From Minisyncoccia bacterium (GTDB lineage: Bacteria > Patescibacteriota > Minisyncoccia > Phycocordibacterales > Phycocordibacteraceae): a stretch of 64,000 nucleotides of DNA. Positions 1 through 64,000 of this stretch are shown here, piece after piece. Location of the stretch: contig JBBQUV010000005.1 in the NCBI GenBank assembly GCA_038212075.1, positions 9,984 through 73,983 on the forward strand, read 5' to 3'. The translations under genes and the position numbers were made by a program. Within the stretch, counting starts at the first letter, position 1; each line of letters starts with the position of its first letter. The notes beneath the pieces are model-generated. The model did not search any database and was not told the DNA's origin. It saw only the letters and a list, made by a program, of their open reading frames with translations.

Positions 1-171
1 AACATCTCTTTACGGACGTGGAGATCTTCAGACTTACCATCTTCAAAACGGATAGCGGCAACTCTAAAGTATCTCCCTGGACTGATTGCCCTTCGCTACA
101 CCATCAAAGGGTTTGCGTAGTAGCGATGCAAAACAAGTACAGCAATCTCCATTCGAGGGCCGGCGCTTTTT

Positions 172-1365
172 TTGTTGAAAAATCGTCTCGTGAGGCGTAC
201 AGTTATTTTTGTAAATATGAATTATTCGCGTGTCATAGATGAAATCTTTCGCCAATTCGACGGGCCCAGATTTTCAATTAAATTATGGGATGGCTCAGAG
301 CGTTATTACGGGTCAGGTGAATCAATAGCGTTTACTCTTGTTATTGACGACGCAATAACCGCCCAACGCTTGCTGGCCCAGGGAGCACTCGGCTTTGGAG
401 AGGCTTATATGGAAGGGAGTCTGCGGATTGAAGGAGATCTTGAGGCATATCTTCGGCTTCGCCATCAATTCAAGCATGTGCGGCGTTCGTTGCGACTCAT
501 GTTCGCCACTTTTCTCGCTAGCAGAAACATACCTCGGGATAGGAAGGATCAAATCGCTTATCACTACGATCTTGGCAATGATTTTTTTCAAATGATTCTA
601 GATCAAAAAACGATGTCTTATTCTGCTGGACGTTATGAGACTGGTTCAGAAGATTTAGCGACAGCCCAGCAAAAAAAGCTTGAATTGATATGTCGCTGGC
701 TCAATCTTCCATCTGGCGCATCAGTTCTCGATCTTGGGTCTGGGTGGGGTGGATTTGCTCAGTATGCTGCAAGAAATATGCACTGGAATATTACTGGATA
801 CACGTTAAGTAACGCTCAACTGGAATATTGTCGACAGCTCATAGGAACAAACCAATTGAACTCGCTGGTGTCATTTGAATATCGTGACATGCTAGAAGAT
901 CTTCCAGCCAGCCAATTCGATGGGATTGCTATGATCGAATCTATAGAACACGTCGGTCAAAAAAGACTCCCTCTGTTTTTTGACCAGCTCAAACAGGTGC
1001 TTAAGCCGGGGGGATCGGCAGTCATTCAGTTTACGGGCCGATATAAACCACACCCTGTAGATCGGTGGACATTAAAGTACGTATTTCCAGGAGGATACTT
1101 GCCGACCAAGGAAGAACTTATTGCTGCTGCTACCCAATCCGGTTTTGTAGTTGAAGAATTTTGTGACGATACTCCTGATTACATCCGTACAATGACTGCA
1201 TGGATAAAAAACTTAGAAAGTCATCGTAACGATCTCGAACGTAAATTTAATAAGTCATTCTATCTACTTTGGGAGCTGTGGATGCACGGAGTGAGGGTTG
1301 CTTTCGAAATAAACTCTATGAGTTTATTTCGTCTTCACTTAAAACGCCCCAACAAGACCTTGTAG
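172..1365 (+). CDS. cyclopropane-fatty-acyl-phospholipid synthase family SAM-dependent methyltransferase (start may be the Met at 217)
   Basis: 397-aa ORF; class I SAM motif VLDLGSGWGGFAQYAARN; N-terminal WDGSERYYG region and overall length typical of CFA/mycolic-acid-synthase-like lipid methyltransferases. Confidence 0.7.
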   Translation: MLKNRLVRRTVIFVNMNYSRVIDEIFRQFDGPRFSIKLWDGSERYYGSGESIAFTLVIDDAITAQRLLAQGALGFGEAYMEGSLRIEGDLEAYLRLRHQFKHVRRSLRLMFATFLASRNIPRDRKDQIAYHYDLGNDFFQMILDQKTMSYSAGRYETGSEDLATAQQKKLELICRWLNLPSGASVLDLGSGWGGFAQYAARNMHWNITGYTLSNAQLEYCRQLIGTNQLNSLVSFEYRDMLEDLPASQFDGIAMIESIEHVGQKRLPLFFDQLKQVLKPGGSAVIQFTGRYKPHPVDRWTLKYVFPGGYLPTKEELIAAATQSGFVVEEFCDDTPDYIRTMTAWIKNLESHRNDLERKFNKSFYLLWELWMHGVRVAFEINSMSLFRLHLKRPNKTL

Positions 1366-1407
1366 GTAGGCAATTCGTGTGAGAAAATGGTATTTTAATT
1401 CAATACT

Positions 1408-1956
1408 ATGATCAACCCACAGCCAATACCTGCTTTGAATGAGACCACTGTTGCCCCAGTGCCGGTAGTAAAGAGTATTTGGGGCAAAGGTATACCCCGG
1501 ATCAACCGAATTTTCATGGTCATTTCACTTATACTCGTTTTGGGACTAGATCTCGCTATCCTTTTTGTCTCAGGTTTTTTGTTGCTTCCATTCTGGATCG
1601 TCATGCTTGTGGTGCTTGGAGTATTTGCAGTATTCTTTTATCTTGAAAATTATGTATTTAGCAAAAGATTCGCAAATACTAAGTCTGCATTAGATCCGTG
1701 GATATCTGCAATTATCGTCGCACGCAACGTCATTTTTGTGCTCAACTTCGTTCCTTTAATTCAAATACTCGGGCTCGCATTTCTTGCCGGGTTTTCTGCG
1801 GTCATCCCGAGCGCCTTATTTGGGAGCAACCTTTCTGGGCTTGGCGACTTAGGCGGTCTTGGAATAATGCCGATGATAGTACCTGGGCTATTTTTACTCT
1901 ACATCATTCTCATGGCTGCCCGATTTTCAGCGACAAAGAAAGTACCTGGTCAATAA
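1408..1956 (+). CDS. hypothetical polytopic membrane protein
   Basis: 182-aa ORF with several hydrophobic helices; no motif recognised. Confidence 0.4.
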   Translation: MINPQPIPALNETTVAPVPVVKSIWGKGIPRINRIFMVISLILVLGLDLAILFVSGFLLLPFWIVMLVVLGVFAVFFYLENYVFSKRFANTKSALDPWISAIIVARNVIFVLNFVPLIQILGLAFLAGFSAVIPSALFGSNLSGLGDLGGLGIMPMIVPGLFLLYIILMAARFSATKKVPGQ

Positions 1957-1960
1957 GTAT

Positions 1961-2647
1961 CTACGCCAGTTGAAGAATTTTCTCCATCAAGACAGAAGCC
2001 GCTTTTTCATAATCGTTTCGATCAACGTCAATTACTGCGTCCTCCGTATTTTGAAAGATATCTTTTGCGTAGAGCGGTGCGCCAAAAGTCACAATGACTT
2101 TTCTCTTACCACTGAGGAGATCTCTAAACGTGAGCTGTTCCAAATCCTGTATTAATAGGGGTACTATTGGGAGTTGCTTCTCCCTAGCAAGGAAACTTAC
2201 TCCACCTTTGGCTACAGGAGCCTCTCCTCGCAGGTTTCTTTTTCCTGATGGAAAAATACATACACTCTTTCCCTTATCAATAAACGTAAGGTGATGGTGA
2301 AGGGCACGTTTGTAGTTCTTTAATCCCACATATGCTTGGTATGCGCCCATCATTTTAAAAAAAATTCCACCGTAAATAATCCGTTTCCACCCGTTTTCAG
2401 CATAAAAGTTCTTTTCACGTGAAGTAAAAAACAGCGGAAGGTGGCGAGAAAAGAAAGGTAGGCATGCAACTATTAACAATGGGTCCAGTTCGCTCGTATG
2501 ATTGCTGGCGATAATCATATTACCTTTTATGTTTTTGACGTTCTCTAAACCCCTAATCTCAAGAGAACAAAAAATAGACATCGAGACCCGCAAGGGACCC
2601 CATATGAGGTGTTGGAACACACTGGGCATTATTTCGTATGTTTCCAT
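1961..2647 (-). CDS. lysophospholipid acyltransferase (PlsC/LPLAT family)
   Basis: 228-aa ORF; HX4D acyltransferase motif NHTSELD, downstream FP..G/R blocks typical of 1-acyl-sn-glycerol-3-phosphate acyltransferases. Confidence 0.6.
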   Translation of the reverse strand: METYEIMPSVFQHLIWGPLRVSMSIFCSLEIRGLENVKNIKGNMIIASNHTSELDPLLIVACLPFFSRHLPLFFTSREKNFYAENGWKRIIYGGIFFKMMGAYQAYVGLKNYKRALHHHLTFIDKGKSVCIFPSGKRNLRGEAPVAKGGVSFLAREKQLPIVPLLIQDLEQLTFRDLLSGKRKVIVTFGAPLYAKDIFQNTEDAVIDVDRNDYEKAASVLMEKILQLA

Positions 2648-2739
2648 TTAGCAGGGATACATTTACCTGTGCATAAGTACACTTTTCATCCACACTAGCA
2701 TAGTATTATATTCCACATAAGAGACCTCTTATTAATACT

Positions 2740-3396
2740 TTGAAAGTAACAACTATGAACTCCTCTGTAGTACTGTTTTTCATAAGTAACGTGCTGGCCA
2801 CGGTCTTGTTGGGTGGCAAATTTGTAAGCAGAAACGACCGCGTTTTTAAGTATTTTGGAATCGGTCTTCTGCTTGATGCTACCGCATTCGCAATGTGGAC
2901 GATCGGGTATATCAATCCAGGACAGCTTCTAACGTTCGTTACCTTTGGCGCGATGGCTTTTCTTGCTTCTCTGGTTGTTTTCCTATTTGCATCTCTTCAG
3001 CAAACTCCTGCAAGTACCCGCTTGTTAGTAACACTCCTTGGGGCCGCCGCCGTCATTGGAATATTTTACGTTGGAAACCAGTCTGCTAATTCGGCATTCA
3101 TATCGCCCGAAGGATTTCTGTTCTTTAATTTGACGCCACTCGTTCAAATGATTTATCTTTTCGGGCTGGCGTTTGCCTCACTTCCATTAATCGACATGAT
3201 CGCTTCAAGATTTAAAGCACCGTTTTCCGCACTTGTGCGATACGGTCTTATTACGGAGGTTGTGGGAGGCATCATGCTTATTACGAATAAGGACGCTCAA
3301 GTCCTGTACATTACCGGCTGGATTATAGGTATTGTGTATTTTGCTCTCTGGGCAACACTGCTTTTTAACCGCAAAGCTTGGTCGAGCGCAAACTGA
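2740..3396 (+). CDS. hypothetical polytopic membrane protein (first gene of co-directional operon 2740-10296)
   Basis: 218-aa ORF, about 6 predicted TM helices; no motif recognised. Confidence 0.45.
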   Translation: MKVTTMNSSVVLFFISNVLATVLLGGKFVSRNDRVFKYFGIGLLLDATAFAMWTIGYINPGQLLTFVTFGAMAFLASLVVFLFASLQQTPASTRLLVTLLGAAAVIGIFYVGNQSANSAFISPEGFLFFNLTPLVQMIYLFGLAFASLPLIDMIASRFKAPFSALVRYGLITEVVGGIMLITNKDAQVLYITGWIIGIVYFALWATLLFNRKAWSSAN

Positions 3397-3468
3397 ACGA
3401 ACGCTTATGGGTTCGTTTTTTGCTTGCCCCTTCTCTCGGGGTAGAGTACGGTTTACTGCTTTGCACCC

Positions 3469-4434
3469 ATGAAAGTATTAATTACAGGAATCACTGGAAA
3501 TTTAGGCCATGAAGTATCGCTTGACTTGCATCGGCGAGGCAGCACTCTAATACCTCTTGTACGCTCGGGAAATAGCAAAATTACATCTCACCCAGTACAT
3601 TTTGAAGAAGTGATCGAGGGTGATTTGGTGGAAGAAGGAGAAATTAAATTTTCCGGTGCGGTCGACTGCATTGTTCACTGCGCTGGGGTTGTTCGTTTTC
3701 GTGAGCCCAAAAATAAGAATGAACAGATGATGTTGCGGGTGATAGAGCTCGCAAAGGAGTTGGCAGTGCCTGTCTACGCCGTAAGCACCGCGTTTGTATA
3801 TAGACCACGAGGCACAACTAATGGATTCAATAATGACTATGAGCAAGACAAATTTCGAGCTGAACAAGCCCTTATTAGTTCTGGCGTATCGTATAGCATA
3901 TTTAGACCTTCGGTTTTAACCGGTAACAGTCACACCGGAGAAATACAGAACTTCAGCGGCTACTATCTAATGGTACGAGCGTTTTTATCCGCGGCACGTA
4001 ATGCGATTGAGCATGGGCGCCTGCTGAGATTTCCAAAAATGACTGGAGAATCAAACATGGTTCCTGTCGATCAGGCGGCAGAGTATATTGGCAAAACCAT
4101 ACAAGACGGCCCCCTCAAAGAGATATTCTATATTACTAATCCTGCACCACCTCGATCTGAATGGGTACTCGACGAGACGTTAAACTTTTTTGGCATTCGC
4201 AACGACGTTACCGTATTAGATGTGTCGTTTCAGGAATTTGGCGAACTCAATCTTACGGAAGAAGAGGCTGCGCTTTATCAATTTGCATCACATTTTAGCC
4301 CCTATTGGTCTACGGGATATGAATTTCCCGCTTCTCTTTGCAGCCATAATCTGATAAGTCATAGCTACTTAATGAAGGCACTAAACGTCTTTCGTAACAC
4401 AGAACAACTCGCTTATGGACAAAAAACTTATTAA
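3469..4434 (+). CDS. extended SDR family NAD(P)-dependent reductase/epimerase (thioester- or fatty-acyl-reductase-like)
   Basis: N-terminal Rossmann motif ITGITGNLG; catalytic YxxxK as YEQDK followed by FRAEQAL (resembles YxxSKxxAE of thioester-reductase domains); RPSVLTG block. Confidence 0.6.
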   Translation: MKVLITGITGNLGHEVSLDLHRRGSTLIPLVRSGNSKITSHPVHFEEVIEGDLVEEGEIKFSGAVDCIVHCAGVVRFREPKNKNEQMMLRVIELAKELAVPVYAVSTAFVYRPRGTTNGFNNDYEQDKFRAEQALISSGVSYSIFRPSVLTGNSHTGEIQNFSGYYLMVRAFLSAARNAIEHGRLLRFPKMTGESNMVPVDQAAEYIGKTIQDGPLKEIFYITNPAPPRSEWVLDETLNFFGIRNDVTVLDVSFQEFGELNLTEEEAALYQFASHFSPYWSTGYEFPASLCSHNLISHSYLMKALNVFRNTEQLAYGQKTY

Positions 4435-5497
4435 TTATAGCCAGTGTTGGGAAGATCCTCAGATCTTGGAAGAAGCGCTTTCGATTCACACAGGTGACTG
4501 CGTTCTATCCATAACATCGGGAGGAGATAACACGTTGGCTCTCTTGCTTGCCGGTCCGCAAAAAGTGGTCTCAATTGATCTGAATCCAGCCCAAAATTAT
4601 TTGCTTGAACTGAAGATGGCTGCGGCACAAAGCCTTACATACACAGAGTATCTGGAATTTTTAGGTGTTGTTGAATCAAACACCAGGGCTTCATACTTTG
4701 AAAAAGTACGTCCGCACCTGTCTTCTGCCACGAGTGTATGGTGGTCAAATCATACCCACTTAGTCGGCAAGGGTGTTATTCATTGTGGTCGCTTTGAGCG
4801 ATTCACCACGTGGTTTGCACAAAATATTTTACCACTCATACATTCCAGAAGCACGATTCTAAGTCTTCTATCTTTTAGCGATGTCGAGGATCAGCGGATT
4901 TTCTACCGAGATCAATGGAACTCTTGGCGATGGAGATTCCTTTTTGGTCTGGCATCCAACCGATTCATGTTGAGAAGGTTTGCTCGTCAACGAGGGATGT
5001 TTTCGTATTCAAAAGGAAAGACAGTCGCCGACTTGTATCGTAAAAGATTAGAGCGACACCTTACCGCTGTCTCTATTGAAAGCAACTTCTTCTTACATTA
5101 CAGCTTGACGGGAAAATATGGTCACGACCTACCTCCGTATCTGCAAGAAAAAGGATATTCGCAGTTGAAGCGAGTGTCAGCGTCAGCGCTCTCGATTGAG
5201 ACGAATGATCTCTTAACTTATTTAAGATCTAAACCCGCCAGCACCTTTTCCAAGTTTAATCTATCGGACATATTTGAAGCTCTTTCCCCAGTAGAAAATG
5301 ATATCTTATGGGAAGAAATTCTTCGCACAGCAAAGCATGGTGCTGTTGTGGCGTATTGGAACAATCTTGTTCAACGAACCTACCCACCTCATTTATCCGC
5401 TCATTTTCAGGTAGATGAGAAACGTGTGAGCCAGTTACGGTCAAAAGATAAGGTTTTTTTCTATGAAAGTTTTCATGTCCATACCATTCTAAAATGA
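4415..5497 (+). CDS. DUF3419/BtaA-like putative SAM-dependent transferase
   Basis: 360-aa ORF; N-terminal YSQCWEDPQILEEAL block, which I recall as the signature of DUF3419 (betaine-lipid synthase BtaA family); Rossmann-like VLSITSGGDNTLALL..VVSIDLNP; overlaps the upstream gene by 20 nt. Confidence 0.4.
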   Translation: MDKKLINYSQCWEDPQILEEALSIHTGDCVLSITSGGDNTLALLLAGPQKVVSIDLNPAQNYLLELKMAAAQSLTYTEYLEFLGVVESNTRASYFEKVRPHLSSATSVWWSNHTHLVGKGVIHCGRFERFTTWFAQNILPLIHSRSTILSLLSFSDVEDQRIFYRDQWNSWRWRFLFGLASNRFMLRRFARQRGMFSYSKGKTVADLYRKRLERHLTAVSIESNFFLHYSLTGKYGHDLPPYLQEKGYSQLKRVSASALSIETNDLLTYLRSKPASTFSKFNLSDIFEALSPVENDILWEEILRTAKHGAVVAYWNNLVQRTYPPHLSAHFQVDEKRVSQLRSKDKVFFYESFHVHTILK

Positions 5498-6390
5498 TCA
5501 CAAGAGCATATAAAACAGTTAAGAAATTCTACTCTTATCAACAAAAGCGATTCCCTTTGATCGTGCTGGCCCTGAGTCTCTCTCCAGCCATTTTAAGTTC
5601 AGGAGCCATTATATCTGTTCATCCGAGCATATTTCATATGGGTTCCGCACTTGTAGCTTCAATTGCATACCTGTTGCATATTAGAATTATAGATGAGCAT
5701 CGTGATTTTGATCACGATAACGTACACCATGCCACCCGCCCTGTTCAGGCGGGGACTATCTCCAAAGAGGAACTGCATCATATAGATATCTCGGCAGTTG
5801 CTCTTTTGGTTCTTATCGCAGCAAGTGCAGGATCACAAGCTTTTGCAACTGCGGTAGTCATGCTGTCGTACTCATATCTCGCTGGAAAGGAATTCTTCGT
5901 TGGTGAAAAGATCCGCAGATATTTTTTTAGTTATAACGCTGCAAATCTTATTCAAATGTTCTTGATGCAGATTTTTGTATATACGATTTTTGCAAATCCA
6001 TTCCCATTTAACACACTTATTCTCGCTCACTTTATTTTTACGAGTGTCGGTACGGTCATTTTTGAGTTTGTACGTAAGCTAAAAATACCAGGGGACGATG
6101 GTTCGGGTAGAGATACATACACTTGGTATCTTGGATTTTATAAAGCGATCGCTATCTATCAAGTGCTCCTCGTATCAGATACGTTACTTTTCATATGGAT
6201 TGCAACACTTCTTTTGCCACATACTGCTGTTCTACTCTCTTTTGCGTTAGGATTAGCGATGTTGGCTTCTTTGTCCACTCTGATCCATACAAGGAAGAAG
6301 ACACATCAGACAGATCAACTTATGCAGCTGTCTTTTTTGCTCTTATACGGAATCTTCAATCTCGCAATTTATTTCCTTAAAATCATATAA
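5494..6390 (+). CDS. UbiA-family integral membrane prenyltransferase
   Basis: 298-aa polytopic protein; Asp-rich motif DEHRDFDHD followed by NVHHATRPVQAGTIS (compare UbiA NDxxDxxxD...RTANRPLPSG); ATGA overlap with the upstream gene. Confidence 0.55.
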   Translation: MITRAYKTVKKFYSYQQKRFPLIVLALSLSPAILSSGAIISVHPSIFHMGSALVASIAYLLHIRIIDEHRDFDHDNVHHATRPVQAGTISKEELHHIDISAVALLVLIAASAGSQAFATAVVMLSYSYLAGKEFFVGEKIRRYFFSYNAANLIQMFLMQIFVYTIFANPFPFNTLILAHFIFTSVGTVIFEFVRKLKIPGDDGSGRDTYTWYLGFYKAIAIYQVLLVSDTLLFIWIATLLLPHTAVLLSFALGLAMLASLSTLIHTRKKTHQTDQLMQLSFLLLYGIFNLAIYFLKII

Positions 6391-8667
6391 ATGCTTAAAA
6401 GTGGCAAGGCACATTCGCTAAGACGACTTAAAGACGGTGGCTGTCTCGTGCCTCCATTTTTTGTGTGTGATGCAACGTGGTCAGAGGGAGAGATATTGAA
6501 AAAGATAGATACCAGCCTACCAGGTGTTGAGTATTTCGCTGTTCGCTCTTCAGCAGCGAATGAGGATTCAAGTGATCGATCTTTTGCGGGGCATTTTTAC
6601 ACTGCAATAGGAGTAGGTCGTCGAGATATCATTGCAGAAGTAGGTAAGGTGCAAAAGTCCTACGAAGAAATGTCAGGTTCGGTAATCGTGCAGGAGTTCA
6701 TATCCAGCGATACGGCTGGCGTCATGTTTACTGAAGTGGGCAAAGACACTGTAGTCATAAATTCAACAACCGGTCTTTGTCGACCAGTCGTTGAGGGTGG
6801 TGCGTGCGATGAATATTTGTTGAGCAAAGATGGTACTTTGGTACGAAAAACGATTCCTACAGAAAAAGGAGTACTTCTGTTTAAAGATCAGAAGATTATT
6901 TCCGAAAAGAGTAGTGAAGAATCTCTCAATGAGTCGAAGATAAGCCAATTGATAAAGGTAGGTGCTAAGATTCAGGATCTTTTTGACTCGCCTCAAGATA
7001 TTGAGTGGTGTTTCAAAGATGGCGAATTATATATTCTTCAGTCTCGCCCCATTACGAGGGATTTTAAAGTTGGAAAGGAAGAATATTTTGATAGTGCCAA
7101 TATAGCAGAAAGTTATTCAGGTATTGTTCTTCCTCTTACTTGTTCATTCGCCAAGACGGTATACGAACAGGTCTACAAGGACCTCCTTCACATGTCTGGG
7201 GTCTCAAGAAAAAAGATAGAGCGTCATTCCGAAGTCTTTGAAGGCTTACTCGGTTTTTTCTATGGAAGGATGTACTACAACATGAACAATTGGTATCGCA
7301 TGGCGGAGTTCGTACCCGGGTATAGTAGGAACAAACAGAACTTCGAGTTAATGATTACGAGCAACATCAAACAAGATGTTGCAACGGTAATAAGACCCTC
7401 TTTTGGTCTACGAGCTCTGTACCCCGTAATTGTTGGCCTAAAGGTAGCTGCGTTCGGAGTTACTTCATCGAGTTTTAAATCGGGAGTAGAGTGCCACTTA
7501 CGTCTCCTTAGAAATCAGGACTTCAAACGTCTAAACTATAAAGACTCAATCACTTTATTTGAAAATATAAATAAGAATCTATTGCGCCGATGGTACATCA
7601 CGCTTGAGAACGATTTTTTTGTGATGACGTATTTAGGAATTCTGAGAAAGCTACTTAACGAAGATCTATTGCAAAAAGCCATTACGTTTCCAAGTAAAGC
7701 AACTGAACAGGTTGATGCGCTGTCGGCTCTTAGTAAGCAAATGAGTGACGTTAGGGAAGTATGGCAGGCTGTCGAATCTGACGATGTTAAAAGATTTAAG
7801 GTGGAACTGGAACGTAATGCAAAACTATCTGTCGCTCTTGATACCTATCTACACACATTCGGTGGAAGATTTGCAAGCGAGTTAAAGCTTGAATCAATCG
7901 GCGTGGATGAAGATCCAAAAAAACTGTTTGTAGTTTTAAAGGCCTATCGGAATTACAAGCCTAAATCAGGCATCGTTCAACCAGATTTATCCTTACCTTT
8001 TTTCAAGAAGCTTATCGTAAAGATAATAGTGGGTAAATTCAGGAAATACGCCTCTCGCCGTGAGGACTTTCGTTTGTTGCGTTCTAACACGTTTGCTATG
8101 GCCAGACATCTCTTCAGACATATGGGTACCTTGCTGGTAAGGGGGGGTAGCATACAAAACCAGGGCGATGTGTTTTATTTAACAATGCAAGAAATACTCG
8201 ATCCACGAGCCCATACGCATAGCCATCTCACAGAGGTCGTGGCAAAGAGAAAAGAAGAATACGTCTCCTATAAAGATACCGTTCCACCATCTCATTTTTC
8301 GACGATTAATGGTCAGCTACCCCCAGTCGTAGCTTCAGCCATGTCCAAGCAACATACAATTCATGCTCGCCCAGCATCTCCCGGAACGGTGAGAGGTCGA
8401 GTAAAGGTATTTAGAGAGTTTTCAATGCCAAATCAAGTAGACTTTGATATCTTAGTGACATCACACACTGATCCGGGGTGGACGTCACTTATCGCGTTAT
8501 CTAAAGGGCTTATTATTGAGCATGGCGGGGTGTTGTCGCATGCTTCAATTGTGGCCCGAGAGTTGGGCATACCAGCCGTAATTGGTGCCACAAATATTCT
8601 CAATACACTAGTAGACTACCAAACAGTAGAAATGGACGGATCGACTGGAGTAATTAATTTATCGTAG
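6391..8667 (+). CDS. PEP-utilising-enzyme family protein (PEP synthase / rifampin-phosphotransferase-like ATP-dependent phosphotransferase)
   Basis: 758 aa; PPDK_N/ATP-grasp block FAVRSSAANEDSSDRSFAGHFYT; C-terminal swivelling phospho-His domain GGVLSHASIVARELGIPAVIG; no PEP/pyruvate-binding TIM-barrel segment evident. Confidence 0.7.
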   Translation: MLKSGKAHSLRRLKDGGCLVPPFFVCDATWSEGEILKKIDTSLPGVEYFAVRSSAANEDSSDRSFAGHFYTAIGVGRRDIIAEVGKVQKSYEEMSGSVIVQEFISSDTAGVMFTEVGKDTVVINSTTGLCRPVVEGGACDEYLLSKDGTLVRKTIPTEKGVLLFKDQKIISEKSSEESLNESKISQLIKVGAKIQDLFDSPQDIEWCFKDGELYILQSRPITRDFKVGKEEYFDSANIAESYSGIVLPLTCSFAKTVYEQVYKDLLHMSGVSRKKIERHSEVFEGLLGFFYGRMYYNMNNWYRMAEFVPGYSRNKQNFELMITSNIKQDVATVIRPSFGLRALYPVIVGLKVAAFGVTSSSFKSGVECHLRLLRNQDFKRLNYKDSITLFENINKNLLRRWYITLENDFFVMTYLGILRKLLNEDLLQKAITFPSKATEQVDALSALSKQMSDVREVWQAVESDDVKRFKVELERNAKLSVALDTYLHTFGGRFASELKLESIGVDEDPKKLFVVLKAYRNYKPKSGIVQPDLSLPFFKKLIVKIIVGKFRKYASRREDFRLLRSNTFAMARHLFRHMGTLLVRGGSIQNQGDVFYLTMQEILDPRAHTHSHLTEVVAKRKEEYVSYKDTVPPSHFSTINGQLPPVVASAMSKQHTIHARPASPGTVRGRVKVFREFSMPNQVDFDILVTSHTDPGWTSLIALSKGLIIEHGGVLSHASIVARELGIPAVIGATNILNTLVDYQTVEMDGSTGVINLS

Positions 8668-8670
8668 GCC

Positions 8671-9675
8671 ATGAATATCAAACCATATCAAAATAACTCT
8701 TTCGCCAACGAGCTCAGCGATCTCCTGCGGAAGAAATATGGAAACAACAAAAACTTCGACTATTTTTTAAGTGACTTCAGGAAGGCGTTTAGCTTTTGTA
8801 TTGATAATGAGAATGTAAATTTTCAACCAATTGCTGGGTTTGAAGCAGAACAATTGCGTGCACATATCGCTCTCATTGTTGATAAAAGATTACCAACAGG
8901 TGAGGCATTTTTTGGCTTCCTAGAAGCTCCTGAAGACGCCTCGATATTCAGTCTAATGTGGAACAGTCTAGTGCAAGAAGCTCGTGACAAAGGAATTTCG
9001 ATTCTCAAGGGTCCTGTAAACGGGAGCATCTGGCATCAATATAGGTGTGTCAAAGAAACAGACGGCTCTAACTTTTTTAAAGCAGAATTATTTTGCGAGC
9101 CTTACTACTATGATTTTCTTGTCTCAAACAAACCAACCACCGAAGTGCTCTACTACTCAGCTTCTCGGGAACATTTCGATATCGTGTTGCGAATGATCAG
9201 TGAAGCTTCGTACAAGAAACTTGGTGCTTCCGGCTTTTCTATCAAGGCGACGAAACAGGTCACCCCTGAAGAGATGCAAACGGTAGCGAACATCTCCAAA
9301 ACAGTCTTTCATAGTAGTTGGGGATATACCGAACTGAATGAGCGAGAGTTTATGCAGCTCTATTCGCCGGACAAATTAAGTTCACATCTTAATACGCTGT
9401 ACTTGCTCTATAAGGGGAGAGAAATCATAGGTTTTTGTAGTACTTCCAAGGAAGATGATACAACTCTCATTCTAAAAACAATCTGCATTTTGTCACCATA
9501 TCAAGGTTTAGGTTTAGGAAATGCTCTGGCATATAAAATACATCTCGACGCCAAGGAAGACGGTTTTGAAAAGATGGTCTACGCTCTGATACGAGAAGGT
9601 AATAACATAAAGAATTTCCCCAAAGAGGAGGCTGTGATTTTTCGACGCTATGCAGCCTTCGAATTTCACATATAA
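8671..9675 (+). CDS. hypothetical protein with C-terminal GNAT-like acyltransferase fold (possibly tandem GNAT)
   Basis: 334 aa; GNAT motif-A-like YQGLGLGNALAYKI near the C-terminus; no other motif recognised. Confidence 0.4.
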   Translation: MNIKPYQNNSFANELSDLLRKKYGNNKNFDYFLSDFRKAFSFCIDNENVNFQPIAGFEAEQLRAHIALIVDKRLPTGEAFFGFLEAPEDASIFSLMWNSLVQEARDKGISILKGPVNGSIWHQYRCVKETDGSNFFKAELFCEPYYYDFLVSNKPTTEVLYYSASREHFDIVLRMISEASYKKLGASGFSIKATKQVTPEEMQTVANISKTVFHSSWGYTELNEREFMQLYSPDKLSSHLNTLYLLYKGREIIGFCSTSKEDDTTLILKTICILSPYQGLGLGNALAYKIHLDAKEDGFEKMVYALIREGNNIKNFPKEEAVIFRRYAAFEFHI

Positions 9676-9678
9676 AAT

Positions 9679-10296
9679 ATGTATATCTCTCTTTTTCTCC
9701 TCGTGTCTGTGGCCTTTATTGCGAGTGTAGAACTTGTAAAAAGGAGGGCTCAGATTTCAAGTGATTTTACCAGAAGAGTGACCCATATAGGTGCAGCGTT
9801 TATTGCGGCGGCGGCCCCACTGTTTATAAACCAGCAAGCAATTATTATCGCGTGTCTATTTTTTGCTGGCACATTACTGCTCGCACGTCGGAGCGATATG
9901 TTTTCGTCGATACATGACGTTAAGCGCACCACCTTTGGAGACGTTTATTTACCCTTGGGGGAGGCTATTTCTGCTGCTATCTTTCTTCCTCATGCAGTCT
10001 TAGCTTTCCAATTCGGAGTGCTTGTGATGGGTATATCTGACGCCTTGGCAGGTCTCGTTGGCGAAAAATTCGGCAGACATAAGGTTACTTTTTTCGATAA
10101 TACAAAGAGCCTTGAGGGAGCCACGGTTTTTTTTGTCAGTACCCTAATCTTGGCGCTTCTGTTCGTTCCGGTTTTTAGTTACCAAATATTGTTTATCGCC
10201 GTCATACTGACGCTGGTGGAGTTCTTACTGATATATGGCTTAGATAACTTAGTATTGCCGATTATCGGATCGATTCTCATTCAAACGGTACTGTAG
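9679..10296 (+). CDS. CTP-transferase-family (CdsA superfamily) membrane protein, polyprenol (dolichol/phytol) kinase-like; a CDP-alcohol-synthase (CarS-like) role is not excluded
   Basis: 205-aa polytopic protein; block ISDALAGLVGEKFGRHKV...KSLEGATVFFVS resembles the dolichol-kinase/phytol-kinase C-terminal signature (GDxxAxxxGxxxGxHK...K[ST]xEGS); lacks the PGHGGxxDRxD of true CdsA. Confidence 0.5.
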   Translation: MYISLFLLVSVAFIASVELVKRRAQISSDFTRRVTHIGAAFIAAAAPLFINQQAIIIACLFFAGTLLLARRSDMFSSIHDVKRTTFGDVYLPLGEAISAAIFLPHAVLAFQFGVLVMGISDALAGLVGEKFGRHKVTFFDNTKSLEGATVFFVSTLILALLFVPVFSYQILFIAVILTLVEFLLIYGLDNLVLPIIGSILIQTVL

Positions 10297-10409
10297 AAAT
10301 GATCTACCCTGCGAGGGCATAGTTACGTGTGAAGATCGTATTACCGCTCATCGCAACGGTTCCAACTTCGTACCAGAGGGTCAGTCGGATTAAGTTATAC
10401 TTCTAGAAT

Positions 10410-10886
10410 ATGATATCTAAAAACACAATCTGTATTTGGTTTGATAAAGATGCGGAAACTGCGGCGAATTTTTACGCCGCTACTTTTCCGGATAGCAACG
10501 TAGTTAGTGTTTTCCGTGCGCCAAGTGATTTCCCTGGTGGTAAGCAGGGCGACGTACTAACGGTAGAGTTTATTGTTTGTGGAATTCCCTGTATCGGTTT
10601 AAATGGCGGTCCTATATTTAAGCAAAGTGAAGCTTTTTCCTTTCAGATTGCAACGGACAATCAGGAAGAAACAGATCGCTACTGGAATGCGATTGTTGAG
10701 AATGGTGGTCAAGAGAGCGAATGTGGATGGTGCAAGGATCGCTGGGGAGTATCGTGGCAGATTACGCCACGCACCCTTACCGAGGCGCTTGCCGCCGGTG
10801 GCGCAGAAGCAAAACGAGCGTTTGACGCGATGATGACTATGAAAAAAATCGATGTAGCCGCTATTGACGCCGCACGACGGATTTGA
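10410..10886 (+). CDS. VOC/PhnB-like protein (Pfam '3-demethylubiquinone-9 3-methyltransferase' domain family)
   Basis: 158 aa; WGVSWQI block and size typical of that glyoxalase-fold family. Confidence 0.55.
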   Translation: MISKNTICIWFDKDAETAANFYAATFPDSNVVSVFRAPSDFPGGKQGDVLTVEFIVCGIPCIGLNGGPIFKQSEAFSFQIATDNQEETDRYWNAIVENGGQESECGWCKDRWGVSWQITPRTLTEALAAGGAEAKRAFDAMMTMKKIDVAAIDAARRI

Positions 10887-10980
10887 GAGCACGCTTCTCG
10901 ATTATATGTATTTCAAATCAAAAAAGATTTCGTTATTCATTTTAGGTACCACCAGCATCGTTGCAGACAGCTGATAAACA

Positions 10981-11010
10981 AAACCCGCCGGACACTTTTG
11001 GTGCCGGCGG
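10981..11010 (-). terminator. rho-independent terminator hairpin (T-tract on minus strand; serves gene 11035-11436 and possibly bidirectional)
   Basis: CCCGCCGG...CCGGCGGG stem followed on the minus strand by TTTTGTTTAT. Confidence 0.5.
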
Positions 11011-11034
11011 GGGAGGGACCGTGATCACGGGCGA

Positions 11035-11436
11035 TCATGGTCCCCAAGTGAAGTAGATGCAGAACGTCGACGGAGCCAAAACCCAACCGTCGGTCCACCA
11101 ACCACCCAAACCGATCACTCGCTTTTGAGCGATGTAATCGTCGCGGGCATCGATGAGGTTTCGATAGTCGACCCTGTAGTGGAAGTGGTCTTCCAGATCC
11201 ACCATCCTCGAGTCGAGGTAGTTGTAATACACCGTCGACACTACGAGATCGGCGAGCAGTATTCCAACTGCGATTTTCGTCCACCTCGCATGCTTTGTGG
11301 TCACGATGAACGCCGTGAGCACACAAACAATTAAAACAAAGCCGAAGAATGTAAGCACGAGTTTCTCCTGTGCTGGTGGGTTACCTGTCGCGGAACTAGC
11401 GAAGTTTATAGTAGCATGTATATATAAATATGTCAA
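11035..11436 (-). CDS. hypothetical membrane-anchored protein (TTG start as listed; true start uncertain)
   Basis: 133-aa ORF with one hydrophobic helix (LVLTFFGFVLIVCVLTAFIV) and a W/G-rich C-terminus; terminator hairpin 25 nt downstream. Confidence 0.35.
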   Translation of the reverse strand: MTYLYIHATINFASSATGNPPAQEKLVLTFFGFVLIVCVLTAFIVTTKHARWTKIAVGILLADLVVSTVYYNYLDSRMVDLEDHFHYRVDYRNLIDARDDYIAQKRVIGLGGWWTDGWVLAPSTFCIYFTWGP

Positions 11437-11475
11437 TATTCCTTATTTCGATTCTGCGGGTGGTAGAGTCTGCAC

Positions 11476-11589
11476 ATGAATCTAAACGCACATAGGTACG
11501 ACGTCATTGTCGTTGGTGGGGGAGCGTCCGGCATGATGGCCGCCGCTATAGCGAGCGCACGTGGCAAGCGCAATGTTCTTCTTTTTTAA
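11476..11589 (+). pseudogene. 37-codon 5' fragment duplicating the start of the HI0933-family flavoprotein gene at 14105
   Basis: MNLNAHRYDVIVVGGGASGMMAAAIASARGKRNVLLF* vs MEDSTPKRYNVIVVGGGASGMMAAAIASARGKRVLLLEKN; about 85 nt near-identical (50-nt perfect run) then diverges; TAA at 11587. Confidence 0.6.
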
Positions 11590-11761
11590 CGACCCTGAGG
11601 GTCCGAACTTGCTCATAGTTGTTGTGCTGGCAGCAATCCTATACCTAGTATCTTTAGCGGTATATTTTTTCGATTTCCCAGCTACTGGTCTCAAGAGACT
11701 TTTAATGGTTATTCTCGTTCAGATACTAATAGTCACCGGCCTGTATTTTTTCTTGAATTAG
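11561..11761 (+). CDS. hypothetical small 2-TM membrane protein
   Basis: 66-aa ORF, two hydrophobic helices; lies between the gene fragment and the 654-aa ORF. Confidence 0.3.
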   Translation: MASAMFFFFNDPEGPNLLIVVVLAAILYLVSLAVYFFDFPATGLKRLLMVILVQILIVTGLYFFLN

Positions 11762-11834
11762 GGCCCACTTCATACTGAACATTTTTATCCACAAGCATAT
11801 TAGTTTGGGTCTGTAGACATGTTACAGTCACACC

Positions 11835-13799
11835 GTGGAAGCCCCTATTCCAGAAGCGACACCTCCCATTCCGCCAGTGCCTGGCGCCCACCCGGAAATA
11901 AGCATAACTCTATTTGCTGGCATCATTATTCTGGAAATCTTGCTCGTTTGCGTATTTGCCTCGTGGAAATTTGGATTTCTGACGGAAAAAAATACTGTAG
12001 TAAATAATGGTGAAGAAACAAGCACCGTAACAGAAGACACTGGAACATCGCAAGGGAACTACAATTCTTCTGATCGATTTTTGACTCCACAACAGTTTCA
12101 AGTTGCGCGATTAAGTCTTGGCAGTACCACCCCCAAAGTACTCAAAGACAAGTATGATCTGTTCGTGCTCAGCCAACCGTACGAAGATATTGATACTAAC
12201 GGCGTTACCACCTATTACGAAGATGGGACTTTGTCGTCGGGAACATATGCGGGATACCATGTGATTATTGCTCGTATTACACCCTATGACAACGATGGAC
12301 CTGGCAGTAGCGACGAGTACTACACCTTCATCACCAAGGATTACCGCTCATTTATTGTATTTACCCCAGAGATAGGAAAACTACCGAATCCGACATGGTT
12401 TAATACTGCGCGCGTTGTCCAAGCGGATCATTTCGCAACTCATTTTCCAAACACTATTCCGTTTGGGAATTTTGTTCTTACAAAAAGTGAATGGTTTAAC
12501 TCAGATGTTTTGTATGATCACAACAATACTTCTCCTGTAGGAACGGTTGAACTCACGAGTCCCGATCCACACCTGAAAATTTTCTCTGAGCCAGAAGAAC
12601 CTCTTACTAACCTTGAAGATACTCTTACAAAGACGCTTGCCGATGCTGCAGCCGCGTACATTTATGGGCGGACCACCGTTATGGTGCGCGATGAAGCAGG
12701 GATTGGATTTGTTTACTCGCTTTCCTTTGCGCACTTTGCAAATCCAAATGATCCAGCAGGTCGTATTCCAAACACCGAGTACCGCTACGGATATTTGGGA
12801 GTAGCTCAAAACCAGCCGACGCTCTATTCTTCCTATGCAAAATTAATTCCTTACGGTTGCGAAGGCGCAAACTCCTCTGAGAGTTACGTTCTTAAGAATA
12901 TCTCTGATGCTGATGTCCGCGACACGGGTATTAAGTGGCAGGGTGTTGAGTTGTATGCCTTTGCGAACGCACGTAATCCACTCACCGAGGCCCATTATCG
13001 TCAAAAGGTTGCAGCATACGCCGCGATATATAAGAACGGAAGCGAGTCCGCCACTCTGGATACACTTGCGTTTACTGACTATATAGCAAAAACCCCAACG
13101 CTTCTTTTTAAAGATCCGTGGGGCAGATGGGTGGGTGTTGGAGAAGATGAATACAAGGTAACTGGAGGTTGCGGGAAACCGGTGATTTACCTGTATCCTC
13201 CTCAATCGACTGAGGTATCAGTGCAATTTATGCAATCACCGAGGTTCACTACTGATATACCAATCTATGAAAATGGTTGGAAGGTACTCGCGGAAACGAC
13301 GGGAGCACTTCACGACTTGCAGCCAGCCCTGACTCCTTGCGAGACATTGGCTACCAACGTATTTGGCTCCGAATATGCGGGAGCAGCCTGCAAAACAAAC
13401 ACCTACCCATATCTCTTCTGGGCAGGACAAGCAAATGGAAACTACCCAACGCCGACTGGAGGATGGATTGTGGAGAAGGCAAACATAGAATCGTTTCTAG
13501 GATCAAAATTGACTGAGCTTGGCTTAAATGACACAGAACGCAATGACATGCTCTCATTCTGGGTGCCGCAACTCATGAAAAAGAATAGTCCGTACTATCG
13601 GTTGGCTTTCTTTCAAACGAGCGAAATGAACCATTTCATACCTATGATTATTTCACCGCGTCCCGATAGCATGCTCCGACTCTTCCTTGATTGGACACCG
13701 CTTTCTACTCTTCCGGATCATCTCCCACAGCCACAACAGTTACATCAATTCCACCGGTCTGGATTTGCGGTAGTCGAGTGGGGAGGTCTTGATCGTTAA
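11835..13799 (+). CDS. hypothetical large exported / membrane-anchored protein
   Basis: 654 aa; Pro-rich N-terminus then one TM/signal-anchor (ISITLFAGIIILEILLVCVFASW); large hydrophilic Y/W/N/T-rich ectodomain; no motif recognised. Confidence 0.55.
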   Translation: MEAPIPEATPPIPPVPGAHPEISITLFAGIIILEILLVCVFASWKFGFLTEKNTVVNNGEETSTVTEDTGTSQGNYNSSDRFLTPQQFQVARLSLGSTTPKVLKDKYDLFVLSQPYEDIDTNGVTTYYEDGTLSSGTYAGYHVIIARITPYDNDGPGSSDEYYTFITKDYRSFIVFTPEIGKLPNPTWFNTARVVQADHFATHFPNTIPFGNFVLTKSEWFNSDVLYDHNNTSPVGTVELTSPDPHLKIFSEPEEPLTNLEDTLTKTLADAAAAYIYGRTTVMVRDEAGIGFVYSLSFAHFANPNDPAGRIPNTEYRYGYLGVAQNQPTLYSSYAKLIPYGCEGANSSESYVLKNISDADVRDTGIKWQGVELYAFANARNPLTEAHYRQKVAAYAAIYKNGSESATLDTLAFTDYIAKTPTLLFKDPWGRWVGVGEDEYKVTGGCGKPVIYLYPPQSTEVSVQFMQSPRFTTDIPIYENGWKVLAETTGALHDLQPALTPCETLATNVFGSEYAGAACKTNTYPYLFWAGQANGNYPTPTGGWIVEKANIESFLGSKLTELGLNDTERNDMLSFWVPQLMKKNSPYYRLAFFQTSEMNHFIPMIISPRPDSMLRLFLDWTPLSTLPDHLPQPQQLHQFHRSGFAVVEWGGLDR

Positions 13800-13849
13800 G
13801 TCAAATAATTGCCGCCCTTTTTAGCTAAGGACAGCGGTATCATAAGCAA

Positions 13850-14026
13850 ATGGAACGAATGCTGGCTGATTTGTGCAAGGTCCTTGCTGCTAAGCCGAAG
13901 GCGCTCACGCCAGACGAACACAGAGATTTTACTGACTGGATAAACGCTGCTAAGGAATCTGATGAGCGCACGAAGCGAATAGGAAAAGCGTGCGTGATGC
14001 TGTTGTCCGGTAAACGGCACCCCTGA
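13850..14026 (+). CDS. hypothetical small ORF (58 aa), below the ORF-track cutoff
   Basis: ATG 13850 to TGA 14024-14026; basic, helical-looking; no RBS; weak. Confidence 0.15.
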   Translation: MERMLADLCKVLAAKPKALTPDEHRDFTDWINAAKESDERTKRIGKACVMLLSGKRHP

Positions 14027-14104
14027 TTCTAGCCATCTACGTCGACCAAAATTTGAGCATCGTATCTGGGACACGAGGCTAATTGTGATAGGTTATAGCA
14101 ACAC

Positions 14105-15355
14105 ATGGAAGACAGTACTCCCAAGCGCTATAACGTTATTGTCGTTGGTGGGGGAGCGTCCGGCATGATGGCCGCCGCTATAGCGAGTGCGCGCGGCAAG
14201 CGCGTGCTTCTTCTTGAAAAGAATTCAAGACTTGGCGAGAAGCTTGCCATATCCGGCGGCGGCCGTTGTAACATACTGAACGCTGAAGAAGACGAGAAAA
14301 AACTTCTTGCACAGTATGGAAAATCAGAACAATTTCTCTACTCAACGTTTGCGAAGTTTGGAATGAAGGACGCGTATACATTTTTTGAAACAAACGGCTT
14401 GCCGCTCATCGTAGAAGGTCGCAAACGCGCATTTCCCAAAACTGAAAAAGCAAAGGACGTGGTACGGACGCTAGAGCGTGCTCTTACCAAGGGAAATGTT
14501 GCTATCCGCCTGAAGTCTCCTGTGACAAAAGTACATCACGAACACGGACGCATTACTTCTGTTGAAGCGGGCGGAACTGCATACTCTGCTGACTCCTACA
14601 TCTTTGCGACTGGAGGATTTTCTCGCCCCGAGACCGGTTCAACAGGTGACGGCTTTTCTTGGCTTACGAGTCTTGGGCACACGTTTCATCCGCCAACCCC
14701 AACCATTGTCCCGCTGAAATCAAAAGAATCGTGGGCGAAAGAGCTCTCCGGTACTTCCGCGCCAGACGCAAAGATTACGTTTTCAGTGGAAGGTAAACGT
14801 GCTTTTTCTGCGATTGGTTCAATTCTTTTTACCCATACCGGAATATCAGGGCCCACGATTCTAAATTCTTCTGGAAAGGTGGCGGATCTTCTGCAAGAAG
14901 GGGAAGTAACGGCAACCATAGACCTTTTTCATAAAACCGACGTAGGTACTCTTGATAAGGTACTTTCTGATGTATTCGATCAGAACAAAAATAAATCGTT
15001 AAGAAATGCGTTCAGAACCTTCGTTCCACCAGGAATGAGTACGGTGTTGCTTTCACTGCTTCCTGATATTGATGTGGAAACAAAAGTACACAGTGTGACT
15101 AAAGAAAATCGACGACGACTGGTAGTTCTTGTGAAATCGTTACCGCTTAGTATCACGGGGCTCATGGGGTTCAATAAAGCGGTTGTCGCAGATGGAGGTG
15201 TACCGCTTACGGAAATAGATATGCGAACCATGCGTTCGAAGAAAGTAGAAAACCTTTTTATCATCGGCGACTTACTCCACATTGCAAGACCGTCAGGTGG
15301 CTACTCACTGCAGTTGTGCTGGACGACTGGACACGTTGCTGGTACAGCCATATAG
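14105..15355 (+). CDS. HI0933-family FAD-dependent flavoprotein (BaiN / aminoacetone-oxidase family)
   Basis: 416 aa; N-terminal FAD dinucleotide fold VIVVGGGASGMMAAAIASARGKRVLLLEKNSRLGEKLAISGGGRCNILN, which is the family signature. Confidence 0.8.
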   Translation: MEDSTPKRYNVIVVGGGASGMMAAAIASARGKRVLLLEKNSRLGEKLAISGGGRCNILNAEEDEKKLLAQYGKSEQFLYSTFAKFGMKDAYTFFETNGLPLIVEGRKRAFPKTEKAKDVVRTLERALTKGNVAIRLKSPVTKVHHEHGRITSVEAGGTAYSADSYIFATGGFSRPETGSTGDGFSWLTSLGHTFHPPTPTIVPLKSKESWAKELSGTSAPDAKITFSVEGKRAFSAIGSILFTHTGISGPTILNSSGKVADLLQEGEVTATIDLFHKTDVGTLDKVLSDVFDQNKNKSLRNAFRTFVPPGMSTVLLSLLPDIDVETKVHSVTKENRRRLVVLVKSLPLSITGLMGFNKAVVADGGVPLTEIDMRTMRSKKVENLFIIGDLLHIARPSGGYSLQLCWTTGHVAGTAI

Positions 15356-15456
15356 CGTCGTTCCAGATCTCTCGCAAACTCGCTGTTTTTGTCTTGTTAT
15401 AGTGAAGGGGTTAAGAAAATAAAAATTGTCACACTTTTTAATTTTTTGTCGTACGT

Positions 15457-16098
15457 ATGAAAATTACTAAATATGGACATTCCTGTCTGCTTATTGAAGT
15501 GGGTAGCGTGGCAATACTCAGTGACCCGGGGATGTGGAATTCTTTTCCAGATGCGGATCGGATTGATGCCATTCTCCTTACGCACGAGCATCAAGATCAT
15601 TCAGATATTGATCAATTGAAGGCGCTTATACAAAAACATCCGCAGGTTCGGATACTCACCCATGCGGGAGTGGGGAAGAAATTGGATGAGGCGAGTATCG
15701 TCTACGAAACAATGGGTTCAGGCGACGTGGTGCAGGTGAACGGCGTCGCGGTAGAAAGTTGCGGTACTGAACACGCCGTTATTTACGGGGCGATACCGTG
15801 CCAAAATACCGGATTTCTTATCGCCGACGAACTTTTTATAACCGGAGATTCTTTGCACGATATTCCTTCAAAACCGGTGAGAGTGCTTGCGCTTCCCACT
15901 GGCGGGCCATGGATGAAACTTGGCGAAGCTATTGAATACGCAAAAAAAGTAAAACCAGAGGTAGTTTTCCCTGTGCACGATGCGCTCTATATAGAAGAAG
16001 TACAGCGCGGAATGATTCCGCGGATGGTCAGTATGCACTTGGAACCTGTTGGCATTGCGTTTGTAGACCTCGCCGCTGGCGCAACATATGAGTTTTAG
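15457..16098 (+). CDS. MBL-fold metallo-hydrolase
   Basis: 213 aa; HEHQDHSD (HxHxDH) zinc-binding motif. Confidence 0.7.
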   Translation: MKITKYGHSCLLIEVGSVAILSDPGMWNSFPDADRIDAILLTHEHQDHSDIDQLKALIQKHPQVRILTHAGVGKKLDEASIVYETMGSGDVVQVNGVAVESCGTEHAVIYGAIPCQNTGFLIADELFITGDSLHDIPSKPVRVLALPTGGPWMKLGEAIEYAKKVKPEVVFPVHDALYIEEVQRGMIPRMVSMHLEPVGIAFVDLAAGATYEF

Positions 16099-16191
16099 TT
16101 CGTCCGTATCCTACAGACGCTGAATACTTCTACACCACCTGAAGGACAGGTGCTTATTATTGACGTGCCCATGTACTAACTTGTTTTTTGA

Positions 16192-16197
16192 TATACT
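16192..16197 (+). promoter_or_regulatory. extended -10 element (TGaTATACT) 6 nt upstream of ATG 16204; putative leaderless transcript
   Basis: TATACT at 16192-16197 preceded by TG; no SD before ATG. Confidence 0.35.
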
Positions 16198-16203
16198 CCC
16201 ACT

Positions 16204-16824
16204 ATGAAATCATATTACTGGTTGGTTGGTATCGCTGTCGTTGTTATCGGACTTATCGCATGGGTACATGTTGGCGCACCGCAATTGGGCGCTGATACGG
16301 CAAAGACCGTTTCCGATAACGTCTCACTAGCCGGTATTCAAACAGGTGCGGCACCATGGGCTCCTGAAATAGACAACCTCAAGGCACGGCTTTATGCAGA
16401 CGGACTTCCGCTCCTTGCGGAAGAGGGGGTAGTGCTTCATATCCACCAACATCTCGACGTTTTTCTCGATGGTGTTCCGCTCGCTATTCCGGCAGATATC
16501 GGTATCGATGAACACACGAAACACATCGCTCCTATTCATGTGCACGATACTTCAGGAATTATTCATGTTGAATCACCCTTTGTCGCCAGCTTCACTCTGG
16601 GGCAAGTGTTCGATGTGTGGGGCGTGCGGTTTTCAAAAGACTGCATTGGAGGGTATTGCACCGACACAGCACACCACCTGAATATTTTTGTGAACGGAAC
16701 ACGCTATGACAGCGATCCTCGCACCCTAGTGCTTCAGCCACACCAAGAAATAGCGATTACGTACGGCACCGATTCGGAAACACCGAAGATTCCAGCGAGC
16801 TACGTATTTCCGGAAGGATATTAG
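16204..16824 (+). CDS. hypothetical secreted His-rich protein
   Basis: 206 aa; N-terminal signal/TM; repeated HxH clusters (HIHQH, HVHD, IHVES). Confidence 0.45.
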   Translation: MKSYYWLVGIAVVVIGLIAWVHVGAPQLGADTAKTVSDNVSLAGIQTGAAPWAPEIDNLKARLYADGLPLLAEEGVVLHIHQHLDVFLDGVPLAIPADIGIDEHTKHIAPIHVHDTSGIIHVESPFVASFTLGQVFDVWGVRFSKDCIGGYCTDTAHHLNIFVNGTRYDSDPRTLVLQPHQEIAITYGTDSETPKIPASYVFPEGY

Positions 16825-16857
16825 AACGCACACAGTATTTGACGTGCTCGCGTACCG

Positions 16858-16863
16858 TATACT
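16858..16863 (+). promoter_or_regulatory. -10 element TATACT 6 nt upstream of ATG 16870; putative leaderless transcript
   Basis: TATACT 16858-16863; TTGACG located 13-19 nt upstream; no SD. Confidence 0.35.
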
Positions 16864-16869
16864 TTTTAT

Positions 16870-18090
16870 ATGGATATACGAGCAGATGCTCACGCGCTGT
16901 ATAAAAAAAATCGCCGCATGCATGGGGAGTTTGAGTACACGGTCCCAGACGGATTCGTCTACCCTTATCAGTGGCTGTGGGACTCTTGTTTTCACGCAAT
17001 CGTGCTTTCCATGCTTGAACCAGATGCCGCAAAACGTGAGCTTGAGTCGCTCGTTTCAAAACAATTTGCAGATGGGATGGTTCCCAATATTATTTTTTGG
17101 GATATAAAAATTACTCGACCCTATCACTGGGATTGGGTAACAGGCAAAACTACTTCTATTACCCAGCCACCAATGCTTGCGTATGCGGCATGGGAAGTGT
17201 ATCGCCGCACCGGCGACAAGGCGTTTCTTGAAAAACTCTATCCGCACATTCTTGCGTTTTATAAATATTTGATTGGCAATCGCGACCCGCAAGACCACCA
17301 TCTTGCCGGCATCATAAATCCTGATGAGTCCGGTGAAGACAATTCACCACGTTTTGATATTCCTATGCATGTCGATAGCGATATTTCGTTTCTTGGGCAT
17401 ATGCAACGACGACGCAAATTGATTCATGAAAATCGCGTATGCAATTTTGACGCAGAGATTTGCATGAGCAAAAACTTTTGGGTAAAAGACGTGCCCTTTA
17501 ACGCCATACTCATTCGCAATCTTGAGTCACTCGGACACATCGCTTCGTTTCTTGGTCATGAGCAAGGTGAACAGTTTGCAAAACTACATTCAGGACTGGT
17601 TGCAAATGCAATGCGTGAACGGTTGTTTGCTGACGGCGTGTTCTGGTCTGCGATGGATCACGACTATAAACCACTTCGAGTTGCAACATGGGCGCACTTT
17701 GCTCCGTTATTTGCGGGGCTCTATACGAAAAACGAGGCAGACGCACTGATGAGTGAGCACTTTGAAAATCACGAAACTTTCCGCTCGCGATTCGGCATTC
17801 GTACGGTTTCAAAGCAGGAGCCCGCGTACCGTTCGGACGCGTTTTGGCGCGGCCCTATCTGGTTTGCGCCACACTGGTTTATCTACCAAGGACTGATGAA
17901 TTATGGTTATAAAGCAGAAGCAAAGTTTATTCGTGATGCAACCGTAGGACTGATTGAACAAAATGGGTTTCGCGAGTATTTCAACCCAGAAACTGGTGTG
18001 GGGTACGGTGCACGCAACTTCACCTGGGGTGCGCTCGTGCTTGATATGGAAGAGGAGGTGCCGTGGTCGCAACCAGAAAACGGCGCGTGA
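16870..18090 (+). CDS. six-hairpin glycoside hydrolase-like protein (GH63 / glycogen-debranching / mannosylglycerate-hydrolase-like)
   Basis: 406 aa; YPYQWLWDSCFHAI block typical of (alpha/alpha)6-barrel glucosidases. Confidence 0.5.
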   Translation: MDIRADAHALYKKNRRMHGEFEYTVPDGFVYPYQWLWDSCFHAIVLSMLEPDAAKRELESLVSKQFADGMVPNIIFWDIKITRPYHWDWVTGKTTSITQPPMLAYAAWEVYRRTGDKAFLEKLYPHILAFYKYLIGNRDPQDHHLAGIINPDESGEDNSPRFDIPMHVDSDISFLGHMQRRRKLIHENRVCNFDAEICMSKNFWVKDVPFNAILIRNLESLGHIASFLGHEQGEQFAKLHSGLVANAMRERLFADGVFWSAMDHDYKPLRVATWAHFAPLFAGLYTKNEADALMSEHFENHETFRSRFGIRTVSKQEPAYRSDAFWRGPIWFAPHWFIYQGLMNYGYKAEAKFIRDATVGLIEQNGFREYFNPETGVGYGARNFTWGALVLDMEEEVPWSQPENGA

Positions 18091-18103
18091 TACACTTCAC
18101 GTA

Positions 18104-19207
18104 ATGGATTTTTTAAAAAAGCTTTATTCAAAAAAGGGTTTGCTCCACCTCTATCGACCGAATCGGCCAATTTCGGTAGTACTTGTCGCGTGCGCTCTTT
18201 TTATATATATCGTCGGGTTCAGCAGTCTTTTCACCATTCAATATAAGCACGTAGATGCTGAGGCGGTATTAGCACAAGTACAAAAGATAGCACCCCTTGC
18301 TACACCGAAACTGGATACGAAAGCGTACGATGCAAAGATGGCGTTTCTTGCCCATACAGCAACCACCACAAGTACGTCAACGCCAAAACTATGGCCGGTA
18401 AAAGCGGCGTATCCGAATGCGGGCGCGTTATTACCTTTTAATCGCATTGTTGCGTACTACGGAAATTTTTATTCAAAAGGTATGGGTGTGCTTGGCGAAT
18501 ACCCAACCGATCAAATGATTGCAAAACTTCAGGCTGAAGTGAAGGTGTGGCAGGCCGCGGATCCAAAAACACCGGTGATTCCGGCTATTCACTATATTGT
18601 AGAAACGGCTCAGGGCAGTCCCGGTAAGGAAGGAAAATATCTGCTTCGTATGCCAGAAAGCCAAATAGACATTGCGCTTGCCGATGCCGAAAAAGTGCAC
18701 GGTATTGTCTTTCTCGATTTCCAAGTAGCACTCAGTAGTCTTCCTGCAGAGCTACCAAACTATGTGAAATATCTAGCAATGCCGAACGTGCATCTTGGTG
18801 TTGATCCGGAATTTTCCATGCATAACGGTGCGCGACCAGGAACGGTGATTGGCATCATGGATGCAACGGACATAAATTACGCTGCGAATTTTCTTGCGGC
18901 GCTCGTAAAAGCAAACAATCTTCCACCAAAAATGTTGGTGATACACCGTTTTACGGAAGGCATGGTAACTAACTACAAAAACATAAAGCCACTTCCCGAG
19001 GTACAGATAGTGATGGATATGGACGGATGGGGCTTCGGTGCAAAGAAAATTAATACCTACAATCAAGTGATTTATCCGGAGCCAGTGCAATTTACTGGAT
19101 TCAAACTCTTTTATAAAAACGACGTGAAGCCGCCGTCCACCCGCATGCTCACCCCTGCTGAAATTTTGAAACTGATACCATCACCGAGTTACATTCAGTA
19201 TCAGTAG
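18104..19207 (+). CDS. hypothetical membrane-anchored protein (start moved to ATG 18104, just after the upstream stop)
   Basis: ORF track starts at 17954 inside the preceding gene; MDFLKK...ISVVLVACALFIYIV gives a signal-anchor start; a TIM-barrel glycosidase-like fold is possible but unverified. Confidence 0.45.
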   Translation: MDFLKKLYSKKGLLHLYRPNRPISVVLVACALFIYIVGFSSLFTIQYKHVDAEAVLAQVQKIAPLATPKLDTKAYDAKMAFLAHTATTTSTSTPKLWPVKAAYPNAGALLPFNRIVAYYGNFYSKGMGVLGEYPTDQMIAKLQAEVKVWQAADPKTPVIPAIHYIVETAQGSPGKEGKYLLRMPESQIDIALADAEKVHGIVFLDFQVALSSLPAELPNYVKYLAMPNVHLGVDPEFSMHNGARPGTVIGIMDATDINYAANFLAALVKANNLPPKMLVIHRFTEGMVTNYKNIKPLPEVQIVMDMDGWGFGAKKINTYNQVIYPEPVQFTGFKLFYKNDVKPPSTRMLTPAEILKLIPSPSYIQYQ

Positions 19208-19327
19208 CTACTTGCTCGGTGCGCTGATACGAAAGAGAGACCTAGTGTAGTCTTTCGTATCACCGCACCTTCGCTCGAAGTACCATACTGTCCTCGCTCG
19301 CTCTTAACTTGTGCGCCGAGCGAAGCT

Positions 19328-20011
19328 CTATAATCCCAAATTTTTAAGAAATGTTGCGAGCTCCTTGCCTTCAATGGGGCGCGTTTCGTTTGCTTTCAGT
19401 TTTCCAAGTTCAATGTTCATCACGCGGGTGCGGCGCAGTTCTTTTGTTTCGTTGTGCATTGCAACAACCATGCGGCGCACTTGGTGTTTCTTGCCTTCCG
19501 TAAGCGTGATAGCAAATGAAGTATCGCCAAGGATTTTCACTTTTGCCGGTTTTGTTATGTATCCATCAATATCGACACCCGCTTCCATATGTTTTTTAAA
19601 GGAGTCACGCAAGTTCTCACGCGTGCGTACCACATACTCTTTGTCGTGGTCACGGTCGGGGTTTAACAGACGATCGGTAATTCTGCCGTCATTCGTAAGG
19701 ATGATGAGTCCGTATGAATCTTTATCAAGGCGTCCGACAGGGAAGACTCCAAGCTCGCGTCCAACACGGTCTGCGATATCCTCTTCATCTTCGCCTGCCG
19801 AGTGAGTGACGACGCCACGCGGTTTGTGATAGGCATAATAGGCATACGATTTTGGCGTGACATTTCGCACTTCTACCACATCGCCTTCGTTCACTTTGTC
19901 GCCAAGCACTGCAAGGCGACCGTTCAGATAGACCTTCTTTTTTTCTACGAGTTCATCACCACCCCGGCGCGTGGAGTGTCCGGTAAAGGCAAGATACTGG
20001 TTTATCCGCAT
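19328..20011 (-). CDS. RsuA/RluB-family 16S/23S rRNA pseudouridine synthase (S4 domain + PseudoU_synth_2); alternative start 20071
   Basis: MRINQYLAFTG..S4 domain; VVTHSAGEDEEDIADRV; catalytic block PVGRLDKDSYGLIILTNDG; HQVRRM. The ORF-track N-terminal extension (to 20482) is not protein-like. Confidence 0.8.
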   Translation of the reverse strand: MRINQYLAFTGHSTRRGGDELVEKKKVYLNGRLAVLGDKVNEGDVVEVRNVTPKSYAYYAYHKPRGVVTHSAGEDEEDIADRVGRELGVFPVGRLDKDSYGLIILTNDGRITDRLLNPDRDHDKEYVVRTRENLRDSFKKHMEAGVDIDGYITKPAKVKILGDTSFAITLTEGKKHQVRRMVVAMHNETKELRRTRVMNIELGKLKANETRPIEGKELATFLKNLGL

Positions 20012-20111
20012 CGGATAGGTGCCTTTTGGCTTCGGTTGCGGCGCAAATCGCTTCATAAAAGCACTATACATTCCTTTTCCTATTCCGCATAAATAAGGTA
20101 GGGTGGCTACA

Positions 20112-21578
20112 ATGAGCCGCGACGAAGCTATAGTGCGCTTTGATGAGGTGACGTTTGAATACGCGCACGGTAAAACTGTTCTCGATGAGGTGAGTTTTTC
20201 AATACGCCGCGGAGCAAAAATGACGCTGATGGGACAGAACGGCGCGGGGAAGTCCACCATCTTCAAACTGATTACTGGTGCGGTTGCTCCGGAAGACGGA
20301 AAACTGCAAATTGTCCCACGACTCACCATCGCACTGTCGCACCAAGTCATGGTGCCTGAAGATTTAGCGCTCACCGTGCGGGAATTTTTTGAAAAGCGTT
20401 TTTCGCAGAAGGTGTACGACATTGATCCAAAAATTGACGCCGTGCTTGATGTGGTGAACTTGCATGCACCCCACGACCGCATTATTAAGTCGTTTTCAGG
20501 CGGCCAGCAGGCGCGCCTTCTTCTTGCTTCGGCACTTATTCAAGACCCCGACCTTCTTCTTTTGGATGAGCCAACCAACAACCTGGATCATGCTGGTATT
20601 GAGCACCTTACGGCTTTTTTGAAAACCTACGACAAAACGGTGGTGGTTATTTCTCACGATGCTGAGTTTTTGAACGCGTTCACTGAAGGCGTGCTGTATC
20701 TCGATGTGCATTCGCACAAAATTGAACAGTACGTTGGAAACTACTTTGATCTTCTAAAAGAAATCACGCTTCGTATCGAACGCGAAAACCGAAAGAACGC
20801 ACAGCTTGCGAAGAAAATTCAAGACAACAAGGACAAGGCAAACTTTTTCGCCCAGAAGGGAGGCAAGATGCGTTTAGTTGCAAAAAAGATGCGTACGGAA
20901 ATTGAAGAAATGGAAGAAGAAAAAGTGGATGTGAGAAAGGAAGATAAAACGATTCGGCCGTTTGTTATTCCTTCTCAACCAGAGCTTACAGGGGAACTAC
21001 TTCGTATTACCTCGTTTACGACGATGCACCCTAAAAAGCATGTACCGGTCCCACATACCGCAACCGTGGCGCTCAAGAAAAAACAACACCTCCAGCTGAA
21101 GGGTCCAAATGGTATTGGAAAAACAACACTGCTTGAAACAATTGCTGAAGGAAAGGCAGAAGGCACGTATATCGCACCGCAGGTACGTGTGGGCTACTAC
21201 CGCCAAGATTTTTCTACACTTAATTTTGAACACACGGTGTATGAATCGCTTGCGAGCGTTATGCAAAAACCGGATGAACAGCGACTGCGTTCGGTTGCGG
21301 CAGGTTTTTTGCTTGGTTCTGAAGTTATAGACAAAAAAATTCGCTTACTTTCGGAAGGGCAGAAGGGGCTTGTGGCATTTGCGCGTCTCGTGCTTCTTGC
21401 TCCCGGACTTTTGATTTTGGACGAACCAACCAATCACATTAATTTTCGTCATCTTCCCGTGATTGCAAAAGCGCTTGATGCCTATGAAGGCGCGATGGTG
21501 CTCGTGTCGCACGTTCCCGAGTTTGTGGCGCAAATACGTGTTGACGATGTGCTTGATTTGGAACAGAACAAAAAATGA
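20112..21578 (+). CDS. ABC-F family ATPase (two ABC domains, no TMD)
   Basis: Walker A GQNGAGKST and GPNGIGKTT; signatures LSGGQQ and LSEGQKG; about 490 aa; ATG 20112 preferred over GTG 20103. Confidence 0.85.
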   Translation: MSRDEAIVRFDEVTFEYAHGKTVLDEVSFSIRRGAKMTLMGQNGAGKSTIFKLITGAVAPEDGKLQIVPRLTIALSHQVMVPEDLALTVREFFEKRFSQKVYDIDPKIDAVLDVVNLHAPHDRIIKSFSGGQQARLLLASALIQDPDLLLLDEPTNNLDHAGIEHLTAFLKTYDKTVVVISHDAEFLNAFTEGVLYLDVHSHKIEQYVGNYFDLLKEITLRIERENRKNAQLAKKIQDNKDKANFFAQKGGKMRLVAKKMRTEIEEMEEEKVDVRKEDKTIRPFVIPSQPELTGELLRITSFTTMHPKKHVPVPHTATVALKKKQHLQLKGPNGIGKTTLLETIAEGKAEGTYIAPQVRVGYYRQDFSTLNFEHTVYESLASVMQKPDEQRLRSVAAGFLLGSEVIDKKIRLLSEGQKGLVAFARLVLLAPGLLILDEPTNHINFRHLPVIAKALDAYEGAMVLVSHVPEFVAQIRVDDVLDLEQNKK

Positions 21579-21588
21579 ACCACTGCCA

Positions 21589-21651
21589 GCATTCCGGAAA
21601 AAGGGTGCGCTCCGGGCCGCTGGCCAAGCCTTACCCCTTTTTCCGGAATGC
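21589..21651 (+). repeat. long inverted repeat / hairpin (17-18-bp stem, 27-nt loop) between ABC-F and the GIY-YIG gene
   Basis: GCATTCCGGAAAAAGGGT (21589-21606) pairs with CCCCTTTTTCCGGAATGC (21634-21651), 17/18 complementary; no T-tract after. Confidence 0.5.
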
Positions 21652-21672
21652 CGGCTCCCATGCAATCGTCGT

Positions 21673-21939
21673 ATGAGCTTAAAAAATAAAAAAGGGTGGC
21701 TCGTGTACATACTAAAATGTGCAGACGGGACACTCTACACCGGTTCCACAAATGACATTACAAAACGACTTATTGCGCACAACACCGGGAAGCGTGGAGC
21801 AAAATATACTCGCGCGCGTCGTCCGGTAAGGTTGGTGCATAGTGAATCATACAAAACAAAACCAAAAGCACTCGCACGCGAGCGTGCCATAAAGAAACTA
21901 ACCCGGACAGAAAAACTACAACTCATACGCACTGCGTAA
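21673..21939 (+). CDS. GIY-YIG nuclease-domain protein (YhbQ/UPF0213-like)
   Basis: 88 aa; GWLVYILKCADGTLYTGSTNDITKRLIAHN = GIY-YIG motif; the ORF-track start 21463 extends back through the hairpin and is rejected. Confidence 0.75.
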   Translation: MSLKNKKGWLVYILKCADGTLYTGSTNDITKRLIAHNTGKRGAKYTRARRPVRLVHSESYKTKPKALARERAIKKLTRTEKLQLIRTA

Positions 21940-21957
21940 TCTGGTACACTTCAATCT

Positions 21958-22665
21958 ATGCTTATTTTTGTCATTGGCGCCGCGGCGGGAATTGCCACTT
22001 TTATTGGCGGCTCGCTCGCACTTCGGTTTAAAAACCATATTCATCTTATTCTCGGCTTTTCAGCTGGCGCTGTCGTTGGTGTTGCGTTGTTTGATCTTCT
22101 GCCTGAAGCGCTTGATTTGGGACAATCGTTTTATAGTCTCGCGACCATCACTTCCATCGTCGCGGCCGGTTTTGTTGCATACCTCATACTTGACCGCGTC
22201 ATTCTTATTACGACCGATGAAGAAAGCGGTCACCGTGGGCACGTGGGCGCAGGGAGTCTTACCATACACAGTTTTCTGGACGGTATTGGTATTGGTCTTG
22301 CGTTTCAAGTGTCACCCGCACTTGGTGCCATAGTTGCGATCGCGGTGCTCGTACACGATTTTTCAGACGGCATCAATACCGTGAACTTGAGTCTGTCAGG
22401 CGGAGGAGCTGACCGTATTGCCCGTAGCTGGCTTATCGCCGATTCGCTTGCACCGCTTGTAGGTATTTGCGCGACGCTTTTCTTTCATGTACCGGAAACG
22501 TATCTTGCACCGATCCTCGCGCTTTTTTCTGGATTCTTTCTGTACATTGGTGCGAGCGAGCTTTTGCCAGAAAGTCACCACCGTCACCCGCGTTTGTGGA
22601 CGAGTGTCATGACGGTGCTCGGTGTATTTGTTATTTATGTGGCCGTACGTTTCGCTGGAATATAA
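21958..22665 (+). CDS. zupT: ZIP-family divalent metal (zinc) transporter
   Basis: 235 aa; HSFLDGIGIGLAF and HDFSDGINTV metal-binding motifs; 8 TM. Confidence 0.75.
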   Translation: MLIFVIGAAAGIATFIGGSLALRFKNHIHLILGFSAGAVVGVALFDLLPEALDLGQSFYSLATITSIVAAGFVAYLILDRVILITTDEESGHRGHVGAGSLTIHSFLDGIGIGLAFQVSPALGAIVAIAVLVHDFSDGINTVNLSLSGGGADRIARSWLIADSLAPLVGICATLFFHVPETYLAPILALFSGFFLYIGASELLPESHHRHPRLWTSVMTVLGVFVIYVAVRFAGI

Positions 22666-22672
22666 GACTCAC

Positions 22673-23167
22673 CTATTTTTTACGCTCCACAATCGCGTAT
22701 TCGCGGAAGATAAAGTAGAACACGAGTATGTCGAGCAGGGTTATGGCCGCAAGAACGGGCGAGTGGTGGAGATAGATACGATAGAACAGATAGGTAATGA
22801 ATCCGCCAAGCGCAACGAGCGCTACGGGGTACGCCCATTTTTTTCCGGACAGTAGTGCCACCGCAAGCCCAAGTTTGATGACACCATTAATGAGCAGGTA
22901 TGCGGTGGTGAAGTCCTTTGTACCAACTGATAAGTGATGCACAAATTCAGCAAGATGGATTGCAACGAAGTCGCTCGGGTCTTTGGCAAGTTCAATGTCA
23001 GTAAAATGGTCAGCGAATGCGACGAAGGAGCCAAGAGGTATAAAAAATATGAGTAACCCACTGACGAGTTCACTCAGTCCTTGCACCCCTTTTAGAACAA
23101 CGCCAATACGAAAAAAATCGTATACCTCAGCGTCTTCTTTTTGAGTACTGGATAGTGTCGGTTCCAT
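22673..23167 (-). CDS. hypothetical membrane protein
   Basis: 164 aa, 4 hydrophobic helices. Confidence 0.45.
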   Translation of the reverse strand: MEPTLSSTQKEDAEVYDFFRIGVVLKGVQGLSELVSGLLIFFIPLGSFVAFADHFTDIELAKDPSDFVAIHLAEFVHHLSVGTKDFTTAYLLINGVIKLGLAVALLSGKKWAYPVALVALGGFITYLFYRIYLHHSPVLAAITLLDILVFYFIFREYAIVERKK

Positions 23168-23427
23168 ACAATACCTATATAATACCGCACCTTACCTGCA
23201 GGGGTGTGAATGTCGTATACTCTATAGATATGGCAAATCGTATAAAGCAACCGATGTCCAAACTGGTGCTCTTTTTCATTATTGCAATTTTCTCGCTTCT
23301 TGCCGTGTTCGAGTTTGATTTAGGTCGAGTGTATACCTTCATCGTCTCAGCAGACGTAGCTTGGTTTTCTCAGTGGAACAAGCCGTAGAGGTGTGATTGA
23401 AAGAAAGGGAAGGGTGTCCCGTCATCT

Positions 23428-23943
23428 ATGAAGGATAGAAAACGACTCTTTGATGAAGCGTTTACGACCTATGCGGACGAACTTTTTCGCCATGCTTTTT
23501 TTCGCATTTCAGACCGTGAACGCGCTGTTGATCTCGTGCAAGAGTGTTTTCTTCGTTCCTATACGTATGCAAAAGAAGACGATATTCATGATATTCGTGC
23601 ATTTCTGTACCGCATCTTGAGGAACCTCATTATTGACGAATATCGTAAAAAGAAATCGTACTCACTTGACGCCCTGCTTGAAGGAGAGGATTCTCCTGAA
23701 CGGCTTCTTCCTACGGATGACACCAATACGATAGAGGCGGCAACTGAACGACTCGATGCAAAAGCGGCGTTCGAAAAGGTGTCCGAACTTCCGCCGCACT
23801 TTAGCGAGGTGCTTCTGTTACGATTCGTAGACGGGTTCTCGCCCAAAGAGATTGGGGAACGCGTTGGCATTTCTGAAAATCTGGTATCCGTCCGCATTCA
23901 CCGCGCACTCAAAGCACTTCGCGCCCTCGTTGAAACACCATGA
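23428..23943 (+). CDS. ECF-subfamily RNA polymerase sigma-70 factor
   Basis: 171 aa; region 2 (LVQECFLRSY) and region 4 HTH (VLLLRFVDGFSPKEIGERVGISENLVSVRIHRALKALR); GGGAAGG SD upstream. Confidence 0.8.
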   Translation: MKDRKRLFDEAFTTYADELFRHAFFRISDRERAVDLVQECFLRSYTYAKEDDIHDIRAFLYRILRNLIIDEYRKKKSYSLDALLEGEDSPERLLPTDDTNTIEAATERLDAKAAFEKVSELPPHFSEVLLLRFVDGFSPKEIGERVGISENLVSVRIHRALKALRALVETP

Positions 23944-25004
23944 ACCCATTCACCAAACAATTTCATACTGAAGCTGAAAATGTCCGCCTCACGAGCGCGG
24001 AGCGTTCGCGTATCTATCGCGCACTTCATGCCGAGATGGAAAAAACGGCGCCCACTATCGTTCCATCACCATTTTTTCCAACGAATTTTTTCTTTTCTCG
24101 CGCCATGGTTGCTGTCGCACTTATTCTCGTTCTTGGAACGGGTACAGCGACCTATGCGGCGGAAGCTTCGCTACCCGGAGATCTTTTGTACCCAGTAAAA
24201 GTGAATGTTTCAGAACCGATAACCGGAGTATTTGCGTTTACGCCATCAGCAAAAGCCGAGTGGCATGCGCGCGTCGCTGAGGCTCGTTTGGCAGAAGCCG
24301 AAACGCTTACAGAGCGTGGCACGCTTACCGAAGACACGAGCGTCGCGCTTTCAAACGACTTTAATGCGCACGCCGCGGCAGTAACGGACATCACTACAAC
24401 TATTCGCGAAAGCGACCCTGTGTCTGCACAAGATATAGATACCTTGTTCCAATCTGCGGTTGCGCATCATGGCTCTGCAATTTTGGTTGCGGCAAAAAAT
24501 CATAAAAATGAGCTTGCGCTTAAGACGTCGGGAGATTTCGTCGTCAGTGTGGTGAATGACACTACGGACGTGCCAGCTGAAACAGGTGTAGCAACTGCCG
24601 CAATGGCCGCGCCAGTCACGGCGTCAGCCGTTCTGACGAAGACTGCCTCGCCAGCTCCTATGCCGGTTCAGACCGTGTCCGACAGTAATGACAATGGTAT
24701 CTATCTCGCTCGCGAAGCCCACACCCTCCTTTCCATCGCAACGAGTTCCGACGCTCTATTGGTGGCCACGACACATCGTTCAAATAACCAGACGGTTATT
24801 GCGACCGCCGAAGGTCTTGTGGTGAAAGGCGACGCGTATCTTTCTGTTGGTATGCGTCAGCGAGCAATCCACGACTTTACTCGCGCCATCACTCTTCTAA
24901 AGACACTCACTGAACCTACCGATACAACCGTTAATTCCGGAACCATATTACAAGCGGCTCCACCTCCTACGCCACCAGCACCAAACGTTCTAGGAGCACC
25001 ATAA
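23940..25004 (+). CDS. putative anti-sigma factor / single-pass membrane protein
   Basis: ATGA overlap with the sigma gene; TM helix at about residues 55-75; Ala/Thr-rich ectodomain; Pro-rich C-terminus. Confidence 0.4.
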   Translation: MNPFTKQFHTEAENVRLTSAERSRIYRALHAEMEKTAPTIVPSPFFPTNFFFSRAMVAVALILVLGTGTATYAAEASLPGDLLYPVKVNVSEPITGVFAFTPSAKAEWHARVAEARLAEAETLTERGTLTEDTSVALSNDFNAHAAAVTDITTTIRESDPVSAQDIDTLFQSAVAHHGSAILVAAKNHKNELALKTSGDFVVSVVNDTTDVPAETGVATAAMAAPVTASAVLTKTASPAPMPVQTVSDSNDNGIYLAREAHTLLSIATSSDALLVATTHRSNNQTVIATAEGLVVKGDAYLSVGMRQRAIHDFTRAITLLKTLTEPTDTTVNSGTILQAAPPPTPPAPNVLGAP

Positions 25005-25017
25005 GTTTTCTCCACGG

Positions 25018-25023
25018 TATACT
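25018..25023 (+). promoter_or_regulatory. -10 element TATACT 8 nt upstream of ATG 25032; putative leaderless transcript
   Basis: TATACT 25018-25023, no SD. Confidence 0.3.
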
Positions 25024-25031
25024 CAGGTTCA

Positions 25032-26015
25032 ATGCGCACGCATTTTTTTAAGATAGTGTTTATTTTTTGCGCACTCTGTGTGGTGGTGCTCACGATATTT
25101 TTACTCGGCTACGCGCATTTGTTTGGAGCAGTAGATTCAAATATCGCGGAAACAGCGTTTGTGATTACACCGAGTGAACCGATGGACGATATTTCTCATC
25201 GCTTGCATACCGAAGGACTTATTAGAAACGAGTGGGCGTTTCGTCTTGCGTACGCAACAAGCGAAGGTGTGCACGAGGTGCGTCCGGGCGGATACACGCT
25301 TTCTTCCAGTATGGATGTGTGGACGGTGGTGGGAACGCTCGCAAAATCACCTTACCTTGCATGGGTAGTGTTGCCACCCGGACTTCGAAAGGAACAAGTA
25401 GGTACCGTACTTGCCAATACGTTGTCATGGACGGCAGAAGAACAAAAGCTATGGTCTGCCCCTACCACGTTCGGTGGTATCAGTGAAGGAACGGAATATC
25501 TTCCCGATACCTATCTGATACCGTCTGATCAGAATCCAACTCAGATTGCCAGTCGGCTTGCTACGCGTTTTGCGCAGGGAACAGACGTGTACGCACAGCA
25601 AGCGATAGATCAAAAGAAAAATTGGCAAATGGTGGTGAATATCGCGTCTCTCATTGAGCGGGAAGCCGCCGGTCCCGATATGAAACTTATTTCCGGCATC
25701 ATTTGGAATCGTCTCCATAAAAATATGAAGCTTCAACTTGATGCAACGCTTCAATACGTCAAAGGGAATGAGCAGGATGGGTGGTGGAGCTTTGTAAAAT
25801 CTGAAGATAAATATTTGGACTCTCCCTTTAACACGTATCAGCACACAGGGCTTCCGCCGCATCCTATCGCCGTGCCAGCACTCGCGGCAATAGATGCGGC
25901 GCTTAATCCAACAACGACTACGTGTCTCTACTATCTGCACGATAGTCACGGACAAATCCACTGCTCTCAAGATTATGCAGGACAACTTTCAAACGTACAA
26001 AAGTATTTAAAATAA
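25032..26015 (+). CDS. mltG: endolytic murein transglycosylase MltG (YceG-like)
   Basis: 327 aa; N-terminal TM; YNTYQHTGLPPHPIAVPALAAIDAALNP and YYLHDSHGQIH blocks. Confidence 0.8.
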   Translation: MRTHFFKIVFIFCALCVVVLTIFLLGYAHLFGAVDSNIAETAFVITPSEPMDDISHRLHTEGLIRNEWAFRLAYATSEGVHEVRPGGYTLSSSMDVWTVVGTLAKSPYLAWVVLPPGLRKEQVGTVLANTLSWTAEEQKLWSAPTTFGGISEGTEYLPDTYLIPSDQNPTQIASRLATRFAQGTDVYAQQAIDQKKNWQMVVNIASLIEREAAGPDMKLISGIIWNRLHKNMKLQLDATLQYVKGNEQDGWWSFVKSEDKYLDSPFNTYQHTGLPPHPIAVPALAAIDAALNPTTTTCLYYLHDSHGQIHCSQDYAGQLSNVQKYLK

Positions 26016-26045
26016 GGGTTTTTCGTCCAAAAAGGGCGTAGCTGT

Positions 26046-26051
26046 TATACT
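26046..26051 (+). promoter_or_regulatory. -10 element TATACT 6 nt upstream of ATG 26058; putative leaderless transcript
   Basis: TATACT 26046-26051, no SD. Confidence 0.3.
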
Positions 26052-26057
26052 TATACG

Positions 26058-27863
26058 ATGTCTACGGTGAAGAAAAAGAAGAGTTTTGCTGTACGCGAAG
26101 TACTTCACGTGTACTGGATTCACATCAAGCGATACCCATTCGCCGTTTCTTTTGCCGCACTTTTCACTACGGGCGCTTTTGTATTTAGCACCATCATACC
26201 TCTTTGGTATAAGCGCATCATCGACATTGCGTCCACAAGCACTGTTCCAACCGATGCCGCCGCAAGTGCGATGACCGCTCTTTTGACGACGACGGTGGTA
26301 CTCATGGTATTTCGCATGCTCTCCCGTCGTTCCGGAAGTCTGTTAAACACCTATTTCCAACCAAAAGTAATTCGCGATCTGGGCGAAACAGCGTTTTCGT
26401 ATCTTCTTGACCATTCGTATCGTTTCTTTGCGAACAATTTCACCGGAACACTTGTGCGTCGTGTCGCACGTCTTCAGCGTTCGTTTGAAGAACTTGCCGA
26501 CCGCATCATGTTCGACCTTATTCCCATTGTTGCCACGCTTGTTGGAGCAGGTGCAGTGCTTTTTTGGCGCAGTTCACTTCTTGGGTGGCTCTTTATCGGC
26601 TGGCTCGTGCTGTTTATCACGGTACAATTTGCGATTCTTAGCTGGAAAATCAAATTCAACTTAAAGGTTTCAGAAAAAGATTCTGAGGCAACAGGGGCTA
26701 TTTCAGACGCCATTTCAAACGACGTCACCATTCGCACGTTTGCTGGTGAAAATCACGAACGTACTATTTTCAAAAAAGTGTCGGAAGAGCTCGCGAAACT
26801 TCGTTTCAAAAGCTGGGCCATTGATGAAGTCATAAACATGATTCAGGCGCTCCTGATGATTGGTATTGAATTTTTACTTTTCCTTGGAACCATTCATTTG
26901 TGGCGTCTTGGTCTTGCAACGGTGGGAGATTTTATTCTCGTGCAGTCATACGTCATTCTCGCCATTGATCGCTTGTGGGATTTGGGGAATGCCTTGCGTC
27001 GGCTGTACGAATCATTTGCCGACGCTACAGAAATGGTGGAAATCTTGAACACTCCGCACGAAATTGTGGATCAGAAGGGCGCACTGCCGCTTGTGGTAAC
27101 AAACGGAACAATTGATTTTCATGATGTTGATTTTCGTTTTCATGCAGAACGAGATATTTTGGAGAAATTCAATTTGACCATTTCTGCAAAAGAAAAAGTT
27201 GCGCTTGTGGGGCCGTCTGGAGCAGGGAAAACCACCATCACTAAACTCATTCTTCGGTTCTACGATATTTCGGGCGGCGGTATTTATATTGACGACCAAA
27301 ACATCGCCGAAGGCACGCAAGAGTCACTTCGTTCTGCAATCGCTTTTGTTCCACAAGAGCCGGTGTTGTTCCACCGCACACTGATGGAAAATATCCGCTA
27401 TGGACGCCGCGGGGCAACTGATGCGGAAGTCATGGAAGCGGCGCGCCAAGCACACTGTTACGACTTCATTATGAATACACCCGAAGGGTTTGGTACGTTT
27501 GTGGGCGAGCGAGGGATTAAACTTTCGGGTGGCGAGCGCCAACGCGTCGCTATTGCGCGCGCAATCCTTAAGAACGCTCCGATTCTTATTTTGGACGAAG
27601 CAACGTCGTCATTGGATTCAGAATCGGAAATGTTGATTCAAGACGCTCTTGTGAAATTGATGGAAGGGAAGACGGTGATCGCGATTGCACACCGTCTTTC
27701 TACGGTCATGAAAATGGATCGCATTATTGTGATTGAAGACGGCAAGGTTGCCATGATGGGCACTCACAATGAGCTTCTTTCCCACGACGGCAGTCTCTAC
27801 AAAAAACTTTGGGAGATTCAGGCTGGCGGGTTTATTGAGGATGATATGACTGCGAAAGGATAG
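26058..27863 (+). CDS. ABC exporter, fused permease/ATP-binding protein (MsbA-like)
   Basis: 601 aa; 6 TM; Walker A GPSGAGKTT; LSGGERQRVAIARAIL; C-terminus ...WEIQAGGFIEDD. Confidence 0.85.
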   Translation: MSTVKKKKSFAVREVLHVYWIHIKRYPFAVSFAALFTTGAFVFSTIIPLWYKRIIDIASTSTVPTDAAASAMTALLTTTVVLMVFRMLSRRSGSLLNTYFQPKVIRDLGETAFSYLLDHSYRFFANNFTGTLVRRVARLQRSFEELADRIMFDLIPIVATLVGAGAVLFWRSSLLGWLFIGWLVLFITVQFAILSWKIKFNLKVSEKDSEATGAISDAISNDVTIRTFAGENHERTIFKKVSEELAKLRFKSWAIDEVINMIQALLMIGIEFLLFLGTIHLWRLGLATVGDFILVQSYVILAIDRLWDLGNALRRLYESFADATEMVEILNTPHEIVDQKGALPLVVTNGTIDFHDVDFRFHAERDILEKFNLTISAKEKVALVGPSGAGKTTITKLILRFYDISGGGIYIDDQNIAEGTQESLRSAIAFVPQEPVLFHRTLMENIRYGRRGATDAEVMEAARQAHCYDFIMNTPEGFGTFVGERGIKLSGGERQRVAIARAILKNAPILILDEATSSLDSESEMLIQDALVKLMEGKTVIAIAHRLSTVMKMDRIIVIEDGKVAMMGTHNELLSHDGSLYKKLWEIQAGGFIEDDMTAKG

Positions 27864-27866
27864 TCA

Positions 27867-27895
27867 TTGACGCTTCTTCATTTTACGGTTATTGT
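27867..27895 (+). promoter_or_regulatory. putative sigma-70 promoter for typA (TTGACG-N17-TATTGT)
   Basis: hexamers at 27867-27872 and 27890-27895; about 36-nt leader to ATG 27932. Confidence 0.3.
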
Positions 27896-27931
27896 AGAAC
27901 GAACGGCCCGGTGGCCATTTTTATTTAATCC

Positions 27932-29734
27932 ATGGAAATTCGAAACATCGCGATTATTGCGCACGTGGACCACGGCAAGACAACCTTGACCGATAAAATC
28001 CTTACCTTCACCGGTGCGGCGGAGTCGGGTGTATCGATGGACTCCAATAAGATTGAACAGGAGCGCGGTATCACCATTTACTCCAAAAATGCGGCGGTTG
28101 AATACAGGGGTACAAAAATCAATATTGTGGACACCCCAGGGCACGCCGACTTTGGTTCCGAAGTTGAACGTGTGCTCCGTTCTATTGATTCCGTGCTCCT
28201 TATTGTGGACGCGCAGGAAGGGCCCATGCCGCAGACGCGTTTTGTGCTTAAAAAGTCACTTGAACTCGGTCTTAAACCGATTGTTGTAATCAATAAAATC
28301 GATAAGCCGGCGGCAAATCCCGACAAATGTGAAGAAGATGTGCTAGAGCTTTTTCTTGAACTTGGGGCAACTGATGAACAAACTAATTTTCCCGTGGTGT
28401 ATGCCATTGGTCGCGACGGTGTTGCCGCAAAGACATTGAACGATATGCCAAGCAAGGGTGGTTCCGCAAATGATCTGTCTGCGCTTCTTGATACGGTGCT
28501 CGAGCATGTTCCGGCCGCAAATACAGAAAGTGACTCCACCGAGCCACTTATGCTTCAGCCATTTAACCTTGCCTACGACAACTTCCTCGGTCGTCTTGCT
28601 ATCGCGCGTATCTATAAAGGAACGGTTACGCCAGGGCTTTCGGTATTTGAAAAAACACCAACGGGAGAAATCCGCGCTGGGAAGATAACAAAAATGTTCG
28701 GATTCAAAGGTCTTGAGCGCGTGGAAGAGCAGTCTGCAAGCGCGGGTGACATTGTGATTATCGCCGGACTTCCCGAGGTGTATATCGGAGAAACGGTAAC
28801 CACCAATGCTGACGCAACACCACTTCCTGCAATCGCGGTTGATGAGCCAACCATTACGCTCACGTTCCTCGTGAACAACTCGCCGTTTGCTGGGAAAGAA
28901 GGAAAGTTCGTGACGAGCCGCCAAATTCGCGAGCGTCTTGAGAAAGAACTTGAAATCAACGTGGGTCTTAAAGTTGATTTCGTTTCCGCTGACAATTTTA
29001 AAGTCTCGGGTCGTGGCGAACTCCATATTGCGGTGCTTCTTGAAAATATGCGTCGTGAAGGATATGAACTTCAGGTATCTCAGCCACAGGTTATTTATCA
29101 CCAAGAAGACGGTGTGAAGAAAGAGCCGTTTGAAGAAGTGATCATTGATACGCCAAGTGAATTTCAAGGCGCTATTATCGAAAAATTGGGACTTCGCGCG
29201 ATGGTAATGCAGAACCTTGTTCAGCACGGTAATCAGGTTCGTCTTACGTTTAAAGGCCCTACGCGTGGCATTTTGGGTTACCGCAATCAGTTCATCATTG
29301 ATACAAAGGGTGAAGGTATTCTTTCATCGCGTTTCGTTGGCTTTGAACCCTACGCAGGAGAAATAAAGAAACGTGTTGTTGGATCGATGATTTCTATGGC
29401 AACAGGAAAGTCGCTTGGCTACTCGCTTGCGATGCTTCAGGAGCGTGGACTTTTGTACATCACTCCTGCTATCGAGGTGTATGAAGGTATGGTTATCGGA
29501 AACACCAGCAAGGGTGAAGAAATGATGGTGAACCCGACGAAGGCGAAAGCACAGAGCAACGTTCGCTCAAGCGGTACTGACGAAGCTATCTCGCTTGTGC
29601 CCGCATACGAACTCACGATTGAGCGTGGTCTTGAAACAATGACCGAAGACGAATATTTGGAAATCACTCCAAAGAGTGTGCGCCTACGTAAGCAATTTTT
29701 GACCGAAAACGATCGCTCAAAAGCGAAGCGCTAG
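27932..29734 (+). CDS. typA: translational GTPase TypA/BipA
   Basis: 600 aa; IRNIAIIAHVDHGKTTL; DTPGHADF; NKID; EF-G-like domain order. Confidence 0.9.
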   Translation: MEIRNIAIIAHVDHGKTTLTDKILTFTGAAESGVSMDSNKIEQERGITIYSKNAAVEYRGTKINIVDTPGHADFGSEVERVLRSIDSVLLIVDAQEGPMPQTRFVLKKSLELGLKPIVVINKIDKPAANPDKCEEDVLELFLELGATDEQTNFPVVYAIGRDGVAAKTLNDMPSKGGSANDLSALLDTVLEHVPAANTESDSTEPLMLQPFNLAYDNFLGRLAIARIYKGTVTPGLSVFEKTPTGEIRAGKITKMFGFKGLERVEEQSASAGDIVIIAGLPEVYIGETVTTNADATPLPAIAVDEPTITLTFLVNNSPFAGKEGKFVTSRQIRERLEKELEINVGLKVDFVSADNFKVSGRGELHIAVLLENMRREGYELQVSQPQVIYHQEDGVKKEPFEEVIIDTPSEFQGAIIEKLGLRAMVMQNLVQHGNQVRLTFKGPTRGILGYRNQFIIDTKGEGILSSRFVGFEPYAGEIKKRVVGSMISMATGKSLGYSLAMLQERGLLYITPAIEVYEGMVIGNTSKGEEMMVNPTKAKAQSNVRSSGTDEAISLVPAYELTIERGLETMTEDEYLEITPKSVRLRKQFLTENDRSKAKR

Positions 29735-29746
29735 AACTGGGAAATT

Positions 29747-29790
29747 AAAAATCGCCGTCTTCCTCCAGGAGACGGCGATTTTGGTTTTGG
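29747..29790 (+). terminator. rho-independent terminator after typA
   Basis: ATCGCCGTCT..AGACGGCGAT stem followed by TTTGGTTTTGG. Confidence 0.6.
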
Positions 29791-29803
29791 TACGTGCCTG
29801 ACA

Positions 29804-30256
29804 TCAGGCTGTGGCGAGTCTCGCGGCACGCTGACGCTTGATGCCATCGAGGGCGTCATGTGTCGTTGCGAAAACGAGAATCCCGGCGATCGCGAGACCG
29901 ACCATCCAAACGCCAAGAACATAGGGCGTCGTGGAAGAAATGGTCGTCGAATGATTCATCAAGCGATAGATGGCCCACACGATTGTCCCGAATATGCTCG
30001 GCACACCCGTGAGGACGCCGGTATAGGCGGCCTGCTCGAGCTGGGGGCTGAATTTTGCGTCGTAGAGTGCCGGCACCATGAACCCTGCGACAGCAAGATA
30101 CACGCTGTACGCGAAGATGATGCTGAGCGCGAAGCCGATGAAGTGCAAGCCGAACAGGTAAATGAGTGCCGTTGTGTAGTAGGTGGCGACGAGTGTCGCG
30201 AACCCAAACACGCCGAGGCAGACACCGAAGACCGCCAGCAAGAAACGCGTAACCAT
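29804..30256 (-). CDS. hypothetical membrane protein
   Basis: 150 aa, 4 TM. Confidence 0.4.
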   Translation of the reverse strand: MVTRFLLAVFGVCLGVFGFATLVATYYTTALIYLFGLHFIGFALSIIFAYSVYLAVAGFMVPALYDAKFSPQLEQAAYTGVLTGVPSIFGTIVWAIYRLMNHSTTISSTTPYVLGVWMVGLAIAGILVFATTHDALDGIKRQRAARLATA

Positions 30257-30505
30257 GATAACCTCCAGATTTTCAAAGGAACAGGACGTTCCCTATGTGC
30301 CGGACTATACAACCGCCGGTGCTCCTTGACAAGGAGCGATATATGGATTATCGTATACCTAACAACTCGGCTATAGGTTTTGTCGTCTTGAGAGACTCTC
30401 GAGACCGTCCCATTCAGCCATTCGGGATGAAAACTCTCAAAGACGCGTTGTAATTATTTCGGAGCACCGCCCGCTGACGGACAACCGCTCCCTTACAACC
30501 AAGCA

Positions 30506-31846
30506 ATGTCAACGTACTATCGTACGCCCTACAAGGGCAGTGAACCCAATGATTACGCCGCAATGAACCCGAACAAGCAGGGTGGTGGACGCCGTTTCGG
30601 TGGCCGCCCAACTGCTTCGCGTACTACCGGCCCAGCAAAATTTAGCCGCCCATCGTTTGGTGGTGGAAGCCGACGCCCATCAAGTGGTGGCGGAAACTTC
30701 GGCAATCGCGGAGGTGGAGGTGGTCGCGGACGTGGTATGTCTGGCGAACGTATCGACGTTTCTCGTTTTATAAACAAAGCGGCTCCCGTGGCAGATGTAG
30801 AGGTATTCGTACCGAAGCATCAGTTTATGGATTTCCCACTCAACGAGCGCATTCAGCGCAACCTTGCTGACAAGGGATACAAAACGCCAACACCAATTCA
30901 AGACCAAGCTATTCCTGCTGTTATCGCCGGAAAAGATATTGTTGGTCTTGCCAACACAGGAACCGGAAAAACTGGTGCCTTTCTTATTCCGCTTGTGAGT
31001 CGTGTTGTTGAGAATCCTCAAACGCGCGTACTTATTATGGCGCCAACCCGTGAGCTTGCCGTGCAAATTAACGAAGAGTTCCGCGGATTCTCGCGCACCC
31101 TCTCGCTTCAGGCGGCAATTTGTGTTGGTGGTGCAGGTATCAACTCACAGATTGCGGTACTTCGCCGTCATCCTGCATTTGTTATCGGCACACCAGGACG
31201 TCTTAAAGATCTTATGGAACGCCGTGCGCTCGACATCACGCAGTTTGACACGGTCGTACTCGACGAGGCTGACCGCATGCTCGACATGGGATTCATCGCA
31301 GATATGCGCTTTATCCTTGCAAAGATGCCGGCTAAGCGCCACACGCTCTTTTTCTCTGCGACTCTTTCGCGTGAAATTGAACGCCTCATTGGTGAATTCT
31401 TGAACGATCCTGTCCGTGTTTCGGTAAAAACTCGCGACACTGCGGCAACGATTGACCAAGATGTTGTCCGCGTTGGAAACGGCGAATCAAAGTTTGAAGT
31501 ACTCGTTTCGATGCTTCAGACTCCGGGCTTCTCTAAGGTGCTTGTCTTCGGACGCACAAAGCACGGTGTTGAGCGTCTTTCAAAAGACCTCGTTCGCCGC
31601 GGTATTCGCGCTGAAGCCATTCACGGCAACAAAACACACGGAAGTCGCATCAAAGCACTTGATCTCTTTAAGAAGGATCACGTGCAGGTACTTGTGGCGA
31701 CCGACGTTGCCGCGCGCGGCCTCGACATTTCGGGTGTTTCGCACGTCATTAACTTTGACTTGCCGAACAGCTACGACGATTATGTGCACCGCATTGGCCG
31801 AACCGGCCGTGCAGGGGCAGTAGGGAAGGCACTTACCTTCGTATAA
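30506..31846 (+). CDS. DEAD-box ATP-dependent RNA helicase with N-terminal Gly/Arg-rich (RGG-like) extension
   Basis: Q-motif FMDFPL..GYKTPTPIQ; motif I ANTGTGKT; DEAD; SAT; HRIGRTGRAG; the first ~95 aa are GGRRFGG/RGGGGGRGRG low complexity. Confidence 0.85.
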   Translation: MSTYYRTPYKGSEPNDYAAMNPNKQGGGRRFGGRPTASRTTGPAKFSRPSFGGGSRRPSSGGGNFGNRGGGGGRGRGMSGERIDVSRFINKAAPVADVEVFVPKHQFMDFPLNERIQRNLADKGYKTPTPIQDQAIPAVIAGKDIVGLANTGTGKTGAFLIPLVSRVVENPQTRVLIMAPTRELAVQINEEFRGFSRTLSLQAAICVGGAGINSQIAVLRRHPAFVIGTPGRLKDLMERRALDITQFDTVVLDEADRMLDMGFIADMRFILAKMPAKRHTLFFSATLSREIERLIGEFLNDPVRVSVKTRDTAATIDQDVVRVGNGESKFEVLVSMLQTPGFSKVLVFGRTKHGVERLSKDLVRRGIRAEAIHGNKTHGSRIKALDLFKKDHVQVLVATDVAARGLDISGVSHVINFDLPNSYDDYVHRIGRTGRAGAVGKALTFV

Positions 31847-31856
31847 CAGACCGTAA

Positions 31857-31890
31857 AAGAAAAAACCCGCAAGAACTTGCGGGTTTTTTC
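31857..31890 (+). terminator. rho-independent terminator after the helicase gene
   Basis: AAAAACCCGCAAGAACTTGCGGGTTTTTTC. Confidence 0.75.
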
Positions 31891-31929
31891 TATATGGTAT
31901 CCTGTCCGCATTGCTAATTTTGAGAACCT

Positions 31930-32631
31930 ATGGAAAACAGCTCATTTATGGAACGGTACCTAACGCCAATCGCAGTGCTTGTTGGCGCAGTTATTTTGTC
32001 ATTTGCGTATGTGTATGGTCATGGCGGTACGCCAGCAGGAACCGATACCACGGGCGGGCAACAGGCCGCGGCGGTAGATATTAAAGACGTGAAAACCGAT
32101 GGGGATCCGTACGTCGGCGACGTAAACGCTCCGATAACCATCGCGCTTTGGTTTGACTACCAGTGCCCATTCTGCAAACAGTTTGACCAGACGGTGATGT
32201 CGCAGGTATACGACAACTATGTGAAAACAGGAAAAGTGAAGATTGTTTTCAAGGATTTTCAGTTCCTTGGGCAGGATTCAGATACGGCGGCAGAATTTGC
32301 GCGCGCTGTGTGGGAACTCTATCCGGATAAGTTCTACACGTGGTATCAAGCAATGTTTGTCGCTCAGGATGCCGAAGGCGACCAGGGCTTTGGCGATCTC
32401 CCTTCTATCCAAACAATGACCAAAACACTTGCTGGTTTTGACGTTGATAAGCTCACGGCACTGGTGAATGCAAAGAAGGCAGCGTATGACACTGCTGTTG
32501 CGGCAGATCGTAATGAAGGCGCTTCCTTTGGGGTAAACGGTACACCAGCGGTACTTATCGGCACCAAGCTTCTTTCAGGAGCACAGCCATACACCAGCAT
32601 CAAAGCACTCATCGACGCCCAGATTAAATAG
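31930..32631 (+). CDS. DsbA-family thiol:disulfide oxidoreductase (exported)
   Basis: 233 aa; N-terminal signal-anchor; CPFC active site (YQCPFCKQF). Confidence 0.75.
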   Translation: MENSSFMERYLTPIAVLVGAVILSFAYVYGHGGTPAGTDTTGGQQAAAVDIKDVKTDGDPYVGDVNAPITIALWFDYQCPFCKQFDQTVMSQVYDNYVKTGKVKIVFKDFQFLGQDSDTAAEFARAVWELYPDKFYTWYQAMFVAQDAEGDQGFGDLPSIQTMTKTLAGFDVDKLTALVNAKKAAYDTAVAADRNEGASFGVNGTPAVLIGTKLLSGAQPYTSIKALIDAQIK

Positions 32632-32705
32632 GTGTTGGAAAAAGAAGAATGCCCCACTCGCGAGTTTCGCGGGTGGGGCATTCGCCGTTTCGAGATGTTG
32701 GCCAC

Positions 32706-33185
32706 TCAGTTGTTTGTTCGTTTGAAGCACGTAACACCCGTTCGCCACGATCGCAGGATGCTGTGGACCTTGTAGATGGTGGGCAACAGGCGCTCGTGGT
32801 CGGGATGGGTGAAACAAAACGCCATCACGAACAACTCCTTCGTGGTCTCGTTTCTGACGAAAAAGAGCGTGGCGTCTTTCCGTCCCGTCTGGAAAAGTTC
32901 AGGGTGCACAAGCGCATGGCTTGCAATCCAACGCATCTGTTGCGGTGTTACGCAGACAGATTCGTAGACTTCGATTTCACCACCGAGCATATCGACGATA
33001 TCTTCATTGTCGGGCTCATGCCGCACCGGAATGAAGCTTTCAACCCAACATTCGGCGGTGGCAGGGAATGTGTCCGGCAACCATGCTGGGATGTTTGCGT
33101 CCGGCTTGATAAACGGTGACTTCGGACTTTCTCCGAAGACTTCTGCGCTCGTCATCGCAGGTAAGGCTGGTATGTTCAATTTCAT
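32706..33185 (-). CDS. hypothetical protein
   Basis: 159 aa; protein-like composition (the opposite-strand ORF 32649-33119 is not); no motif recognised. Confidence 0.35.
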   Translation of the reverse strand: MKLNIPALPAMTSAEVFGESPKSPFIKPDANIPAWLPDTFPATAECWVESFIPVRHEPDNEDIVDMLGGEIEVYESVCVTPQQMRWIASHALVHPELFQTGRKDATLFFVRNETTKELFVMAFCFTHPDHERLLPTIYKVHSILRSWRTGVTCFKRTNN

Positions 33186-33241
33186 AACGATGTCCCTCTT
33201 GAATTATCGCCAAGCAAAGCCTTGGTCTGAAAGCACTATAC

Positions 33242-33275
33242 TTGACATTTTTACTTTATGCAAGTGTGATATAAT
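33242..33275 (+). promoter_or_regulatory. putative promoter with extended -10 (TGaTATAAT) for the PAP2 gene; TTGACA 22 nt upstream (non-optimal spacing)
   Basis: TGATATAAT at 33267-33275; TTGACA at 33242-33247. Confidence 0.35.
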
Positions 33276-33325
33276 CGCGTTATGCGAATGCATACATTCA
33301 GACAGCTAGGTGCACATTGTCTTTT

Positions 33326-33892
33326 ATGATCACCCTCACTCTATTTGTGTCGTTTGGTATCTTGACTGCCGCCGTGCTCCTTGCGCCGCGTGCAGTACAA
33401 CACATTGATACCGCGATTGAAAAACGTCTTTCCTTTTTTGCCACGCCACGCTGGACGCGTTTTTTTAAACCCATCACGTTCTTCGGAAGTGCGGGAGGCA
33501 TTATTGGTTTCGCTATTCTCGCAACGTTCACCGCCCCGCTTGATGTGGTTGTCATGACGAAGCTCGTCGTTGTGCTTGGCGGAAGCACGCTTATGGCACA
33601 AATAGTGAAGCAGGTGGCCGCACGAGTGCGGCCGCGTGAACACGCGTGGCTTCCACCATTTCCTCAGTATTCTTTTCCAAGTGGACACACCACTGCGGCA
33701 ACGGCGCTCTATGGATTTCTCGGTTTGTTTTGGTACGCTCTATTTCCGTTACCGATTTTTCTTATCGTTGCCATCGGTATTATTCTTGCGGTCGGCTTTT
33801 CCCGTCTTACTCTGTCTGCCCATTTTGCGCTTGACGTACTTGGTGGATTTCTCCTTGGGGGGTTCTGGGTAGCACTTGCGCTGGGATTGTAG
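33326..33892 (+). CDS. PAP2-family phosphatase (phosphatidic-acid / undecaprenyl-PP phosphatase-like)
   Basis: KQVAARVRPR, PSGHTT, SRLTLSAHFALDV = the three PAP2 motifs; ATG 33326 preferred over TTG 33317. Confidence 0.8.
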   Translation: MITLTLFVSFGILTAAVLLAPRAVQHIDTAIEKRLSFFATPRWTRFFKPITFFGSAGGIIGFAILATFTAPLDVVVMTKLVVVLGGSTLMAQIVKQVAARVRPREHAWLPPFPQYSFPSGHTTAATALYGFLGLFWYALFPLPIFLIVAIGIILAVGFSRLTLSAHFALDVLGGFLLGGFWVALALGL

Positions 33893-33953
33893 TTATACAC
33901 AGGAAGGATAAAACCACCCGTGGTATAGGTAGGGGACACCTAACTTTTGATCT

Positions 33954-34415
33954 ATGAAACTACTCATTAATCGTATGAGCCGCGCGTGCCTCAATCAGGC
34001 ACTCGGGCTTTTACTTATTCGTGTTCTTACGGGCGTTATCTTTCTTACCCACGGTGCGATGAAGTTCCAAAATTTGGCCGGTACCGAACAATTCTTTAGC
34101 ATGCTTGGTCTTGCTACAGTGTGGGCGCCTATTGTTGCGGCATTTGAAGTGGTTGGAGGACTTATGCTCATTACCGGTGTCATGACTCGTGTCGCTGGCG
34201 TATCGCTTGGCGTCATTATGCTATTTGCCGTTTTTCTTACTGGCCTTTCTCGCGGTATTGCGGCACATGAACTTGAGGCACTTCTTTGTGCGGCATCGTT
34301 CGGGCTGGCACTCACTGGCTCCGGTCGTTATTCCGTATTTGCTATGGAGTGTCGCGATTGTAACGGAATGCTCTGCAAACCAGGTGCGGAACACTGTTCG
34401 GGCAAGAAAGTATAA
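33954..34415 (+). CDS. DoxX-family membrane protein
   Basis: 153 aa; LIRVLTGVIFLTHGAMKF DoxX signature; C-terminal Cys-rich tail. Confidence 0.65.
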   Translation: MKLLINRMSRACLNQALGLLLIRVLTGVIFLTHGAMKFQNLAGTEQFFSMLGLATVWAPIVAAFEVVGGLMLITGVMTRVAGVSLGVIMLFAVFLTGLSRGIAAHELEALLCAASFGLALTGSGRYSVFAMECRDCNGMLCKPGAEHCSGKKV

Positions 34416-34975
34416 TGGCATATAGTCTGCTTGCGATTTCAGGAAGCTTGCGCAAAGATTCCTATAACACCGCACTTATTCGAGCGTGGAAGAAGTTTGC
34501 GCCGGAGGACGTAACCGTCGAGATCGTTGACCAAGAAGACATTCGGGTGTTTCCGCCCTACGACGGCGATGTTGAAACCGCCAATTACCCAAGCGTCGCC
34601 ACGGCGCTCAAGGAACGTATACGAAAAGCAGACGGGCTCTTAATTGCAACACCCGAGTACAATCGCTCCGTTCCTGGTGTATTGAAAAATCTGCTTGACT
34701 GGACGACGCGCCCGTACGGAGATAATCCGTACAGTGGCAAACCGGTATTTGTTATGGGCGCCTCAAGTGGACCTATTGGTACCGCGCTTGCGCAATACGA
34801 TCTTAAAAAAATTCTACTGTACTTCAATGCGCGCGTGCTTGGCCAACCGGAATTTTACTGCGGCGTTGCAACGGAAAAATTTGATGAGACGGGAAATCTA
34901 ACCGACGAAAAAACAAAAGAATACATTGCGCACGGGTTTACTGAATTTACGGCATTCATAGACACGCTTCGGTAG
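34415..34975 (+). CDS. NADPH-dependent FMN reductase family protein
   Basis: 186 aa; LAISGSLRKDSYNTALIRA flavodoxin-like motif; TAATG overlap with the DoxX gene. Confidence 0.7.
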   Translation: MAYSLLAISGSLRKDSYNTALIRAWKKFAPEDVTVEIVDQEDIRVFPPYDGDVETANYPSVATALKERIRKADGLLIATPEYNRSVPGVLKNLLDWTTRPYGDNPYSGKPVFVMGASSGPIGTALAQYDLKKILLYFNARVLGQPEFYCGVATEKFDETGNLTDEKTKEYIAHGFTEFTAFIDTLR

Positions 34976-34998
34976 GGCATCTGCTAGAATAGCCTTCT

Positions 34999-35631
34999 GT
35001 GATTACGAGCATTCTTGCGCATAAACTGTCCTACTTCGGGATGTTTTTTCTTCTTGCGGGCTCGGGGCTTATTGCGCCTGTTCCGGAAGAAATAACGCTT
35101 CTTGCGAGCGGGTACTTTGTAGCGATTGGGCTTATTGACCCACTGCGCGCTATTCCTGTTGCGATGCTCGCCATTTTAACCGGCGACTCCATTTTGTTTT
35201 TTCTTGCACGTACCGGTTCACAGTATGCAAAAGGAGTGCATGCACGTCTTGAAAAATACGGGTTTGAAAAAACCTGGATATTTTCACCAAGCCACCCTTT
35301 GCGTGCAGTGTTCATCATGCGTTTTTTCACCGGACTACGAATGATTTCCCCGGTGTTTGCCGGCTTCAACGGCGCCACATGGTTTGGATTTATCGCTACC
35401 GACCTTGCCGCTATTGCGCTCTATGTGCCAATACTTTTTTATCTCGGGTTTCATTACCACGCAAACTTTCTTGAATTTGTCGGTATTTTTGAACTGGTAC
35501 GTCACGTTCTTTTCTGGAGCATGATTGCGTTTGTTGGAGGGGAAGTGTTTACTTCGGCACCTGCCGTACGCCGCTTCCTTGTACGTGTTACCGGTTGGGG
35601 CGCAAAAAATACGAGCGACCATAATAAATAA
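34999..35631 (+). CDS. DedA / SNARE-associated (VTT-domain) membrane protein
   Basis: 210 aa; GxxxPxPxE-like block GSGLIAPVPEEITLLASGYF. Confidence 0.5.
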   Translation: MITSILAHKLSYFGMFFLLAGSGLIAPVPEEITLLASGYFVAIGLIDPLRAIPVAMLAILTGDSILFFLARTGSQYAKGVHARLEKYGFEKTWIFSPSHPLRAVFIMRFFTGLRMISPVFAGFNGATWFGFIATDLAAIALYVPILFYLGFHYHANFLEFVGIFELVRHVLFWSMIAFVGGEVFTSAPAVRRFLVRVTGWGAKNTSDHNK

Positions 35632-35971
35632 GGAAGCCAGACAAAAAGGTGTCTGGCTTCGGGGGTTAGTGGGATGGGATGGTGGTTGCTGCAGTTGCGG
35701 CAAGTTGAGAGGCGATTGTTGCGGAGATTTGGGCTCCATGAAGAAACGCAATAATCGTGGTCTCAAGTTGGGCAAAAATAGCAGGAACAAGAACTCTGAG
35801 GGTGATGATGAGGATACCAAAACCGACGGCTTGGAAAATCGGCATAGATTTTCGAAGTGATGGGTAAGCGGTGCAGGTGAGTGCATCGCGAGACAACGTG
35901 GGTTGTCTCTTTTGGATCCTGTGTCAAAGCCCTTCCACCCTCTATAACGCATTGAGTGGTAACATGGTTGC

Positions 35972-36439
35972 ATGGAAAAGGGCATATTCGCGGCAGGGTG
36001 TTTCTGGGGCATAGAGAAGGCGTTTTTGGATGTACCGGGAGTGACTGACGCTGTTTCCGGCTACACGGGCGGTCACATTGAAAACCCCACCTATGAACGG
36101 GTGTGCTCGGACACTACCGGACATGCAGAGGCGGTAGAGGTAACCTTTGATCCTGAAAAAGTAACGTATGAAGCACTCGCGCGAAAATTTTTCACCATTC
36201 ATGACCCCACACAGTTGAACCGCCAAGGGCCGGATGTGGGAAGTCAGTATCGCTCGGGTATTTTCTATCTGAATGACGAACAAAAACAAATTGCCGAAAA
36301 GGTCAAAACAGAATTGACGCCGAATTTTTACCCAAAACCAATCGCAACGGAAATTACCGCCGCAACAACATTTTGGAGGGCAGAAGAATACCACCAACGG
36401 TATTTTGCGAACCACCCTAACGCGGTGTGTCATATTTAG
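35972..36439 (+). CDS. msrA: peptide methionine-S-sulfoxide reductase MsrA
   Basis: 155 aa; GCFWG active site; GYTGG; full-length match to the MsrA layout. Confidence 0.9.
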   Translation: MEKGIFAAGCFWGIEKAFLDVPGVTDAVSGYTGGHIENPTYERVCSDTTGHAEAVEVTFDPEKVTYEALARKFFTIHDPTQLNRQGPDVGSQYRSGIFYLNDEQKQIAEKVKTELTPNFYPKPIATEITAATTFWRAEEYHQRYFANHPNAVCHI

Positions 36440-36445
36440 TTGCGT

Positions 36446-38359
36446 ATGTCTGCGGAAGGAATGTCAGGTGCGTCAAAAACAAAAAAAGAAAACGAAGGCA
36501 GTGATGCCCCTGCGTTTGTTAAAGACTTTTCGCGCGAGCAAAGTAAGGAGAGTCGTTCGGAACTTGCGCAAAAAATTCGTGCAGAACGCACGGAACAGTT
36601 TGAACAAAAAGATGAACAGGCAAAACTAGTGAGCGAGTTGGGATCACTCAGTAAACAGCTTGATGAATACAATGATGCTTCATTTCTAAACAAGATTAAA
36701 GACTACTTTAAAATGCGCGCGACGCGAGAAAAGCTTGGCCTCGTTACAGCGGAAAAAGGAACCGTTGACACCGCACTCGCAGACAACAATCCAAATCAAG
36801 ACGGAAAAGATGCTATCGGTGACTTCTACGAAAAAGAAAAACAAACGTGGGCAAATGCAGACTATGCAAAGGAAGATATCGCACAGCACTTTACGGAAGA
36901 AAACCTTGCCGCGCTTTCAATAGACGATTACGCACTTCTTATGAAACGATTTCCTTCAGAAATGGTAACGCACGTAACGCGGCAGGGTATTCGTGACCAC
37001 ACGGGCATGTTTTTTCATTCAGCAGGACAAGATGTTTTTTCCCATGGTTTTGAAAAGATGCTTGAAGACGGTAAGCGTCTAAAATCTCCTCTCGCTGTTC
37101 GGCTTGCTGAAGGAGCAAAGGACGAAGCGGTTATACGCGCGATAACCCCCGTTACGATGAACGGAGCAATACCACCAGAGTCTCGTGAACAAGCTCTTGA
37201 GTATCTACACAGTATGGTAAACAAATATGACGATTCGGCGAGTGTTCACTTTGCTGCCGAAGAAGTCGCCGACAACTATTACGGTTCGGAAAAAGGTAAC
37301 GAAATTTTTATGACGTATCCGTCAGCTTTTATCGCATCGCAATACTACTCTGGTCACACCGACGCCACAATGCAAAGTGGAGATAAAATGTGGAACGATG
37401 TATGGGTACGAGATAGAGATGAGAAGGGTATGAATCTGGATGCCGCTATCACCTTCATACCAAAATCCGCACGCGTAGACCCTCGTAATGGTTCGCGGTA
37501 TGAAATAGGACAAGATGGTGCGCCAGCAAGAAATGAGGCGGCATATCAGGGTCTTGCGGCACTCGCGTCGCACCCAGAAGTTGCATCGCTTGGCGAACAG
37601 GTAAACCAAATATTAGGTAAGGTGAGTGAAGAGCTCCCGCCACCTTCCACATGGGAAAAAGAATTGAACGACACTAGCCTCAGAGGATATCCGTATAAAG
37701 AAGCGCTCCAAGCGTTGTTGCCCATACGAGACAAAATAAAGGAAATAACCGGAATAACCGATGATCGGATATTGAAAAGCATTTTAGAGTCTCGAAGTGC
37801 TGGTCAGGTAAAGCCGAATATCAATGATCTTGCTAGAGAGTTTTCGCAGAGCGAAAACTCGGGCGCTAAAGCTGGTTTGGACGGTGCCGTAAATAAAATT
37901 CTCGAATCCTCTGGAGCACGTTTCCTTGAAGCAAAAAATACCGTTTCTTCGGAAGAGTATTGGCAGAACTATTTTTCTGAGCATACAGATTTGCGTCCTT
38001 CAAAAGTAGTGTTTTACGAAGGAGATGATCCAAGTAAGGCACTCACGGCGTGGAAGCAAAAGATGGGTCTAACTAAAACAAACAAAGCAGAAAACATGGG
38101 ATTTGCTGAACGTCGATTCACTGACACTGATGGCGCTGGTTTTGGTTCCGATAGATTTGAATCTATGGCGCAGAAAGTGATAGATGAACGTTTCCCTGAA
38201 CAAGAAGAAGTTGCTCCTGTGATTAGGGAAGAAAGCGAATCCAACCCGTTACGCAACACGAAGTATCCAGAAGAAATGCTTGATGAAGAACCACCTCCAC
38301 TTCCGCCGGAAGATATTCCTGTCCGTCGTCCGCCACCTCCACCCCCGCCAATAGGGTAG
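36446..38359 (+). CDS. hypothetical protein (about 637 aa, no signal peptide) with C-terminal acidic poly-proline tail EEPPPLPPEDIPVRRPPPPPPPIG
   Basis: ATG 36446 preferred over TTG 36440; no recognised domain; tail motif shared with the protein at 52870-53937. Confidence 0.5.
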   Translation: MSAEGMSGASKTKKENEGSDAPAFVKDFSREQSKESRSELAQKIRAERTEQFEQKDEQAKLVSELGSLSKQLDEYNDASFLNKIKDYFKMRATREKLGLVTAEKGTVDTALADNNPNQDGKDAIGDFYEKEKQTWANADYAKEDIAQHFTEENLAALSIDDYALLMKRFPSEMVTHVTRQGIRDHTGMFFHSAGQDVFSHGFEKMLEDGKRLKSPLAVRLAEGAKDEAVIRAITPVTMNGAIPPESREQALEYLHSMVNKYDDSASVHFAAEEVADNYYGSEKGNEIFMTYPSAFIASQYYSGHTDATMQSGDKMWNDVWVRDRDEKGMNLDAAITFIPKSARVDPRNGSRYEIGQDGAPARNEAAYQGLAALASHPEVASLGEQVNQILGKVSEELPPPSTWEKELNDTSLRGYPYKEALQALLPIRDKIKEITGITDDRILKSILESRSAGQVKPNINDLAREFSQSENSGAKAGLDGAVNKILESSGARFLEAKNTVSSEEYWQNYFSEHTDLRPSKVVFYEGDDPSKALTAWKQKMGLTKTNKAENMGFAERRFTDTDGAGFGSDRFESMAQKVIDERFPEQEEVAPVIREESESNPLRNTKYPEEMLDEEPPPLPPEDIPVRRPPPPPPPIG

Positions 38360-38369
38360 TATTACTGGT

Positions 38370-38597
38370 ATGGCTGACGAAAAACAATTTGATACTAGTG
38401 CCGCGATGAACAGACAGAAGAGCTTTGTGGCGGATGCGCAGAAGGCTCGTGATGGACTCAATACCGATGTTATTAACTATTACTTCGAGCGCACCCCGAA
38501 AGATGAATCAGATGAAAAAACAAACCGCGACGCAATACGAAAATACGTACTTGTTGCCCGTGATCGTCTCAATGATTTACTTGATAGGCTTCGCTAG
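38370..38597 (+). CDS. hypothetical small protein (75 aa)
   Basis: ORF only; charged, helical-looking. Confidence 0.3.
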   Translation: MADEKQFDTSAAMNRQKSFVADAQKARDGLNTDVINYYFERTPKDESDEKTNRDAIRKYVLVARDRLNDLLDRLR

Positions 38598-38603
38598 GTA
38601 GGT

Positions 38604-39032
38604 ATGAAAAAAGGTGAGGACTATACCGGCGTTACGGTTGTATATACCTGCCACGACGGACAGGGGAATTTTTTGTTAAGTAAACGGGGAGTGAACTGTC
38701 GTGATGAACATGGTACGTGGGACCCTGGCGGGGGCGGAGTTGAGTTTGGTGAAACTCTTGAACAAACGCTTCGCAAGGAACTTATGGAAGAATATTGTGT
38801 GGAGCCAATTAGTTTTGAATTTCTTGGATTTCGCGAAGTACATCGAACACACTCAGAGAAACCAACTCACTGGATTGCCTTTGATTTTAAAGTACTTGTA
38901 GACCCTGCACAGGCAAAAAATGGTGAACCGCACAAAATGGATGAAATCGGTTGGTTTCGGCTTGATGCACTTCCAACACCACTCCACTCACAGTATCCTT
39001 TTTTTCTAGAAAAATATCGCGATAAACTCTAA
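38604..39032 (+). CDS. NUDIX hydrolase
   Basis: Nudix box GGGVEFGETLEQTLRKELMEEYCV (GX5EX7REUXEEXGU). Confidence 0.8.
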   Translation: MKKGEDYTGVTVVYTCHDGQGNFLLSKRGVNCRDEHGTWDPGGGGVEFGETLEQTLRKELMEEYCVEPISFEFLGFREVHRTHSEKPTHWIAFDFKVLVDPAQAKNGEPHKMDEIGWFRLDALPTPLHSQYPFFLEKYRDKL

Positions 39033-39081
39033 CGCTTGCGCGTAGGTGTTTTTTCCTGTTTAGTACAAGGGAAACAGCCCT

Positions 39082-39867
39082 TTGACAGGGCAGAAAGGGG
39101 GCTCAATGCCCAGTACCACTACCAAAAGTAAAGAGAAACCATCGCGTGCTGTACGACGGCAGGCGGCACACACCAGGCGAGTCGTTCGTTCGGTGGCGCG
39201 CCGATACCTTCAGTCGAAGGATCCACGTGCGCACATTCCGCACTGGTTGCGTCCGAAACTGGAGTTTCTGCATTCGCACAAAGAGAACAAGGAATTGTTC
39301 TTTGAGCGCATTGCGGAAATTTTTCCCAAGTCGGACGCGCGGTACAAACTCATCGAGCACGCCTACGACACTGCCAAGAAGGCATTTCGTCTGCGGAAGC
39401 GCGATGACGGCACGCGGTATTTTGAACACCTTCGTGCGGCGGCGCTCATCGGTATCGTGTACTTGCGGTTGCGTGATGCCAATCTCATCGCCGCAATTTT
39501 GCTTCACGACATCATTGAAGATACTCCGTGGACGCGCGACAGGCTCGCTCACGAGTTCAACGAGGATGTTGCAGACTTGGTTTGGTGGGTGTCAAAGCCT
39601 GAGATTAGCAAGGTGCTACCCACCAAGGAAGACGTTGATCGCAAGTATCATCGGCAACTGCGCAACGCGCCGCGTCGGGCAATAATCATCAAGATGTGCG
39701 ACCGTCTGCACAACTTGATCACCTTATGGTCGCAAAAAATTGAAAAAATGCGCGACAAGGTCGTGGAGACCCGTGATCACATCATTCCACTTGCTGAAGA
39801 ACATCAACTCATGATTCATGAGATTGAAGATGTCCTGCGGATGGTGGAGAAGCGGTACGATATCTGA
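39082..39867 (+). CDS. RelA/SpoT-type HD-domain protein (putative (p)ppGpp hydrolase, synthetase domain absent)
   Basis: HD motif LLHDIIEDT preceded by ALIGIVYLRL..; 261 aa; basic N-terminal extension; alternative start 39106. Confidence 0.65.
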   Translation: MTGQKGGSMPSTTTKSKEKPSRAVRRQAAHTRRVVRSVARRYLQSKDPRAHIPHWLRPKLEFLHSHKENKELFFERIAEIFPKSDARYKLIEHAYDTAKKAFRLRKRDDGTRYFEHLRAAALIGIVYLRLRDANLIAAILLHDIIEDTPWTRDRLAHEFNEDVADLVWWVSKPEISKVLPTKEDVDRKYHRQLRNAPRRAIIIKMCDRLHNLITLWSQKIEKMRDKVVETRDHIIPLAEEHQLMIHEIEDVLRMVEKRYDI

Positions 39868-39893
39868 ATTTTTGCCCTGGAACCTGAACTTGA

Positions 39894-39930
39894 AATAGGA
39901 CTGCGCCTTACGGTGCCGTCCTATTTTTTA
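39894..39930 (+). terminator. rho-independent terminator after the HD-domain gene
   Basis: ATAGGAC...GTCCTAT stem followed by TTTTTTA. Confidence 0.55.
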
Positions 39931-39937
39931 ACAACAC

Positions 39938-39965
39938 TTGCCAGAATGTTTCCATGTTCTATACT
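39938..39965 (+). promoter_or_regulatory. sigma-70-type promoter TTGCCA-N16-TATACT ending 6 nt before ATG 39972 (leaderless lemA transcript)
   Basis: TTGCCA 39938-39943; TATACT 39960-39965. Confidence 0.45.
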
Positions 39966-39971
39966 ATATAT

Positions 39972-40526
39972 ATGACTACTATCTATATCATTCTTGCAAT
40001 TATTGTGGTGCTCGTGCTTTGGGTAATTGCCGCATATAACGGATTTGTAACACTCGTGAACCGTGCAAAAGAAGCATGGTCGGACATTGATGTTCAACTG
40101 AAGCGTCGCTACGATCTTATTCCAAACTTGGTTGAAGCAGTGAAAGGCTATGCCGCTCATGAATCTGCGGCGTTTGAAAACGTTACCAAAGCGCGCTCTG
40201 CCGCTATGGGTGCAACGGGTACAGCGGGAAAGGCACAGGCAGAAAATATGCTCACGGGCGCTCTTAAATCTTTGTTTGCTGTTTCGGAGGCATACCCAGA
40301 TTTGAAGGCGAATCAAAACTTTCTTGATCTCCAGCGCAATCTTGCCGACACTGAAGATAAAATTCAAGCATCGCGCCGTTTCTACAATTCCACCGTGAAA
40401 GACCTCAACACAAAAATTGAGTCATTCCCTGGTAATGTGATTGCTTCGAATTTCCACTTTGCCAAAATGGATTTGTTTGAACTAACCGACGAAGCCGCAA
40501 AAGAACCAGTTAAAGTCAGTTTCTAA
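39972..40526 (+). CDS. lemA: LemA-family protein (start 39972 preferred; ORF track 39954)
   Basis: N-terminal TM then YNGFVTLVNRAKEAWSDIDVQLKRRYDLIPNLVEAVKGYAAHE LemA signature. Confidence 0.8.
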   Translation: MTTIYIILAIIVVLVLWVIAAYNGFVTLVNRAKEAWSDIDVQLKRRYDLIPNLVEAVKGYAAHESAAFENVTKARSAAMGATGTAGKAQAENMLTGALKSLFAVSEAYPDLKANQNFLDLQRNLADTEDKIQASRRFYNSTVKDLNTKIESFPGNVIASNFHFAKMDLFELTDEAAKEPVKVSF

Positions 40527-40544
40527 CGTTTTCTTCGGGCGCTT

Positions 40545-41444
40545 ATGTCGTTATACCAAGAACAATCAGCAAATGTGCGAAGGACGTATCTGCTTATGGC
40601 AGGGTTCTTGGTGGTTGTTATTGCTGTTGGCTATATCGTTTCGTGGTACTACCAGTCACCAGGGCTTTTGTATGTTGCCATCGTGTTTGCGGTGGGAATG
40701 AATTTTTATGCGTATTGGAATTCTGATAAGCAAGTGCTTTCAATGACAAACGCTCGCCCAGCAACGCGCGAAGAGTTTTTTGATTTCTATACTGTCGCCG
40801 AAAATCTTTCCATCACTGCGGGTATGCAAACACCAAAACTCTATGTGATAAACGACCCGGCACCAAATGCCTTTGCAACGGGACGAAACGAGAAACATGC
40901 TGTTATCTGTGCCACTACCGGATTGCTATCTATGATGACCCGTCCAGAACTTGAGGGGGTGATTGCTCATGAACTCTCGCATGTGCGTAATCGCGATATT
41001 TTGCTTATGACTACCGCAGTAGTACTTGCCGGCTTTGTCGCCATTATCGCCGACATCTTTTTACGAATGTCCTTTATGGGTGGGGGACGGCGCGGCGACA
41101 GGGAAGGCGGTAATGCGCTTTTTATGATTCTTGCTGTTGTCGGCATTGTGCTTGCGCCCCTTGCGGCAACACTTATTGAACTTGCCATATCGCGCCGGCG
41201 TGAATATCTTGCAGATGCGTCCGGCGCGCTTCTTACCCGTTATCCGGAAGGACTTGCTTCAGCACTACAAAAAATCGGAAACTATGCGATGCCTATGCAA
41301 AAGCCTTCCCACGCTACTGCGCATCTTTTTATTGGGGATCCGTTTGGCGCAAAACCCTCGGACTGGATTGACCGTATGTTTTCAACACATCCGCCGATCG
41401 CCGATCGCGTAAAAGCGCTTTTAGGAAATGCTTCGGCAGAATAA
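40545..41444 (+). CDS. htpX: M48-family zinc metalloprotease, HtpX-like
   Basis: 299 aa; HELSHV (HExxH) after TM helices; common LemA-HtpX-like gene pairing. Confidence 0.75.
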   Translation: MSLYQEQSANVRRTYLLMAGFLVVVIAVGYIVSWYYQSPGLLYVAIVFAVGMNFYAYWNSDKQVLSMTNARPATREEFFDFYTVAENLSITAGMQTPKLYVINDPAPNAFATGRNEKHAVICATTGLLSMMTRPELEGVIAHELSHVRNRDILLMTTAVVLAGFVAIIADIFLRMSFMGGGRRGDREGGNALFMILAVVGIVLAPLAATLIELAISRRREYLADASGALLTRYPEGLASALQKIGNYAMPMQKPSHATAHLFIGDPFGAKPSDWIDRMFSTHPPIADRVKALLGNASAE

Positions 41445-41470
41445 GGGTTTTGTGCTATAAATCGTTGCAC

Positions 41471-41555
41471 GGAGGCGTCGCATAGCGGTCTAGTGCGCAC
41501 GCTTGGAAAGCGTGTGTGGGGCAACCCACCGAGAGTTCGAATCTCTCCGCCTCCG
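41471..41555 (+). tRNA. tRNA-Ser (anticodon GGA), class II with long variable arm; no encoded CCA
   Basis: acceptor GGAGGCG/CGCCTCC; anticodon stem CACGC/GCGTG with loop TTGGAAA; variable arm GTGGG-GCAA-CCCAC; T-arm GAGAG-TTCGAAT-CTCTC; 85 nt. Confidence 0.85.
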
Positions 41556-41558
41556 CAC

Positions 41559-41900
41559 ATGGAATTTTCAGGCATCGTACAAAAAGGAAGGGGTGAAGGA
41601 GCGGTTTTCGGATTTCCGACGGCTAACATTCCGCTTGCTGGCGTGGACATTTCTGGCGTGTATGCGGGGGTGGCTACCCTTGATGGGAAAAAATATCAGG
41701 CGGCGATATATGTAGACCAGCGTCGTCAGCTTCTTGAGGCGCATTTGTTTGACTATTCAGATGATGCCTACGGAAAAGAGATGCACGTTACGCTTGGGGT
41801 ACACATTCGTGAGGACGAAATTTTTGCTACCGAAAAGGAAATCATTGAGCAAATCGCCAAAGACGTCGCAACTATTCGGGCTCTGAAACCTACTATATAA
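41559..41900 (+). CDS. riboflavin kinase (RibF C-terminal-domain type, stand-alone)
   Basis: 113 aa; GIVQKGRGEGAVFGFPTANI flavokinase signature; the ORF-track start 41493 overlaps the tRNA and is rejected. Confidence 0.7.
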   Translation: MEFSGIVQKGRGEGAVFGFPTANIPLAGVDISGVYAGVATLDGKKYQAAIYVDQRRQLLEAHLFDYSDDAYGKEMHVTLGVHIREDEIFATEKEIIEQIAKDVATIRALKPTI

Positions 41901-41904
41901 AGCT

Positions 41905-42495
41905 ATGTTTACCGGCATTATTGAAGCAAAATCGAAAGTAACATCCACGACCTCTGAAGAAAATGGGGTGTGTGTTGTTGTTGAGAAACCAAAAGGATGG
42001 AAGCTCATCAAAGGTCAAAGCATTGCGATAGATGGCATTTGCTCCACAGTCATTGGATCAACCGCAACCACTCTGGCTGTGCAGTTTATGCCGGAGACAC
42101 TTTCTAAAACAACGGCACGCAATTTTCAAAAGGGGAGCGTGCTCAATCTTGAACGCTCGCTTCGGCTGAATCAGTTTGTGGATGGACATCTTACACAAGG
42201 GCACGTTGATGCACGCGTAACAGTACTGAACGTTGAACGTTCTGGTATGAAGCACTTAATCACGGTCGCAATTCCTTCAGCACTCAAATCGTATGTTGCC
42301 GAGCACGGATCCATCACGTTAAACGGAGTGAGTCTAACGGTTGCGCGCACAGGACGGGCAACGGCTACGGTCGCGCTCATCCCCTACACTCTAGAACACA
42401 CCAATTTTGCACAGGTTAAAAAAGGCGACACGGTGAATCTTGAAGTGGATTTAATTGCACGGTACGTCATCCATAATCGTCGTGTGCTAAAGTAG
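41905..42495 (+). CDS. ribE: riboflavin synthase alpha subunit
   Basis: 196 aa; MFTGIIE start and two lumazine-binding repeats. Confidence 0.85.
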   Translation: MFTGIIEAKSKVTSTTSEENGVCVVVEKPKGWKLIKGQSIAIDGICSTVIGSTATTLAVQFMPETLSKTTARNFQKGSVLNLERSLRLNQFVDGHLTQGHVDARVTVLNVERSGMKHLITVAIPSALKSYVAEHGSITLNGVSLTVARTGRATATVALIPYTLEHTNFAQVKKGDTVNLEVDLIARYVIHNRRVLK

Positions 42496-42499
42496 CGCC

Positions 42500-42964
42500 A
42501 TGAGAAGGAACACGGATACTGCGCCCATAAAAGACGCCTCGAAGCTTGCGGTCGGCATTGTTGTTTCTACCTACAATGAAGACATCACGGCCACTCTTTT
42601 TGATGGCGCCACTAAAACGCTTGGCGCATGGGGAGTGCAGGAAAAAAATATTCGCATCGTACGGGTATCGGGTGCTTTTGAAATTCCGTTTGCATGCCTT
42701 ACGCTTCTGTCACAAAAGAAAAAACCCAATGCCATCATCACTCTTGGGTGCATTGTAAAAGGCGAAACAGAACATGATAGGCATCTTGCCGCGGCTGTCA
42801 CGCAAGGAATTATGGATGTGTCGCTTCAATACCGCACACCTATTTCGCTTGGTGTGCTCACCACTAACAATCTTGCTCAAGCACGGGCGCGCTCTATAGG
42901 AAAAAATAACGCTGGCGTGGGGGCAACTATTGCCGCGCTTGAACTAGCATTGCTGAAGCGATAA
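42500..42964 (+). CDS. ribH: 6,7-dimethyl-8-ribityllumazine synthase
   Basis: 154 aa; VGIVVSTYNEDIT..VSGAFEIPF blocks. Confidence 0.85.
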   Translation: MRRNTDTAPIKDASKLAVGIVVSTYNEDITATLFDGATKTLGAWGVQEKNIRIVRVSGAFEIPFACLTLLSQKKKPNAIITLGCIVKGETEHDRHLAAAVTQGIMDVSLQYRTPISLGVLTTNNLAQARARSIGKNNAGVGATIAALELALLKR

Positions 42965-43437
42965 TGAAGCAAATCGCTCTCTATATCCTCGGCTTCAGCG
43001 CCCTCCTTGTTTTTACCGTTCTCGGTTTTTGGTATGCTCATCGCAACGAATATGCGCCCACGAGTGCTGTTTTTACGACCGCAATTCTTTCGGACACCAC
43101 TACGTTCACTTTTGAACTAGCCGACACGGATCAAAAACAGATTCAAGGACTATCAGGACGTGCATCAATTCCAAATAACTACGGAATGCTTTTTACTTTT
43201 AAAACAGACGACCAATACGCCTTTTGGATGAAGGATATGTTGGTACCCATAGACATCATTTGGTTATCGGACAACGGGACGATTCTTGGTGTTGAAGATT
43301 CTATTTCACCAGACACCTATCCAGCTGTCTTTTATCCTCCACAACCTGTCCGATATGTCCTTGAAACACGCGCAGGAGAATCACGTCTTTTAAACTGGAC
43401 TACCGGCACACACGTACCTATTCCCTTGAAAGATTAG
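42964..43437 (+). CDS. DUF192-family protein (secreted)
   Basis: 157 aa; N-terminal TM; GMLFTF...VPIDIIWL core typical of DUF192/COG1430. Confidence 0.65.
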   Translation: MKQIALYILGFSALLVFTVLGFWYAHRNEYAPTSAVFTTAILSDTTTFTFELADTDQKQIQGLSGRASIPNNYGMLFTFKTDDQYAFWMKDMLVPIDIIWLSDNGTILGVEDSISPDTYPAVFYPPQPVRYVLETRAGESRLLNWTTGTHVPIPLKD

Positions 43438-43545
43438 CGCAATGTTTCCTTGTGCGATGTCCACAGGACATCCGTGGATTACGGGGGTACACTAAATCTC
43501 CAATCGTTTTTTGCGCGTTTTCATTACTCATTTTTTGCCTCTCGT

Positions 43546-45930
43546 ATGTCAAAAGCCGCCGTTAAATCTGTCTCAAAAATCGCTCCGAAAACCGCCCCCA
43601 AAGCGGAACCTGTTGCAAAAGTTGAAGAGTCAAGAGAGACGAAGCGGTACCGAGAAATCATTCCCCAGATTGAAAAACGCGATGGACGAATGACTTCGTT
43701 TTCATTTGAAAAAATTGTGAGTGCGATTCATAAGGCAATGATTGCGGCGGGTGAGGGAAGTGCAGAAGACGCAACACTGGTTGGCCACCAAGTGGCGGGA
43801 GAGCTCGCCCGTTTCGGAAAAAAATACAAAAACTTTCTTCCCACCGTTGAGGGTATTCAGGATTCTGTTGAAAAACAGTTGATGTTGAACGATTACATTT
43901 CCGCGGCGAAGTCCTATATTTTGTACCGCGATAAGCGCGCACAAATGCGCAGTGAACAAGTAGAAGTTCCGGAAAATGTTCGTGCACTCGCTGAAGAAAG
44001 CAAAAAATATTTCAAAGATAACCAAATGGGAGAGTTTGTATATTTGCGCACCTACTCGCGTTGGATTCCAACTGAAGGCCGGCGCGAAACTTATGTGGAA
44101 ACGGTGAATCGGTACATTGCGTTTATGCGTGAAAATCTCGGTAACAAACTTACGGAGAAAGAATATGCGGAAGTTCGTGAAGCAGTGTTAACCCAGAAGG
44201 CGATGCCCTCTATGCGACTCCTGCAATTCTCGGGAGAAGCGGCGCGTCGTTGCAATGTGTGTGCGTATAACTGCTCGTTCATTGCACCAACAAAAGTACG
44301 CGACTTCGCGGAAATTATGTACATCTCTATGTCGGGCACGGGCGTTGGTTTTTCTGCAGAAAGCCGCTTCGTAGAACAGTTGCCGCAGATTGGGATTCAG
44401 GCTGGAAAGAAACGCGCTACCTTTGTCGTTCCCGATTCAACGGTAGGGTGGTGCGATGCGCTCGTTGTAGGCATGGAGGCGTGGTACGCCGGCGAAGATA
44501 TTGAGTTTGATTTCTCGCTTGTTCGTCCTGCAGGTGCTCGTCTTTCTACCAAGGGTGGAAAAGCGTCGGGTCCTGAACCGCTTCAAAATCTGCTTGCCTT
44601 CGCTCGTTCCAAAATTTTGGGACGCCAAGGTCGCCGTCTGCGCACTATTGATGTGCACGATCTCATTTGTAAAATTGGCGAAAATGTTGTGTCGGGCGGC
44701 GTACGTCGTAGCGCACTCATCTCACTTTCAGACTTGGATGACAGTGATATCCGCCATGCAAAAGACGGTCAATTTTATCTAACGGAAGGCCAGCGTTCGC
44801 TCGCAAACAATTCTGCGGTATACGAACAGAAACCGACAGTAGAAGAATTTATGGATGAATGGTTTGCGCTCGTGAAAGGGAAGACAGGAGAGCGCGGCAT
44901 CTTCAATCGTGGCGGACTTGCAACAGCACTTCCGCAACGCCGTCTAAAACTGTTTGAAAAGAAAGGCTATATGGTGAATGGCCGTGTGATGGGTCCTATC
45001 GGTACCAATCCTTGCGGTGAAATTATTCTGCAATCAAAACAGTTCTGCAACCTTACTGAAGTCGTATGTCGTGCTGAAGATACAGTAGAAACATTGAAGA
45101 AAAAAGTACGGGTTGCAACTATTCTTGGCACCTACCAAGCATCACTCACTGATTTCAAATATATTTCCGAAGAATGGAAGCAGAACTGCGAAGACGAAGC
45201 ACTTCTTGGCGTATCGCTCACGGGGCAGTGGGATTGTCCCGTAATCCGCAACGCTGACACCTTGAGGCTTCTTCGCGACGAGGCACTCAAGGTGAATCGT
45301 CAGTATGCCAAGAAGTTTGGCATTAAAGAGTCGACCTGCATTGAAACCACGAAGCCGTCTGGCAATCTTTCGCAGACAGTGAATTGTTCAAGTGGCATGC
45401 ATCCACGTTTTTCTCCGTACTATGTAAAGCGTGTGCGTATTGCGGTGACGGACTCATTGTTCAAAATGCTTCGCGACCAAGGTGTTCCATTTCATCCGGA
45501 AGTGGGGCAGACAATGGAGAACGCAACCACGTATGTGTTTGAATTTCCTATGAAAGCGCCTGAAGGAACGAAAGTGTTTGCCAACACACTTTCTGCAATT
45601 GAACAGCTTGAGCACTGGAAGATGGTGAAGGTGAATTGGACCGAACACAATCCATCACAAACTATCTACATTAGTTCAACCGAATGGCTTGAAGTGGCAA
45701 ACTGGCTCTATTCAAACTGGGATATCGTTGGCGGACTGTCATTTTTGCCGCGCGAAGACCACGTATATCGCCTTGCGCCGTACGAAGCTATTACAAAAGA
45801 GAAGTACGAACAGCTTCTCAAGGCGTTTCCACAGATTGATTTCGGAAAACTGTATGCGTATGAGCGCCAGGACGAAACCGATCTTAAAGCTCAACTTGCG
45901 TGCGTAGGGAACACGTGCGAAATCGTTTAG
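43546..45930 (+). CDS. ribonucleoside reductase with N-terminal ATP-cone (monomeric class II / NrdJ-like is most likely; no nrdB nearby)
   Basis: ATP-cone KRDGRMTSFSFEKIVSAIHKA; RNR catalytic blocks YLRTYSRW, GPIGTNPCGEI (thiyl-radical Cys); ATG 43546 preferred over the upstream extension. Confidence 0.75.
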   Translation: MSKAAVKSVSKIAPKTAPKAEPVAKVEESRETKRYREIIPQIEKRDGRMTSFSFEKIVSAIHKAMIAAGEGSAEDATLVGHQVAGELARFGKKYKNFLPTVEGIQDSVEKQLMLNDYISAAKSYILYRDKRAQMRSEQVEVPENVRALAEESKKYFKDNQMGEFVYLRTYSRWIPTEGRRETYVETVNRYIAFMRENLGNKLTEKEYAEVREAVLTQKAMPSMRLLQFSGEAARRCNVCAYNCSFIAPTKVRDFAEIMYISMSGTGVGFSAESRFVEQLPQIGIQAGKKRATFVVPDSTVGWCDALVVGMEAWYAGEDIEFDFSLVRPAGARLSTKGGKASGPEPLQNLLAFARSKILGRQGRRLRTIDVHDLICKIGENVVSGGVRRSALISLSDLDDSDIRHAKDGQFYLTEGQRSLANNSAVYEQKPTVEEFMDEWFALVKGKTGERGIFNRGGLATALPQRRLKLFEKKGYMVNGRVMGPIGTNPCGEIILQSKQFCNLTEVVCRAEDTVETLKKKVRVATILGTYQASLTDFKYISEEWKQNCEDEALLGVSLTGQWDCPVIRNADTLRLLRDEALKVNRQYAKKFGIKESTCIETTKPSGNLSQTVNCSSGMHPRFSPYYVKRVRIAVTDSLFKMLRDQGVPFHPEVGQTMENATTYVFEFPMKAPEGTKVFANTLSAIEQLEHWKMVKVNWTEHNPSQTIYISSTEWLEVANWLYSNWDIVGGLSFLPREDHVYRLAPYEAITKEKYEQLLKAFPQIDFGKLYAYERQDETDLKAQLACVGNTCEIV

Positions 45931-45956
45931 GCGAGCTGTGGATAACTATTTCTAAT

Positions 45957-45990
45957 GAAAAACCCGCTTTACAGCGGGTTTTTCATTTTT
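45957..45990. terminator. bidirectional rho-independent terminator shared by the RNR gene (+) and rnpB (-)
   Basis: AAAAACCCGCTTTACAGCGGGTTTTTCATTTTTT: A-tract 5' and T-tract 3' of a 9-bp stem. Confidence 0.75.
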
Positions 45991-46342
45991 TGACCGGATT
46001 ATAAGCCGAATTCTGTCGCGCACTTTCCGTGCGGGACGGTTATCTATCTGGGCTTGCGATTACTCGCAAGCTCGAGCGGCGCTCCCCTTACGGGGCACGG
46101 CCTTGCACGAAGGTAAGGATTTAGCCGTTTCACTTCTTTGGTCACCCAAAGAATTCATCTCACTTCCCTTTCGGTTTTTGAGATGTTCCATCGCTTTCGC
46201 TTGGAACGTCACTGCTCGCACCTCGCGCCTTACGGCGGACGGGCGTTACCCGCTACCGGACTCCAAGCGTTTACACGCTTGGTCGTGTTCGGACTTTCCT
46301 CTATGCGTAGTAAAACACATAGCAACCGTCAAATCCGGTCAA
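45990..46342 (-). ncRNA. rnpB: RNase P RNA (bacterial type A)
   Basis: minus-strand P4 strands GAGGAAAGUCCGAACAC and ACAGAAUUCGGCUUAUAAUCCGGUC; GGUAACGCC; perfect 9-bp P1 between GACCGGAUU (46340-46332) and AAUCCGGUC (46000-45992); about 350 nt. Confidence 0.85.
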
Positions 46343-46346
46343 GGAT

Positions 46347-46375
46347 AATATACCACAAAAACACTATCTACACAA
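46347..46375 (-). promoter_or_regulatory. rnpB promoter TTGTGT-N17-TATATT (minus strand), -10 ends about 7 nt before the P1 5' end
   Basis: plus-strand ACACAA 46370-46375 and AATATA 46347-46352. Confidence 0.45.
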
Positions 46376-46449
46376 TTCTCTTTCCTGCTTGCAAACAGAG
46401 GGGGTATACTTTGTAGGCATTACCAGCAGGGCGCATTTATTTTTTTAGT

Positions 46450-48843
46450 ATGGATACTACGGCATCTTCACAAAAACTCTCATTCGATACGATTGCGGCA
46501 TGGGCGCTTGGCATTACGCTTGTTGCCGCCGCCGTCGCATTTATTCCTTCCGCATCAATTCCATTCCTCTATACGAAAGTTTCTCTGCTTGCGGTTGGCG
46601 CAATCATCACTCTTGCGCTCTACATTCTTGCTCGCCTTACTCGCGGCAATATTATTATCCCTTCCTCAATTCTCCTTGGTGCACTGTGGTTTGTTCCACT
46701 TGCGTACCTGCTTTCAACGCTTTTTTCAGGTACCAATCTACGCACGGCATTCTTCGGTACCGAACTTGAAATAGACACTCTCGGGTTTGTTGTCCTTGCC
46801 GCCCTGCTTGGAACACTCGCCGCACTCGTGCTTCGTCGTCGTGAACACTTGAAACAGTTTTATCTCATCTCTGGTGCGATGTTCACCATCGTGCTTATCG
46901 CTGAAGTAGTTTTTGTGGTGCTTGGACAAATAATGCCAAATACCATTTCAGCAACGGCAAACGTCGTGGGTTCGTTTGAAGATCTTGGTATTTTTGTTGG
47001 ACTCTTCCTTACCACCTCTCTTCTTGGACTTCGCTTCCTCACACTTTCTTCGAAAGTCCGTCTTGGCCTTTTGATTGCTGGCCTTATCTCACTTGGGGTT
47101 CTTGCACTCGTCAACTCCTCCCTTATCTGGATTATGGTCGGTCTTGTGGCGCTCGGTCTCTTTATTGAAGCTATTATGCGCCGCACTGTACTCACTGGCG
47201 ACGAAGACTTGGAAGGTGTTGCAACGGTACCGATGGCAATGCAATCGACTAGTGAAGAAGAAACCCCTCACTCTTTGCTCACCCCACTTATTGTCCTTGT
47301 TGTATCGCTTTTCTTCCTTATTGGCGGTTCCACCATTGGTAACGCACTTTCTGGCGCGCTTCACACAAGCGTACTTGACGTACGTCCATCATGGACAGCT
47401 ACCTTTGGTGTTGGCGGGCATACCTATGCCGCTTCACCGGTCTTTGGAACAGGCCCTGGTTCGTTTGCGGGACAGTGGACGAAGTTCCGTGATCGCTCTA
47501 TTAACGATACACCCTTTTGGAATATTGATTTCACTTCGGGTATTGGGTACATACCTACCTCGGTGGTAACGACGGGTGCTGTCGGCGCTATCGCTTGGCT
47601 CGTGTTCTTCGGACTCTTCCTCGTTCTTGGTGTTCGATTCCTCTTAATGCGCGCACCAAGTGAATCCTTCGCGCGCTTCGTATCACTCTCGTCATTTGTG
47701 GGCACAGTGTACCTCTTCGCCCTCTGTGTTCTTACGGTGCCAGGTCCAGTCCCTGTTGCTCTCGCATTTATTCTTGCTGGAGTATTCGTTTCTTCAATGC
47801 GTTACGGTGTTGATGCTCGTGAATGGGGAGTCGCCTTCTCGCGAAGTCCGCGTGTTGGATTCTTGATTGTGTTTGGCCTCACCATTATCTTGCTGTCATC
47901 GGTTTTCGGTATCTATGTGGTGGTAGAACGTTACCTTGCCAATGTCTCGTACACACAAGCATCAAATGCCCTTGCTCAAGGGAATATTGTGCTCGCAAAA
48001 ACAGACATCGCGCGCGCTATTCTCTTTGCGCCATCTGATCGCGCGTACCGTCTTTCAAGCGCCGCTGGTGTGGCTCGCTTGAATCAGATTGCAAGCGACA
48101 CGAGTCTTACGGCCGATCAGGCACGCACAGACTTCCAGACAACGCTTTCAACCGCAGTTTCGGATGCGCTCACTGCTACTCAGCTTGGATCAAATGACTA
48201 TCAGAACTGGGCGGCGCTCGGGTCGGTGTACAGCTCGGTTGTTCCGCTTGGCATTCAAGGTTCCTACGATAACGCAAAGAGTGCGTACGAACATGCCGCA
48301 ACACTCAACCCAACAAACCCGTTGATTCCTTTTGTGCTTGCACAGCTTGCAATCGCAAACAAGGACGGTGCTACGGCAGAAACTAAGCTTACCGAGGCCA
48401 TCAGCTTGAAACACGATTACACGCAAGCGATCTTCCTTCTTTCTCAGCTTGAAGTGCAAATGGGTAAGGCAAAGGAAGCACTCCTAGCGGCAGAAGCGGC
48501 GGCATACTTTGCGCCATCAGATTCCGTGGTGCTTTTCCAGGTTGGACTTCTTCGTCTTGGAACAGGTGACACCGATGGTGCCATTTCGGCACTCGTAAGT
48601 GCAACGAAGGCAAATCCTCAGTACGCAAATGCTCACTTCTATCTTGCTGTGGCGCTTGCGACTAAGAAGGATTATGTCGATGCGGCAAAAGAATTGCAGA
48701 GTGTAGCCGACCTTTCTCCGGAGAATGCCGCGGCAGTGAAGTCGTACATTGACGCTCTTACTGCAGGTAAGAATCCGTTTCCAGCAACAACGTTCGCAAA
48801 GCCGGTAGCAGAACCGGTAACCTCGGCCACTCCGGCGAAGTAA
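46450..48843 (+). CDS. O-antigen-ligase-like (Wzy_C-type) polytopic membrane protein with C-terminal TPR repeats
   Basis: 797 aa; about 12 TM with a large extracytoplasmic loop; C-terminal 300 aa are TPR-like (AYEHAATLNP.., ANAHFYLAVALATKKDYVDAAKEL). Confidence 0.55.
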   Translation: MDTTASSQKLSFDTIAAWALGITLVAAAVAFIPSASIPFLYTKVSLLAVGAIITLALYILARLTRGNIIIPSSILLGALWFVPLAYLLSTLFSGTNLRTAFFGTELEIDTLGFVVLAALLGTLAALVLRRREHLKQFYLISGAMFTIVLIAEVVFVVLGQIMPNTISATANVVGSFEDLGIFVGLFLTTSLLGLRFLTLSSKVRLGLLIAGLISLGVLALVNSSLIWIMVGLVALGLFIEAIMRRTVLTGDEDLEGVATVPMAMQSTSEEETPHSLLTPLIVLVVSLFFLIGGSTIGNALSGALHTSVLDVRPSWTATFGVGGHTYAASPVFGTGPGSFAGQWTKFRDRSINDTPFWNIDFTSGIGYIPTSVVTTGAVGAIAWLVFFGLFLVLGVRFLLMRAPSESFARFVSLSSFVGTVYLFALCVLTVPGPVPVALAFILAGVFVSSMRYGVDAREWGVAFSRSPRVGFLIVFGLTIILLSSVFGIYVVVERYLANVSYTQASNALAQGNIVLAKTDIARAILFAPSDRAYRLSSAAGVARLNQIASDTSLTADQARTDFQTTLSTAVSDALTATQLGSNDYQNWAALGSVYSSVVPLGIQGSYDNAKSAYEHAATLNPTNPLIPFVLAQLAIANKDGATAETKLTEAISLKHDYTQAIFLLSQLEVQMGKAKEALLAAEAAAYFAPSDSVVLFQVGLLRLGTGDTDGAISALVSATKANPQYANAHFYLAVALATKKDYVDAAKELQSVADLSPENAAAVKSYIDALTAGKNPFPATTFAKPVAEPVTSATPAK

Positions 48844-48852
48844 TCACTACGT

Positions 48853-50511
48853 ATGGTCGGGCGAATACTGCGCACGCTTACGGAACCCGTACGCGGCCTC
48901 CATGAGGCCGCGTACGTGCTTGCCGCACTTACGCTTGCTTCCCAAATTCTTGCGCTTTTGCGTGACCGTCTATTCGCTCACAATTTCGGTGCGAGTGAGA
49001 CACTTGATATCTACTACGCGGCGTTTCGTGTACCAGACTTAGTGTTTGCACTTGTTGCTTCACTTGTGTCAGCGTACGTTCTTATCCCGCGTATTGCCGG
49101 TTCGTCCCACAATGACGCGAAACGACTGATAGCGGAAACAACATCGTTTCTTATTATTGCGGGCGGTGTTGTCTCGTTTGTGCTTGCAGTGTTTGCACCG
49201 TTCTTCCTGTTTTTGCTTTTTCCTGGGTTTGCGCATTCAACACACGCAACAGAGTTTGTGTGGCTCGCACGGCTTCTGCTTGTGCAACCAATTCTGCTTG
49301 GGCTTTCGTCGATTGCGACATCGGTAACCCAAGTGCACAGGCGGTTTTTCTTGTTCGCACTCTCACCGGTGCTCTATAACCTTGGTATTATCGGTGGCGT
49401 TGTTTTCTTGTATCCACTGTTTGGACTTCTTGGTATTGGCATTGGTGTGGTGGTGGGCGCATGTTTGCATCTGTTGATTCAGGTGCCCACCCTCATTCAT
49501 GCAAAACTATTCCCACGGTTTGTTATCCCTTCACTACCCCGGATGTGGAGTGTCATGAAAGACTCTATGCCACGCTCGCTCGCCCTTGGCATGGGTTCGT
49601 TTGTAACGCTTGCCCTTACTGCACTTATCGCACGAGAAGGTGAGGGAAGTATTTCCATCTTCACGCTCGCGGCAAATCTTGAAGCAGTACCGCTTGCACT
49701 TATTGGCGCATCGTATGCGACGGCGGCATTTCCTGCACTTGCCGAACACGCAGGAAAAAAAGATGCGCCTGCGTTCATCGCGACACTCACTACTGCTGGC
49801 CGGCACCTTATTTTCTGGTCGTCAGTTATTTCTGTGCTTACCATTGTTCTGCGCGCACACATTGTGCGCGTTATTCTTGGCTCAGGTGCGTTTGACTGGG
49901 ACGCTACGCGACTTGCCGCCGCAGTGCTCGCAATTCTATCGATTGCGCTTGTTGCGCAAGGTATTATTTTGCTCGCTTCTCGCGCATTTTACGCGGCACA
50001 CCGTTCGTGGAATCCACTCGTTATTCAAGGTATTGGAGCGATGGTATCTGTCACGGGAGCGCTTACCATGCTTTCGGTATCGGCTACCCACCCACTCGTG
50101 CGTTTTTTCATAGAATCACTTTTCCGTGTTTCGGATATTTCAGGAACAGGCGTGCTTATGGTTGCACTTGGCGCAACCCTTGGCCAGCTCGTGATGGCAG
50201 TGTGCGCGCTGTTCACTCTTCGCACGGTTGCGGTAGGTGTGGCAGGGAATTTGCTTCGGCCGCTTCTTGAAGGACTCGGCGCGGCAATTATTGGTGGCAG
50301 TGCGGCATACGGCGTGCTCGCATTTCTTGGAAATTTGGCGCCACTCACCACACTTGTCTCCGTCTTCACGGAAGCCTTCATTGCTGGTATGGTTGGTCTC
50401 ATCGCCTCTGCGGCGGTTCTTCTTTTACTGGAGAACAAGGAATTTAAAGACGTGTACCGTGCCCTTCACGGCATGCGTACCCGTCTTCTTCCACCGCAGT
50501 CGGAATTCTAA
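48853..50511 (+). CDS. murJ: lipid II flippase MurJ (MviN)
   Basis: 552 aa; 14 TM; N-terminal LLRDRLFAHNFGASETLDIYYAAFRVPDLVF MurJ signature. Confidence 0.8.
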   Translation: MVGRILRTLTEPVRGLHEAAYVLAALTLASQILALLRDRLFAHNFGASETLDIYYAAFRVPDLVFALVASLVSAYVLIPRIAGSSHNDAKRLIAETTSFLIIAGGVVSFVLAVFAPFFLFLLFPGFAHSTHATEFVWLARLLLVQPILLGLSSIATSVTQVHRRFFLFALSPVLYNLGIIGGVVFLYPLFGLLGIGIGVVVGACLHLLIQVPTLIHAKLFPRFVIPSLPRMWSVMKDSMPRSLALGMGSFVTLALTALIAREGEGSISIFTLAANLEAVPLALIGASYATAAFPALAEHAGKKDAPAFIATLTTAGRHLIFWSSVISVLTIVLRAHIVRVILGSGAFDWDATRLAAAVLAILSIALVAQGIILLASRAFYAAHRSWNPLVIQGIGAMVSVTGALTMLSVSATHPLVRFFIESLFRVSDISGTGVLMVALGATLGQLVMAVCALFTLRTVAVGVAGNLLRPLLEGLGAAIIGGSAAYGVLAFLGNLAPLTTLVSVFTEAFIAGMVGLIASAAVLLLLENKEFKDVYRALHGMRTRLLPPQSEF

Positions 50512-52310
50512 TGACCGACCGCATACGAAACTTTTCTATCATCGCGCATATTGACCACGGCAAGTCGACGCTTGCCGACCGTATGCTTGAGCGAACCGGT
50601 ACCATTGAGGCGCGCAAAATGCGTGATCAAGTGCTGGACAAAATGGACTTGGAGCGTGAGCGTGGAATCACTATAAAAATGCAGCCGGTTCGCATGAAGT
50701 ATAAAAATGCGAGCGGAGACTATATTTTTAACCTTATTGACACTCCGGGACACATTGATTTTTCATATGAAGTCTCGCGTGCATTAAAGGCAGTGGAGGG
50801 TGTGGTTTTGCTTGTGGATTCTACGCAGGGCGTGCAAGCACAAACACTCACCACGCTTTCTATGGCACAGGCCGCCGGATGCACTATTATCCCGGTAGTT
50901 TCAAAAATAGATTCGCCGGCGGCGCGCATCGATGAAGTGAAAGAAGAGCTCGCAACCCTTCTTGGTGTTTCGCCCGACACCGTACACGCCGTTTCTGGTC
51001 GTACCGGTGCCGGCGTGGACGAACTTTTAGAAGCCATCGTTCTTGACGTTCCACCTCCGCGCGTGAGTGAATCAACAGGGGAGCCACGCGGACTTATTTT
51101 CGATTTCTCATATTCAACACATCGCGGCGTCGCGGTATATATGCGCGTATTTGACGGTGTGTTTAAGAAAGGGCAAGCACTCACCTTTAGTGCCGCAGAT
51201 AAAGAATTTATCGCTCTTGAGTGCGGGGTGTTTATGCCCGAAGAAACCCCTTCCGAGACCCTCTCTGCGGGCGAAATTGGCTACGTGGTAACGGGGGTGA
51301 AGGAAGCTGGTGTGGTGGGTGTCGGAGACACTATAGGGCTCGCTAAAGGGAGTTTGGGCGCCCTGCACGGCTATGAGCGCCCACGCCCGGTGGTGTGGGC
51401 ATCGGTATATCCGGAAAGCCAAGACGACCTCCCCCTTTTGCGCCAATCACTTGAACGCCTCCGACTCTCCGACTCGTCGCTTTCATTTGAAGAAGAGTCG
51501 TCTGGAGTGCTTGGGCGTGGTTTCCGGTGTGGCTTTTTGGGACTGCTCCACCTTGAAATAATTACGGAACGGTTGCGTCGAGAATTTAATTTGTCGCTTA
51601 TCGTTACGATTCCAACCATTTCGTATACCGTTACCACCAAAGACGGTCAGCGTCGCACTATTTACACCCCGTCAAAATTTCCGGAATACGGTGACATTAC
51701 TCAGATTGAAGAACCGTGGGTTCGAGTAATAATCCTTACGCCATCCGACACTCTTTCGGGGCTTATTCAAATGCTGTATGACCACGAAGCAGAAACGAAA
51801 GGAACGGAGACGCACAAAGACGGACGGGTAGAACTGACGGTTGAGATGCCGTTGCGGGAACTCATGCGTGGGTTTTTTGATAAATTGAAAAACGTTTCGT
51901 CCGGCTATGCCAGTCTTTCGTATGAATTTCTTGATGAACGTCCTGCAGACGTTGTGCGTCTTGATATTCTGGTTGCCGAAGAACCGGTACCAGCATTCGC
52001 GCGGGTGATTTCGCGCCGTCGATTGGAAATGGAAGCAGAAAAAATGGTGGAACGACTTCATGGCGTGCTTCCTAAACAGCAGTTTGTGACGAAAATCCAA
52101 GCGCAGTCACTCGGACGTATTGTTTCGTCGCGTACGCTTTCGGCAATGCGCAAAGATGTGACGGGATACTTGTATGGTGGCGACGTATCGCGAAAAATGA
52201 AGCTTTTGCAGAAACAGAAGCGCGGTAAAAAGAAACTGCTTGAGCACGGAACGGGGAAGGTACATATTCCCGGAGAAGTGTTTATGAAGATGGTGCAAGA
52301 GTCTTCCTAG
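50511..52310 (+). CDS. lepA: elongation factor 4 (LepA)
   Basis: 599 aa; IRNFSIIAHIDHGKSTLADR; DTPGHIDF; LepA C-terminal domain; TAATG overlap with murJ. Confidence 0.9.
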   Translation: MTDRIRNFSIIAHIDHGKSTLADRMLERTGTIEARKMRDQVLDKMDLERERGITIKMQPVRMKYKNASGDYIFNLIDTPGHIDFSYEVSRALKAVEGVVLLVDSTQGVQAQTLTTLSMAQAAGCTIIPVVSKIDSPAARIDEVKEELATLLGVSPDTVHAVSGRTGAGVDELLEAIVLDVPPPRVSESTGEPRGLIFDFSYSTHRGVAVYMRVFDGVFKKGQALTFSAADKEFIALECGVFMPEETPSETLSAGEIGYVVTGVKEAGVVGVGDTIGLAKGSLGALHGYERPRPVVWASVYPESQDDLPLLRQSLERLRLSDSSLSFEEESSGVLGRGFRCGFLGLLHLEIITERLRREFNLSLIVTIPTISYTVTTKDGQRRTIYTPSKFPEYGDITQIEEPWVRVIILTPSDTLSGLIQMLYDHEAETKGTETHKDGRVELTVEMPLRELMRGFFDKLKNVSSGYASLSYEFLDERPADVVRLDILVAEEPVPAFARVISRRRLEMEAEKMVERLHGVLPKQQFVTKIQAQSLGRIVSSRTLSAMRKDVTGYLYGGDVSRKMKLLQKQKRGKKKLLEHGTGKVHIPGEVFMKMVQESS

Positions 52311-52349
52311 TCTTCTGCACCTGCCTTATTGTTGGTTTTGCCTCGCTGG

Positions 52350-52355
52350 TATACT
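52350..52355 (+). promoter_or_regulatory. -10 element TATACT 6 nt upstream of ATG 52362; putative leaderless transcript
   Basis: TATACT 52350-52355. Confidence 0.3.
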
Positions 52356-52361
52356 GCAACG

Positions 52362-52715
52362 ATGGCACGCGTCCGTCGTCAAACCTCTATTCGTGAGATT
52401 GTTTCTGCGGCGTTTTTTACGCTTGGTATCATTTGGCTCGTCTATCTTTTGTGGGGTATCGTAGACAAGGAAGAACGCGCGAGAACGAGCGTGGGAGATA
52501 CGAAAGCAGAACTTGATTCACTTGTCGCACGCCAAACTACACTCGCGGCAGATTTAAACGCACTTGATACCCCGCGCGGGAAAGAGGCGGCCGTGCGCGA
52601 AACGCTTGGAGTTGCGAAGGAAGGTGAAGAAGTGATCATTGTTGTACCGCAGACGGCGCCCACCACTACCCCCACAGTGCCGACGTGGTGGGAACGCCTG
52701 TTGAATTGGTTCTAA
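52362..52715 (+). CDS. septum-formation-initiator-like (FtsB/DivIC family) small membrane protein
   Basis: 117 aa from ATG 52362 (ORF track uses TTG 52329); N-terminal TM, coiled-coil, then RETLGVAKEGEEVIIV block typical of DivIC/FtsB. Confidence 0.4.
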   Translation: MARVRRQTSIREIVSAAFFTLGIIWLVYLLWGIVDKEERARTSVGDTKAELDSLVARQTTLAADLNALDTPRGKEAAVRETLGVAKEGEEVIIVVPQTAPTTTPTVPTWWERLLNWF

Positions 52716-52786
52716 GCGGATATAGTTTAGTGGTAGAACTAGTGCTTCCCAAGCATTGGGCGGGAGTTCGATTCTCCCTATCCGCA
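52716..52786 (+). tRNA. tRNA-Gly (anticodon CCC)
   Basis: acceptor GCGGATA/TATCCGC; anticodon stem AGTGC/GCATT with loop TTCCCAA; T-arm GGGAG-TTCGATT-CTCCC; 71 nt. Confidence 0.8.
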
Positions 52787-52855
52787 CATTCTAGTGCTAG
52801 TTCAAGAGACCGAGATGCCGAGTCGGCAATCTCCCCCGAAGCTCGTTTTCTAGGT

Positions 52856-52861
52856 TATAAT
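52856..52861 (+). promoter_or_regulatory. -10 element TATAAT 8 nt upstream of ATG 52870; putative leaderless transcript
   Basis: TATAAT 52856-52861, no SD. Confidence 0.3.
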
Positions 52862-52869
52862 TTGGTCTC

Positions 52870-53937
52870 ATGTCACACGAAGGGATCCCGATAGCGCCCA
52901 CATCAAAATCACCGGAGGTATCGGATGGAATCTCTCCAGCGATAGAGCAGTCCAAGACATCTGTTGGAGCGATACAGGAGCAGGGCAGAGAAAGAGGAAT
53001 TCCGGCAACCGAACTTGCAGCTCTTGACGCCCTTGCGCTCGCTGCCGCACGAGAACGGCTCGGTTTAACCACCCAAGAACCGACAGCAGAGGCGCTAGAA
53101 AAAGTAAAGCAAGCCACCGAAGAAGCTGATCCGACGACCTATTCGCAACTTTCCCCCGCAGATTCTTTCGAGCAGGTGGGTGTTGCTAATGGTGGAAACA
53201 AAATCGTTGCGGCCGAAGGGGTACGATATATCAATATAAACCAATACCCTGAACGACAAGAAGCAGTTGTTCGGATGTTGAAAGGGATTATGAATGTCTC
53301 AGATATTGTGAAAGTCAACAATGGTGAGAATCCGCCAATCTACTATTCGAAGGAAATGCCCATCGATCGCGTGCAACAAGAAACCTCTCTCGAAGAAACA
53401 CAAGCCGATCACTTTATCCTCAAACAAGTATTCGGGGACTTTGATCACAAATTCTCTGCAGAAAAGATAAATAATACTGAACGCCGGGATGGTCGCTCAA
53501 TCCATTACGATTTTGGAAACGCTAATCCTATGAATATGGATGATGCGATGTACTCGTTTAAGTTGCTAGAGAAGGATATCGCGACTCTTTCAACTGAAGA
53601 GACGGGTGTAGTCCTACAGAAGCTCGATGCGCTCCAGAAGCGTTTTGCAGGAGCGGATAGCGAACGATTTATCAGTTCGATAATTAAGGCGTCGGGGATG
53701 GAGCCAATCAAGCTGTTTGGCCTCTACGATTTTGAAGTTGCGGATATCCTTGAAAAGACAGGAGCCAAGACCGTGGACTCAGGCGCAGTACAGAAACGCA
53801 TTCTTAATCGGATAGATACCGTCAGAAAATCCATTTCTGAATTCGTGCCGCCTCCATCGTCTTCGGAAAAGACGATCGACGATGAATTGCCTCCACCTCT
53901 GCCTGAAGACGAAGAATTACCGCCCCCGCTTCCCTAA
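52870..53937 (+). CDS. hypothetical protein (355 aa, no signal peptide) with C-terminal tail DDELPPPLPEDEELPPPLP
   Basis: no recognised domain; C-terminal acidic PPPLP repeats like the protein at 36446-38359. Confidence 0.5.
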   Translation: MSHEGIPIAPTSKSPEVSDGISPAIEQSKTSVGAIQEQGRERGIPATELAALDALALAAARERLGLTTQEPTAEALEKVKQATEEADPTTYSQLSPADSFEQVGVANGGNKIVAAEGVRYININQYPERQEAVVRMLKGIMNVSDIVKVNNGENPPIYYSKEMPIDRVQQETSLEETQADHFILKQVFGDFDHKFSAEKINNTERRDGRSIHYDFGNANPMNMDDAMYSFKLLEKDIATLSTEETGVVLQKLDALQKRFAGADSERFISSIIKASGMEPIKLFGLYDFEVADILEKTGAKTVDSGAVQKRILNRIDTVRKSISEFVPPPSSSEKTIDDELPPPLPEDEELPPPLP

Positions 53938-54104
53938 GTTAGCCGTCTATCGATGCCTAGACCGAGAGGCCCTGGCTTGTCTTACCAAAATCGACCAAAG
54001 AACCCTTGAAGCGCCTCACTCCATACAGTTCACGACCGAGTTGGGGCACAAAAAGTTATCCACATACCCCTCGTGCTATACTCGTCCTATAAAAGAAAAC
54101 AACT

Positions 54105-54347
54105 ATGGATAAGAACGTAACCATCTACAGCACACCGACCTGCCACTTTTGCCAAATGAGCAAAGAATTCTTTACTGCAAATGGCGTAACGTACACCGAA
54201 CATAATGTTGCTTCTGATCTTGAAAAGCGACAGGAAATGATCAAAAAATCTGGGCAAATGGGCGTGCCGGTTATCTTTGTGGGGGAAGAAATGATTGTTG
54301 GATTTGATAAAGAAAAACTTTCGTCACTTCTTGGAGTGAAGGCATAA
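54105..54347 (+). CDS. glutaredoxin-like protein (NrdH/Grx family)
   Basis: 80 aa; CHFC active site in YSTPTCHFCQMSKEFF; GVPVIFVGEEMIVGFD. Confidence 0.75.
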   Translation: MDKNVTIYSTPTCHFCQMSKEFFTANGVTYTEHNVASDLEKRQEMIKKSGQMGVPVIFVGEEMIVGFDKEKLSSLLGVKA

Positions 54348-54356
54348 GAGGACACA

Positions 54357-54386
54357 CAAAACCGCCCGAAAGGGCGGTTTTGTGTT
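54357..54386 (+). terminator. rho-independent terminator after the glutaredoxin gene
   Basis: AAAACCGCCCGAAAGGGCGGTTTTGTGTT. Confidence 0.7.
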
Positions 54387-54412
54387 AGGCTCGTTGTGTT
54401 CGCTTCGTTCTT

Positions 54413-54484
54413 GCTCCCGTAGTTCAATGGATAGAACGGCTCACTCCTAACGAGCTGATCCCTGTTCGACTCAGGGCGGGAGCA
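54413..54484 (+). tRNA. tRNA-Arg (anticodon CCT)
   Basis: acceptor GCTCCCG/CGGGAGC; D-arm GTTC..GAAC; anticodon loop CTCCTAA (A31-C39 mismatch); T-arm CCCTG-TTCGACT-CAGGG; 72 nt. Confidence 0.75.
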
Positions 54485-54491
54485 CAGAGTC

Positions 54492-54770
54492 TTGTGCGGT
54501 ATACTTACAGAAATGGATCCAGAATTGAAAAAACTTTTTGAAGAGAATTTGCAAGTGGCAAAGGAGAATAACGCCTTGCTAAAAGGAATGAGGACGCGAG
54601 CTCGCTGGAGTACTGCGATAACGGTCATTTTTTATGTTGTGGTACTTATCGTACCGCTCTTCTTTATTCAGCCATTTTTGGAGCAGGTACGGGGAGCAAT
54701 GGGGAACCCTGGCCAAGGTAGTTCTGGAGGGGGAAATATATTCCAGCAATACCAAGATTTGCTGAAGTGA
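54492..54770 (+). CDS. hypothetical small membrane protein (start may be Met at 54513)
   Basis: 92-aa ORF; one TM (ITVIFYVVVLIVPLFFI); Gly-rich C-terminus. Confidence 0.35.
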   Translation: MCGILTEMDPELKKLFEENLQVAKENNALLKGMRTRARWSTAITVIFYVVVLIVPLFFIQPFLEQVRGAMGNPGQGSSGGGNIFQQYQDLLK

Positions 54771-54804
54771 ACAAAAAAACGGGTTGTGATAGGATGGGCG
54801 GAAC

Positions 54805-54877
54805 GCTTGGATAGCTCAGTTGGTAGAGCACTTCCCTGAAGAGGAAGGGGTCGGCGGTTCGAGCCCGCCTCCAAGCA
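54805..54877 (+). tRNA. tRNA-Phe (anticodon GAA)
   Basis: acceptor GCTTGGA/TCCAAGC; D-arm GCTC-AGTTGGTA-GAGC; anticodon stem CTTCC/GGAAG with loop CTGAAGA; T-arm GGCGG-TTCGAGC-CCGCC; 73 nt. Confidence 0.9.
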
Positions 54878-54986
54878 CATTGAACGCAGTGAAAGTGCGG
54901 GAAGAGGCTGGCATGCGCCAGTCTCGCGGCGGGCTCGAATGCCGGAGCGATGATTTCCGAGCCCTCTCCATAACACCTGAATACGC

Positions 54987-54992
54987 TATAGT
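54987..54992 (+). promoter_or_regulatory. -10 element TATAGT 6 nt upstream of ATG 54999; putative leaderless transcript
   Basis: TATAGT 54987-54992. Confidence 0.3.
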
Positions 54993-54998
54993 GTAGTG

Positions 54999-56072
54999 AT
55001 GAAGAAGCTCTTTGCGTGGATTGCAAAAAATGAAAGACATCTTTCTACTGCCGTATTCGTGGGCGGATTCATTCTTGATAGCTTCGCGTACCAACGTGTT
55101 GATCTGCCTTGGGTAAACAGTTTGTTTCTAGGTTTTTTGGTTGCCGCGGCACTTTGCATTATTTTTAGTCACTTACTGCACCGAAACCAGGCAGACGCCG
55201 CACCTTCATGGAAAAATCCGTTCTATACCATTTTGCCTATCGCCGCACAGTTTTTCCTCGGAGGGCTTCTTTCCGGCTGTCTTATTTTCTACGCACGTAG
55301 TGCCTTTCTTGGGGTGAGTTGGCCGTTCCTCGCGCTTTTGTTTGCTGTGTTTGTTGGCAATGAAGTATTGCATAAGTACCGTGAGCGCCTTGCGTTCCAT
55401 GTTGTTCTTTTCTTTTTTACGCTGTATGCGTACGCTATTTTTGCGCTCCCTATTGCCCGTGGCGAGTTGGGCTCAATGATTTTCTTAGAAAGTGGGGCAG
55501 TGAGCGTCATTGTGTTCGCACTGTTCTTGTTCTTGCTTTGGGTGGTAGGGAAAAAACGGCTTGAACAGAGCTTACGACATATTCTTGTCGTTTCAGGCGT
55601 CATTTTTGTCCTCGTTAATATTTTTTACTTCACTGGCGTTCTTCCACCACTACCACTTGCCCTTAAAGATGTGGGCGTGTATCACACGGTAGTGCGAACC
55701 GGAGACGGGTATAGTGTGCAGACTGAAACAACCTCTCTGAACCCTTTTTCAACAGAACTTGTTCACTACGTACCCGGAACCGCACTCTATGCATACAGCG
55801 CCATTTTTGCTCCTGTGTCACTTACAACCCCAATCGTGCATCGTTGGCAAAAATATAACGACCTTACCCATGCATGGGAAACTATTGCTGTTGCCGCGTT
55901 TTCAATTGCTGGTGGAAGAGACAACGGCTACCGCGGCTATTCGTCACTTCAAGTATCAGGAGGGTTGTGGCGTGTGTCTATTGAAACCTTAAACGGCGGT
56001 GTGCTTGGGCGGATATCGTTTACGGTGGAAGTGGTGCAAGAAGCACCAACCGTACATACTGAGCATAAATAA
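54999..56072 (+). CDS. hypothetical polytopic membrane protein with C-terminal soluble domain
   Basis: 357 aa from ATG 54999; about 8 TM then a 130-aa hydrophilic domain; no motif recognised. Confidence 0.5.
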   Translation: MKKLFAWIAKNERHLSTAVFVGGFILDSFAYQRVDLPWVNSLFLGFLVAAALCIIFSHLLHRNQADAAPSWKNPFYTILPIAAQFFLGGLLSGCLIFYARSAFLGVSWPFLALLFAVFVGNEVLHKYRERLAFHVVLFFFTLYAYAIFALPIARGELGSMIFLESGAVSVIVFALFLFLLWVVGKKRLEQSLRHILVVSGVIFVLVNIFYFTGVLPPLPLALKDVGVYHTVVRTGDGYSVQTETTSLNPFSTELVHYVPGTALYAYSAIFAPVSLTTPIVHRWQKYNDLTHAWETIAVAAFSIAGGRDNGYRGYSSLQVSGGLWRVSIETLNGGVLGRISFTVEVVQEAPTVHTEHK

Positions 56073-56100
56073 AAAACAGCCCTCGTGAGGGCTGTTTTTT
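56071..56100. terminator. bidirectional rho-independent terminator between the convergent 54999-56072 (+) and Hsp20 (-) genes
   Basis: AAAAAACAGCCCTCGTGAGGGCTGTTTTTT. Confidence 0.75.
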
Positions 56101-56599
56101 ATCCGATCTTCACCTTTATTTTTGTCTGGCGTGCCTTATCATGTTTAGGTAAAATGATAGTGAGCAAGCCGTCTTTAGAGGTTGCGGCGGAATTTTCAAC
56201 ATCTGCTTCCTGGGGAAGAAGAATAGTGCGGGTGAACGCTCCCCAAAATAACTCGCGGGTGAAGTAGTCTGATTCCGACACTTGTTCGCGTTCTTCACGA
56301 GATCCTTCAATAATTACCATGTCGCGGCTGATGGAAACATTGAGGTCGTCTGCGCGGACACCGGCAACAAAGGCGCGAATGACCATTTCGTTTGCTGTTT
56401 GGTACACATCTACCGGAAGCTGACCTTCAGCATCTTCTTCTTGTTGAATTTGTCCAAGACTTGGGGCAGTGCGGGTAATCTGTGGTTGTATTTTCTTTGC
56501 CGATTGAATCGGCATATCTTCATCAAAAGGATCATACTCACCAGTGGGAGAAGAGCCGGAAAGGCGTTCGAAGAATGAGCGTTTTTTAATAAGAGCCAT
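56099..56599 (-). CDS. Hsp20/alpha-crystallin family small heat-shock protein
   Basis: 166 aa; alpha-crystallin domain blocks DVYQTANEMVIRAFVAGV...KDGLLTIILPK. Confidence 0.85.
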   Translation of the reverse strand: MALIKKRSFFERLSGSSPTGEYDPFDEDMPIQSAKKIQPQITRTAPSLGQIQQEEDAEGQLPVDVYQTANEMVIRAFVAGVRADDLNVSISRDMVIIEGSREEREQVSESDYFTRELFWGAFTRTILLPQEADVENSAATSKDGLLTIILPKHDKARQTKIKVKIG

Positions 56600-56601
56600 A
56601 A

Positions 56602-57324
56602 TCAGCAGACATTTTTTGGTAAATTTCGGTAGCGATAATATTTCAAGACTTCAAACAACACGAAAAAGACAAGCACGCCGGTCCAGACGGTGAAAAACGC
56701 GGCAAGCGTCGTAGAACCGTCTTGAGAAATTATAAGAAAATTAAATAATGTATGCAATGCGGCGGCAAGGATAAGTCCCCCCGCCGCCGCCCCGATACGA
56801 ACCGCCGCACTTCTGGTTGCTGAGAAAGCAAGGGTGAAGCCGATTGCGGAAGAGGCGACTACGTGGAGAAGGGTAGAGCCGACAAAGCGAAGATTATCGG
56901 TTAAAAAACCATCGGCAAAGTGTCCGGCAGAGAAGGGGCCGATAAGAAATAGCGCGTTTTCAAGAGCGGCAAACCCAAGCGCCGCCGTAATCATGTAAAT
57001 AACGTAATCAATAGATTCGTCGACCGCGCGTCGCCACAAGATCATCAGAGCGACAACCGCATATTTTAGGGTTTCTTCGATCAATGCCCATGAAAGCAGA
57101 ACTCTGTTATTAAGTGTGGCTCCGGTGCAGGCGTTCCAGTAGGAGCATGCAAAGTGTTCAAGGGGTAAGGCAAGCACCACCGCAATCATTCCGGCGAAGA
57201 ACGTAAGGGCGATGAGCTGTTTGGGTTCAGGACAGCGTGCGTCTTCGCGTAAAAGGAAAAGGAGCCAAATGATAGCCGGCAAGATACCAGCAAGGAAGGA
57301 AAAAAGGATGACGGTGAAGTTCAC
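56602..57324 (-). CDS. PrsW-family (CPBP-related) intramembrane metalloprotease
   Basis: 240 aa polytopic; EETLKY (EExxK), GFAALENALF, HVVASS motifs as in PrsW/YpdC. Confidence 0.55.
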   Translation of the reverse strand: MNFTVILFSFLAGILPAIIWLLFLLREDARCPEPKQLIALTFFAGMIAVVLALPLEHFACSYWNACTGATLNNRVLLSWALIEETLKYAVVALMILWRRAVDESIDYVIYMITAALGFAALENALFLIGPFSAGHFADGFLTDNLRFVGSTLLHVVASSAIGFTLAFSATRSAAVRIGAAAGGLILAAALHTLFNFLIISQDGSTTLAAFFTVWTGVLVFFVLFEVLKYYRYRNLPKNVC

Positions 57325-57363
57325 TACTATATTCTAACACTTGGTCGAGAATTTCTTCGGCTC

Positions 57364-57416
57364 AGGAGCCCTTGGCCGAAGAGAGACCAGAGTTTAGTCT
57401 TCGACCAAGGGCTCCT
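57364..57416. repeat. 18-bp inverted repeat (1 mismatch, 17-nt loop) in the PrsW-Hsp20 upstream / valS downstream spacer
   Basis: AGGAGCCCTTGGCCGAAG (57364-57381) vs CTTCGACCAAGGGCTCCT (57399-57416); an outer TTGGTCGA/TCGACCAA pair adds nesting. Confidence 0.55.
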
Positions 57417-57456
57417 TTCGCCTCAGTACCTTGTCCGCGCGTCTGCGCAGTCGTAG

Positions 57457-59625
57457 CTATATCGGCCATTTCGCAGTCATCAAAAGATCAGCGTTCTTGG
57501 TTGGAAGAGATGCCCAGATTTCTTCCGTAATGAACGGCATAAATGGGTGGAGTAGCTGTAGTGATTCTTCGAGAAGTAGTACCAGGAGCGTCTTGCGAGA
57601 TGCAATAACTTCTGGAGCCGCATCACTCGGTATTTTATGAGTTCCAAGAATTTTTTTGGAATCTTCAAGAATGGTGTCCGCTAGACGGTGCCACACATAG
57701 TGGTAGAGTTTTTCACCGGCGATATAAAAACGGTAGTTTTCCAAATCCTTCGTGACATCTTTGGCTATCTCGTGAAGTTCCGCACGTAATACGGTGTCGG
57801 CATTGGTGAGCGGTGCATTACTGTCGGTATCTTGTGCATTTTCAAAAACAAATCGTGCGATGTTCCAGAGTTTGTTCGCGAAAAGTTTGTAGGCTTTTAT
57901 TTTTTCTTCGTAGAGCGCCGTCGTCGTTCCGGGAGTGTTTCCGATAATAAGCCCCATACGAAGTGCATCGGTGCCGTATTTGTCCGAAAGCTCAAGCGGG
58001 CTAATAACATTTCCTTTTGATTTACTCATTTTCTGCCCGTCTTTCGCAACAACAAGGCCGTGCAGGTACACGGTAGAGAAGGGGAGTTGTCCCGTGCGAT
58101 ACAAACCGAGCATAATCATGCGCGCAACCCAGAAGAAAATAATTTCTCCGGCGGTTTCCATCACCTGCGTTGGGTAAAACTTTTTAAAATCTTCCCCGTC
58201 TGGGTAGCCAAGGGTGGCAAACGGCCACTGTCCCGACGAAAACCACGTATCAAACGTGTCGGTTTCTTTTACCCATCCGTCGCCTTCCGGCTGTTCCTCG
58301 CTAACACGGATTTCGTCACCCTTGTACCACGCAGGGATAGGGATGCCCCACACAATTTGTCGCGAAACATTCCAGTCTTCAATGTTGGTGAGCCAGTGGA
58401 GCAGTATCTTTTTGTAGTGCTCGGGATAAAACACCACTTCGTCCTTTTCAATCTTTTCGATTGCAGGAGCGGCAAGCGGCTTCATCTTGATAAACCACTG
58501 GTCTTTAATTTGCGGTTCAATCATGCTACTGCATTTGTAACAGCGCTTCACCATGTTTTTATACTCAGTATCGGTTTTCACGAGAAGTCCTTTGTTTTCC
58601 AATTTCTCCACAATCTTCGCGCGCGCTTCGGTAATCTTCATGCCCGCAAATTCGCCTGCAATAGGTAGCAGTTTTCCGCGCCAATCAATAATTTGCTCCG
58701 CATCAAGGTTGTGGCGTTTTGCGATTTCAAAGTCCACCTGTGAGTGCCATGGCGTGATGGTCATTACACCTGTACCAAATTCTGGGTCTACTGCCTCGTC
58801 TTTAATAACCGTTGCAACAATGGGGCCGTTAATCCACTCCACTTCAAGCGTGTCGCCGTGTTTATATTCGGCATAGCGTTTGTCGTTTGGATGCATTACT
58901 ACGTATTTGTCGCCGAATTTTGTTTCTGGACGCACCGTGCCGATAGTGAACGGACCGTATTTGAAATAGTAAAAAGGAGTTTTTTCCTCAACGGTGTCGG
59001 TCTCAAGTTCTGAAAGAGACGTTTGGTGTTTCGGGCACCAGTTCACGGTGCGTTTGCCGCGGTACACAAGCCCGTCTTCGTGGAGTTTTTTAAACGTGCC
59101 GTATACCGTTTTTACAATCTCCGGATCAAGCGTGAATGTTTCGCGACTCCAATCACACGATGCGCCAAGTGCGCGCAACTGACCTTCCATGAAGGATTTG
59201 TTATGAAGGGTGAAATCCATGATTTCCTGACGCAGTGCTTCCGGTTCCATCTGAAAACGAGAACGCCCTTCTTTTTCAAGTTTCTTTTCGTATACCACTT
59301 GAGTTTCAAAACCCGCATGATCGGCACCGGGGAGCCATAGTGCCTTGTATCCCTGCATACGGCGGAAGCGGGTGATAAGGTCTTCAATAGCCACAAACAC
59401 AGCGTGGCCAGCGTGAAGACTGCCGTTTGCGTTTGGGGGCGGCATAATAACCGTAAACGGACCCTTGTCGGCATCCTGTAGGTTGTCGGGGTTAAATGCG
59501 CCGCTCTTCTCCCACGTTTCGTACACGCGAGGTTCGGTTTCTTTCGGGTTGTAGGGCTTTAGAAACTTCTCGTTCGCCCCGCTCGAAAGGGGTGACGGCA
59601 AGGGTTCTTTTCTAACGGGATCCAT
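57457..59625 (-). CDS. valS: valine--tRNA ligase (compact form, no long C-terminal coiled coil)
   Basis: PPPNANGSLHAGHA (HIGH region, ValRS-type PPPNxTG); KMSKSKGNVI; start set at MDPVRKEP (59625); the 143-codon upstream in-frame extension in the ORF track is not protein-like. Confidence 0.85.
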   Translation of the reverse strand: MDPVRKEPLPSPLSSGANEKFLKPYNPKETEPRVYETWEKSGAFNPDNLQDADKGPFTVIMPPPNANGSLHAGHAVFVAIEDLITRFRRMQGYKALWLPGADHAGFETQVVYEKKLEKEGRSRFQMEPEALRQEIMDFTLHNKSFMEGQLRALGASCDWSRETFTLDPEIVKTVYGTFKKLHEDGLVYRGKRTVNWCPKHQTSLSELETDTVEEKTPFYYFKYGPFTIGTVRPETKFGDKYVVMHPNDKRYAEYKHGDTLEVEWINGPIVATVIKDEAVDPEFGTGVMTITPWHSQVDFEIAKRHNLDAEQIIDWRGKLLPIAGEFAGMKITEARAKIVEKLENKGLLVKTDTEYKNMVKRCYKCSSMIEPQIKDQWFIKMKPLAAPAIEKIEKDEVVFYPEHYKKILLHWLTNIEDWNVSRQIVWGIPIPAWYKGDEIRVSEEQPEGDGWVKETDTFDTWFSSGQWPFATLGYPDGEDFKKFYPTQVMETAGEIIFFWVARMIMLGLYRTGQLPFSTVYLHGLVVAKDGQKMSKSKGNVISPLELSDKYGTDALRMGLIIGNTPGTTTALYEEKIKAYKLFANKLWNIARFVFENAQDTDSNAPLTNADTVLRAELHEIAKDVTKDLENYRFYIAGEKLYHYVWHRLADTILEDSKKILGTHKIPSDAAPEVIASRKTLLVLLLEESLQLLHPFMPFITEEIWASLPTKNADLLMTAKWPI

Positions 59626-60036
59626 TGCCTTGAAATATAGCAAATATGCGGTCCTTATGATATCTTCGGCGCGGGTGCTTTTTGGAGTTTCGATATGAGC
59701 GAAAGCCCACGACGGCCACGGTTTTTTGGAACGTTTCAACAGATAGTGCTTCGCAGTTTCGTTGAGCAACTTGAAGGACATAAAAAGTATTGGGATGACC
59801 CGTACTTTTTCCGGCAAGTGGTGAAGGCGGCTGATGAGTACTGCAGATTTGGTCGTGTTGGCATTGCGACTAAGTTCAGCGTAAGCACACAAATGGTGTG
59901 CAGGTGGGAAGCAGGTACTTTTATCCCACCACTTGAACGCAGGCAGTTCGTCATCAGCACGCTTCATGAAATGGTGAGCGGCATGCTCACCACCGGCGAA
60001 GTCATCAGTGGTACGTTTCCAAAAATTGTGGCAAAA

Positions 60037-60064
60037 GAAGACCCGCCGTAACACGCGGGTCTTC
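60037..60064. terminator. rho-independent terminator hairpin immediately downstream of tsaD (T-tract on minus strand)
   Basis: GAAGACCCGC-CGTAACAC-GCGGGTCTTC; minus-strand continuation CTTCTTTTGC. Confidence 0.6.
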
Positions 60065-60068
60065 GCCT

Positions 60069-61244
60069 TTATGCAAGCGAGAGATTTCCGTCCGCTTTTA
60101 AGGTTTCAAGGTTGGCGAATTCTTTGCGGGAGGCGCGATAAAAACCTGCAAGAGCAATCATGACGGCATTGTCGGTGGTGAGCTCGGGGGAGGGAATACG
60201 GAGCGAAACTTCCGGATACTTTTCTTTCATTTTTGTTTCAAATACGCGACGAATGTGTTTGTTTGCAGAAACGCCGCCGCCGATGACGAGCGTTTGTGCG
60301 CCTGTCTGTTCAACTGCGTCCGCTGACTTTTTCCACAGCACATCGGCGGCGGCGTTTTCAAACTCGTGTGCGATATGTTTTTTCTGTGTTTCATCCACGT
60401 TTGGATTGTTTTTCAAAAGATACAGTACCGCAGTTTTAAGTCCCGCAAACGAAAAATCACCGGTTCCAGAATCAATCATGGGGCGCGGAAGCGCGTACGG
60501 ATTCGTTTCATTCATTGCGCGCGCTTCCTCTGCGAAACGAGAAATTTCAGGGCCTCCGGGATAGGGAAGTCCAAGCATGCGCGCGACTTTATCAAATGCT
60601 TCACCCACAGCATCGTCACGCGTTTGTCCCACAAGCTCGTACGAAAGCCACTCTTTCATTAGCACCAGTTCCGTGTGCCCGCCAGAAATAAGGAGTGCAA
60701 GTACGGGCATTGCTACGTCTTTTATAAAAATGCTTTCCCTTCCCTTTTCTGCAAGCGCAGAAAGAATGTGCCCTTCCATATGGTTCACCGCTACCACGGG
60801 CTTATTCCAAACAATAGAAAGTGCTTTTGCAAAATTAATGCCAACCCACAGCGCTGGTTCAAGTCCGGGGCCGGCGGTTACGGCAATGGCATCAATATCG
60901 GGAATTTCGGATTCAGAAATGAATTCCAGAAATGCATCGGAAAGTCCGGGCTCACGCTCCAGAAGCTTCACAATGTCTTCGCGCGTTTCGTTCGCAATGG
61001 ATTGCGTGTCTTCGCGGAGCAGTTCCGCTTCTGCGAGTGCGGCTTCAAGAATAGGCACAAGGTTTTTTGCGTGTTCGCGTTTTGCGAGTGCCGGAAACAC
61101 ACCACCGTATTCTTGATGAATAGCTATTTGTGAAATAAGTCCGTTCCCGAGAATGGTAAATTCTGCACTCTTTTCATCGCCAGTAGCTTCAACAATCGCA
61201 ATGGCAGTTTCGTCGCACGAAGTTTCTATGGCGAGTATCTTCAT
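60069..61244 (-). CDS. tsaD: tRNA N6-adenosine threonylcarbamoyltransferase TsaD (Kae1/YgjD)
   Basis: MKILAIETSCDETAIAIV; metal-binding HMEGH; GGGVSANKHIR; ATGA overlap with the upstream DHH gene sets the start at 61244. Confidence 0.9.
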   Translation of the reverse strand: MKILAIETSCDETAIAIVEATGDEKSAEFTILGNGLISQIAIHQEYGGVFPALAKREHAKNLVPILEAALAEAELLREDTQSIANETREDIVKLLEREPGLSDAFLEFISESEIPDIDAIAVTAGPGLEPALWVGINFAKALSIVWNKPVVAVNHMEGHILSALAEKGRESIFIKDVAMPVLALLISGGHTELVLMKEWLSYELVGQTRDDAVGEAFDKVARMLGLPYPGGPEISRFAEEARAMNETNPYALPRPMIDSGTGDFSFAGLKTAVLYLLKNNPNVDETQKKHIAHEFENAAADVLWKKSADAVEQTGAQTLVIGGGVSANKHIRRVFETKMKEKYPEVSLRIPSPELTTDNAVMIALAGFYRASRKEFANLETLKADGNLSLA

Positions 61245-62101
61245 TTCTGCTCCGTTTCTTCTACCAATTTCCATGGCATAGGTGCGTCGAGTCCCACTCT
61301 GAATCCTGCGCTTTTAGGGTGGCCGTTACCACCGTATTTTTGCGCAATTTTTGCAACATCTACGGAACCATCTCCGCGAATAGAAACGCCGTATCCTTCT
61401 GGGTGTGCAGAAACAACAAGTGCAAACGGTCCCTGTTTGCTTGCAAGAAGATTACCAACAAGTGATTTCATCGTTGTCATGGGGTGTGCGACCGCAAAAT
61501 ACACTTCGTATCCTTCAAACATAACGAGTTTTGCTTCGTGTGCCGCGTATTCGGCAAGCAGTACAAAGTATTCGGCATAGGTTCGCGCGTCAGCAAGCAC
61601 GCTCTCCCTGCAGTCAGGGTCGTCTAATTTTTTTGCGAGATCGTTCCACTCAGGAAAGGTGAACGAACGCACGGTGAGGTAGGAAAGTACGGGGCGAGTG
61701 TTGGGAAGAGAGAAACGGAAGAGGTCGTCGTCTTCAATGTAGGTAAGCAATTCTGGAAGTGGAACGCCGGGATGAAAATATGCCCATGCTATGGACGCGC
61801 CGGAGCGGTTTGCGTCGTATACAAATTTTGGCATGGACTCTATCACTTCTTTCATACCTTCATGGTGATCAAGCACGGTGAGTGAAGCGGCTTTTGAAAC
61901 AAGATCGTCCATCGCTTCTTTTGGATAGCAAAAATCTATGAAATACACATCGGCACCCGACACCTCGTGTTCAAAGGGCTTTCCGTGTTTCAATCCAATA
62001 TATTCAGCGTCGTCACCGAATTTTTTCCATGCGGCATAGGCTCCGCCAAACCCATCGGGGCAGTCACCGTGGTAGAAAATGAGGGTTTTTGTTCCAGTCA
62101 T
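61241..62101 (-). CDS. DHH-family phosphoesterase (NrnA-like oligoribonuclease / pAp phosphatase)
   Basis: 286 aa; DHH motifs YHGDCPDGFGGAYA and VLDHHEG; DHHA1 GGNGH. Confidence 0.7.
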   Translation of the reverse strand: MTGTKTLIFYHGDCPDGFGGAYAAWKKFGDDAEYIGLKHGKPFEHEVSGADVYFIDFCYPKEAMDDLVSKAASLTVLDHHEGMKEVIESMPKFVYDANRSGASIAWAYFHPGVPLPELLTYIEDDDLFRFSLPNTRPVLSYLTVRSFTFPEWNDLAKKLDDPDCRESVLADARTYAEYFVLLAEYAAHEAKLVMFEGYEVYFAVAHPMTTMKSLVGNLLASKQGPFALVVSAHPEGYGVSIRGDGSVDVAKIAQKYGGNGHPKSAGFRVGLDAPMPWKLVEETEQK

Positions 62102-62147
62102 ACAGTCGTTATAGCTTATTTATAGAGGGTATACTAGTGAACATCCT

Positions 62148-63098
62148 ATGAAATCCATCTGGGTGGAGAACCCTCCACACACCACGAACCCCCTCACGTT
62201 CTTTCTTTTTGCGAGTCGTCCGCATTGGAAGATGGCAACAACAGCGTCTCTTTTTGTTGTTGCGGCGTCAATGTTGCGTGCGCTTATTCCGTATGTGTAC
62301 AAGATAATCGTTGATACCACAACGCATTTCACTCCAAGCTCGTATACCGCACTCTGGCATATAGCCATCGTGTATATTTTTCTTACGCTTGGCGGGAATT
62401 TGTTGTGGCGCGCAAGTGGATTTGCCGGCATGTATTGGGGAACCGGCGTTCGTGCAACGACGCGGGAAGTGCTTACGTCGTACGTGACGCTTCATAGCCA
62501 CCAATATTTTTCTGACCGATTTGCCGGCTCACTTTCAAGCAAAATCAAGCAGGCAGCCGACAGCTTCCGTGAGTTTGTTGAAATATACTTGTGGCAATTT
62601 CTTGCGTTTGCGGTTTCGGTCATCGCTAGTTTTGTTGTCGTATTTCTTGCGAACCCATTTCTTGGATTCGTGCTCATGGCATTGTTTATCGTTATCACGC
62701 CACTCAATATTTATTTTGCCCGGAAGCGTGTGCCTATTTCTTCGGCAACACAAACGAAAGAAACAGCGCTCACTGGTGTAACGGTAGATATGTTGACGAA
62801 TATCACGGCAGTGCACGAATACGCGAGGCGTGAATTTGAAATACATCGTTTGCGAGATTTTATTCTTGCGCGCCGCATTTCCGGGCTTCGTAATTGGCGC
62901 TACGGAGAATGGACCCTGGTGACGAATAATCTGGTGCAAAGTTTGTTTACCGGAGCAATGCTCCTTATCGCGGTGTACCTGTTTACACACCAAGCCGTTA
63001 CTCCGGGCGACATCATTCTGTTTCTTTCTATGATTGCGCTTATTGAAGACCAGCTTACGTTTATCGGAAGCCAATTTAATAGTTTTGCGGAAAGCTAG
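62148..63098 (+). CDS. ABC exporter transmembrane-domain half (ends at an in-frame TAG in the TMD-NBD linker)
   Basis: 316 aa, 6 TM; paralog of the N-terminal half of 26058-27863; same frame continues into 63108-63920. Confidence 0.6.
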   Translation: MKSIWVENPPHTTNPLTFFLFASRPHWKMATTASLFVVAASMLRALIPYVYKIIVDTTTHFTPSSYTALWHIAIVYIFLTLGGNLLWRASGFAGMYWGTGVRATTREVLTSYVTLHSHQYFSDRFAGSLSSKIKQAADSFREFVEIYLWQFLAFAVSVIASFVVVFLANPFLGFVLMALFIVITPLNIYFARKRVPISSATQTKETALTGVTVDMLTNITAVHEYARREFEIHRLRDFILARRISGLRNWRYGEWTLVTNNLVQSLFTGAMLLIAVYLFTHQAVTPGDIILFLSMIALIEDQLTFIGSQFNSFAES

Positions 63099-63107
63099 GG
63101 AACCGTT

Positions 63108-63920
63108 GTGGAAAGCTTGAGCGATATATTGGGGCCACATGATGTTGCCGACACCAAGCGCGCCCGTCCGATAGTGGTCTCTAAGGGTGAGCTTTCATTT
63201 GAATCTGTTTCATTTAATTACGGCGGAAACGCGGTGTTTGAAGATTTGTCGTTCACTATTCCAGCAGGGCAACGCGTCGGTGTCATAGGACGAAGCGGCG
63301 CAGGCAAATCGACACTGATGAAACTTATTTTGCGGCACTACGATTTAACAGGCGGACGTATTTGCATCGATGGGGTAGACATTGCATCGGTAACGAAGGA
63401 AAGTCTGAGAGCTTCTATTGGAGTTGTACCGCAGGATTCTTCATTGTTTCATCGCACCATTGAAGAGAACATCGCATACGGCAAACACCCAGCTTCTAAG
63501 GAAGCTGTTATTCACGCCGCACAGCTTGCGCAAGCGCATGAATTTATCGAAACCTTACCGCAAGGGTACGATACGCTTGTTGGCGAACGTGGCGTGAAGC
63601 TTTCTGGTGGCCAACGGCAACGCATTACGATTGCGCGTGCATTATTAAAAGATGCTCGGGTGTTGCTTCTCGATGAAGCGACAAGTGCGCTTGATAGTGA
63701 AAGTGAGATTGCGGTGCAGAAAGCACTTTTGAATCTGATGGAAACAAGAACAGTGATCGCTATTGCGCACCGCCTTTCAACGCTTCGCGCGATGGATAGG
63801 CTTATGGTGTTCGATGCTGGGCGTATTGTAGAAGATGGTACGCACGACGAACTGATTGCGAAGGGCGGGCTGTACGCAGACCTTTGGAATCACCAGGCTG
63901 GTGGATTTCTTGAAGATTGA
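63108..63920 (+). CDS. ABC exporter ATP-binding half (GTG start 10 nt after the TAG)
   Basis: 270 aa; Walker A GRSGAGKSTL; LSGGQRQRITIARALL; C-terminus WNHQAGGFLED (compare WEIQAGGFIEDD of the intact paralog). Confidence 0.6.
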   Translation: MESLSDILGPHDVADTKRARPIVVSKGELSFESVSFNYGGNAVFEDLSFTIPAGQRVGVIGRSGAGKSTLMKLILRHYDLTGGRICIDGVDIASVTKESLRASIGVVPQDSSLFHRTIEENIAYGKHPASKEAVIHAAQLAQAHEFIETLPQGYDTLVGERGVKLSGGQRQRITIARALLKDARVLLLDEATSALDSESEIAVQKALLNLMETRTVIAIAHRLSTLRAMDRLMVFDAGRIVEDGTHDELIAKGGLYADLWNHQAGGFLED

Positions 63921-63926
63921 TCGTGA

Positions 63927-63958
63927 GAAAGATCTGTCGTAAGGCAGATTTTTCTGTT
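63927..63958 (+). terminator. terminator-like hairpin after the ABC gene
   Basis: AGATCTG-TCGTAAGG-CAGATTTTTCTGTTTTT. Confidence 0.45.
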
Positions 63959-63962
63959 TTTG

Positions 63963-64000
63963 TGCGCGGTGTAGGACTTGAACCTACGACCCTCTCAACG
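63963..64000 (-). tRNA. truncated tRNA (3' half only; continues beyond the window), identity undetermined
   Basis: minus-strand reading ...GUAGG-UUCAAGU-CCUAC-ACCGCGC-A: T-arm plus 3' acceptor strand plus discriminator. Confidence 0.55.

Follow-up and report, generated by a model that had tools for sequence, protein, structure and literature searches.

A direct repeat of a flavoprotein gene 5′ end around a 2.6-kb insert in a Parcubacteria genome: a scar possibly left by single-crossover insertion-duplication

The window analysed here is a 64-kb stretch of a metagenome-assembled contig, in which both repeat junctions are taken as assembled. It carries an intact flavoprotein gene and, upstream of it, a stranded fragment of a second 5′ end of this gene, with a 2.63-kb segment of other genes in between. 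We regard the locus as a one-off recombination scar; the most likely origin is a Campbell-type insertion-duplication by a single reciprocal crossover, a reading that we hold with slightly less than even confidence. Such a scar is an ordinary outcome of recombination and no new kind of system. The original prediction had seen in this locus the footprint of an insertion or recombination event affecting the start of the flavoprotein gene, and this view is supported. The features of the locus are as follows.

11035-11436, minus strand: left-hand neighbour, an ORF for a small membrane protein, up to 133 aa long (ORF list)
11461-11469, plus strand: extended -10-like box TGGTAGAGT, leaderless-type promoter P_A, 6 nt before the ATG of the fragment
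11476-11589, plus strand: stranded 5′ fragment of a flavoprotein gene, 37 codons and a stop (ORF list; alignment to P0122)
11497-11583, plus strand: repeat copy A, 87 nt, with the 50-nt identity tract at 11506-11555 (alignment)
11573-11761, plus strand: small ORF with two transmembrane segments (2-TM ORF), 62 aa from ATG 11573, overlapping the end of the fragment ORF (ORF list)
11820-11828, plus strand: extended -10-like box TGtTACAGT, 6 nt before the GTG of the 654-aa gene (motif scan)
11835-13799, plus strand: gene for a 654-aa protein with an N-terminal TM anchor at residues 25-47 (homologue search)
13838-13843, plus strand: -10-like box TATCAT, located 6 nt ahead of the OmdA ORF and its ATG
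13850-14026, plus strand: 58-aa OmdA/YdeI-domain ORF (PF13376)
14086-14099, plus strand: promoter-like region P_B, read from the sequence and not homologous to P_A
14105-15355, plus strand: intact HI0933-like/aminoacetone-oxidase-family flavoprotein gene, 416 aa (PF03486, TIGR00275)
14129-14215, plus strand: repeat copy B, 87 nt, with the 50-nt identity tract at 14138-14187 (alignment)

The HI0933 identity assigned earlier to the intact gene was confirmed by profile matches above the curated cutoffs. TIGR00275 gave a full-length family match with 387 bits (cutoff 183.8) and PF03486 gave 248 bits (cutoff 50, E 9e-74); PF22780 matched with 98.9 bits. The nearest relatives of the protein are 83 % and 74 % identical, and the better of them (P0122, 83 %) is encoded on a 2.3-kb contig with an OmdA-domain gene directly 3′ of the flavoprotein gene. 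The scan of genome contigs recovered 23 flavoprotein loci, the nearest being 69 % identical, with poor synteny. The interval from the flavoprotein gene to a PhnB-like (PF06983) gene in L013, L014 and L016 varies from 0 to 3.7 kb and its cargo differs, a variability that counts in favour of the scar reading.

Sequence alignment showed an ungapped direct repeat between 11501-11583 and 14133-14215 with 90 % identity, and its in-frame extension (11497-11583 and 14129-14215) is identical at 77 of 87 bases. The copies are spaced 2632 nt apart and share a perfect run of 50 nt (11506-11555 and 14138-14187). Self-blastn recovered no other repeat in the window (E 1e-25 for this pair). The duplicated 5′ end proposed earlier thus exists as a direct repeat with a 50-nt perfect run, but it is limited to codons 8-36 and does not include all of the first 37 codons. 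Nor does it reach the promoter-proximal region, which had also been described as duplicated: the two promoter regions and the first 7-8 codons cannot be aligned, so the promoter itself was not duplicated. The TGnTAG..T element reported before both copies is indeed present, with TGGTAGAGT located 6 nt and TGATAGGTT 10 nt from the respective ATG. Judging from these alignments, the two promoters and N-termini look like different alleles of the flavoprotein gene 5′ end. The repeat, its sharp identity edges, the non-homologous promoters and N-termini and the intact downstream gene can all be read directly from the contig. Conservation of the Rossmann (GxGxxG) motif was considered as the cause of the repeat and rejected, because the identity of the repeat core to its orthologous counterparts in 22 related genomes is no more than 60-79 %, with perfect runs that do not exceed 20 nt.

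The differences between the copies are not evenly spread. All 16 codons of the central tract are the same in both copies, although 14 of them have degenerate third positions, whereas six of the nine codons adjoining the tract differ (Fisher p = 5e-4). At these degenerate third positions, the relatives agree with copy B in only 38 % of cases on average. Five of the six isolated differences between copies A and B are synonymous third-position changes, which argues that the two diverged while both were coding and are not a fresh duplicate that decayed afterwards. As the differences are clustered beside the 50-nt tract and mostly synonymous, the locus consists of two previously diverged, once-functional 5′ ends joined or homogenised by recombination.

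Comparison with the relatives gave a polarity to some of these differences. At position 11500, the Asp codon of copy A is shared by all 22 relatives and the Asn codon of copy B by none of them; at 11572-11575, the state of copy B occurs in 18-22 of the 22 and that of copy A in none. The ancestral states are therefore located on the left in copy A and on the right in copy B, and the derived states on the left in copy B and on the right in copy A. This distribution, which comprises one site and one 4-nt cluster, suggests that the native gene is represented by A-left plus B-right, the combination expected from a single crossover. The right-hand 4-nt cluster may just as well mark the junction of a truncation or result from pseudogene decay.

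The chimeric pattern of ancestral and derived states is best fitted by a single crossover with 2.63-kb DNA carrying a surrogate 5′ end, and we infer both the crossover and a circular intermediate. The resident flavoprotein gene would have possessed promoter P_A, an N-terminus starting with MNLNAHRYDV and the present gene body. The incoming circular DNA of ~2.63 kb would have borne a truncated, diverged 5′ end of the same gene, consisting of promoter P_B, an N-terminus starting with MEDSTPKRYNV and, as far as about codon 36, the core that encodes the Rossmann motif. Inside this coding core the crossover would have taken place, by RecA or by a recombinase acting in trans, at the point of the present 50-nt tract identical in both copies. 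The old promoter and 36 codons would have been left behind as the 37-codon pseudo-ORF (11476-11589), and the stranded P_A probably continues to drive transcription into the insert. The flavoprotein gene would have remained whole, now on the incoming promoter and first 10 codons, and the genome would have gained the 2-TM ORF, a 654-aa membrane-anchored surface protein and the 58-aa OmdA protein as cargo. In principle, recombination between the two repeat copies might remove the insert again and leave a restored gene of hybrid sequence. As in insertion-duplications of the Campbell type, the duplicated segment flanks the insert, with only residues 1-36 in the upstream copy and a full-length downstream gene.

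The homology ends with eight shared T/C-rich bases, TTCTTCTT at 11576-11583, which follow the 4-nt mismatch cluster. An abrupt stop at such a microhomology would also suit homology-facilitated illegitimate recombination with linear DNA from a related cell, carrying the 2-TM ORF, the 654-aa gene, the OmdA ORF, P_B and a flavoprotein gene in this order. Its right end would have been homologous, inside or beyond the flavoprotein gene, and its left end would have joined illegitimately at about codon 36 via TTCTTCTT, stranding the resident 5′ end; the identity tract would stem from the same heteroduplex or from a later event. This scenario requires no recombinase gene and agrees with an insert composition like that of a close relative. 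However, the illegitimate joint must then coincide exactly with the end of the homologous core, and a donor sharing 50 identical bases should also align in the promoter and first codons, which is not the case. The intact gene would moreover have the right flank of the donor, yet this flank looks ancestral. We therefore consider it improbable.

Within 10 kb on either side of the gene in the 22 related genomes, we found no second flavoprotein copy and no 5′ fragment, each locus having one flavoprotein gene and one 5′ end. An intact second paralogue in relatives, named in the original prediction as the observation that would speak for decay of an old tandem copy, is thus absent from all 22. A lax tblastn search with six family members against 11400-14110 matched only 11476-11583 and revealed no further flavoprotein remains, so that both marks of a decayed tandem paralogue, a second copy in relatives and degraded remnants of the gene body, are missing.

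These searches bear on another possible history, which we regard as rather unlikely. Two tandem full-length flavoprotein genes, either paralogues or a resident gene and a xenologue, would have existed at the locus; the upstream one would have lost codons 37-415 when they were deleted or replaced, an event that introduced the 2-TM, 654-aa and OmdA genes or left them in place, and a later 50-nt gene conversion, short, non-crossover and over the most conserved segment, would have produced the identity tract. The mostly synonymous flank differences fit two copies that were both functional coding sequence, the sharp tract suits conversion equally well as crossover, and the host-like composition of the insert is in line with this history too. 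However, none of the 22 related genomes has two copies, nothing else is left of the missing 1.1 kb, and the history takes three events or more (a duplication or acquisition, a deletion and a conversion). The OmdA gene following the flavoprotein gene in P0122 raises the option that the OmdA ORF is a vestige of a flavoprotein-OmdA pair, but with its own start, -10 box and stand-alone relatives of 58-75 aa it need not be a fragment. Tandem copies also do not predict the chimeric arrangement of ancestral and derived states.

The locus might also be an artefact of metagenome assembly, in which a separate molecule or strain variant (a free 2.6-kb circle or the locus of a second strain) was threaded into the contig via the shared 50-mer. 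An exact repeat of 50 nt is shorter than some assembler k-mers and longer than others. However, the join at 11556-11600, which leads from the core through the right flank of copy A into the 2-TM ORF, is not flavoprotein sequence, so a mis-join of two intact alleles cannot create it, and hence some real molecule must contain a truncated 5′ fragment beside the 2-TM ORF. An artefact could thus affect the integrated state at most, and not its components, and we rate this explanation as very unlikely. Among relatives and metagenomes, no strain-level relative of the locus was present in the collections searched, and two metagenome scans for the repeat core, with an exact 32-mer and a codon-degenerate 44-mer, returned no match.

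The insert contains three ORFs between the repeat copies. The 2-TM ORF may alternatively encode 50 aa from TTG 11609, which is preceded by GAGGG. Its in-frame dicodon score is positive; it has no Pfam or PHROG match, no homologue in the retrieved related loci and is not called in the public collection, and its status as a gene is uncertain. The 654-aa protein was originally described as an orphan with no recognisable domain. It is not an orphan: a search at E<=1e-3 recovered 213 homologues, almost exclusively from Patescibacteria, and by these matches it is a member of a Patescibacteria-wide family without assigned function. The lack of a domain holds: there is no Pfam, NCBIfam or PHROG match, and none of the homologues carries a Pfam domain. 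The AlphaFold2 model (pLDDT 82.5) has no match in PDB, and none was found there by sequence either; the C-terminal residues 446-651 share 34 % identity with a stretch of a surface protein of the BspA family. The genomic contexts of three homologues differ from each other and from the present locus and reveal no conserved cassette. The 58-aa ORF listed earlier between the repeats is present and can now be assigned an OmdA domain (PF13376, 32.7 bits, gathering cutoff 25.6, E 7e-8, profile positions 23-60 of 60). Its relatives include stand-alone proteins and also C-termini of 100-200-aa proteins.

To the left of the fragment, the 133-aa ORF on the minus strand has a likely start at GTG 11358 with AGGAG ahead, a sigma70-like promoter (TTGACA-17-TACTAT at 11436-11408) and a positive in-frame dicodon score. 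Its GC3 is 0.60 vs ~0.43 in neighbouring genes. It has no homologue among 5.8 billion proteins and is not called in the public collection.

Regarding the promoters, the 5′ fragment is an ORF with an ATG start that encodes MNLNAHRYDVIVVGGGASGMMAAAIASARGKRNVLLF followed by a stop and aligns with residues 1-36 of P0122 at 75 % identity. Copy A shows the modal leaderless geometry, TAGAGT-6-ATG, and the N-terminal length of the two closest orthologues. P_A thereby resembles the promoters of orthologues (TATAGT-6-ATG in L013, L014 and L016; TAGTGT-7-ATG in L026), and a leaderless-type -10 box 6-7 nt before the ATG is conserved ahead of many of them. As this box is conserved in orthologues and common in the genome, the fragment very likely retains an active promoter. 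No terminator was found on the plus strand between 11589 and 11835, and read-through from P_A into the insert is possible. Capture of this promoter by the inserted genes, as first suggested, is not needed because the 654-aa gene (TGtTACAGT-6 nt-GTG, 11820-11837) and the OmdA ORF (TATCAT-6 nt-ATG, 13838-13852) have leaderless-type boxes of their own, both matching the promoter pattern of the genome. The spacing in copy B is atypical: P_B consists of TGaTAGGTT (TGATAGGTT, 14086-14094) 10 nt from the ATG and an overlapping TATAGC 5 nt from it.

Independently of the repeat, we noticed leaderless-type -10 boxes in 24 of 65 genes of the window, compared to a control frequency of 3.2 % per internal start codon. 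Roughly one gene in three in the window has such a box 5-8 nt ahead of a candidate start, and leaderless expression may therefore be widespread.

The search for signatures of mobile elements gave mostly negative results. Pfam, NCBIfam and PHROG searches identified no integrase, transposase or recombinase domain in the 2-TM ORF, the 654-aa protein and the OmdA ORF, and Pfam scans of 38 larger ORFs across 0-32 kb detected no recombination gene. The insert has no terminal inverted repeats, no PHROG match, no phage DNA match and no meaningful match to viral contigs, and Rfam found nothing in 10700-14300. The composition check proposed with the original prediction produced no sign of foreign origin: the GC content of the insert is 0.460 vs 0.475, its tetranucleotide distance lies at the 68th percentile of 2.5-kb windows and its dicodon usage is host-like. 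A target-site duplication by a transposon or IS was rejected, as the repeat is 87 nt long and imperfect, and there are no inverted repeats and no transposase. The absence of a recombination gene and of terminal inverted repeats and the host-like composition also count against the single-crossover reading.

The same results bear on the idea that the 2.63-kb segment is a small non-autonomous integrative cassette of Patescibacteria that carries a surface protein and is reversible via the 50-nt core. Its target would be the part of the HI0933-like flavoprotein gene that encodes the conserved Rossmann motif at the 5′ end, and a surrogate leaderless promoter and N-terminus would keep this gene functional. 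Of the properties of a site-specific integrative element, the direct repeats derived from the target are present, and an integrase and mobile-type composition are not. We consider this highly improbable.

Several known systems resemble the locus. Campbell-type insertion-duplication is mostly encountered as a laboratory technique and in the integration of plasmids or phages. It shares with our locus a direct duplication of the homologous segment around the insert, one copy being 3′-truncated and the other complete; the hybrid nature of the copies between two parents and the reversibility by repeat recombination are here proposed for our locus too. Unlike in those cases, the event here would be natural, with ~87 nt of homology (50 nt identical) and an inferred circular intermediate. 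ICEs of the SXT/R391 group in prfC likewise occupy the 5′ end of a housekeeping-type gene, are bordered by att-like direct repeats and leave the gene functional; in the 1999 SXT paper the element is said to supply a new promoter and 5′ coding sequence. However, the present insert is far smaller (2.6 kb, against about 100 kb) and lacks genes for an integrase, an excisionase and transfer. We found no autonomous element related to it and saw the insertion in no other genome. CIMEs, described in the Streptococcus thermophilus ICESt1/CIME literature, are cis-mobilisable, att-flanked segments without recombination genes. These and decayed integrative islets similarly hold small cargo between direct repeats derived from the target gene and have no recombinase of their own, but for the present insert no cognate integrase or parent element is known. 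A truncated paralogue relic with ectopic gene conversion would also display a short perfect tract in diverged copies, one of them fragmentary; in contrast to such relics, no second full-length copy was seen in the relatives of our locus and its ancestral and derived states are chimeric.

For annotation, the 37-aa "protein" called in the public collection (P0295) is a gene fragment. At present the locus stands as a single scar in one metagenome-assembled Parcubacteria genome and cleanly illustrates how a tract left by crossover or conversion can lie within a conserved motif. CPR bacteria have few recognisable mobile elements, and the locus adds a small data point on how these genome-reduced bacteria may gain surface-protein genes without disrupting a resident gene. 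If the segment were an integrative cassette after all, it would offer a first glimpse of the shuffling of surface-protein genes in CPR bacteria.

The window belongs to the genome of an uncultured Parcubacteria/Paceibacteria (CPR) bacterium, and its intact gene at 14105-15355 (+) encodes a full-length HI0933-like/TIGR00275 flavoprotein with relatives confined to Parcubacteria/Paceibacteria MAGs. This gene has Asn at codon 10 (window position 14132), a position occupied by Asp (xDVxVxGGG) in all 22 related genomes and in almost every top homologue. Upstream of it, an ATG ORF at 11476-11589 (+) encodes 37 residues similar to the start of the flavoprotein. The similarity is carried by a DNA repeat, with copy A in the fragment and copy B in the intact gene, which aligns without gaps at 90 % identity (11501-11583 and 14133-14215). 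Its in-frame extension (11497-11583 and 14129-14215) has 77 of 87 bases identical, contains a perfect run of 50 nt (11506-11555 = 14138-14187), and is the sole repeat found by self-blastn in the 64-kb window (E 1e-25). The repeated 5′ end noted in the original prediction is therefore real. Conservation of the GxGxxG motif was ruled out as its cause, as the orthologous 87 nt in 22 related genomes share only 60-79 % of their bases with copy B and no perfect run longer than 20 nt. The 37-aa fragment is held in a public collection as a predicted protein (P0295, NCBI source), a status that is an annotation artefact.

Upstream of the repeat, the two copies could not be aligned across their promoter regions or the first seven codons of copy A (MNLNAHR) and eight of copy B (MEDSTPKR), and similarity also ends downstream of 11583. 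The shared segment thus comprises codons 8-36 only, and the promoter, contrary to the original prediction, is not a duplicate. With six family members as queries, a lax tblastn search detected no further flavoprotein remnants in 11400-14110. An assembly artefact, which would be unable to produce the truncated fragment itself, is very improbable.

Each of the two 5′ ends resembles an authentic gene start. A TAnnnT box precedes the ATG by 6-7 nt in many flavoprotein orthologues, including many from related Paceibacteria (TATAGT-6-ATG at the related loci L013, L014 and L016; TAGTGT-7-ATG at L026-L028). With ATG and GTG among the first 60 codons of an open frame counted as candidate starts, such a box lay 5-8 nt before a start in 24 of 65 long ORFs of the window, often as TATACT-6-ATG (e.g. 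at 16204, 16870, 26058, 39972 and 52362), against 3.2 % at internal in-frame start codons used as a control, so leaderless-type promoters seem common in this genome. Copy A shows the modal geometry, with TGgTAGAGT 6 nt before the ATG. Copy B is less typical, with TGaTAGGTT at 10 nt overlapping TATAGC at 5 nt. The N-terminus of copy A has the length found in the two closest orthologues (P0122, MSSGENRYDV; P0123, MSSDTNTYDV), and that of copy B is one residue longer than all three.

The differences between the copies are unevenly distributed. None of the 16 codons of the central tract differ, although 14 have degenerate third positions, at which relatives agree with copy B in 38 % of cases on average and 69 % at most. 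Six of the nine adjoining codons differ (Fisher p = 5e-4 against the central tract). Five of six isolated differences are synonymous third-position changes, so both copies must still have been functional coding sequence when their flanks diverged. An identical tract between mostly synonymous flank changes is incompatible with a simple recent duplication in place that then decayed, and indicates that two diverged alleles of the flavoprotein 5′ end recombined; the central tract either was made identical later or was where the exchange took place. The locus is a recombination scar in which the 50-nt identity tract links two diverged 5′ ends of a single gene; the predicted footprint of insertion or recombination at this 5′ end was right about the scar and is corrected in its interpretation.

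At position 11500, copy A has the Asp codon of 22/22 relatives and copy B has Asn, found in none of the 22. At 11572-11575, copy B has the state of 18-22 of the 22 relatives and copy A a derived AATG cluster. The ancestral-looking halves are thus A-left and B-right and the derived ones B-left and A-right, exactly the arrangement that a single reciprocal crossover predicts. This polarity evidence is thin, consisting of one left site and one right cluster, and the AATG cluster may alternatively reflect decay, or a truncation junction formed at TTCTTCTT microhomology. We tentatively prefer a Campbell-type insertion-duplication, rated slightly below an even chance, in which a 2.63-kb DNA would have supplied a surrogate promoter and N-terminus, because it accounts best for the sharp tract and the chimeric pattern. 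By a single reciprocal crossover, the resident gene (A-left and B-right) would have recombined with a DNA circle that carried a diverged, truncated 5′ end (B-left and A-right).

A relic of a second gene copy with later gene conversion would also be compatible with the identity tract, but it needs more events, finds no support in relatives and is rather unlikely. The original prediction named an intact second paralogue in relatives as the observation that would refute it; none of the 22 related loci contains a second flavoprotein copy or 5′ fragment, so no intact second paralogue speaks against a scar. No strain-level relative was found in any collection searched. The closest flavoprotein orthologues are preceded by a 132-aa gene, a DUF305 gene at L026-L028; a 132-aa gene also precedes the flavoprotein gene on the P0122 contig, with no family assignment there. 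A search of the window for DUF305 homologues gave none.

At L013, L014 and L016, the interval between the flavoprotein gene and a PhnB-like (PF06983) gene holds 0-3.7 kb of differing cargo:

L013, 11242-11725, flavoprotein-PF06983 interval
L014, 11227-13144, flavoprotein-PF06983 interval
L016, 11242-15435, flavoprotein-PF06983 interval

The cargo amounts to 0, ~1.9 or ~3.7 kb and includes tandem genes for exported proteins of ~290 aa; some of the three genomes have the PF06983 gene in inverted orientation. This neighbourhood is plastic in the group and looks like a local rearrangement hotspot.

The composition of the insert (~11590-14104) is host-like and gave no sign of foreign origin: its GC content is 0.460 against 0.475, its tetranucleotide distance lies at the 68th percentile of 2.5-kb windows, and all its ORFs have positive in-frame dicodon scores. 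Its 654-aa protein (11835-13799), originally considered an orphan, is not one: a search at E<=1e-3 gave 213 homologues, almost exclusively from Patescibacteria, with 47-48 % identity for the closest; three of the homologues lie in three different gene contexts, none adjoining a flavoprotein gene. No match was found in Pfam, NCBIfam, PHROGs or PDB. The structure model is confident (pLDDT 82.5) and has an N-terminal TM helix at residues 25-47, and we read the product as a membrane-anchored extracytoplasmic protein. There are two leads: an uncharacterised Terrestrivirus protein, and a BspA-family surface protein encoded on a Ruminococcus plasmid, part of which matches residues 446-651 at 34 % identity. 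The 654-aa protein defines a large Patescibacteria family without a Pfam model, in which certain Cys, Trp and Pro positions are invariant and a C-terminal module of ~210 aa is conserved (consensus GGCGKPVIYLYP...VEWGG; family alignment A2); this module also occurs inside the BspA-family protein of Ruminococcus albus and in the Terrestrivirus protein. The gene has its own promoter-like element, TGtTACAGT-6-GTG.

The 58-aa ORF encodes an OmdA-domain protein, with its own TATCAT-6-ATG and relatives that are stand-alone 58-75-aa proteins or C-termini of longer ones. The OmdA ORF of the window adjoins the intact flavoprotein gene on its upstream side. Relatives also have OmdA-domain genes close to the flavoprotein gene: directly downstream and overlapping on the P0122 contig (174 aa; ENA ERZ27296333), and 2.3 kb downstream at L026 (8549-8881). 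The 2-TM ORF overlaps the end of the fragment ORF and scores as coding; no homologues were found, so it is an uncertain putative gene.

To the left, a membrane ORF at 11035-11436 (-) had no homologues among 5.8 billion proteins and is not called in the public protein collection. Its coding score is nevertheless positive, and its GC3 is 0.60 against ~0.43 in its neighbours; the -35 and extended -10 boxes of a sigma70-like promoter lie at 11436-11408, and AGGAG-5 nt-GTG occurs at 11358. A GC-rich hairpin at ~10984-11011, with a T-run after it on the minus strand, resembles a terminator for this ORF.

Neither terminal inverted repeats nor an integrase, transposase or phage-like gene was found in the insert, and no recombinase turned up in Pfam scans of those larger ORFs that were examined in the rest of the 0-32 kb region. 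An origin by homology-facilitated illegitimate recombination of linear DNA could do without a recombinase, but the illegitimate joint would have to coincide with the end of the homologous core, and we consider it improbable. Among known systems, the closest parallels are insertion-duplication as practised in the laboratory and integrative elements aimed at the 5′ end of a gene, for example SXT/R391 in prfC (PMC4344509). As the integrase that defines the latter is absent here, we do not class the locus with them. The locus is a fresh instance of an already known kind of event.

Follow-up and report, generated by a model that had tools for sequence, protein, structure and literature searches.

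An acidic PPPLP tail common to two unrelated Patescibacteria proteins: a candidate intracellular docking motif

Two carriers and their common ending

Why two proteins with dissimilar bodies should end in nearly the same acidic, proline-rich peptide is the question raised by a 64,000-nucleotide stretch of Patescibacteria DNA (the window; GC ~0.47). One of the two, a protein of 637 aa, is encoded on the forward strand at 36446-38359 (an alternative TTG start at 36440 in the list of open reading frames would give 639 aa) and ends ...DEEPPPLPPEDIPVRRPPPPPPPIG. Its last 29 residues and stop codon occupy 38270-38359 and read EEMLDEEPPPLPPEDIPVRRPPPPPPPIG*. The last conserved helix (...RFESMAQKVIDERFPE) is followed by a variable acidic linker (forward strand, 38201-38281, residues ~586-612), then by a core motif, D-E-E-P-P-P-L-P-P-E-D (forward strand, 38282-38314, residues 613-623), which is matched by a degenerate pattern, and then by a second element, I-P-V-R-R-P7-I-G (forward strand, 38315-38356, residues 624-637); the 20-mer peptide form of the tail is LDEEPPPLPPEDIPVRRPPP. 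The other carrier, of 355 aa, is encoded on the same strand at 52870-53937 and ends ...DDELPPPLPEDEELPPPLP*. Its tail, I-D-D-E-L-P-P-P-L-P-E-D-E-E-L-P-P-P-L-P (forward strand, 53878-53934), has two xELPPPLP units with the second at the extreme C-terminus. The acidic PPPLP ending on which the original prediction was built is thus present on both proteins, with coordinates and sequences in agreement with the list of open reading frames. The further claim, that the bodies are not similar, is borne out by a BLASTP alignment of the two carriers that is confined to proline segments, and by profile-profile comparison of the two families with hhalign, in which only 13 tail columns align, at a probability of 11%.

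The 637-aa protein belongs to an uncharacterised family of ~590 aa that is found across Patescibacteria (family 1; 263 homologues retrieved), with an N-terminal coiled coil, an alpha/beta body and invariant positions HVTRQGxRDH, H191, D263, H268, E282, N285-E286 and N317-D318. Searches of Pfam, NCBIfam, PDB, BFVD, PADLOC and PHROGs gave no significant match (none below E 0.007 and none above a curated cutoff). In its AlphaFold model, with a mean pLDDT of 82.7, the body averages above 80 and residues 589-637 are below 50; by this model the tail is disordered. The 355-aa protein is a divergent member of a second uncharacterised family (family 2; ~250-280 aa, signature EADPTTYS...LLKGIxNVSD...FGDxDH...N...YFDF), which has no Pfam or PDB match. 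It departs from that family by a ~50-aa N-terminal insertion and by the extra tail, which reaches ~25-30 aa past the other family-2 ends. A PPP tail is present in none of 150 listed family-2 representatives (163 were found), and the nearest relative, P0276, with ~38-44% identity, ends ...EERLSKHS. A model of the 355-aa protein derived from a 2-sequence alignment was too poor for use (mean pLDDT 45.9). Both carriers are very acidic overall, with net charges of -31 and -21. Intramolecular autoinhibition, by docking of the acidic tail on a basic region, is ruled out since both proteins are acidic throughout.

Rarity, conservation and distribution of the tail

A six-frame scan of the window detects PPPLP three times, exclusively in the two carrier ORFs, compared with an expectation from composition of 0.009 (and of 0.0001 for [DE][DE]xPPPLP), calculated for ~19,100 aa of window proteins with 4.6% P and 10% L. 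The degenerate DNA pattern has two matches in the window compared with none in 100 shuffles. Occurrence of the tail on many unrelated proteins in related genomes would, as originally set out, point to compositional drift, and this is not what was found: in a small sample, comprising the window and four related loci, PPP[LF]P is present in one of ~110 proteins outside family 1, and that one is the 355-aa protein.

Within the family-1 clade described below, column conservation among ten members reaches 0.97 in PPP[LF]PP and 0.69 in the body but falls to 0.19 in the linker, which precedes the motif and differs in both length and sequence from member to member; only 25 of 561 body hexamers equal the motif in conservation. 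The proline and leucine codons of the motif vary synonymously among the window and the orthologous loci L121, L122, L123 and L124, and the GC content of motif-bearing loci extends from 0.47 to 0.62. Of the seven residues that are identical between the xELPPPLP units of the 355-aa protein, six are encoded by different codons. Because of this heterogeneity of motif codons the tail is no simple DNA repeat, and differing codon usage also rules out recent copying of DNA between the two carrier genes. A neutral compositional or low-complexity origin is ruled out as well, given a motif that is invariant over the GC range of its loci, proline at only 4.6% and codons that are heterogeneous. The motif is real, lies in a disordered segment and is more conserved than its surroundings. 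Since it is kept in orthologues, with a variable linker and synonymously diverged codons, the tail is, on the strength of the sequences compared, a selected short linear motif rather than a product of compositional drift or a DNA repeat.

In phylogenetic terms the family-1 tail is limited to one monophyletic group. All ten tail-bearing members are within a single 12-member clade in a neighbor-joining tree of the bodies, the two clade members without it being P0008 and P0009. It is absent from the syntenic sister clade (P0012-14, P0016, P0021), and most family-1 members are tail-less. Five ‘full-tail’ orthologues (P0001, P0002, P0004, P0011 and P0023) have in common the second element, xPxRRPPPPP, and five clade members have only the short form of the tail. 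Carrier families found number two, with the family-2 tail being in a single sequence.

A putative docking tag and its alternatives

The original prediction offered a docking or sorting signal on the one hand and a eukaryote-like ligand on the other. Because the motif is real, selected and kept among orthologues, the former, in the sense of a docking signal common to both carriers, is the best reading; conservation among orthologues over a shift in GC, location as an island in a disordered linker and codon divergence all favor it. So does the translational cost of such a tail, since ribosomes stall at runs of proline, which selection tends to remove where they serve no function (PMC5811046). 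Tentatively, and with some hesitation in calling it probable, we regard the tail as a lineage-specific short linear motif under purifying selection that serves as an intracellular docking tag for a common putative partner. At the tip of a disordered C-terminal linker, an acidic run and then a rigid polyproline-II element, PPP[L/F]P(P), would tether the carrier to that partner inside the cell, with a mode of action akin to that of the SSB or FtsZ C-terminal tails in recruiting clients or hubs. We infer the binding, the sharing of one partner by the two carriers and the cytoplasmic location. The tail would have originated once, at the base of one family-1 clade, and been mostly retained afterwards, and family 2 in the organism from which the window derives would have gained two copies of the PPPLP unit, presumably for the same partner. 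Counting against this view, Pfam scans of the ~60 main window ORFs brought no partner to light, carriers come from just two families (family 2 with a single sequence), and two clade members are tail-less.

Patescibacteria (CPR) genomes are rich in conserved proteins lacking known function, and to our knowledge almost nothing is known of the interactions among them. A selected docking tag common to two such proteins would be a cheap experimental and computational hook toward their partner, whose identification would provide the first functional context for both families. It would, moreover, clearly exemplify the convergent gain of a linear motif by unrelated proteins of one bacterium. That the Patescibacteria clade has a polyproline-motif/receptor system of its own, with acidic PPPLPP recruiting at least two unrelated proteins to a common hub, is conceivable but on the unlikely side. 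If true, it would be a prokaryotic counterpart of PxxP-SH3/WW wiring, and the receptor, once found, would open a first route to the function of both families, of which family 1 is CPR-wide, enzyme-like and of a fold unmatched in PDB. If no partner exists, what is left is a constrained acidic polyproline-II tail of limited interest.

A tail of this latter type, whether entropic bristle, solubility tag or spacer, would be selected for charge and stiffness alone, with the identity between carriers reflecting convergence in a small sequence space. It is the alternative to be taken most seriously, unlikely though it is. The strong acidity of both carriers is in keeping with it, as are the short, proline-free acidic ends of many tail-less family-1 members in the ...DDRFPE subgroup, the occurrence of acid-flanked PPPLP at the C-termini of unrelated bacterial proteins, and an acidic poly-Pro tail of another design, ([DE]xPPPD)x5, that evolved in a separate family-1 lineage and is compatible with a looser physico-chemical requirement. 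However, a generic tail does not predict that PPP[LF]PP is invariant over ~50%-identical orthologues when the acidic linker is free to change (0.97 versus 0.19), nor that two xELPPPLP units stay exact although their synonymous sites are saturated, nor a conserved xPxRRPPPPP. A different type of selection could be at the level of translation, PPP and P7 being strongly stall-prone (PMC5811046). In having both near its stop codon the 637-aa protein resembles EF-P-dependent stalling motifs and arrest peptides, and stalling there could tune yield or provide coupling to a downstream ORF; in the window a 75-aa ORF (38370-38597) begins 10 nt past the stop codon. Such a device is nevertheless highly improbable, as the tail is conserved and the gene that follows it changes from locus to locus (oppositely oriented MsrB in L121, an oppositely oriented PQ-loop gene in L122 and, beyond a gap of 465 nt, DUF1153 in L123). 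P7 is missing from the 355-aa protein and from short-tail orthologues, all of which keep acid-flanked PPPLP, stalling leaves the conserved leucine and acidic residues unexplained, and the carriers, unlike arrest peptides, are large enzyme-like proteins and not short leaders.

The remaining alternatives place the carriers outside the cell. As predicted, neither has a signal peptide: both N-termini are hydrophilic on reading and by hydropathy, and since the maximum Kyte-Doolittle 19-residue means are 0.57 and 1.05, there is no transmembrane segment or h-region. A C-terminal, disordered, acidic motif on leaderless proteins could be an export or sorting signal, e.g. related to type IV secretion or pili, that makes the carriers effectors which an episymbiont directs at its bacterial or archaeal host. 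Patescibacteria are commonly episymbionts dependent on type IV pilus-like machinery, and the ‘E-block’ of Legionella and Coxiella type IV secretion (Dot/Icm) substrates is also a Glu/Asp-rich cluster within ~30 residues of the C-terminus of leaderless proteins, although without the polyproline core. The proposal is improbable, both families being widespread and not accessory, with most members tail-less, and both genes being in conserved housekeeping synteny (MsrA-family 1-...MsrB-VKOR and LepA-DivIC-tRNA-family 2-glutaredoxin). The one conserved neighbor of family 1 is MsrA, and this in the tail-bearing clade and the sister clade alone; the window and L124 both have an HD_4 gene close by, and a common gene context was not found among distant family-1 members. 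Pfam scans of ~60 main window ORFs and of the orthologue loci revealed no secretion genes, type IV or other, the pilus-related matches at the latter (L123 has PilM/FtsA, and L122 a weak N_methyl) not being conserved. Least probable of all is mimicry of eukaryotic proline-recognition ligands (WW class II, SH3, EVH1/ActA, profilin/formin FH1) by effectors acting on a eukaryotic host. The tail does have their polyproline-II character. The WW class II core PPLP is in all three window copies and nine of ten clade tails, though as a 4-residue regex it carries little weight; RRPPPPP, of the 637-aa protein and four other full-tail orthologues, fits the SH3 class I regex [RK]xxPxxP, with no basic residue in any of the PPPLP units, those of the 355-aa protein included, for a fit to [RK]xxPxxP or PxxPx[RK]; and P7 is poly-L-proline of the profilin type. 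The acidic flanks, and the tandem copies in the 355-aa protein, are reminiscent of Listeria ActA, with its (D/E)FPPPPx(D/E)(D/E) repeats. However, EVH1 class I ([FYWL]PxPP or [FYWL]PP[ALIVTFY]P) is matched by none of the copies (E-PPPLP, L-PPPLP and L-PPPLP, i.e. EPPPL or LPPPL with Leu instead of Pro at the fifth position), and the regexes are short and unspecific, those for WW class II and (in the 637-aa protein) SH3 class I being matched in a trivial way. No SH3, WW, GYF, EVH1 or profilin-like domain was found by Pfam among the ~60 main window ORFs, and the search for a secretion signal or host link was equally negative. The carriers are from widely conserved bacterial families and not accessory effector families, and named family-1 relatives are Candidatus Kaiserbacteria, Taylorbacteria and other Parcubacteria MAGs, for which we know of no association with eukaryotic hosts. 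With no signal peptides and a housekeeping syntenic context, the suggestion that the tail is a eukaryote-like ligand, and marks its carriers as effectors against a eukaryotic host, is not supported.

Parallels, and similar tails elsewhere

The docking tag that we favor has parallels in SSB (linker plus SSB-Ct, DDDIPF) and in the FtsZ C-terminal peptide, where a conserved short peptide likewise ends a variable disordered linker and an acidic flank precedes a Pro/hydrophobic core; in short-tail orthologues, as in the 355-aa protein, the motif is also at or near the extreme C-terminus. The tag differs in that the carriers are two uncharacterised proteins and not a known hub, that it lacks an ...IPF or ...FL(R/K) tip and that the partner is putative. 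A role for PxxP in the SSB linker has been proposed (PMC7290993, PMC8881015) and questioned (PMC7145534, PMC10164576). For Patescibacteria, neither PPPLP tails nor proline-rich motifs turned up in the literature search.

A profile of the tail (padded alignment) yielded one irrelevant 70-aa match (E 8.7) in a database of 5.8 billion proteins. Scanning at the DNA level for [DE][DE]xPPP[LF]Px[DE][DE] gave at least 120 matches in each of genome_contigs and metagenome_contigs, and those listed are mostly from high-GC genomes, with many in frames without demonstrated coding. About 30% of the genome_contigs matches listed are antisense to DUF2207 membrane proteins, at their Gly/Ser-rich C-terminus (...SSGSGGGGSSGGGGGGGGGGGW*). 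Among the matches listed no further Patescibacteria carrier was recognised beyond the contig of P0002 itself (L166), and the sole CPR-labelled one, L056 (Saccharimonadia), has an antisense-type signature on reading. The 17 matches in viral_contigs were uninformative, with the most similar-looking, L130, being antisense to a Gly-rich protein.

Acid-flanked PPP[LF]P does occur sporadically in the C-terminal tails of unrelated proteins from unrelated bacteria, including ones that from reading we take to be RmuC-like, ATP-grasp enzyme-like and TRAP permease-like. Because of these sporadic segments the regex alone is unspecific, and acid-flanked PPP[LF]P tails may be a generic class of disordered region and not a specific code. 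For one type of carrier the assignment, to DUF3127, is confirmed by Pfam: these Bacteroidota OB-fold proteins, which are a bacterial precedent in form for the proposed docking tag, have ...DDVPPPLPEEDL... (with ...DDVPPPLPEED...) in the C-terminal tail, followed by an SSB-like tip, DDDLPF.

Two carriers of an acidic PPPLP tail

The 637-aa protein encoded at 36446-38359 (+) ends, at 38270-38359, in EEMLDEEPPPLPPEDIPVRRPPPPPPPIG followed by the stop codon, and the C-terminal end of the 355-aa protein encoded at 52870-53937 (+) is ...FVPPPSSSEKTIDDELPPPLPEDEELPPPLP; both ORFs and both tails match exactly the coordinates and sequences of the original prediction. All three PPPLP occurrences that a six-frame scan detects in the window fall within these two ORFs. 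From the composition of the window proteins (P 4.6%, L 10%, D+E 10.7%; ~19,100 residues), 0.009 PPPLP and 0.0001 [DE][DE]xPPPLP would be expected, and the back-translated motif pattern gives 2 window matches versus 0 in 100 shuffles. The claim that neither protein has a signal peptide holds, as the N-termini are not hydrophobic and TM segments are absent from both, and in the AlphaFold model of the 637-aa protein the tail is disordered (pLDDT <50 from residue 589). Dissimilarity of the two bodies had also been claimed and is borne out: BLASTP pairs only the Pro segments and the hhalign alignment is limited to 13 tail columns (probability 11%); the bodies are unrelated. The only other Pro-rich C-terminus among window proteins, non-acidic (...AAPPPTPPAPNVLGAP), is that of a 354-aa DUF5667 protein, likely an anti-sigma factor, whose gene follows that for an ECF sigma factor (23428-25004) with overlapping stop and start codons.

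The family of the 637-aa protein (family 1) comprises 263 homologues of ~590 aa, with identity down to ~35% among the best 120 of them. Among the matches listed, its records are labeled Kaiser-, Taylor-, Jorgensen-, Falkow-, Moran-, Magasanik-, Berkel-, Pace- and Sungbacteria, and all lack a Pfam domain. No significant sequence match for the 637-aa protein was found in PDB, NCBIfam, PADLOC or PHROGs, and Foldseek returned no structural relative in PDB or BFVD for the confident AlphaFold model (mean pLDDT 82.7, pTM 0.78). The invariant His/Asp/Arg positions (H176-V-T-R-Q-G-x-R-D-H185, H191, D263, H268, E282, N285-E286, N317-D318) suggest that the body (36446-38200) is an uncharacterised, possibly metal-dependent enzyme. 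Its gene adjoins MsrA in the window, at the orthologue locus L121 and at L142, and an HD_4 (RelA/SpoT-type) gene is nearby in the window and at another orthologue locus, L124.

For the family of the 355-aa protein (family 2) an exhaustive HMMER search yields 163 representatives of ~250-280 aa, with conserved blocks EADPTTYS, LLKGIxNVSD, FGDxDH...N and YFDF and no Pfam or PDB match. In the body (52870-53877) of this ~260-aa family K138, S160, D192 and D214 are invariant and D190 and N202 nearly so, and their order along ...LLKGIxNVSD...FGDxDH...N...YFDF may tentatively be likened to small atypical kinase-like folds, in which a Lys is followed by a catalytic-loop Asp-Asn and a DFG-like Asp. The 355-aa gene and a glutaredoxin gene lie among three tRNA genes (52716-54878), tRNA-Gly(ccc) at 52716-52787 being upstream of the 355-aa gene and tRNA-Arg(cct) at 54413-54485 and tRNA-Phe(gaa) at 54805-54878 downstream; over 52716-54878 the GC content does not deviate and no integrase was seen.

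Distribution and conservation of the tail

Among the best 120 of the 263 homologues, most family-1 members stop at most ~25 residues past a conserved helix (...DRFxSLAxKVIEDYF), with no prolines there. Ten of the family-1 sequences listed carry the PPPLP tail, in full form ([DE][DE]xPPP[LF]PPE[DN]xxxRRPPPPP) in the homologues P0001, P0002, P0004, P0011 and P0023 and in a short form in P0003, P0005, P0006, P0007 and P0010. All ten fall in one 12-member clade of an NJ tree computed from bodies only, the other two members (P0008 and P0009) being tail-less. The tail is also absent from the sister clade (P0012-14, P0016, P0021), which has in common with the window the synteny VTT-(Zincin)-MsrA-family 1-...-MsrB-VKOR-...-HhH-GPD. 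The simplest reading is a single gain in family 1, with later retention and some truncation or loss. As PPP is absent from all 150 other family-2 representatives listed, the 355-aa protein is among these the only known tail bearer of its family; its closest relative, P0276, terminates ...EERLSKHS. In another family-1 lineage P0091 (L266 8380-8562) has an independent acidic poly-Pro tail, AEPPPDLEDIPPPDDEEPPPDLDEPPPDEDEPPPDVEEVPP..., with five [DE]xPPPD units, and the family-1 C-terminus seems prone to acquiring such tails.

Four results argue for selection on the peptide. The commonest-residue fraction among the ten tail-bearing orthologues is 0.97 for PPPLPP, 0.69 for the body and 0.19 for the 27-residue stretch preceding the motif; only 25 of the 561 body hexamers reach the conservation of PPPLPP; linker length differs by up to ~20 residues; and across all five loci compared (locus GC 0.47-0.62) the motif's Pro and Leu residues are encoded by differing synonymous codons. 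The codon differences together with the conservation indicate, at the level of sequence, that the motif is maintained as peptide and the feature is under selection. A slippage-prone DNA repeat is rejected on the synonymous heterogeneity of the codons, and a by-product of base composition on retention of the motif across that GC range. Within the 355-aa gene the units D-ELPPPLP and E-ELPPPLP differ in codon at 6 of 7 identical residues; recent copying between the 637-aa and 355-aa genes is likewise rejected on codon differences. Since translating consecutive prolines carries a cost (PMC5811046), neutral retention of the tail is still less likely.

Possible roles

The tail combines a disordered C-terminal extension, a variable acidic linker and an invariant polyproline-II core, and the PPPLP unit has been gained convergently by an unrelated protein of the same organism. 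That signature, typical of a short linear docking motif, favors an intracellular docking tag for a partner shared by the two carriers, which we put forward tentatively as the leading possibility. Scanning the ~60 main ORFs of the window with Pfam revealed no SH3, WW, GYF, EVH1 or profilin-like domain, the sole peptide-binding repeat protein among them being a large TPR protein (46450-48843). The main rival, an acidic polyproline-II tail that acts non-specifically, accords with the acidity of both the 637-aa and 355-aa proteins and with the alternative tail ([DE]xPPPD)x5 of the P0091 lineage, but leaves the invariant hexamer unexplained and is rather unlikely.

Three other explanations rank beneath both of these. 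An export signal is improbable given that the carriers are leaderless, from broadly distributed families and in housekeeping synteny, with secretion genes absent nearby. Slightly more doubtful is a ribosome-stalling regulator, as the gene downstream of the family-1 gene is not conserved and conservation extends to non-proline residues. Mimicry of a eukaryotic ligand meets the same objections as export and, in addition, the EVH1 regex fails and the WW and SH3 regexes match only trivially, making it the most remote of all; of the original prediction, a docking signal is plausible while effectors and eukaryote mimicry are unsupported.

In working mode the closest analogues are C-terminal tails of bacterial hub proteins (SSB linker and tip; FtsZ C-terminal peptide). 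Whether PxxP motifs have a role in the linker of SSB is disputed (for, PMC7290993, PMC8881015; against, PMC7145534, PMC10164576). The tail belongs to no defined motif family, and the literature yielded no account of a comparable tail from Patescibacteria. The feature itself is real and under selection, and a C-terminal linear docking motif is a plausible description of its kind. A receptor, if found, would add to its value, being the first functional handle on two families of unknown function, of which one or both are CPR-wide.

The motif elsewhere, and other features of the window

Outside family 1, PPP[LF]P was found on the 355-aa protein only, in ~60 window proteins and ~50 encoded next to four orthologues (L121, L122, L123, L124); occurrence on a large fraction of related-genome proteins, which the original prediction had held against itself, was not seen in this small sample of ~110. 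Acid-flanked PPP[LF]P is real but sporadic in C-terminal tails of unrelated bacterial proteins among the matches listed (by reading, RmuC-like, ATP-grasp-like and TRAP-permease-like sequences), and therefore the regex by itself is not a lineage-specific code. Bacteroidota DUF3127 OB-fold proteins have such a tail, ...DDVPPPLPEEDLNQLPPEEDDDLPF, with an SSB-type tip. These small proteins (L047, L080, L199, L220; Flavobacteriia/Bacteroidota) end ...DDVPPP[LF]P[ED]ED[LF]xQLPPxEDDDLPF, the acidic PPPLP element preceding an SSB-Ct-like DDDLPF tip, which suggests that they may plug into the SSB interaction network.

Back-translated motif searches have a trap. With a strand-blind Pro-motif DNA pattern, ~30% of listed genome-contig matches are the antisense of a DUF2207 Gly/Ser tail. 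The pseudo-peptide YQPPPPPPPPPPP[ED][ED]PPPPLP[ED][ED]EPGA appears conserved (L001, L002, L007, L010, L026, L029, L032, L033, L041, L042 and others), its true sense-strand source being the C-terminus, ...APGSSSGSGGGGSSGGGGGGGGGGGW*, that DUF2207 membrane proteins have in many phyla.

Gene content of the window (GC ~0.47) is typical of a Patescibacteria/CPR chromosome and includes LepA, BipA, ValRS, TsaD, MurJ, a DivIC-like gene, class II RNR, riboflavin genes, MsrA, NUDIX and four tRNAs. An 83-nt direct repeat, 90% identical (11501-11583 and 14133-14215), duplicates the 5′ coding end (GGGASG FAD-binding motif) of an HI0933-like flavoprotein gene (14105-15355). The copy, 2.6 kb upstream, and its partner bracket a 654-aa ORF (11835-13799) with no Pfam or PHROGs match, and the arrangement looks like an insertion into or beside the start of the flavoprotein gene with its 5′ end regenerated.
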